A DNA stretch of 64,000 bases from Octopus vulgaris (lineage: Eukaryota). The position numbers were made by a program, and so were the translations under genes. The notes under the pieces were generated by a model. That model was not told the origin of the DNA. It saw nothing but the letters and a program-made list of their open reading frames with translations, and did no database searches. Of this stretch, positions 1 through 64,000 are shown one piece after another. The stretch lies in the NCBI GenBank assembly GCA_951406725.2, contig OX597826.1, positions 25,296,001 to 25,360,000 on the forward strand. Direction: 5' to 3'. Each line of letters opens with the position of its first letter. The stretch's first letter is position 1.

Positions 1-392
1 AATCGAACTCACTATCTCTTGATTATGAGCTCAATGCTCTAACCACTGAACCATGCGACTTCACATGTAGAGTTATACATAGAGCGGTTTATCTTTAATC
101 TGAAGAGGGCCAACCAACAGCAAAACTTCGAAGTCACTGTCAGCTCTTTTTCCTTGTACCAGAGTTCTAATACAATGATTAAAAATATATGAACACACAG
201 TCATATCATATGTATTGTAGTATGGCTGTGAAATTGTGTCTCGTGGTTAGACATATAAATACAGCATACATACAGAACTGTAGAGAAATGCATATAAATA
301 AAGGCATATATAGATATATAATACACACACACATAACACACAGTTAAATATACATACAAAACATATGGCCAAATACACAGACCAACATACAT

Positions 393-427
<35 letters not shown>

Positions 428-556
428 CATGCACACACATACATACATGTATTAATACATACAAATATGAATTATAAATTCAATTCACTATACTGTCCCT
501 GCTATAGACTAATCAAATAAAAGTATTATCATCAATATGAGTGATAATAATGATGA

Positions 557-590
<34 letters not shown>

Positions 591-947
591 GGTGGTGATG
601 ATGATTTCTTTTATTTGCCACAAGGGAGTTGGATGAAGGAGATATTACAAAGACTTCCCATCATTTCATCTGCCCAGGATTGCAATAAATAATTGCTTTG
701 CAAAGAAAATAAGCAACATGGCAGACAGAGCATATATCAGCTGAGCATCAGATTTTAAAATGCCTTGTGGTATGCACTCAATTATGACTCCTCATTATGC
801 TCCGAGTTCAAATTTGCCTCTTAACCTTCTGGGGTCAATAAAACAAAATCGTACCAGTCAAGTACCAGAGTGTTAGGTCAAAACCAATTCTATCAAAGAC
901 CGATGGAAACATGCTACTGGTAACCATATAATCCAGTAATACCACAA

Positions 948-1135
948 GTGGAGCACTTAATCACCTAAGCCCCTTTGTTTCCTATGGAGCATAGGCCACC
1001 AACAACCTATCTCCACTCTTCTCGACTATGGGTTGTCATTTCTACTTGGTTCCAGTTGGAGTCCTGCTTTTTCAACCCTTTTTCAGTATTTCTCCTCAAG
1101 ATATTTTTAGGGCATTCTCTCTTTCACCTCCCTTG
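948..1135 (-). mobile_element. Decayed 3' end of an RTE-clade LINE (distinct from the element at 40.8-44.1 kb)
   Basis: The minus strand reads QGR*KRECPKNILRRNTEKGLKKQDSNWNQVEMTTHSREEWR*VVGGLCSIG. This matches the typical RTE C-terminus GKRKRGRPKNTWRR...W...AQDR..WR.LV..LC, with in-frame stops. Confidence 0.7.
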
Positions 1136-1384
1136 CTGTCAATAAATAAATACTATAGGGATCAGTGTGCATTGGCTTGTTCAGGGTCTTTACAGGTCTA
1201 GGGGCCCAATTCTGATCTGTTTATGCAGTGGCTTGCTGTCAATAAATAAATAACATAGGGTCCAGAGTATTAATTTGCCAGGGGTCTTCACTGATGTTGG
1301 AGCCCAACTCTGATCTATGTATGTTGTGGCTTGCTATCAATTATTAAATACTACAGGGCCCAGTGCACTGATTTGCTTGAGGGC
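1131..1384. repeat. Degenerate ~99-bp tandem repeat, ~2.5 copies
   Basis: CTTGCTRTCAATWAWTAAATAC..AGGG recurs at ~1132, ~1232 and ~1330. GCCCAAYTCTGATCT occurs in the first two units. Confidence 0.8.
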
Positions 1385-1529
1385 TTAGAATGTTGTTAAA
1401 ATGGTCCTGTAACCATCCCCTAAATTTGAGATTTTGTAATCAATGACTCAAAGAAAAGAATGAACATTACATTTTTTTTCATCTAGTTTCAGCTCACGAG
1501 CTGTGGCCATGCTGGAGCACTGCCATTAA

Positions 1530-1700
1530 GAGAAAGTTGTGGCGAAAGAGTCAGCAGAAGTTCGCCATTACCTTCTGCCGGAACCGCGTGGAGAGTAGGT
1601 GTTTCGCTTATAAACACACACACATCGCCCAGTCTGAGATTCGAACCCGCAATCCCTAGACCGCAAGTCGACTGCTCTAACCACTAGGCCATGTGGCTCT
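1530..1700 (-). mobile_element. tRNA-derived SINE, family B (5' part)
   Basis: The minus strand has A-box TGGCCTAGTGG and B-box GGTTCGAATCT. The body is shared with copies at 7475, 17202 and 56735. Confidence 0.8.
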
Positions 1701-1820
1701 ACATCTTTCAATATTCTTCATTACCTCCATCAATGCAAGAAGGAACTCTTTGTTATCTTTAGAGCAAAACAAACACGTTAAGATAACTTGAAGTTTTCAT
1801 TCCATATACACACACTCAAA

Positions 1821-1866
<46 letters not shown>

Positions 1867-2044
1867 AACACATGCAGCTATACATGTATTATGTTTGGAT
1901 ATATAGGCATGTGCATACCTGCAGTATTTAAGTGCATATGAAATGCATTGCACTTGAGCAGAATAAATGAATTCTTGATAAGAAAATTGAATAAACAATG
2001 TTTGAGTAAAGGAAAAGTTATTGTAAATGAGAGAAATATAAGAG

Positions 2045-2372
2045 ATGATGATGATGATGATGTTGGTGATATTGGTGGTGGCGGTGGTAGTAGCGGCAGT
2101 AGTAGTGGTGGTGGTGGCAGTGGTAACAGCGGCAGTAGTAGTGGTGGTAGTGGCAGCAGTAGCAATAGTAGTGGTAGTAGTGGGGGTGGCTTTGGTAATG
2201 GTGGCAGTAGTGGCAGCAGCAGCAGCAGCAGTAGTGGCAGTAGCAGCAATTGTAGTGGAGGTGACAGTGGTAACGGTAGCAGTAGTGGCAGTGGTAGTGG
2301 TGGAAGTAGTAGTGGTAATAGTAGTGGTGGCAGTGGCACCAATAGTAGTAGTGGTGGTGGTGCTAATGGTAG
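2045..2372. repeat. Compound trinucleotide microsatellite (GAT/GGT/AGT/AGC)n
   Basis: Directly visible. It gives Gly/Ser, Val/Ala and Leu/Pro pseudo-ORFs in several frames. Confidence 0.9.
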
Positions 2373-2426
2373 TGTTAGTTTAGTAATTAGTGAGATGGCA
2401 TGCTCTGTAGTCCTTATGTAATTCGG

Positions 2427-2830
2427 TGTAGGCGTGGCTGTGTTGTTACGAAACTAGCTTTGCAGCCATAAGGTTTCAAGTTCAGTTCCACTGCAAGGCA
2501 CCTAGGACTCACCAATGCCTTGTGAGTGAATTTTAGTAGGTGGAAACTATGTAGAAGCCTGTCATATCATTATCATCATCAATATTTAACATCCATTTTC
2601 CAAGCTGGTATGGGTATTCATCAAACGTGTGTGTGAGTGTGTGTGTGCATTTGTCCTCCACTACCACTTGACAACTAGTGTAAGTTTGGTTATATCCCCA
2701 TAACTTTACAGTTCAGCAAAAGAGACTAAGCGACTAAGTTTTGGCATTGATTTCCTTGAGTAAAATTTCCATGTCAGTGCTCCAGCATGGCAGCGATCCA
2801 ATGACTGAAACAAGTATAGTAAGATATAAG
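2427..2830 (+). mobile_element. SINE family A, degenerate copy with an inserted RTE-tail stub
   Basis: GGCGTGGCTGTG head and CCAGCATGG...ATGACTGAAACAAGT tail match the 8304-8680 copy. Confidence 0.7.
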
Positions 2831-4119
2831 GTACTCATTGGTCTGATTTATGATCAAAAATGTTCCATCCATGACCACTCCATTGTTCTTAGGCATCATG
2901 TTTCTAGGACTACCATATTTCAATGTAGTCCTTGACTGGACCATTTCAAAGATGGAAGGTAGGGTGTAAATTTAGGAAACTTTGGCTGCTGTTTCTAGAA
3001 GGGTGTACAACCACATACAAGTTCCTTTGCTAGTTCATGTACACCCTGAGAAAACACATATATGATCAAAGGCGTTCCAAGTATGACCACCCAGTCTTCC
3101 ATTTTTTTGTGAAAAGGATATTGAGGACTACATTATCCATTGTATGTTCTCACATTTTAAGATGTCAGGTTATACTTCGAGGGAGATTTGGCTGTGATTT
3201 CTAGCAAGTCTAGCAACCAAATAAAAGCATTCTTGGTTTACTGAAGCCATTGTTGTTGGTGATGGTGGTGGTGATAGTGAATGTGGTGGTGGTGGTAGTA
3301 CAGAGTGTGTTGTGTGGTTTTGGTGGAAGCACAGTGGTGCATGATTACATAGTATGTAGTAGAGATAATACAATGGCTGTAATAGTAATAGTGGTGGTGC
3401 TGTAATAATAGTAGTAGTAACTGTGGTGGTGGTGGTGGTGGTAGTAGTAGTAGTAGCATTGGGAGCATGCAGTGAGGGTGAAGACAAGTATGCAGTGCAG
3501 TAGGTAACAGCAAATGCGGTTGTGGTGTTGGTGTTGGCAGTGGTTGTGGTGTCTGGGGAAAGTGTGTGTTGGGAGGGAGGTAGTATATGATAGATGATTA
3601 AATGAAGAATCTTGGCAAGACAGTAATAAAGCTATGTGTGTGTGTGTGGTGTTTGTAGTATGTCTGCGTGTGAGTGTATTATTACATCATCTTGACATTT
3701 TACTAACATGTTCAGTTGAAAAGAATAACAAGAGAACTTTTATAAAACCAAATAACCTCTTTCTTTTCTCGTGTGTGTGTGTGTGTACGTATGTATGCAT
3801 GTGCGTATGTGTGCTTTCTTAATTTGAACAATGCGGTGTATATAAGAAATAATCAAAGTCAATGGATTGTATTCATACCTTGTATTTCAATATTTTGGGG
3901 CTAAGAACCTTCATCAAGAAATCTTTGGAGATACGTTGCTGTGAGCTGAATTTTCTGTTCTCAAGCATATGTATACACCCCAAAATATTGAAGGTCAAGA
4001 TATAAAGTACAAATCACTGGCTTGTATTATTTCTTATAGCTTGCATCGTTTTCGTTAAAAAAGAAAACAAATTAAAAACACTTATCTGACTCAGATAGAA
4101 CTTCATGTAAACAGTATAA

Positions 4120-4525
4120 ATGATGTTGGCATTGACGTTAAAATTCACCCAAGGCTTGGTTCCCGTGCCATCTGGCCTCTACAAAAATCATTCTCGCATC
4201 ACATCACAAAACTAAGACAGAACTATTTCACCTCAACTGGCCCTGCTCTCTTTAACATCTTGCCAAGACGCATAAGGGAAGAAAAAAATCTTCATGAATT
4301 TTTTTACAAACTGTTCCTTGACAAATACCTCTAACAAATTCCAGATAAACCACTCACACTTGGACATATTCTCTGCAAATGATAACTCTTTACTCAAATG
4401 GGCAGTGGTGCTCAAAGAATGACTGTAATATGAAACATCATTAAATGTCTACCTGGGGTGGGTGGGGGTCGTCTATTAAGTTAGTTATGACCTAGGCCAA
4501 TTCTGGCCAAAACTTTTCTAAGTAT
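4120..4525 (+). mobile_element. Decayed 3' end of a CR1/L2-type LINE
   Basis: Frameshifted peptides VGIDVKIHPRLGSRA, GPALFNILPRRIRE and LFLDKYL*QIPDKP resemble the CR1/L2 C-terminal GP.LFN.LP..IR...FK..LD.FL..IPD.P pattern. Confidence 0.6.
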
Positions 4526-4543
4526 ATATGTGTGTGTGTATGC

Positions 4544-4586
<43 letters not shown>

Positions 4587-4590
4587 TACA

Positions 4591-4720
4591 ACGGGCTTCT
4601 TTCAGTTTCCGTCTACCAAATCCACTCACAAGGCTTTGGTCGGCCCAAGGTGTAATGCAGTGGGACTGAACCTGGAACCATGTGGTTGGTAAGCAAGCTA
4701 CTTACCACACAGCCACTCCT
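4591..4720 (-). mobile_element. SINE family A, internally deleted 5' half
   Basis: ACGGGCTTCTTTCAGTTTCCGTCTACCAAATCCACTCAC...CACACAGCCACTCCT is the reverse complement of the family A head. Confidence 0.85.
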
Positions 4721-5868
4721 ATATCTATATATATATTTATATATAACCTCTACAACAGCTAGAGATAGTTACCAAATGGCACTAAGAACCACCTTATTAA
4801 GAACCAAAAGCAAATGAAAAATAATAATAAGTACAGCCTTCCAGTTAATTGTGTATTGTGTGTGTATTAACTGGAAAGTTGTATTTATTCGTTTTCATTT
4901 GTTCGTTTACAACCTGAGCTGTAGGAGAAATAAGGTGGTTCTTCATGCCATTTGGCATCTGTCTCTGGTGTGTTAGAGAGGTTATTCCGATCCCTTTAAA
5001 ATAATTAAGTATATAATTATAAATTTAGTATATAAAAATTACCTATGTGGTTTTTATTTCCTGCTGACCAGTCAATAAATCATTAAAATGATCTTATCCT
5101 TAATTTCAGAAAGAATATATATTTATATTTACACACACACACATTTATATGCATACATACATACATGCAAATATATATATATCAGGGCCGTGTGGTGATC
5201 TTTCTGGCTGGGGAAGCAATGACCAAAATTTTCTGTTACATAGATATTTGAATCAAATTGACGTGTTTATATTATACAGCTGTTTTTAAAATTTTTTTAA
5301 AATCACATTTTATATTAAGGGTATTCTGTAATTTGAAAAAGTATAAAATATTAGTTGAATAAACGCAGAAAACTACATTTTCTCTGATGGAAGCAGAACA
5401 TCAACTTGCTTCACTTTTCCTATGTGTTACATAACATTGTAACATTATATATATCATAGGTATTGCAAATTGACAGAAACGCTTAATCTAAGCGTATAAA
5501 TATTTATTAGCATCTAAAATATTACACCAAAAAGGATGCAACAGCTCGTGTTGTTTCCATTGCAACGGTTTTTTTGTGTCATCTGCCATGGCTTGTCATC
5601 TGAAGCTAAATGTGACAATAAAAGCCTGAAGCCTATGATGTCATGCAGTTTATATTAATTTTACAGAACATTAGAAGAACGATCTTATGAAAAATGAGTA
5701 ATATAGCTTCAATTTTGTATCTATAATTTTTAAGGGAAACATTGCTTCACTTGTTTCCAGGGGCCGCAAGTTCAGCAAAATTTAGATTCAAATGAATATG
5801 GTACTTAAGTCAAAGGCACCAGAATTTTGTATATGGTATTATCCATATAAATCTATGGGGTGATTACA

Positions 5869-6056
5869 ATCAAGATAAGCAACAAGTATATCCGATGTAA
5901 TGTTGTACAAGCATTTCATGCTACTTCATTTTATTAAACACTTTAAGTATTACATCAGTTTTAAAACAGATGTAATACTAACAGTGTTTAATAAAATGAA
6001 GTAGCATGAAATGATTGTACCACATTACCTCGGATATACTTGTTGCTTATTTTGAT
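5869..6056. repeat. ~188-bp near-perfect spacerless palindrome
   Basis: The arms pair around GTTTT|AAAAC (centre 5962/5963), e.g. CATTTCATGCTACTTCATTTTATTAAACACT with AGTGTTTAATAAAATGAAGTAGCATGAAATG. Confidence 0.92.
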
Positions 6057-6483
6057 ATATATATATATATAAACACACACACATATAATGTATGGTTAAA
6101 AAGTTTGCTCTGCAATTACATGGTTTGGGGTTCAGTCCCAATGTGCTGCACTTTGGGTGTCCCTTACTAAACCCATGAATTGATGAAAACCTTGTGAGCG
6201 GATTTCGTAAATGGAAACTGAAAGAAACCCAACATATGCACATATACATGTGTGTGTGCATGAGAGAGAGAGAGAGAGAAAGTGTGTGTGTGTGTGTGTG
6301 TGTGAGAGAGAATGTGTGTATGTGTATGAAAGAGAGAGAGTGTGTGTGTTTGTGTGTGTGCGTTAGTGACAGATACACACAGGAAGAAAACAATTGAGAC
6401 AGACAGGTAAATAGTGAGAGAAAGAAAGAGAGAGACAGATATGTGAAATGAAACCAGACACAATTCAGAGAAAATAACTTTAA

Positions 6484-6878
6484 CCCTTTAGCATTTAATC
6501 TGGTCATATCTGGCCCAAATATTCTTCTTGTTTTAAGCTCAACAAGCCTGATCTGGTCTCTCACACATACCCTACAATGTCATTCTAAAAATAAACAATC
6601 ACATCATCAAAATCTCAAAGCTAGAAGATAATGCATGATTAAATTGCAAACAATAACAATAAATAAACGTTACATTTGATAATCTGGCAAAAATGTTCTT
6701 TCTGATTTATGTTAAAACTATCCAGATCCAACCTTTCGCAACAACCCTACAATGTCATTCTAAAAATAAACAATCACACCATCAGAGTCTGATGCTTCAG
6801 GATAATGCCTGATTAATTTGCAATCAACGTAAATAAATAAGCATTGCTTTTGCTGGAGTAATCTGAATGCTAAAAGGG
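6484..6878. mobile_element. piggyBac-like MITE with internal tandem duplication
   Basis: TTAA|CCCTTTAGCATT...AATGCTAAAAGGG|TTAA. ACCCTACAATGTCATTCTAAAAATAAACAATCACA occurs twice inside. Related copies lie at ~35291-35840 and ~48395-48603. Confidence 0.8.
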
Positions 6879-7474
6879 TTAAGAGGAAAACAAAAATAAA
6901 ATAATAAAAGGAAGAGTGAATGAAAAAGAGCAGATGTGTTTATACTGTCTTAAATGTTGCCCCCAAGCAACAACAACAACACCTATGTTTAGGTAACATC
7001 TGTTTAGATGTTGTTGTTGTTGGATAGCCCCAGGTCAGCTCAGATTGAGGAAGCACATAATGAAAAGGATTCCAGCTGTGGCCATCCTGCCACATTTTAA
7101 AAATATCTAGGATTACACACACATACACATGCACATACACACATATACACACAGAATTCAGAATTGTACAAAAAAAGAACAAAAAAAAACAAAAGACAGA
7201 GACAGGTGAGAGAACAACAAACAAGGTATATTAATCCTACACTCAGGAAAAATGGAGGAATGTTGGAGGTTTGGAGCCTATGATGTATATAGGATTGCAC
7301 CTAGAAAGTTACCCTCTGAGGCACAAGTCTGGGCAAGGTTGTTTATGGAAGACCAGCTGTCGCCCATGCATACCAGCCTCCCCTCTCCATGTCACCAGTG
7401 TTATCCAAGGGAAAGGAAAAGGCCGATACAGTTTGGCACATGTGATGCCGGGGGCTCATTTATTAACGTGCAAG

Positions 7475-7760
7475 TGGTCGAACATTTCACAGACACGTGT
7501 ACCTTTAACATAGTTCTTGGGGAGATTCAGTGTGGAAAGGCTGGCCCTTTGAAATACAGGTACAACAGAAACAAGAAGAAAGAGTGAGAGAAAGTTGTGG
7601 TGAAAGAGTACAGCAGGGTTCACCACCACCTCCAGCTGGAGCCTCATGGAGCTTTAGGTGTTTTGCTCAATAAACACTCACAATGCCCAGTCTGGGAATT
7701 GAAAACCGAGATCCTACAATCGTGAGTCTGCTGCCATAACCACTGGGCCATTGTGCCTCC
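7475..7760 (-). mobile_element. tRNA-derived SINE, family B
   Basis: Head GGAGGCACAATGGCCCAGTGGTTA on the minus strand; body shared with the 56735 copy. Confidence 0.75.
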
Positions 7761-7763
7761 AGT

Positions 7764-7803
<40 letters not shown>

Positions 7804-7870
7804 AACACATACATATAGCTATATACACATCTATATATATATACATACACACTCATATATGTGTGTGTAT

Positions 7871-8240
7871 TCTTTTACTTTAGTCATTTGGCTGTGGCTT
7901 TGCTGGAGCACCACCTTAAAGGATTTTAGTCGAACAGGGCTTATTTTTTTTATTTAAACCCTAGTACTTATTCTATCGGTCTCTTTTGTCGAAACCGCTA
8001 AGTTACTGGGACATAAACACACCAACACTGGTTGTCAAGCAGTGATGGGAGGACAAACACAGATGCATAGATATATACATATGCATATATATACACGATG
8101 GGCTTCTTTCAGTTTCCATCTACCAAATCCACTCACAAGTCTTTGGTCAGCCTGAGGCTATAACAGAAGACACTTGCCTAAAGTGCCACACAGTGGGACT
8201 GTACTTGGAACCATGTGGTTGGAAAGCAAGCTTTTTAACC
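7871..8240 (-). mobile_element. SINE family A, full length
   Basis: Reverse complement of the 8304-8680 copy over its length. Confidence 0.85.
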
Positions 8241-8303
8241 ACACAGCCACACCTCTGCCTATGTATGTTGTATGTATATATATATATACATAGTTTACAT
8301 ACA

Positions 8304-8680
8304 AGCATAGGAGTGGCTGTGTGGTAAGTAACTTGTTTACAAACCATATAGTTCTGGGTTCTGGGCAAGTGTCTTCTACTATAGCCTCGGGTTAACCAAA
8401 GCCTTGTGAGTGGATTTGGTAGATGGAAACTGAAAGAAGCCCGTCGTATATATGTATATATGTATGTGTGTGTGTATATGTTTGTGTGTCTGTGTTTGTC
8501 CCGTCAACATCGCTTGACAACCGATGCTGGTGTGTTTACGTCACTATAACTTAGTGGTCCGGCAAAAGAGACCGACAGAATAAGTACTAGGCTTACAAAG
8601 AATAAGTCCTGGGGTTGATTTGCTCAACTAAAGGCGGTGCTACAGCATGGCCACAGTCAATTGACTGAAACAAGTAAAAG
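8304..8680 (+). mobile_element. SINE family A, near full length (commonest repeat in the window, roughly 20 or more copies and fragments)
   Basis: It has a tRNA-like head GGAGTGGCTGTGTGGTAAG, body GCCTTGTGAGTGGATTTGGTAGAYGGAAACTGAAAGAAGCCCG, an internal (TA/TG)n and tail GACTGAAACAAGTAAAAG. tRNA-derived SINEs (OK/OR1/OR2) are known from octopus; exact family assignment is not verified. Confidence 0.88.
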
Positions 8681-9094
8681 TGTATATATATATATATATT
8701 TAAACATATACATACATACAAAATGTATAGACATGCACACCAAATGAATACTCCCTTGTCTCACTCTTTTGTGACAATACTTCTAACAAGAATATACAAG
8801 CATTCCATTTAAATTCTCAAAACCATCAAGAACAATGAGAAGATTAGTGAAATAACTCACAACTTACTTATACAAGATAAATATTTGTCAATGTGAATTT
8901 ACTATCTGTCATGTGATTATGAGACTTCAGTCTAAGATCTGTAATTAACATTTTAACAGTTTAATAGAGTCAGTCTTAGGCAGGTTGATTTTGGGATCCT
9001 GAAAAGGTGGCAGTGTGAGTGAGACAGAACTGGCTGTTATATTCAGCAGGTCAAACACCTGTATAAAAGTTTCTTAATTGGTTTGACAGCTGTG

Positions 9095-9562
9095 TGTAAT
9101 TATAGCTACAGTCACCTTAATTTGAAGGATATGTAGATGATAAATCTTTGCTGTTTTATGGCCCCTAAAAGGCATGTAATTATAGTTATTTCACCTTAGT
9201 TTGAAGAATATGTAGATGATAGATCCCTGCTGTTTTACGACCTCTAAATGGCTTGTAATTACAGGTACTTCACCTTAGTTTGAAGGCTAGTTAGATGATA
9301 GATCCTTGCAGTTTTATGACCCCTAAACCTGTTGTAATTATAGTTATTTCACCTTAGCTTGATAGCTGGTTAGATGATAGATCCCTGCTGTTTTATGACC
9401 TCTAAATAGCTTGTAATTATAGGTATCACACTTTATTTTGAAGGCTGGTTAGATGATAGATCCTTGCAGTTTTATGACTCCTAAAGGGCTTGTAATTATA
9501 GCTTGAAGGATGGTTTGATGATAGCTCTCTGCTGCTTTATGACCCCTTACATTTGTAGTAAT
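9095..9562. repeat. ~79-bp minisatellite, ~6 copies
   Basis: Unit TGTAATTATAG..TTCACCTTAGTTTGAAGG..TAGATGATAGATCCCTGCTGTTTTATGACCYCTAAA starts at ~9095, 9175, 9254, 9333, 9412 and 9491. Confidence 0.92.
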
Positions 9563-9569
9563 TTTATGA

Positions 9570-9830
9570 CATATCTCATGAGACATTTCGTAACACTTAA
9601 GGGACACCAGATGATGACAAGGAGACACCTGCTGATGAGGAGACAGACACCTGTTGGTGCCAACAAGTCACCTGATAAAAATTACGAAATATTTAATGAT
9701 GACAACAAAGAGACACTAGATGATGTTAAGGACACACCTGATGGGGATAAGAAGACACCTGATGAAGATTATGAGACACCTGATAACTATTATGAAACAT
9801 TTGATGACAAAAGACACCTGATGACAATAA
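9570..9830. repeat. 21-bp minisatellite (consensus ~GAGACACCTGATGATAACAAG), ~12 copies
   Basis: GACACCTGATGA recurs with a 21-nt period. Confidence 0.8.
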
Positions 9831-10128
9831 TCACACACATAACAATCAAAACTCAAACTGATAGAATATCAATATTGCAAAAGCAAAAAAAAAAAAAGCA
9901 AGGTTTTTCATTTCCAATCCTTTGAGATTAATAATTTGAAAAATGTTAATCTCATTAATAACTTATCATAGACATTTCGAAGGCTCGTTTGTGTGAATTA
10001 ATCCACTTTGATATATTATTGATTAATTAATTAACTGTTCAGTTTATTGTTTTTTTCTCTCCTCCTTTTAAATATTGTTTTAATGTTACATTCAATGAAA
10101 AGAGCAGTCAATACACTCATGGCTTCTG

Positions 10129-10232
10129 CTAATAATAATAATAATAAAAATAATAATAATAAAAATAATAATAATAACAATAATAATAATAATAACAATA
10201 AAAATAAAAATAATAATAACAATAACAATAAC

Positions 10233-10284
<52 letters not shown>
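10129..10284. repeat. (AAT/AAC)n microsatellite, left flank of the Dong-like LINE
   Basis: Directly visible. Confidence 0.95.
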
Positions 10285-13200
10285 GAACACTGGGGACATT
10301 TAACATGTGAGAGCGAAAAAACAGTGCTCCGAAATCTATCCACAAACATCGGAAACAAAGACATCGCATGGAGCTAAAAAATAACTGACAAAGGATTGGA
10401 CTATATCCGAGTAAGTAATACTCATTGAAATTTATTGCTATTTTCCAAACGAAATGATGCATTTTAACTCAATATCATCTCCACCGCTAACACAGCACAT
10501 GTAAACATGCTTGATACATTACGATCCCTCAACACCAGATCATCTCCAGCTCCAAACAGCATGTACAAAAAAACTACGAATAAATTAAATAATACCAGTA
10601 TTATTCAACCCAAGAATAAGTACGTACTGTAAACTTACAACATAAAATGTACAAAAAACTACACGTGCAAAACAATGTGACTAACAGAAATGAACGGACC
10701 GGTACCCTATGAAAATGACAACCGTCAAAATAATGGGCCGGACGTTGTTCCTCATGTCCCGCAAATAAAACCAAAAAGGCATAAATGGACACGTGAGGAA
10801 TACATTTCAATCCTACATGCATGCCTACTTTACAGCAGTGCTCTACCCAAAGAGCGAAAACACAACAACATATATGTATAAAATATGGAAGCAAAATAAC
10901 ATAAATAAAGACCTGGATGCAGCAATGAATCCTAATAAACTAGCTAATGTGCGAAGATATATTTTCAACGCAAAAAAAATATCAGGAATAGAAAAAGAAC
11001 ATTTAAAAGAAAAAATACATCAGGAAAATGAAGATAGAAGCCACACAACAATGCCAAACAATATAAACACTGAAACAGTAAAACACGAAGACAAACGTAA
11101 CATTTCCAACAAAAACGATGTAAAGAAAAAACAACAAACCCAGACCGTAAGGATACATAATAATACACGACAAACAGCAAGCCAAAACACGACAAACAAA
11201 CATACAAATGAGAAAGAAAGTGACACAAATCTAAAACCTGGAAACAACGAAGGGGAGCCTAATGATTATGATACTATAAAAAGTAGAATAATCAAAGAAC
11301 TGAAAACCACAGAGCTCAAAATGGAACACCGACCATACCTCCCAAAAATCAAAATAGACAAAACAACAACATCAATTATAAACAGCATAAACCTAGCCGT
11401 CGCAGAACTAATAGCCACTGAAACAAAAAGCGATATCACTAAGCTAAATGACTTAGTATATGCAGCAGCCACAAAAGAAGCTGGATACTCACTCAAACCC
11501 ATCCAAACTGGAGTACCACCACCCAAACAAACCCTGTGAATAAATAACATCCAAAACAAAATACAAAAAATGAGAAAAGATCTGTCGATTCTTAATGAAA
11601 TCAGTAGACAATCAACGCTACTAAGCAACAAAAAGAAAACAAAAATACTCCGAAAATACAACTTCACAGAAAAAGATCTACCTGAGATAAAAGAAAAGCT
11701 AAAGCAAGATATCCTTGCCAAAGCACAAAGGATCCACCGGTATGAGAAACGCCAACGTTTCTTTGAACAAAACAAACAGTTCAACTCCAACCCCAAAAAG
11801 TTCTACCAAGAACTTGGCAAAAATAAAATAGAAATCACTGCAGCACCAACGGCAGAAGAAGTGGAAGAATTCTGGAGAGAAATATGGTCGGCGAACGAAC
11901 AACCAAAAAAAGGGAGTATTAAAACAACAAACTCAGCATCTGAGCAACTTTGGACCCCCATAACAAATGAAGAGGTCACCCAGGCACTGCAAAGACTAAG
12001 CAACTGGAAGGCACCTGGGCAAGACAAAATCCTCAACTTCTGGTTGAAATATCTAACAGGAATGCACAAAAAGCTGGCTGAAAACTTTAACAACATACTG
12101 GCAGAGCCAGAGACAATGCCTGAATGGCTCACGAAGGAGAAAACCATTTTAATTCCCAAATCAAATGAGACAGCAAAACCAGAAAACTACAGACCTATAA
12201 CCTGTCTCCCTACAATGTACAAAGCATTTACTGCAGTAATATCACAAAGATTAAACAAGCACCTGGACGAAAACAACCTGTTTCCAGAAGAGCAGAAAGG
12301 ATGCCGCAAAGGCTCATATGGCTGTAAAGATCAACTAATGATCAATAAAGCCATAACTGAAGACAGCCACAGAAAGAAGAAAGGCCTCAGTATGGCCTGG
12401 ATCGACTACAAAAAGGCTTTTGATAGCATCCCCCACATGTGGATCCTCGAAACACTAGCCATTAACAAAGTTGCACCAACAATTATAAAATACATAGGAC
12501 ACTATGAATAAATGGCAGACAGTGCTACAGCTCCAAACAAAAGAGGGACTTGTGAAAACCAAGGCCATCCCCATTAGAAGAGGAATATTCCAGGGAGACA
12601 TGCTCTCTCCACTCCTTTTCTGCTTGGCACTGTCACCTCTATCGAATATGCTAAACATATGCGGATACAAATGTTACGGCAAAACGATCAGCCACCTCTT
12701 ATATATGGATGACCTAAAACTATACGCCACAAATGACGAACAGCTGGAAACACTACTAAAGACAGTTCATGGATTTACCAAATAAATAGATATGAAATTT
12801 GGATTGGAGAAATGCGCCAAAGTAACCCTAAAAAGAGGAAAACTAGTTAAGAGTAGCAACATCCCACTAGATAAAACCAATGAAATAAAAGAATTAGACC
12901 AAAGCCAAACTTACAAATACTTAGGAATCCATGAACTAGATAAGACACAACACACACAAATGAAAGAGAAAATAAAAAAGAATATTACAGACGAGTTAGA
13001 TCAATACTGAAAACAGAGATCAATGCTGAAAACAAGATAATAGGTATCAACACTTTAGCTGTCCCAGTTATAAGTTACAGCTACAATATCCTTAACTGGA
13101 CACTAAATGAACTGACCAAAATAGATAGGAAAACAAGAAAAATAATGACAAGATCTAGGATGCATCACCCAAAATCTGACATAGAAAGGCTATATATACA

Positions 13201-14332
13201 ATGTAGAGAAGGTGGTAGAGGCCTTATACAGCTGGAAAACTATTATAAAATAACCACCATAGGACTGCAAACATATCTACTTCAGAAGGAAGGAAAACTG
13301 ATACAAATAGCGGCAAAACACGAGCAAAACAAAAAACTGTTCTCAGTATTTAAGGAAGCTGACAAATACAAACAAGAAATCATAGCACCTAACAAATATG
13401 AAGAAGATGAAGAAACAACAAAAGCTATAAAACAAATGAAATCCAAACTAAAAATAGAACAGCAACGAACCATGATAAAACGATGGCAAGAAAAGCCCCT
13501 TCATGGCAAATACTGGACTAAACCAAATGCAAAAGAAATAGACAAAGAAAAATCCCAGCAATTGTTGAGAAGCTCAGGACTCAAAGCAGAGACAGAAGGA
13601 TTTTTAATTGCAGCACAAGACCAAAGCCTCCCCACCAGAAATTACCAAAAACATGTAATGAAAAGAAATATAACAAGTAACTGCAGAATATGTGGCGATG
13701 GACAAGAAACAATAAATCATATTATCTCTGGCTGCCCAGTCCTGGCTAAGAAGGAATATATTCACAGACACGACAGAGTTGGGACCTATATGCACTGGAA
13801 GCTATGCCAACATTATGAAATAACAACAGAAAAAAGATGGTATAGGCACACACCAGAAAAGGTCACAGAAAACGAGAAAGCAACCATACTCTGGGATATG
13901 CCGATACACACAGATAGAGAAATTAAGGCCAACAGACCAGATATAGTTGTCAGAGATCATGAAGAAAAAAAAATGCTTTCTAATTGATGTATCAATACTA
14001 GCAGATGACAACGTGTCTCTAAAAGAAATGGAGACCTGGAAATAGAGGTAACCAGAATGTGGAATCTAAAAACAGAAACAATTCCTATCATAATAGGTGC
14101 ATAAGGCATGATAAAAAAAATATTCAGACAAATACATAACAAAAACACCAGGACTTACAAACACATATAACATACAGAAAATTGCACTACTAGGCACTGC
14201 ACACATTCTACGCAGAACACTTTCCATACAGTAACCATCAGAGCATCACAACAAATCACAGCACATACCCAAGGCACACAGAGCTGCACTCGGTAGTGAA
14301 GTGAAAGCAGGCTATAAAAAAAAACACTACTG
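10285..14332 (+). mobile_element. R4/Dong-clade non-LTR retrotransposon, near full length, inactivated
   Basis: It has one ancestral ORF with RT and a C-terminal CCHC plus restriction-like endonuclease, and no APE domain. It is flanked on both sides by (AAT)n, the known Dong target. The 3' UTR is shared with the copy at 25971-26395. Confidence 0.92.
10690..14234 (+). pseudogene. Disrupted ORF of the Dong-like LINE (N-terminal domain, RT, CCHC, REL endonuclease)
   Basis: Motifs: KWTREEY; WKAPGQD; YRPITCLPTMYK; QKGC..G..GCKDQL; WIDYKKAFDSIPH; RGIFQGDMLSPLLF; LYMDDLKLY; FGLEKC; YKYLGI; GGRGL; CRICGDGQETINHIISGC; RHD; RPDIVV..LIDVSI. Disablements: frameshifts ~10820, ~12500, ~12975, ~13965; stops 11537, 12783, 14102; 19-bp deletion ~14034. 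Confidence 0.9.
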
Positions 14333-14361
14333 AATAATAATAACAACAACAACAACAACAA

Positions 14362-14550
14362 TTCCTTCTACTACAGGCTCAATACCTGAGATTTGTGGAG
14401 GAGAAACAAATCAATTACATCGACTCCCCCCCCCCACACACACACCCAGTGTTTAACTGGTATTTTTTTTTTATTGACCTCCAAAGAGATGTGAGGCAAT
14501 GTTGATCTCAAGGCATTTGAATTTATAACATAAATTCAGAAGAAATGCAA
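14362..14550 (-). mobile_element. SINE family C, degenerate
   Basis: Similar to the reverse complement of 38575-38766 and 61089-61302. Confidence 0.65.
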
Positions 14551-14763
14551 CTGAGTGAGACTGAGATAGATAGGTGGTAGTCCTAAGCAACATGCCATTG
14601 CTGCTGCTGCCGCCGCCATTGCCCTGTTGAATGTCCTTCTACCATAGTCTATTTTGTAATAAATTTTCTTGGCCTATCCTCAAATCAGAGAGTCTTGGTC
14701 CAAGAGTCACAATATATTTTCTTCCTCGTGGCTGTCAGTCTCAGAAAAAAGGAAAAAAACCCT

Positions 14764-15129
14764 GGATCTTTTTGGTTTGAATGGCAGTTTTTAACATTTT
14801 AGATTTAGAGTTAGTTAGGGTTAGGGTTACGGGTGGGGGAAGGGTATCTTTTTTTCTTCACAAATGTAAATAAACCCAATCTGTTTCTTAAACGAGGGAC
14901 ATATTCATACGGCACAGAATGTTTTCACCTCAATAGATGGTCATTGATTGGTTGAAATTGTCGAAATGCAAGAAATTAAAGACCAGATATGTTACAAACT
15001 ATAGAATTTTCTCAATAAAGCCTAGAGAAAAAGATGTTTTATAAACACATTCTACCAGTATACAAAGTTTAAAATTTTTTAGTTACCTAGAAATTATGTT
15101 AAAAACTGCCGTTCAAACCAAAAAGATCC
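14764..15129. mobile_element. MULE-like MITE with 34-bp TIRs and internal TTAGGG repeats
   Basis: TIR GGATCTTTTTGGTTTGAAYGGCAGTTTTTAACAT has 1 mismatch between ends. Flanks AAAAACCCT / AAAAAACCT form a 9-bp TSD with 1 mismatch. TTAGGGTTAGGG occurs at ~14815. Confidence 0.8.
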
Positions 15130-17201
15130 AAAAAACCTATAAAAATGTCATGGTAAGTGCTGACCTTCCCTTTCTGACCATGTAGAAGATAAAATAAAAC
15201 TAAAACATTATAACTTGGTTTTTTGTTTATTGCCCTCCATGAATGAGGAGGAGGAGGAAGAGGAGGGAGGGAGGCATGAAAGCAAAGAAAAGACAGTTGA
15301 AGAGAGAGACAGAAAGAAAGAGTTACATGACATACACCCCCACATCCATGTTAATATGAAATATGATGACTGTGGTGGTGATAGCTATGATGATGATGTT
15401 GATAATGGTAAGACTGATGATGAGAATAACGAGGGTGGTAGTGATGATGATGATGATGACGACTACGACAGTGATGATGATGGCGGTGATGATGATGGCG
15501 GTGATGATGATGCCAGTGATGATGATGATGATGATGGTCCTCAGTCAGAAAATATTCAGAAGCTGAATAGTGAAAATAAATGATTAAAACAAATACGTTT
15601 TAAGTGGCTCTATGCAACCACATTACCAACAATGAACAAATAAATTTGTGTGTGTGTGTGTATATATTATACACACACACAGAATATGAGAAAGATTCCG
15701 TAACAGATAATTCATACTTATACATACACACACATTCAAACATATACATTAATATACAACTTACACCAACACACATATACATCAGAGACCACACACACAC
15801 ACAGCCTCGCGTCGTTTCTTATCCTCCAAGTAAGTTTTTATATATATATATAAATACATACATAAACATACACATGTGCATACACTCAAAAATAAGCTTG
15901 GTAATAGACTGTAACTAATCACCGCGACCACCACCACCACTGCTCCTTTTGCTACTGCTAATACTACTACTACTAATACTACTACTACTGTTGCTGCTGC
16001 TGATACATTATAATCACCTTCAAACATCAATACCAACCATCATCATCATCATTATCACCATCACTAGAGCTTTTTACTTAAAAGTATTAAGATAACCACC
16101 ATCACCACTACTACTATTACTACTATTACTGGCTAGCAATAGATTGATAAAGAATGCATATTTTTCACTGTATCTCAATATTTCTATTTATATATCACTA
16201 CTTATCTATAACTCGTCATCATCATCATCATCACTCTCATCCTCACACCCTACCCTTTCTCCCCACCCCATCCATCCCACTTTCACTATAATAATTGTTT
16301 TCAGGATAGTTAACTTAGTATTAATAAGTACAAAAGGGAGAGTTAGTAACGGAGAGAGGTGATAGGGATGTTATCTCCGTAGACAAAACGAATGAATAAA
16401 ATGGCTGGCTGTAATGTTGACTGGCTGGCTGTAATGTTGACTGGCTGGCTTGTTGCTGTGCAGGAAGTGAAATGAAGTGAGATGGAGTAAGGTCAAGTGG
16501 AGTTGAGCTGGGGTATTGAGTGAGACTCAAACAATGAGAAGGAAAATGTAGGGGGATCATAGCAGTAGTCACAGTATTGTAGTCATGCTCCAACCAGCCT
16601 TCCTGAGTCATGTAGATTCATGGGGCTGGATTTCCAGTTGCTGTGAAGCATATATTTCCCCCCGGGATGTGATGCCAGTCTGTTGTAGGATTACTCATTT
16701 TTGCCATGAAATGTTTTGTTAAAGAACACAGTGTATTGCCTGGTCCAGAAATTGAAACCACAATCCTACTATCATGAGTTCGATACCTTAACCACTAAGC
16801 CACACACACACTGCCACAACCCCAGTAAAGATAACCTAGGCAGAGGTAAAGAATATGCACACCATCCATTTTTGGTGTAACCCTAACCCTAACTGCCGAA
16901 AACAGGTGGTGTGTGTATTCTTTACCTTTGCCGATAATCTATGTTTGTTTGTTTTTTGTGCATTTAGGGGGAATGAGCCCCCTTCGTACATAAATACAAC
17001 ATACATATAAAAAAAACACTGGGTCTTTAGATTAGTGAGAACCCTAGACAACTGCACAGTGTACCCACACTTTAAGAGATCATTATCATTTGTTTTAACA
17101 TCCTCTTTTCCATGCTTGCATGGGTCAGATGGAATTTGTTGAGGCAGGGTTTTCTATCGCTGGATGCCCTTCCTGTCACCAACCCTCTCCTCTTTCTATA
17201 T

Positions 17202-17504
17202 GTTGTTGTTTGTTCCTTCTCAAGCCACGCCTGGCTCATAAGGGCCGGTTTCCTTAGCGTATAGGTTCCCTACCTGGACGGGACGCCGGTCCGTCGTAGG
17301 TGAGCTGCAACGGACCAGCAGGAGGAAAGAGTGAGAGAAAGATTTGGCGAAAGAGTCAGCATAAGTTCGCCATTGCCGTCTGTCGGAACCGCGTGGAGCT
17401 TAGGTGTTTTGCTCATAAACGCACACATCGGCCAGTCTGAGATTCAAACCTGCGATCCCTTGCCTGCAAGTCCGCTGCTCTAACCACTAGGCCATGTGCC
17501 TCCA
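17202..17504 (-). mobile_element. tRNA-derived SINE, family B, full length with (CAA)n tail
   Basis: The minus-strand head is GTGGAGGCACATGGCCTAGTGGTTAGAGC...GGTTTGAATCTC. An approximate TSD CTCCT(G)TTTCTATA flanks it. Confidence 0.8.
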
Positions 17505-18077
17505 CTCCTGTTTCTATAAACAGGTAATATTTTCCCTTAGCTGGATATGATTTCACAGAAGACTGGAAATGAACAGCCTTGCTTGTATGATGGTAATGTG
17601 CATCATCTACCACCACCACACAATGTTAAGACAACAGATAAGAGAACACACACACACACATACATACACACACGTGCACACACACGCACACGCACAAACA
17701 ATTATAGCCCTGGACTGACCATTGTGAGTGAATTTGGTAGACAAAAACTATAGCAGAAGACACACCTGCAAGGTAATCTGCAGAGGAATTGAACCTGTAA
17801 CCATGTGGTTAGGTAGCAAAGTAGCATATTTCTTAAGCATGCAGCCAAACCTGTGCCTACTGCATTTAAAAAAAATAAAGGAAGTACATATTTGAATATG
17901 TAATCCTGTGTCTGGGAAACGAAATAAAGAAAAAAGTAAGATAATAAAAAGATGGGTTGTTCACAGCTGGAATATCTTTGATGGTGGGTCAGCCCAGTCA
18001 AGGTTGAGGGTAGAATATGAATAACAACTGTGGTGGATCTTGTAGAAGAAGTAAGAAATATGAAGAAAGAAAGAATA

Positions 18078-18445
18078 ATTGTAATGATGTTGGCGATGAT
18101 GGTGGGGATGATGATGATAATAATGATGATAGTGATGATGATGATGGCAAATATGAAGAAAGAATAATTGTAATGATGCTGCCGATGATGGTGGAGATGA
18201 TGATGATGATGATTATGATGACAATAATAATGGTCATTATGATGACAGCAATGAAGGAGATGATAATGATGACAAGGATAATGTTGATGATGACGACCAA
18301 GATGATGATGATGATGGTGATGATTGTGATGTTGACAATGACAATTATGACGATGACAACAATGATTATGATGATGACAATCATGACAATAATGATGACA
18401 GCAATGACAACGATGATGATGATGATGGTGACACTGATGGTGATT
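18078..18445. repeat. (GAT)n degenerate microsatellite
   Basis: Directly visible; source of the poly-His/Ile/Met ORFs. Confidence 0.9.
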
Positions 18446-18654
18446 CTTGAGTGTACTTGAGCTACTTAATTTATTGACCCTGAAAGGCAAAATTGATCCC
18501 GGCAGCATTTGAACTCAGAATGTGAAGTTGGAAAAAATGCTGCTAAGCATTTTGTCTGGTATGGTAACATTTTTGTGTAGGTGCCTGTCTGATTTGGCAT
18601 GGTTCTGATGTCTGGATGCCCTTGCTAATGCCAACTACTTTACAGAGTGCGCTC

Positions 18655-18997
18655 GATGCTTTTTTGTGGCACTGCCCAGGTGTTTTTATGTGAGACCACA
18701 TGGGCACTTTTATGTGATGCTGTATGGGCTCTAATGTATGACACTACATGGATGCTTTTATGTGACACTGCACAGGTGCTTTGACATGATGCCATATAAG
18801 CACTTTTACATGGCACTGCACAGGTACTTTTATGTGACACTGCATGGGTGCTTTTATGCGATACCGCATGGATGCTTTTATGCAACACTGCATGGGCGCT
18901 TTTATGCAACACCACATGGGCGCTTTTACATGGCACCGCACAGGCACTTTTAAGTGGCACTGCGTAGACACTTTTATGTGGTTCTGCATGGGTGCTT
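18655..18997. repeat. 24-bp minisatellite, 14 copies, derived from an RTE 3' UTR motif
   Basis: The unit ~GGTGCTTTTATGTGACACTGCAYR follows an RTE tail stub (CTGGATGCCCTTGCTAATGCCAAC). It matches GGTGCGTTTTACGTGCCACCCGCACA at ~40954. Confidence 0.88.
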
Positions 18998-20757
18998 CTC
19001 TGAAGAATTTTAAGTTGAATAAATCAACCCCAGTAATGTTTTTTTTTTAATTTAAGCCTGGTACTTATTCTATCAGTCTCTTTTGCTGAACTGCTAAGTT
19101 ATGGGGAATTAAAGCAATGCATGTGTGTGGCAGAATGAGATAACAGCCATGATATATTGGTTTAGATTGAGAGATATAGACAGAGCTTAACCCAAAGTAA
19201 GCTTGGGAGAGCCAGGAAACAAGCAGAGTGATCAGTGAATAAACCAGCAGAAAGCAAATGGAAAGAAATGCTGTTTCCTTAAAAAAGAAATCATGACTTT
19301 GGCACAGAGGTCCATGCTTGCCAACTTATGCCTTACATGGAATGGTACAAAGGAGAAAGAGAGAAAGAAAGAAAGAGGGGGCAAAGATAAAGGAGAGAGA
19401 GAGAGAGAGAGAGAACTAGTTTACATACTTGTGAACAAAAAGAAAAAGAAACCAGCATGGTCACAGCTGGAATATGTTTGATCTCTTGGTGGATCAGTGA
19501 TGATTTGGTATTAAACAACAATAACAGAATCCCTAATACTACCACCACCACCACCACCTATTCCCTCTTTCTCTCTCTCATTCCATGAAAACTAGACAAT
19601 AGAAAGAATGAGTAGATATATAAATTTTGATTCTGCACAGCAATTTGAAATGAAAAAGAAAATAAGAAAACAAAGAAAGAAAAGGACATATTACAGCTGG
19701 AATGCCTTTCATCATAGGTCTCTTCAATCGGGGCTGACCTGGGGCTAAACAACAACAGATGATCTGGGGAAAAAAACAAGATTAAGTACACATGATTATG
19801 CATATGTGTGTGCGTGCACATGTGAGATGTAAAGCTTTACATGAAAGTTAAAGTAATTCAGAAAACTACTGGCCACTCATGTCATCAATAAATGTTTAAG
19901 CAGGGGAGATAACTGTGCTATTATAAATTTACTAGAGTAATACTGCTGTAGTTGTTAAAGATGATAGGGTTTTATTGGAGTGTGCGTATGGAATTAAGAT
20001 ACCATCAGAGGCATATTAGCTTAGATAGAGAGGGAGAGCTATGTTGATGGTAGAGTTAAGAGTGATTAAATAATAGAGAAAGAGGGGAGGAATGTAACTG
20101 TCAATAGATAGATCTATGATCAGTAAGTAAAGCAAGCTCTATCTTTATATGTTCTACTTATCTGTCTTAAAGTATCAGCTTCTAAAACACGATACTGGAA
20201 CAAGGATTGTCAAGTCCACTTAATCACCATATTCATTTAGTACATGCATGCATGTATGTATATATTTATGCATACATACACATAAAAGTATATACATGTG
20301 TGTGTGCGTGTAGCATTCTTATTGCATGACAAAAACAACAAACAAAACAAATACCACAGACTTTTACATAGAGAGAAAATGCAAAGGGAAAGCATATTGG
20401 AGACGGAACATGGACTGGTTGTGGAAGCTGTCCACAGTGATTATAGATCAAAGAAAACTTTGAAAGAGCAGCAACAATAATAATAGTAGTGGTAGTGGTG
20501 ATATTACCGTTGTTATTATTATTATTATTAGTAGTAGTAGTAGTAATTGCTTTCATTGATTAGCACTCATTGAGCCTTGTTTGAAAAGCACAAGTTGAAG
20601 TCAAAAGCATTGCGGCTGTAACCTTTCCGCCTTTCTTTGGACATCTATGATAATATACAAAGTGTCCCATACTTTTTGAAGATGGAATGACGTCTTTTTC
20701 CATAATCTCAGGTTAACTTTGTGAGTGAGATTTGGTTGAGAAAAACTATGTGAAAGC

Positions 20758-20790
<33 letters not shown>

Positions 20791-20995
20791 TGCATGTGTG
20801 TATGTATGTATATATACATACATGTATATATTAATTATATTTCAGGATGGCAAATTTTTTTTTGCTAAATAAAAACATGCATTATATATTGATTCTTCAC
20901 TCGTTTATCCGGAAATCTACCATCACACATGTGTGACCTCTTCAGCGACACTTTCCATCCTCCTATACGCTTCTTCTCTGTTTAGTCCATTCTGT

Positions 20996-21030
<35 letters not shown>

Positions 21031-21033
<3 letters not shown>

Positions 21034-21406
21034 TCATCATCATCATCATCATTTAACGTCCATTGTCCATGCTGAGATGAGTTGGAAAATGGTTTAACTG
21101 GACTGGCATGCTAGAAGGCTGTGCCAGGATCTAGTCTGATTTGGCATGGTTTTCTATGGATGTATGCCCTTCCTAATGCCAACCATTCCGAGAAGGTAAT
21201 GGATGCTTTTATGTGCCACCAGCATGTGTGTCATTTGCATGATAATGATATCTGCCATGACTGCGATTTTGCTTGGCTTGATGGGTCTTCTCAAGCATGA
21301 CATAATGCCAAAGGTCTTGGTCATTGCCTCCGTGAGGCCCAATGCTTGAAAGTTATTCAGTAACTTTGCCTTCATCAGGCCCAATGCTCGAAAGGAACTC
21401 AGCCAC
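21031..21406 (-). mobile_element. 5'-truncated RTE 3' end with (GAT)n tail, flanked by (TA)n on both sides
   Basis: CATCATCATTTAACGTCC tail and LGLTEAMT coding remnant are homologous to 40788-41400. Confidence 0.8.
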
Positions 21407-21431
21407 TATATATATATATATATATATATAT

Positions 21432-21762
21432 ATGGCTCAGTGGTTAGAGCATCGAGCTTATGATCGGGAGGTTATCAGTTCGATTCCCGGACCAGGCTGC
21501 AAATTGTGTTCTTGAGCAAGACACTTTATTTCATGTTGCGCCAGTTCACTCAGCTGTAGAAATGAGTTGTGACATCACTGGTGCCAAACTGTATCAGCCT
21601 TTGCCTTTTCCTTGGATAACATTGATGGCGTAGCATGGAGAGGGGGGGCTGGTATGCATGGCCGACTGCTGGTCTTCCCAAACAACCTTGCTCGGACTTG
21701 TGCCTCGGAGGGTAACTTTTTAGGTGCAATCCCATGGTCATTCATGACCAAAGGGGGTCTCC
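21432..21762 (+). mobile_element. tRNA-derived SINE, family B2
   Basis: A-box TGGCTCAGTGG, B-box GTTCGATTCC, body TTGAGCAAGACACTTTATTTCA. Other copies lie at 24184-24480(+), 55150-55473(-), 59022-59255(-), 7285-7445(-) and 1-62(-). Confidence 0.82.
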
Positions 21763-21961
21763 CTCCTCCTCCTCCTACACATATATATATTGGTTTCAAA
21801 TTATGGTACAAGGCTAGTAATTTGGAGGGAAGGGAGTAAGTTGATTACACTGAAAGGAAAAGTTGATCCCAGTAGCATTTGAACTCAGAATGTGAAGTTG
21901 GAAGAATGCCACTAAGCATTTTGTCTGGCATGGTAACATTTCAAGTAGCTGCCTTCATATA

Positions 21962-22194
21962 CAGGGGTTGCACAAAATAATTGAAACACCTTAAAATTTC
22001 AAACAAATTTATTTTAATAAGGGGTAGGGCCGCCTTTAGCAGTAATTACAACTTGAATTCTATGAGGTATGGACTTGAGTTTGAATTGTTTCCAAAGGAA
22101 TTTTTGTCCATTCTTCAGCTAAAACAGTCTCCAGTTCTTGTAGTGATGATGGTGGACGATTTTAAGGTGTTTCCATTATTTTGTCCAACCCCTG
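21962..22194. mobile_element. Tc1-like MITE
   Basis: 36-bp TIR CAGGGGTTGSACAAAATAATKGAAACACCTTAAAAT (2 mismatches), with TA on both sides. Confidence 0.9.
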
Positions 22195-22296
22195 TACATA
22201 TATGTGTAAGCTTGTCTTGACATCGGGTAATACTGGGTGCCACAAACTTGCAGGGATACACACACACATTTATTATACTTTTATTAAAAAAGTGTT

Positions 22297-22342
22297 GACA
22301 ATGACTCCTAAGTTTCAGCTTGCTAGCCTTCATCGAACTGTC
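22297..22342 (-). ncRNA. Degenerate type I hammerhead ribozyme motif (Penelope-type), one arm of an inverted pair
   Basis: The minus strand reads GACAGT-TCGATGAA-GGCT-AGCA-AGCT-GAAA-CTTAGGA-GTC-ATTGTC. All three stems pair, but the core CUGAUGA reads UCGAUGA. A more decayed inverted copy lies at 22342-22381 (+). Confidence 0.6.
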
Positions 22343-22496
22343 TGATGAAGGCCAGCAGAGTGGAACTTCGAAATCACTGTCACCACACTTTTATAGTAAA
22401 TATGTATCTACAATAGTATTGAACAACCAACCTTTTAGTTTAATGTAAATTAGCTTTTATTATAATTCAACCAAAAACAAACAATACACACACACA

Positions 22497-22536
<40 letters not shown>

Positions 22537-22587
22537 AAACAGCTTCCAGCTAATATAAACATAAACACAAACATATATAGTCATTCA

Positions 22588-22619
<32 letters not shown>

Positions 22620-23073
22620 GAGAGAGAGATTGATCGATAGATAAATAGATATAGATATGTGTGTGAAGTTACATTTTTTATCCTACACTCCAGATCTTTC
22701 CATATTTCTCTTTCTCTCTCCCTCTCTCTCTCTCAGCATCTGTCTTTCTCCCTCCTTCCTCCTCTGAACTGTTCCTCTACCTACCATATTGATCCAGTGT
22801 TAAGTCAAAACTAATTTAGCAGACTCCAATCCAATCTTCATAGCAAGCCATTAAGGCTTTCCCTTCAACCATTTACACACACACACACACACATGTAGAT
22901 ATTCCTTTGTAGAAGAGAATCTTTCCATTTAAATGCATCAATCCAACCAGCATTTATCAATCCACCTATTTGTCTGTATCTTATTGATCTACCTGATGAG
23001 ATGCTAATGTGTGTGTCTATACACACACATACTTATGTCATTCATATCACAGATGTGTCTGCCTGTTAATAAG

Positions 23074-23112
<39 letters not shown>

Positions 23113-23732
23113 ATCTCTCTCTCTTTCTTTATCTCTCTCTCTTCTAGCTCATCAACACAGAAAAAATATTTGCGTGTATAAGAATTGGAAGAAATGTGTG
23201 TGCGTGTATACACACATAGGTGCAGGCATGGTTGTGTGGTAAAAAGTTTGCTTCCTAACCACATAACTCTGTGTTCATTTCCACTGCAAGTGTTTCTACT
23301 ATAACCCCAGGCTTGGAAGATGGAAACTAAAAGAAGCTCATATGTGTGTGTGTGTGTTGCTATCGTCTTATCTTGACTACATGTGACTTCATGCAAGCAG
23401 TCTCCTTCATTTCCAATCTTCCATGAAGACATGTCTGGTCATAGGAAAAATATTACCTTAGTTGGTTGGCAACGGGAAGGGCATCTGGCTAGCCACAGCA
23501 AAGCCGCCTCAACAAATCCTGTGCGATCCATGCAAACATGGAAATGAAAACATTAAGACAATGATAATATCTATATAATTCCTACAACAGTGTTTTTTTT
23601 TATATGTGCTATAAAGGCAGAAGTAAATCTGCCTTCAACTCAGTCATGCACCTGTGTTTTGCTTATTTTTGTGTGTTTTACTACATAGAGGTCACCAACT
23701 GCTTACCTTGATTAAATACTGACGGCACATGC

Positions 23733-23776
<44 letters not shown>

Positions 23777-23794
23777 CACACACACACATATATG

Positions 23795-24172
23795 TGGCTG
23801 TGTGGTAAGTAGCTTACTTACCAACCACATGGTTCCAGGTTCAGTTCCACTGTGTGACACCTTGGGTAAATGTCTTCTACTATAGCCTCAAGCTGACCAA
23901 AGCCTTGTGAGTGAATTTGGTAGATGGAAACTGAAAGAAGACTGTAGTGTGTGTGTGTGTGTATATATATATGCATGCATGTGTGTCTGTTTGTTCCCCC
24001 CCTCACCATCACTTGACAACTGATGCTGGTGTGTTTACGTCCCTGTAACTTAGTGGTTCGGCAAAAGAGACCGATAGAATAAGTAGTAGGCTTATAAAGA
24101 ATAAATCCTGGGGTCGATTTGCTCGACTAAAGGCAGTGCTCCAACATGGCCACAGACTGAAATGAATAAAAG
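23795..24172 (+). mobile_element. SINE family A, full length
   Basis: Collinear with 8304-8680. Confidence 0.88.
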
Positions 24173-24638
24173 AATATATATATGTGGAGGCACATGGCCC
24201 AGTGGTTACGGTGTTGTACTTATGATTGTGAGTTCAATTCCTGGACCTTCAGATGCATTGTGTTCTTGAACCAATATACTTCATTTCATGTTGTTCCAGT
24301 TTACTCAGCTGCATCAGCCCCTTTGCCTTTCCTTTGGATAACATTGATAGCATGGAGGTGGGAAGCTGGTATGCATGAACGACTGCTGGTCTTCCATAAA
24401 CAACCTTGCCTGGACTTGTGCCTTGGAGGGTAACTTTCTAGGTGCAATCCTATGGTCAGTCATGACTGAAGAGTGTCTTTATACTATATGTGTGTGTGGT
24501 GGTGGTGGGGGGTAATTTATGACATCAAACGAATGTCAGTTTATTATGATTATCCCAGTCATAGAATAGCTATGCCACATTTCTCAGAAATTTGGCATAA
24601 AACAATGGACAAAGATGACCATCGCCACCACCACCACC

Positions 24639-24672
<34 letters not shown>

Positions 24673-25739
24673 CCAATCCTTCTTCCTGCTCCTTATTACC
24701 ATAACATGAATGAGGATGTATTGAGAGAAACAAACAAGCTTTCAGTTGGTTTAATTGTAACACACACACACACACACCAAATCAGAGCAGCTTGTTCAAA
24801 TTCCGTATCACGTAAGCAACCACCACCACCACCACTATCAAAACCATTAACATATCATTTTCGATTCATCCTGTGTTATGTGTGGTGTGTTACTCTGGAT
24901 GTTTAGTTTTTCAATTCTTTACATCAACAACATCAACTGATTAGATACATGTCTGAGATGTGAATAAGATTATTATTTTTCCGAGCTATTAACCTCCTCT
25001 TTGGAGATAAAAGTTCATTTACTTATTTATACCTTTTTAAAAAATTTTTTTCTTTATTTTTTGATAATAGTAACATCTTCACTCAAGGCTTTAATGGGAT
25101 TTACATCTGATTATTACCAGGTATTATATTTCTCAATACCATTCTAGGTGTGATGGTGGTGAGGCCCAGGTCAAAAGACTCATGAATAACCCTTTTGATA
25201 CCAATCCACTTGAGACCACCTCTACCTAGTTCTATGATACAATCTTCCTATTTTATAGTGATCTAAATAAAAACACTCCATCAATATTTCAGAGTAATTT
25301 ATGTTCCAAATATCATCATCATTTAACGTCTGCTTTCCATGCTGGTATGGGTTGGATGGAACTCGCCAGCTGTAAAGCTGTCTGAAGTTCCTGTCTGTTT
25401 TGGCCTGCTTTCTATGGCTGGATACCCTTCTTAATGCCAACCATTTTGCTGAGTGTATTAGGTGCTCTTACATAGTACCAGTATGGGTGCTTTGATGTGG
25501 CACCAGCACCCACGAACCCATAAGATTAGGATTGCTCAGCTGACGAGGGATCACACCTGTATGCAAGGACAACCATGATTTCACTTAGCGTGACATGTCT
25601 TCTCAAGCACAGCAAATCATCAGAAGTCTCAGCCCCTTGTCATCTCCTCTGTGGGGCCTAACATCTGAAGATCCTTTCTCACCATGTTGTCCCATGACTT
25701 CCTGGGTCCGCCTCTTCCACATGTTCCCTAACATAATAA

Positions 25740-25954
25740 TCCTTTCTACTATAAGCACAAGGCCAGAAACATTAGGGAAAGGGTCTAGTCAATTACATCA
25801 ACCCCAGTACTCAATGGGTATTTATTTTAATGTCCCTGAAGACATGAAAGGCAAAGTCGACCATGGCAGAATTTGAACTCAGAATGTAAAGATGTATAAA
25901 ATGCTGCTGAGCATTTTTGCCTGATGTGCTAAAAATTCTGCCAGCTCACCACCT
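25740..25954 (-). mobile_element. SINE family C
   Basis: GAAAGGCAAAGTCGACC...AATTTGAACTCAGAA...CTGCCAGCTCACCACCT is the reverse complement of family C. Confidence 0.8.
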
Positions 25955-25970
25955 TAATAATAATAATAAT

Positions 25971-26395
25971 AAAGGCCAACAGGCCAGATATAGTTGTCAG
26001 AGATCATGAAGACAAAAAATGCTTTCTAAATGATGTGTCAATACCAACAGATGACAACGTTTCTCTAAAAGAAATGGAGAAACTTTCAAAATACAAAGAC
26101 CTGGAAATAGAGGTAACTCGAAAGTGGAGTCTAAAAACAGAGACAATTCCTATCACAGTGGGCGCATTAGGTATGATAAAAAAATATTCAGACAAATATA
26201 TAACAAAAACACCAAGACTAACAAAAATATATAACATACAGAAAATAGCACTACCAGGCACCGCACACATCCTATGTAAAACACTTTCAATACAGTATCA
26301 ATAATAGCATCACAACAAACCACATCACATATCCAAGGCAGACAGGGCTGTGCTCGGTAGTACAGTGAAAGCACGTTATAAAAACAAGACTACTG
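25971..26395 (+). mobile_element. 5'-truncated copy of the Dong-like LINE (REL domain end plus 3' UTR) in (TAA)n
   Basis: Homologous to 13924-14332 (ANRPDIVVRD...DVSIP...EKLSKYKDLEIE). (TAA)n lies at 25955-25972 and 26396-26500. Confidence 0.9.
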
Positions 26396-26419
26396 AATAA
26401 TAATAATAATAATTATTAT

Positions 26420-26502
<83 letters not shown>

Positions 26503-27352
26503 TGATGCTAATAATAGCTTAATAATGACAAAATTATTTTATTAAAGTCATTTTAATTTTTATACCAATTGAATCAAAGGCAGGGTATTTCAACATAAAA
26601 TGGTTTACTAAAAGGTTAAAGATGTTCCAGCCATGACCATCTCATATTTTATTGAGGCATAATCAGTCCAGAACAACACAACACATGTTTGTGTGTGTGT
26701 GTCTGTGTTTGTTCCTTATCATCGCTTGACAACCAGTGTTGGTATGTTTACATCCATGTAACTTAGTTGTTCAGCAAAAAAAAAAAAAAAAATTAAGAAA
26801 AGAAATACTGGGATCGAGTCACTTGACTAAAAATTATTTAAGGCGGTGCCCCTGCTTGGCTGCAATCTAGAAACAAGTAAGATAAAAGATACACATCCGT
26901 CCATACATATATAAATATATAATACGCACACACAAACACACACACATAATGCTCCTTGAGGAGAAAAGGAGGTGGGCAAAGAATTGCATTAAAATTTGCC
27001 AAAAATTTTATCTATTAATTCTTCATTTAAAATGGGAATTTTTTTTTTTGTAGATCCTTCTCAACAGGTGCTTCAACCTGGAGATAAAATTATTGAAATA
27101 CTGCCAATATTAAAAAAATTTAATCATATCTGAAAAAGAAAAAAGAATGTTTTGACTGGAGAAGAGGTAGGGAAGCATTCATTGAGTTTACCCATGCGTT
27201 CACTATTCCCCAAAACTCTGGGATCATATCTTGAACCCCCTCAAACATGCACACACAGCAGTCAAATAGCTCTATAGAGAAAGAACGAAAAAAGAAAGAA
27301 AGATAGATAGATACATAAAGAGACAGATAGATAAATAGATATATAAAGAGAC

Positions 27353-30519
<3,167 letters not shown>

Positions 30520-31223
30520 ATAGACAGCCTCACTAGATAGATAAATAGACAACTGACAGACAGATAAATAGATAGACATATAGATCAGTATGTTTAGTGA
30601 TGCAAACAACAGAACTCAAAATATGAGTATATATGCATATGTACAAACAAATATTCAACTCAAAATTTTTCAAGGCAGTGCCCCAGCATGACCAGTCTAA
30701 TGACTGGAATAAGTAAAAGATAAAAAGATAAACAGTAAGAAAAAGGAGGGGAGAGGAAGGAGGAGGAAGGGAGTTGGTCATGACTGTGATCATGCAGTCA
30801 AATGACTAAAACAATGTGTGTGTATATGTTTGTCCCCTCAACATCGCTTGACAACTGATGCTGGTGTGTTTATGCCCCCGTAACTTAGTGGTTCGGCAAA
30901 AGAGACCAATAGAATAAATACTAGGCTTACAAAGAATATGTCCTGGGGTTGATTTGCTCAACTAAAGGCGCTGCTCTAGCATGGCCACAGTCAAATGACT
31001 GAAACAAGTAAAAGAGTAAGAAATCATTATTTTAACATAGCGCACACTTTTCCCTCAACCTATTATATGGGCTGTGTATTTGTTTCTCTTATTTGTTTTT
31101 CAACTGTGATTTTATCATCGATCTTCCATGTAAACGAAGGTATTCATCCGTCTAGCTGCTTTTCTTTCTACCAAAAGAGATGTTACATTGTGGAACTGTT
31201 ATTTTCATGAGTTGTGGCTATAT

Positions 31224-31329
31224 ATCACCTGACGAGATACACGTGCATCGCCGGATGCTCCTGAACCAGTTGTCGAGTGTCCCACCCATGAGGGATTTAT
31301 ACTAGATATGTCGAAACAATTGTCGTGAT
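31224..31329 (+). ncRNA. Type I hammerhead ribozyme with intact core and long stem II insertion
   Basis: Stem I ATCAC/GTGAT; core CTGACGA (31229-31235); stem II GATA...TGTC; GAAA (31313-31316); palindromic stem III ACAATTGT; GUC cleavage triplet ending at 31324; AATAAA at 31331. Confidence 0.75.
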
Positions 31330-31364
31330 CAATAAATTCTCGTATATTCTATCTTCCATTTGCC

Positions 31365-31406
<42 letters not shown>

Positions 31407-31539
31407 TACATCCACCAATGCAGTGTTGAGCACTCATTTCCATCGTTCGTCATTTAGATATATAAACATATATGTGCATGTGTGTGTATGTATGTGTATA
31501 CATATATATATAAATATATATAAATATATATATATACAC

Positions 31540-31586
<47 letters not shown>

Positions 31587-31680
31587 CTACATGTGTGTGT
31601 ATATATCTATATATATGTATATGTATGTATACTATATGTGTGTGTATATATGTATATATGTGTGTGTGTGTGTGTGTATT

Positions 31681-31715
<35 letters not shown>

Positions 31716-32232
31716 GTGTTTGTGAATGTATATCTGAAGGAACTTCAAAGAAGAGACACAGGTAGACAGACAGAAAGCCAACATATGAACCAAGTAAGTA
31801 GTTGTATGTTTCGAAATTGAAGTAGTTGTATGTTTTGGTAAGTCGATGAAGATGTTATAGAGCCGATCAACCGATCAACATAAGAAGGAAGATCAATACA
31901 GCTTTATTAACTATAAAAAATAATAAATCACTACTAACATCTATAAACATGTCATCAATGAAGATTGGTCAAACTATTAAATTTATCTTCTCTGCAGCGA
32001 GGTGTAGGGGGTGGAATGAAAAACGGAGGTGGTGATCTTTATATTTATGCAATGTATCAATAGAAATAATGTTTTTTTTGTTTTTGTTTTTTATTTCAAT
32101 ACTCTTTAGAGTGAGGTGTCTTGTTTATAGGTACATAACTGTTTGTTGTTGCTGTTGTTGCTTAGCCCCAGGTCAGACCAGACTTACGATCAGGTGTTTT
32201 CCAACCATAATAAAGCAGTTTTACCCTCTATT

Positions 32233-32469
32233 CTGTTCTTTTACTTGTTTCAGTCATGCTGGAGCACTGCCTCTAGTCGAGCAAATCAACCTCCAGGACT
32301 TATTCTTTGTACTTATTCTATTGGTCTCTTTTGCTGAACCACTAAGTTACGGGTACATAAACACACCAGCATCGGTTGTCAAGCGATGTTGGAGGGACAA
32401 ACCCACACATACACACATACATATATATATATAATATATATATATATATATAAATATATATATATGTGT

Positions 32470-32519
<50 letters not shown>

Positions 32520-32717
32520 GTGCGTATATATATATGTATATATATGTGTATATATACATATATATACACACATATGATGGGCTTCTTTGAGTTTCTGTCT
32601 ATCAAATCTACTTACAAGGCTTTGGTTAGCCTAAGGCTATAGTAGAAGACACTAGCCCAAGGTGCCACACAGCAGGACTGAACCCGGAACCATGTGGTTG
32701 GTAAGCAAGCTTCTTAC
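32233..32717 (-). mobile_element. SINE family A with expanded internal microsatellite
   Basis: Both halves are present around a (TA/CA)n block. Confidence 0.85.
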
Positions 32718-33142
32718 CACACAGCCATTCCTGCACCTTTTTTTTTTTGTTTTGTTTTATAAGTTTGCTTCTCAACTGCTTGGTTTAAGGTTCAGTCCCA
32801 CTGCATAGCACCTTGGGTAACTGTCCTCTACTCATCTGTTTCCAAGTGCGGTAAAATTTCTGCAAGGCTAAAGTTAGCCAGGTTTTCATTGAAGACTGAG
32901 TGAAGGACATTGCTTGCACTATGGTGATGCTTGTTTGTAACTGTTGCTGATACAAACACACACACATAAATATACATATATACAATTTAATATATATCTC
33001 TTTCTTTTTTTTTTCATCTGTGATTTTATCATCGATTTTCTATGTAAACGAAGATATTTACCCGTCTGGCTGCTTTTCTTTCTACCAAAAGAGAGGTTAC
33101 ATTGTGGAACTGTTATTTTCATACGACACCGCTACGGAAAAT

Positions 33143-33569
33143 GGGATTTTTTTCTAGCGGTGTCAAATGAAATTGTCACCCATAATTATAACCCTAGTAT
33201 CTATCTATTGCATTTCAATCTATTTTAGGGTTAGGTTTAGAGTTATGGTTAGGGTTAGGGGTGGGAGAAGGGTATCTTTTTTTCTTCGCAAATGTAAATA
33301 AACCCAATCTGTTTCTTAAACGAGGGACATATTCATACAGCACGGAATGTTTTCACCCCAAATGGAGGTCAGCAATTGGTTAAAATTGCCGAAATGCTCA
33401 AAATTAAAGTCGAAATATGTTACAACATATAGAATTTTCTCAATAAAGCCAAGAAAAAATGATGTTTTATAAACACATTCTACCAATATACAAAGTTTAA
33501 AAGTGTTTAGTTAACTACTGCCGCTCAAAAGGAAAAGATCCAAAACTGCTGTTCAAACCGAAAAGATCC
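33143..33569. mobile_element. Second telomere-repeat-containing MULE-like MITE, with a different left end and a duplicated right end
   Basis: The internal sequence is nearly the same as 14815-15085. The right end CTGCYGYTCAAA..GAAAAGATCC occurs twice; the left end is GGATTTTTTTCTAGCGGTGTC. Confidence 0.75.
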
Positions 33570-35361
33570 TATAAATTTAATGACTTCACAGTTACAAATA
33601 TCAGTAGAACAGGGTTTTGGAATGATTTGGCTGTTATTTCTAGCAGTAGAGTGTGGTGTGGGAGGAGATTTGGCTGTTGTTTCTACCAAGTTCAGCAACA
33701 GTGAGCAGTTCCCATGTTAGCCCATAGAGACAAAAAATTCCTAAGGAGATGGTCATGGTTAGATCCTTGACAGAAGTATTAGTCTGTGTTTTCTCATGAC
33801 ACACATAGGTGTCATTGCTTTCTTTGCTTGTATTTCATTTAATGAGAGAGAGAGAGAGAGAAGAATAATGCACGAGAGAGGGGGAGAGAGTGGCTATGTG
33901 TGTGTGAGAAAGCATGTATGTGAGAGAAGAGAAACAGCATATGAGAGAGAGAGAGAGAGAAGGGAGAGAAAGAGACAGTAAGAGAAGGTGACAGACAGAC
34001 AGCAAAAGAGAGAGATCCAGTGAAAGAGAGGGACAGCATGTATGTAAAAGGGAGATTGAAAAGTACAAACAGAGAGAGATACACAACTTAGACTGGGTGA
34101 GAGATAAAGACAGAGTGCAAGAGAGTGAGATGTAGTGACTAATGCCAAGTGACTAATGCCAAGAGTCAACCACAAAGTTGAAAGGTCAGCTAGCCAACAC
34201 TTGTCTCACTTTGGCCTTGACCTTCATAATTACAAACCAGCCACAAGTCTGACCACATCACCAAATTCTAAGGTCAACTGCTGGTTCTTTTAACACACAC
34301 ACACACACACACACGCACATACACCTATGGCTGTGTGGTTAAGCTCAATTTGCAAAAGTATAGTTACAAGTTCAGTCCTACTGCACAGCACTTTGGGGCA
34401 AGTCCCTTTTCCTTTGCCCCCCACTCAGACCAACTCAATGCCTTTTGAGTGAATGCAGCAGATGAAAACTATGAGGAAGCCTGCCGCATCCGTGTGTGTG
34501 TGTGTCTTTGTGTCAGTGTTTGTGCTTCCCACCACTTCAACACATGACAACCGGTGTTGGTTTGTTTATGTCCCTGTAAATTAGTGGCCTGGAAAAAGTG
34601 ACTGATAGAATAAGTATGTATTTGAGTGAAGTCTGTTAGTACATATGTGTGTGTGTGTTCATGCATGTGAATGTGTGTATGTATGTATGCATGTGAATGT
34701 ATGTGTGTATGTGTATGTATGTACCTGTGTGTGTGTGTTTGTATGTATGTGTGTACAAGGAGTTGAGGCCTATGTGTATGTGTGTGTGTGTTTCTATATA
34801 TATGTGCACAAGGAAGTGAGACCTGCCTGTGAGTATAAGGAGGTGTGACCTGTGTATGTGTGTGTATGTGTTTGTGTGTTAGCTATGTGTTACAGAGTGG
34901 AAAGGAAAACACTAAATTAAGGATGAGTTAATTTGTATAAGTAGAATGATGATGATGGTGCTGAAGGGGAGAAGGAAAAGGAGGGAGTAAGATAGCAGCA
35001 ACAAAATGTGAGGTAGGAATCTTCCTGTTTGTCTGTCTGTTAGTCTGACCATTCAGGATGTTTGCAAATCAAAACAAAGGTGGAGTGGTGGTGATGGTAG
35101 TTATGGCGGTGGTGGTAGTGTTAGTGGTAATGATGATGGTGTTTGTGGTAGTGGTGGTGGTGGGTTTGTCCTGGTAAATTTGAGCTGGTCAGAAAGAAAA
35201 AAACAAAAAAAACAACAGAACTGGAATTCAAAATGTTGTTAACAACAGTGGGTTCCATAAACAGCAAATGGAAAGACTTGTGAGTGTATTTCACCCTTTA
35301 GCACTCAAATATACTGCTTATTTATTCAAATTGCTTTGAATTAATCACACATTATATCGTA

Positions 35362-35703
35362 TTCTTTTACTTGTTTCAGTCATTTGACTGCGGCCATGCT
35401 GGAGCACCACACTTTAGCCGAGCAAATCGACCCCAGGACTTATTCTTTCTAAGCCTACTACTTATTCTATCAGTCTCTTTGGCCGAACCACTAAGTTACG
35501 GGGATGTAAACACACCAGCATGATGTGGGACACACACACACGACGGGCTTCTTTCAGTTTCCGTCTACCAAATCCACTCACAAGGCTTTGGTCGGCCCGA
35601 GGCTATAGTAGAAGACACTTGCCCAAGGTGTCACACAGTGGGAATGAACCCGGAACCATGTGGTTGGTAAGCAGGCCACTTACCACACAGCCACTCCTGT
35701 GCC
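35362..35703 (-). mobile_element. SINE family A nested in a piggyBac-like MITE (~35291-35840)
   Basis: A family A body sits between CCCTTTAGCA and TGCTAAAAGGTTAA ends. Confidence 0.8.
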
Positions 35704-36077
35704 TAGGTATCTTCAAGATTTTAATGGTGTGTTTGTATATTTATAGAATGATATTTTAGGGTAGGTGTGAGGGGTTGCATCTGGTCAGTTTTAACACAAA
35801 ACAAGAAGAATATTTGGGCCTGATAAATGCTAAAAGGTTAATAGGAGTGTGAAGAGAAACAATGGAAGGTTGGAAAGATCACAAATGGAAAAAGAGTGGG
35901 TGGTAGCGGGGGAATGAAGGTAGAATGGTGAATCTTTTGAATTTGTGAGATTAAGCTATAGGGTTGGGTATGTTCTGATGTCCCTAATTTTGGAAACTGT
36001 GTTGTGGCACACAAGTTTAGAATCAACATTACTATATACACACACATGTACTCAAGTTAATGGTGTATATATATATA

Positions 36078-36994
36078 ACAGGGACGTGCCCCTAGGTCAG
36101 CAGTGCTTACCTTGAATAAAATAGATTGATAGCAACATTTTCCTTTAATGTAAAATATGCACCTAATTCAATAAAATTATGAAGGTTACTCTGATTACTA
36201 TGCATAAAATACAAAATATTTTGGGCTTTTTTTTTATAGATTAGGTAGGCATAATTTGCCCCTGCCTTTCAATCTCAGTATTAAAGCCACACATAGTACC
36301 GCTGTGGTACACGTGCTGCGCACATTCCTACAACAACGTTTTCTTTTTATGTGTTACTAGCAGTATCGCCCGGCGTTGCTCGGGTTTGTAAGGGAAATAA
36401 CTATATAAGCATTTTTAGAGAGTTACTTCCTTTATAGATGCCAATTCGGGCTTTCTTAGCCATTTCTGTTTTGGTGTCTTCAAGCCATGAAGTCGTTGTT
36501 CTAAAAGAACGCTGGTCTCCTTGACAACGCATTACGACGTTGATTTCTTTACACTCCCTTCCCCACAGCTTCACGAAGGAGGGAAGAAGGGGGAGAAGCA
36601 AACAGGTGCAGGTGTGACCATGGACGCCAACTCCGCCACCATCGACACACGAAAAATTATGCATTAAAATGGAATAAAAAATGATGTTAAATTATTTTTA
36701 AAATCGTAGACTCATCGTAGACGCGCGCTAATAGCCAGACGGGCTCGAAATTAATCACGACTATAAGATATCCGAATTTGGTTAAACTGCACCGCAAAAT
36801 GTGGGAGGAGTTAGGAATCTAAATCGAAGGGGACAGACACTCACACAACTACAGTTTTATATATATAGATAAAGGCAGAAGTAAATCTGCCTCCAACTCA
36901 GTTGCATGCCTATGTTTTACTTATATTTTTGTGTGTTTTACTGCATAGAGGTCACCAACTGCCTACCCTGGCTAATTACTGATGGCATGTGCCT

Positions 36995-36996
<2 letters not shown>
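36078..36996. mobile_element. DNA-transposon MITE (CAGG termini, hAT-like) interrupted by a Helitron
   Basis: Imperfect TIRs CAGGGACGTGCC / GGCATGTGCCTG. An uninterrupted right-end paralogue lies at ~23578-23735. Confidence 0.6.
36357..36869 (-). mobile_element. Non-autonomous Helitron, 513 bp, intact ends
   Basis: The minus strand reads A|TCTATATATATAAAA ... hairpin CCCGAGCAACGCCGGG ... CTAG|T. There is no TSD. It retains many CpGs, which suggests it is young. Confidence 0.9.
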
Positions 36997-37028
<32 letters not shown>

Positions 37029-37557
37029 CATCTTTCTCTCATATGTATGTTTGTGTGTGAATGAGTGTGGATAGACACACACACACACACACAATGACAA
37101 GCTTCCACTAGTTTTCATTCCAAAGACATTGGTCAGCTTGAGGCTATACCTATAGTGAGAGAAGGTACGCAGCTTAGTGGTTAGGGTGTTCAACTCATAA
37201 TAATAAGATCAGGAGTTTAATTCCTGGAGTCACAATGTGTCCTTGAGCAAGACACTTTATTTCTCATTGCTTCAGTCCACTCAACTGGCAAAAATGAGAA
37301 GTACTTGTAAATTTAAAATGGCCACAGTCCAACGACTGAAACAAGTAAAAGATAAAAGATATATATTTATATCATATCATGTATGTGTGTGTGTGTGTGT
37401 GTGTGTATTATATCATGTATGTGTATTGGTGTTAGGAAGGGCATCCAGCCATAGAAACCAAAGCATATCAGACTGGAACTTGATGCAGCTCTCCTGACCA
37501 ACCCATACCAGCACGGAAAATGGACATTGAATGATGATGATGATTATGATGATTGTT

Positions 37558-37792
37558 ATTTTATTTCTTTACTGCCCAGAAAGGGCTACACACAGAGGGG
37601 GCAAACAAGGACAGACAAACGGATTAAGTCGACTATATCGACCCCAGTGCGAAACTGGTACTTATTTAATCGACCCCGATAGGATGAAAGGCAAAGTCGA
37701 CCTTGGCGGAATTTGAACTCAGAACGTAACAGCAGACAAAATGCTGCTAAGCATTTCGCCCAGCGCGCTAACGTTTCTGCCAGCTCGCTGCC
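37558..37792 (-). mobile_element. SINE family C with 14-bp TSD
   Basis: TTATGATGATTGTT occurs at 37544-37557 and 37793-37806. Confidence 0.85.
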
Positions 37793-38574
37793 TTATGATG
37801 ATTGTTGTGAGTGTGTAGTATATTGTATGTGGAGGATAAACAAGATTACATAATTACCTAAGTAACAGGTTGGCTCAATCGGATTGTGTTTATATAATCC
37901 TGTTAACAGGCATATCAATATACAATGCACAATTCATACACACAGAGAACAATTAGCAATGTAAATCAACTACATGTAGATTTTTCACCTGGGATGTACT
38001 TTTTACGCTTTGCTTATTTGCTTTTTTTCTTTTTTCTTCACTATTTCTTTTCCTTCCCTCTTTCCATGGGACATACTATTCTCTATAAGAAGGCTGATGT
38101 CTGGATTTTACAACGATTAAGTTTCTCTCTGTCTGAGGTAGCCATGTTTCTCCTCTAACGTAAGACACCTTCTTTTGTCCCTCACTACTCTAACCTCACC
38201 TCAGTTGAGCGGGGTCTTGCCTTGCAAGCTATTTGGTGACCTCACTGTGGCTGGTGCCATGCAAAAGAAAAGCATGGAGTACACTCTGTAAAGTGGCTGG
38301 CATTAGAAAGGGCATTCAGCCATAGAAAGCATGTCAAAACATACAACTGGAACCTGGGCAAGATCTCTGGTTGGTCAGCTCCTGTCAAACCATCCAACCC
38401 ATGCCAGCAGGGAAAATGCACATTAAATGATCAGGAGATGATGATGATGTTGATGGCGTGTGTGTCTTTGTGTCAGTCTCCCACCACTGCTTTACAACTG
38501 GTAGTGGTGTGTTTACGTCCTCATAACTTAGTGGTTTCACAAAAGAGCCTTATATAAGAGCTTAATAAGTTCTG

Positions 38575-38766
38575 GGCGGTGAGCTGGCAGAAACATTAGC
38601 AGGCTGGGTGAAATGTTTACCGGTATTTCGTCTGTGTTAAAATTCCGAGGTCGACTTTGCCTTTCATCCTGTCAGGGTCGATAAATTAAGTACCAGTTAC
38701 ACACTGGGGTTGATCTCATCGACTGCCCCCCCCCATTCCAAGCCTTGTGCCTAGATTAAAAAAGAA
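38575..38766 (+). mobile_element. SINE family C inserted into a family A SINE, 12-13-bp TSD
   Basis: TAATAAGTTCTG(G) occurs at 38563 and 38767. Head GGCGGTGAGCTGGCAGAA; the central GTCGACTTTGCCTTTCATCC..GGGTCGATAAATTAAGTACCAG resembles a conserved SINE central (Meta-like) domain. Confidence 0.88.
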
Positions 38767-38986
38767 TAATAAGTTCTGGAGTTGATTCATTTGACTAAAA
38801 ATTCTTCCAGGCAGTGCTCCAGCATGGCCACAGTCTAATGACTGAAACCAGAAACAGATAGAAGATATATATGTGTGTGTGTGCATGTGTGTGTGAGTGT
38901 GTCATAAAGGCTCAATCACCACCATTTTGCCAATAAGCTTTAAAAAAATATACACTGCAGACTCTCTAATGCTGTTCTGGGGAGCT

Positions 38987-64000: not shown

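What the first reader, a model, noticed from the sequence alone, without database searches (positions are those of the whole stretch)
31224..31336. Intact hammerhead ribozyme core carrying a 77-nt branched stem II region
Seen: every invariant core element is present in type I order: ATCAC / CUGACGA / GAUA...UGUC / GAAA / palindromic ACAAUUGU / GUC / GUGAU. AATAAA follows almost immediately. The stem II region (31236-31312) holds two further hairpins (GCATC-GCCG-GATGC and TCCC...GGGA). It also holds GTGTC (31277-31281), which could pair with GATAC instead and disrupt the active fold. Known: Penelope-like elements and retrozymes carry minimal hammerheads with palindromic stem III that cleave as dimers, usually with a very short stem II. 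Inference: this is a structurally unusual and possibly still active or conformationally switchable ribozyme marking a non-coding Penelope/retrozyme-like family. If it lies in a transcribed intron it could cut the host pre-mRNA.
Basis: partly seen in the sequence, partly recalled or inferred. Interest (0 to 1): 0.8.

Follow-up and report, generated by a model that had tools for sequence, protein, structure and literature searches.

The report
Decayed Hydra-Penelope long-arm hammerhead
This is the worn tail of a known kind of jumping gene carrying its usual self-cutting RNA motif; this copy is predicted to misfold, and its textbook-perfect core likely arose by chance mutation, because most copies of the family carry a variant core and all share the long arm.

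Summary
The motif is real and sits at the stated coordinates. It is the 3' UTR hammerhead of an old, high-copy, protein-coding Penelope-like retrotransposon of the Hydra clade (RWK, DKT, CxCX5C, no CCHH, TA-repeat flanks), not a non-coding retrozyme. The window holds a ~300-nt 5'-truncated copy. The 77-nt stem II region is family-wide (9-bp helix plus extension), three times longer than in 26 published Hydra rows. But the 'intact' core is not the family state: most copies read CCGA (U4C). Copies with TG and CA at that CpG are about equally common (19 vs 16 of 100), so this copy's U4 likely came from CpG decay. No support for a switch or host-RNA cutting. Two other long-arm Hydra families here also amplified with CCGA, beside CUGA subfamilies. 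The scan had already noted long-arm Hydra hammerheads in this and other genomes. Cleavage is untested.

The parts
31073..31368 (+). 5'-truncated 3' end (3' UTR / pLTR) of a Hydra-clade Penelope-like element; 5' edge lies between about 31073 and 31100; ends at the family's short 3' end, about 44 nt past the predicted cut
   Evidence: BLAST to paralogues 80-85%; longer copies continue upstream into the EN and RT ORF; 3' ends
31224..31228 (+). Stem I, 5' strand
   Evidence: pairs with 31325-29; in most family copies the helix continues after a U-U mismatch
31229..31235 (+). Core C3-A9, CUGACGA here; family majority CCGANGA
31230..31231 (+). Positions 4-5: a CpG in the family, TG in this copy (likely deamination that recreates the canonical U4)
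   Evidence: core-blind counts CG 56, TG 19, CA 16, other 9 of 100 (hand count); 24/10/7 of 46
31236..31244 (+). Stem II, 5' strand (9 bp in the family; pairs at 31240, 31242, 31243 broken in this copy)
   Evidence: each pair formed in 105-117 of 116-120 copies
31245..31303 (+). Long stem II cap: 3-bp extension plus about 52 nt of weakly structured sequence; family-wide in length, inner fold not resolved
   Evidence: inner region z-scores -0.93 to +0.94
31304..31312 (+). Stem II, 3' strand
31313..31316 (+). Core G12-A15.1 (GAAA)
31316..31323 (+). 8-nt palindromic stem III; predicted to pair in trans (duplex -6.4 kcal/mol; monomer hairpin +2.4)
31324..31324 (+). C17, predicted cleavage site (untested)
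   Evidence: hammerhead numbering
31325..31329 (+). Stem I, 3' strand
31331..31336 (+). AATAAA; in the family it overlaps the extension of stem I, and copies do not end in poly(A)
31368..31398 (+). (TG)n, then (TA)n-rich microsatellite at the 3' junction, the usual Hydra target
   Evidence: 3' flanks of 30 paralogues
33008..33121 (+). Second fragment of the same element, stopping about 17 nt before stem I; shares this copy's private variants
   Evidence: the shared variant word occurs only at these two places in the genome

Best explanation
The motif is the hammerhead in the 3' end of a 5'-truncated copy of an old Hydra-clade Penelope-like retrotransposon; this copy is predicted to misfold and is likely inactive, and its canonical CUGA core likely arose by CpG deamination of the family's CCGA core. 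Shown: element identity, family-wide 77-nt stem II region, CCGA majority, broken stem II pairs in this copy. Inferred: the source element's ribozyme (CCGA core, 9+3-bp stem II, 8-nt palindromic stem III) cut slowly and mainly as a dimer in tandem transcripts; reverse transcription started 44 or about 115 nt downstream of the cut site on RNA that was uncut there, so every insertion carries the whole motif; after insertion the copy decayed neutrally. The long arm is a tolerated peripheral insertion, not a switch.
For: Paralogues: 2412 candidates, best 85%; 275 and 285 exact matches to two 28-32-nt patterns. ORF motifs RWK, DKT, YRDD, CxCX5C, CxxC..E..N..CxH, no CCHH match the Hydra definition (PMC8557442 section 11 and Fig. 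S7 passages). Inverted partner copies at 21 of 158 loci, two alternative 3' ends. Core: CCG 97, CTG 32, CCA 18 with one exact pattern; core-blind CG 56, TG 19, CA 16 of the first 100 of 275 (binomial p = 0.74); 24/10/7 in 46 core-blind copies, like the other 11 CpGs. TG and CA copies are both more decayed at other CpGs (0.43, 0.41 vs 0.31; p = 0.005, 0.04). U4 copies do not cluster on a tree (P = 0.079) while masked subfamily markers do (P <= 0.005). G5, G8, G12 are each lost in 7-9 of 46 core-blind copies. This copy ranks 95 of 104 for the cost of the hammerhead-ready fold (12.1 vs median 5.8 kcal/mol); stems I and II under 0.005 vs family means 0.54 and 0.45. 0 of 30 copies picked by the post-cut segment begin at the cut. 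In a Poseidon PLE, ribozyme mutants did not affect insertion in vitro (PMC11167929, passages).
Against: TG exceeds CA in the first pattern set (32 vs 18, p = 0.065), the tree test is borderline (P = 0.079) and U4 associates with one marker (31288 G, p = 0.029, uncorrected, 1 of 9 tests), so a small true U4 subfamily is not excluded; sister families have such subfamilies. Non-CpG core positions differ less than the rest (12/315 vs 332/5713, not tested, BLAST-selected copies). Folding is prediction only and ignores dimers, tertiary contacts and proteins. This copy's private variants are shared with the fragment at 33008-33121, so some may predate insertion. No in vitro cleavage was run.
Confidence: 0.82

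Rival explanations
1. This copy descends from a minor source lineage that truly had CUGA; U4 is inherited, not decay. The copy is still a dead fragment.
For: Slight TG excess (32 vs 18); P = 0.079 on the tree and link to 31288 G; true CUGA subfamilies in two sister families; local second fragment shares private variants.
Against: Core-blind TG = CA (19 vs 16; 10 vs 7; no TG excess among 30 copies); this copy has A at 31288; its private variant word occurs nowhere else in the genome.
Confidence: 0.12
2. The locus is a live or switchable ribozyme that cuts a host transcript, with the inner GUGUC competing for stem II.
For: All core letters canonical; 5-bp stem I and 4-bp stem II base possible; the competing 5-bp pairing is possible in most copies; a contig under another organism label spans the 5' junction with 4 other letters and 1 gap, so the insertion is shared.
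Against: Both the active stem II (7e-6) and the competitor (9e-5) are rare in this copy's ensemble; stem II damage; no partner hammerhead in the window; no host exon identified; metazoan PLE hammerheads tested as single motifs were inactive (PMC4209133, part 2).
Confidence: 0.04
3. The repeat is a non-autonomous retrozyme (short tandem non-coding unit with circular RNA).
For: This copy itself is non-coding; retrozymes are reported to derive from PLE pLTRs (10.64898/2026.07.22.740005, abstract only).
Against: Copies extend upstream into the PLE ORF with variable 5' truncation; only 1 of 158 loci has two same-strand 3' ends against 21 inverted.
Confidence: 0.02

Closest known systems
Hydra clade of C-terminal EN+ Penelope-like elements, e.g. 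Hydra-1_Obim (Craig et al. 2021, PMC8557442; passages, section 11, File S1 Hydra sheet, File S2, Fig. S7 snippets read)
   Same: RWK, DKT, CxCX5C linker, EN without CCHH, (TA)n targets, type I hammerhead in the 3' end with palindromic stem III.
   Different: A separate family (by eye only about a third of residues match Hydra-1_Obim in the N-terminal RT; not aligned by tool). All 26 Hydra rows of File S2 have CUGA and stem II regions of at most about 26 nt; this family has CCGA and 77 nt.
Minimal and palindromic-stem-III hammerheads of metazoan PLEs (Cervera and de la Pena 2014, PMC4209133; parts 1-2 of 4 read, 2 supplement files searched, 1 not searchable)
   Same: Larger than usual helix II, short stem I, palindromic stem III, single dispersed truncated copies, opposite-strand pairs.
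   Different: Helix II cap far longer; U4C is not among the variants in the text I read (U3-A8 is).
U4C (CCGA) hammerheads of viroids and viroid-like RNAs (PMC3088659 passages and section 8; PMC9608096 one passage; 10.64898/2026.09.16.752053 three passages)
   Same: Same core change; reported as lower in vitro activity yet infectious (PMC3088659) or as still self-cleaving (PMC9608096).
   Different: Those are circular RNA replicons with tertiary contacts; here it is the majority state of genomic retrotransposon families and is untested.
PLE-X1 hammerheads of spike mosses (File S2 of PMC8557442)
   Same: Long stem II region (about 50 nt) in a PLE hammerhead, flagged as deviating.
   Different: Chlamys-related EN-minus plant elements; CUGA core.

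Membership tests
Hydra-clade PLE | Single ORF with PLE RT and C-terminal GIY-YIG EN, under 3 kb | tested here: met
   Decayed ORF aligned end to end with an intact relative in L134, L140, L208, L217; weak Pfam GIY-YIG hit E = 0.034, below cut-off; ORF end about 400 nt before the hammerhead. Not present in the window copy itself.
Hydra-clade PLE | N-terminal RWK motif | tested here: met
   MRWKAFFF in L134, L208, L216
Hydra-clade PLE | DKG modified to DKT | tested here: met
   PADKTS in L134, L140, L224
Hydra-clade PLE | CxCX5C linker; CCHH absent; CxxC and CxH around E and N | tested here: met
   CSCRDKSKC; CRLC..E..N..CLH; no CxxC between the GIY and YIG blocks
Hydra-clade PLE | Insertion into (TA)n | tested here: met
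   Most of 30 copies are followed by TA-rich repeats; window copy by (TG)n/(TA)n
Hydra-clade PLE | Placement in the Hydra clade on an RT tree with named references | not tested
   The tree (41 rows, 171 columns) held only unnamed relatives; published reference sequences were read but not entered
Hydra-clade PLE | Canonical hammerhead | tested here: inconclusive
   Topology canonical; family core is U4C and stem II is long; this copy's core is canonical
Type I hammerhead ribozyme | Core CUGANGA / GAAA / UH with stems I-III in type I order | tested here: met
   (sequence level, this copy)
Type I hammerhead ribozyme | Stems supported by covariation | tested here: inconclusive
   Within the family only one-sided changes (U-G to C-G at 31238) and decay; RNAalifold on 121 rows returned no structure. 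Across families the same layout recurs with unrelated stem sequences.
Type I hammerhead ribozyme | Self-cleavage | not testable with these tools
   Only contigs were available; no bench test
Non-LTR retrozyme | Short non-coding unit in head-to-tail tandem repeats | tested here: not met
   Copies run into a PLE ORF; 1 same-strand vs 21 inverted pairs in 158 loci
Non-LTR retrozyme | Abundant circular RNA | not testable with these tools
   No raw RNA reads offered

The most novel reading that the evidence does not exclude
Hydra-type retrotransposons in this genome have repeatedly turned their hammerhead down: long-arm ribozymes switched from CUGA to CCGA in at least three separately amplifying families because a slow ribozyme leaves more uncut template for reverse transcription. 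Sister subfamilies that differ at U4/C4, one within a young ORF-intact family, would then be a natural experiment on what Penelope hammerheads are for.
Probability: 0.22. Interest if true: 0.55.

Novelty: new variant of a known kind. Interest (0 to 1): 0.3.

Why it matters
The locus itself matters little: it is one decayed copy among at least hundreds. It is a useful caution that a perfect-looking core in an old repeat can be made by CpG decay. At family level, CCGA cores and 50-100-nt stem II regions escape CUGA-anchored, short-loop descriptors and Rfam, so PLE hammerheads are undercounted. Paired U4 and C4 subfamilies give a direct test of whether cleavage rate matters for Penelope mobility, an open question since ribozyme mutants did not affect insertion in vitro in one element.

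Tried and rejected
Rfam at gathering score: no hammerhead hit; a marginal group II intron hit at 31716-31825 (32.2 bits vs 32) lies beside microsatellite and was not followed. A short-stem-II pattern found nothing in the window. Pfam missed the decayed ORF pieces; a word-indexed protein search found nothing; the HMMER search found 910 unnamed relatives. RNAalifold on 121 decayed rows gave an empty structure. Inner hairpins of the cap: no better than shuffles in the 10 least diverged copies or this one; a family candidate helix 31253-60/31275-82 reaches only 0.27-0.35 mean probability. A core-sequestering helix with 31338-43 was considered and is rare in the ensembles. Expression: no RNA holder listed; in runs only guessed to be RNA, one contig matches 31145-31342 with 1 difference at depth 2.6 and another 31073-31239 at depth 3.2; the first passes the cut site by only 18 letters, strand is unknown and DNA may be the source, so I draw nothing from them. 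Orthologue test of U4: a contig under another organism label spans 30995-31278 and no difference is listed at 31230, but paralogous depth hides rows, so it is weak. Host gene: 100 of 251 filtered ORFs scanned; only LINE RT/EN domains and a repeat-derived Cornifin hit; short exons would be missed. The RT tree does not resolve whether the CCGA families are sisters (it lacked the 100-nt family). An identity count was off by one base and discarded. Luense et al. 2017 (PMC5785218) was not held: it may already describe U4C or long-arm PLE variants. Literature searches that found no PLE case: hammerhead+U4C, hammerhead+CCGA, hammerhead+octopus, 'extended stem II', 'core variant', terminons; subscription papers and bioRxiv supplements are not covered.

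Full report
Observation. A type I hammerhead descriptor allowing a long stem II finds this motif alone in the window; 100 shuffles gave 0.09 loose hits per window and none as strict. Rfam misses it. Folded alone, the stretch is no more stable than shuffles (z = +0.40) and does not take the hammerhead fold.

What it belongs to. The window lies in a 2.8-Gb genome of 227 contigs; an earlier scan note calls it an octopus, which I did not verify. The 266 bases around the motif gave 2412 candidates, the best paralogues 80-85% identical. Similarity to the window copy runs from about 31073-31100 to 31368, where microsatellite begins. Other copies extend more than 2 kb further upstream into a decayed single ORF that ends about 400 nt before the hammerhead. 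[quoted passage not shown] These are the features by which Craig et al. define the Hydra clade, along with (TA)n targets (PMC8557442 section 11, Fig. S7 snippets). Penelope signatures follow: inverted partner copies at 21 of 158 loci, and two 3' ends, one about 44 nt past the cut site and one about 70 nt further. All nine long copies aligned are broken by stops or frameshifts, and among 150 RT hits those at 55% identity or more have open frames of 421 aa at most. The least diverged copy differs by 1.5% from the column majority at non-CpG sites, the median by 7%. The family is old and no intact member was seen. So this is a protein-coding PLE's 3' end, not a retrozyme.

The core. Most copies do not read CUGA. 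One exact pattern gave CCG 97, CTG 32, CCA 18 genome-wide. A pattern blind to these positions gave, in the first 100 of 275 listed, CG 56, TG 19, CA 16, other 9 at positions 4-5 (my hand count; TG vs CA p = 0.74). In 46 copies chosen by BLAST or by protein the counts were 24, 10, 7, the same profile as the other 11 CpGs of the region. TG and CA copies are both more decayed at other CpGs than CG copies (0.43 and 0.41 vs 0.31; p = 0.005 and 0.04). On a tree of 97 copies with CpG columns masked, U4 needs 23 changes against 26.4 for shuffled labels (P = 0.079), whereas three masked subfamily markers cluster (P <= 0.005). The simplest reading is that the source carried CCGA and that this copy's U4 is a deamination. 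Against it: the 32 vs 18 excess (p = 0.065), the borderline tree, one marker association (p = 0.029, 1 of 9 tests), and true CUGA subfamilies in sister families. I put decay at about 0.85. G5, G8 and G12 are each lost in 7-9 of the 46 copies; only 4 have a fully canonical core and 12 a full C4 core, as expected without selection on genomic copies.

The long arm. The 77-nt length is family-wide. In the family stem II is a 9-bp helix, each pair formed in 105-117 of 116-120 copies, then a bulge and 3 more pairs. The window copy has broken 3 of the 9 and 1 of the 3. Forcing the hammerhead-ready fold costs 12.1 kcal/mol, rank 95 of 104 foldable copies of 121. The proposed competitor GAUAC/GUGUC is possible in most copies but rare (9e-5 here; family mean 0.07). 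The inner 52 nt fold no better than shuffles, so a defined branched cap is not established. AATAAA overlaps the family's extension of stem I.

How it likely worked. The 8-nt palindromic stem III is unstable as a hairpin (+2.4 kcal/mol) and favourable as a duplex (-6.4), the dimer arrangement described for metazoan PLE hammerheads, which were inactive as single motifs and weak as dimers (PMC4209133). None of 30 copies picked only by the segment after the cut begins at the cut, and copies end 44 or about 115 nt beyond it, so templates were uncut or re-joined there (inference). This fits Frangieh et al., where reverse transcription starts internally and ribozyme mutants do not affect insertion in vitro (PMC11167929). 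U4C is a known natural variant in viroid-like RNAs, reported as slower but viable (PMC3088659) or still cleaving (PMC9608096). The window has no second hammerhead of the family; a fragment at 33008-33121 shares this copy's private variants but stops before stem I. No host exon was identified. Cleavage of a host RNA by this copy is therefore unlikely, though untested.

Other families. Related Hydra-type families in the genome, about 50% identical in RT, carry hammerheads with stem II regions of 51, 55-56, 57, 58, 59, 60 and 100 nt, and others of 12-17 nt; no hammerhead was found for several. A young 778-aa family (copies 98-99% identical, three of four with open ORFs) has CCGAAGA with a 56-nt arm in both terminal repeats; first 100 of 956 matches: CCGAAGA 54, CUGAGGA 32, CUGAAGA 9, CCA 2, other 3 (hand count). 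The 100-nt family: CCG 59, CTG 34, CCA 1, other 6 in the first 100 of 789 (hand count). There TG far exceeds CA, so U4 and C4 lineages both amplified. The RT tree cannot say how often the change arose, but co-existence within two families implies more than once.

Comparison and novelty. It works like, and by motifs is, a Hydra-clade PLE hammerhead; a tree with named references was not run. All 26 Hydra rows of File S2 have CUGA and stem II regions up to about 26 nt; two plant PLE-X rows reach about 50 nt. My searches found no PLE hammerhead with CCGA, but Luense et al. 2017 could not be read. The scan had already noted long-arm Hydra hammerheads in this genome and others and a CCGA retrozyme elsewhere; a search for U4C with CpG decay returned nothing. 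Verdict: new variant of a known kind; the locus is an ordinary decayed copy; interest 0.3, carried by the family-level U4/C4 pattern.

Noticed in passing
L149-L154 (G000:C5:2194181-2199499 and others): Young, ORF-intact 778-aa Hydra-type family with a CCGAAGA core and 56-nt stem II region in both terminal repeats; a sister subfamily has CUGAGGA. At least 956 motif copies.
   Followed up: partly
L234-L236: Hydra-type family with a 100-nt rod-like stem II region; CCGA and CUGA subfamilies; at least 789 motif copies.
   Followed up: partly
L156, L225, L226, L228, L231, L232: Further Hydra-type families with 51-60-nt stem II regions and CUGA cores; several share an inner hairpin around CUGCA/UGCAG-like strands.
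   Followed up: no
L222 (oriented 5001) and L153 (antisense 4665): Short-arm hammerheads (15 and 18 nt) of other repeats that also have a CCGAAGA core.
   Followed up: no
L163-L174: Two young Hydra-type families (718 and 727 aa; many near-identical copies of the latter) in which my descriptor found no hammerhead within about 1.2-1.5 kb of the ORF.
   Followed up: no
L003, L012, L019, L024 and others, just past the position matching window 31368: An optional 3' tail of about 70 nt present in a minority of copies, often on one arm of an inverted pair; resembles the PLE 'tail' between two RT start sites.
   Followed up: partly
window 33008-33121: Second fragment of the element with the same private variants as the main copy, cut by another sequence just before stem I.
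   Followed up: partly
window 10769-13984 (+) and 41308-44211 (-): Two LINE-type retrotransposon remnants with RT and endonuclease or zf-RVT domains.
   Followed up: no
window 30815-31019 and 32236-32832: Very high-copy short repeats (SINE-like) flanking the element.
   Followed up: no
window 31716-31825: Marginal Rfam group-II-D1D4-3 hit (32.2 bits, gathering 32) next to microsatellite; probably chance.
   Followed up: no
window 9095-9501: 79-bp tandem repeat, 5.1 copies.
   Followed up: no
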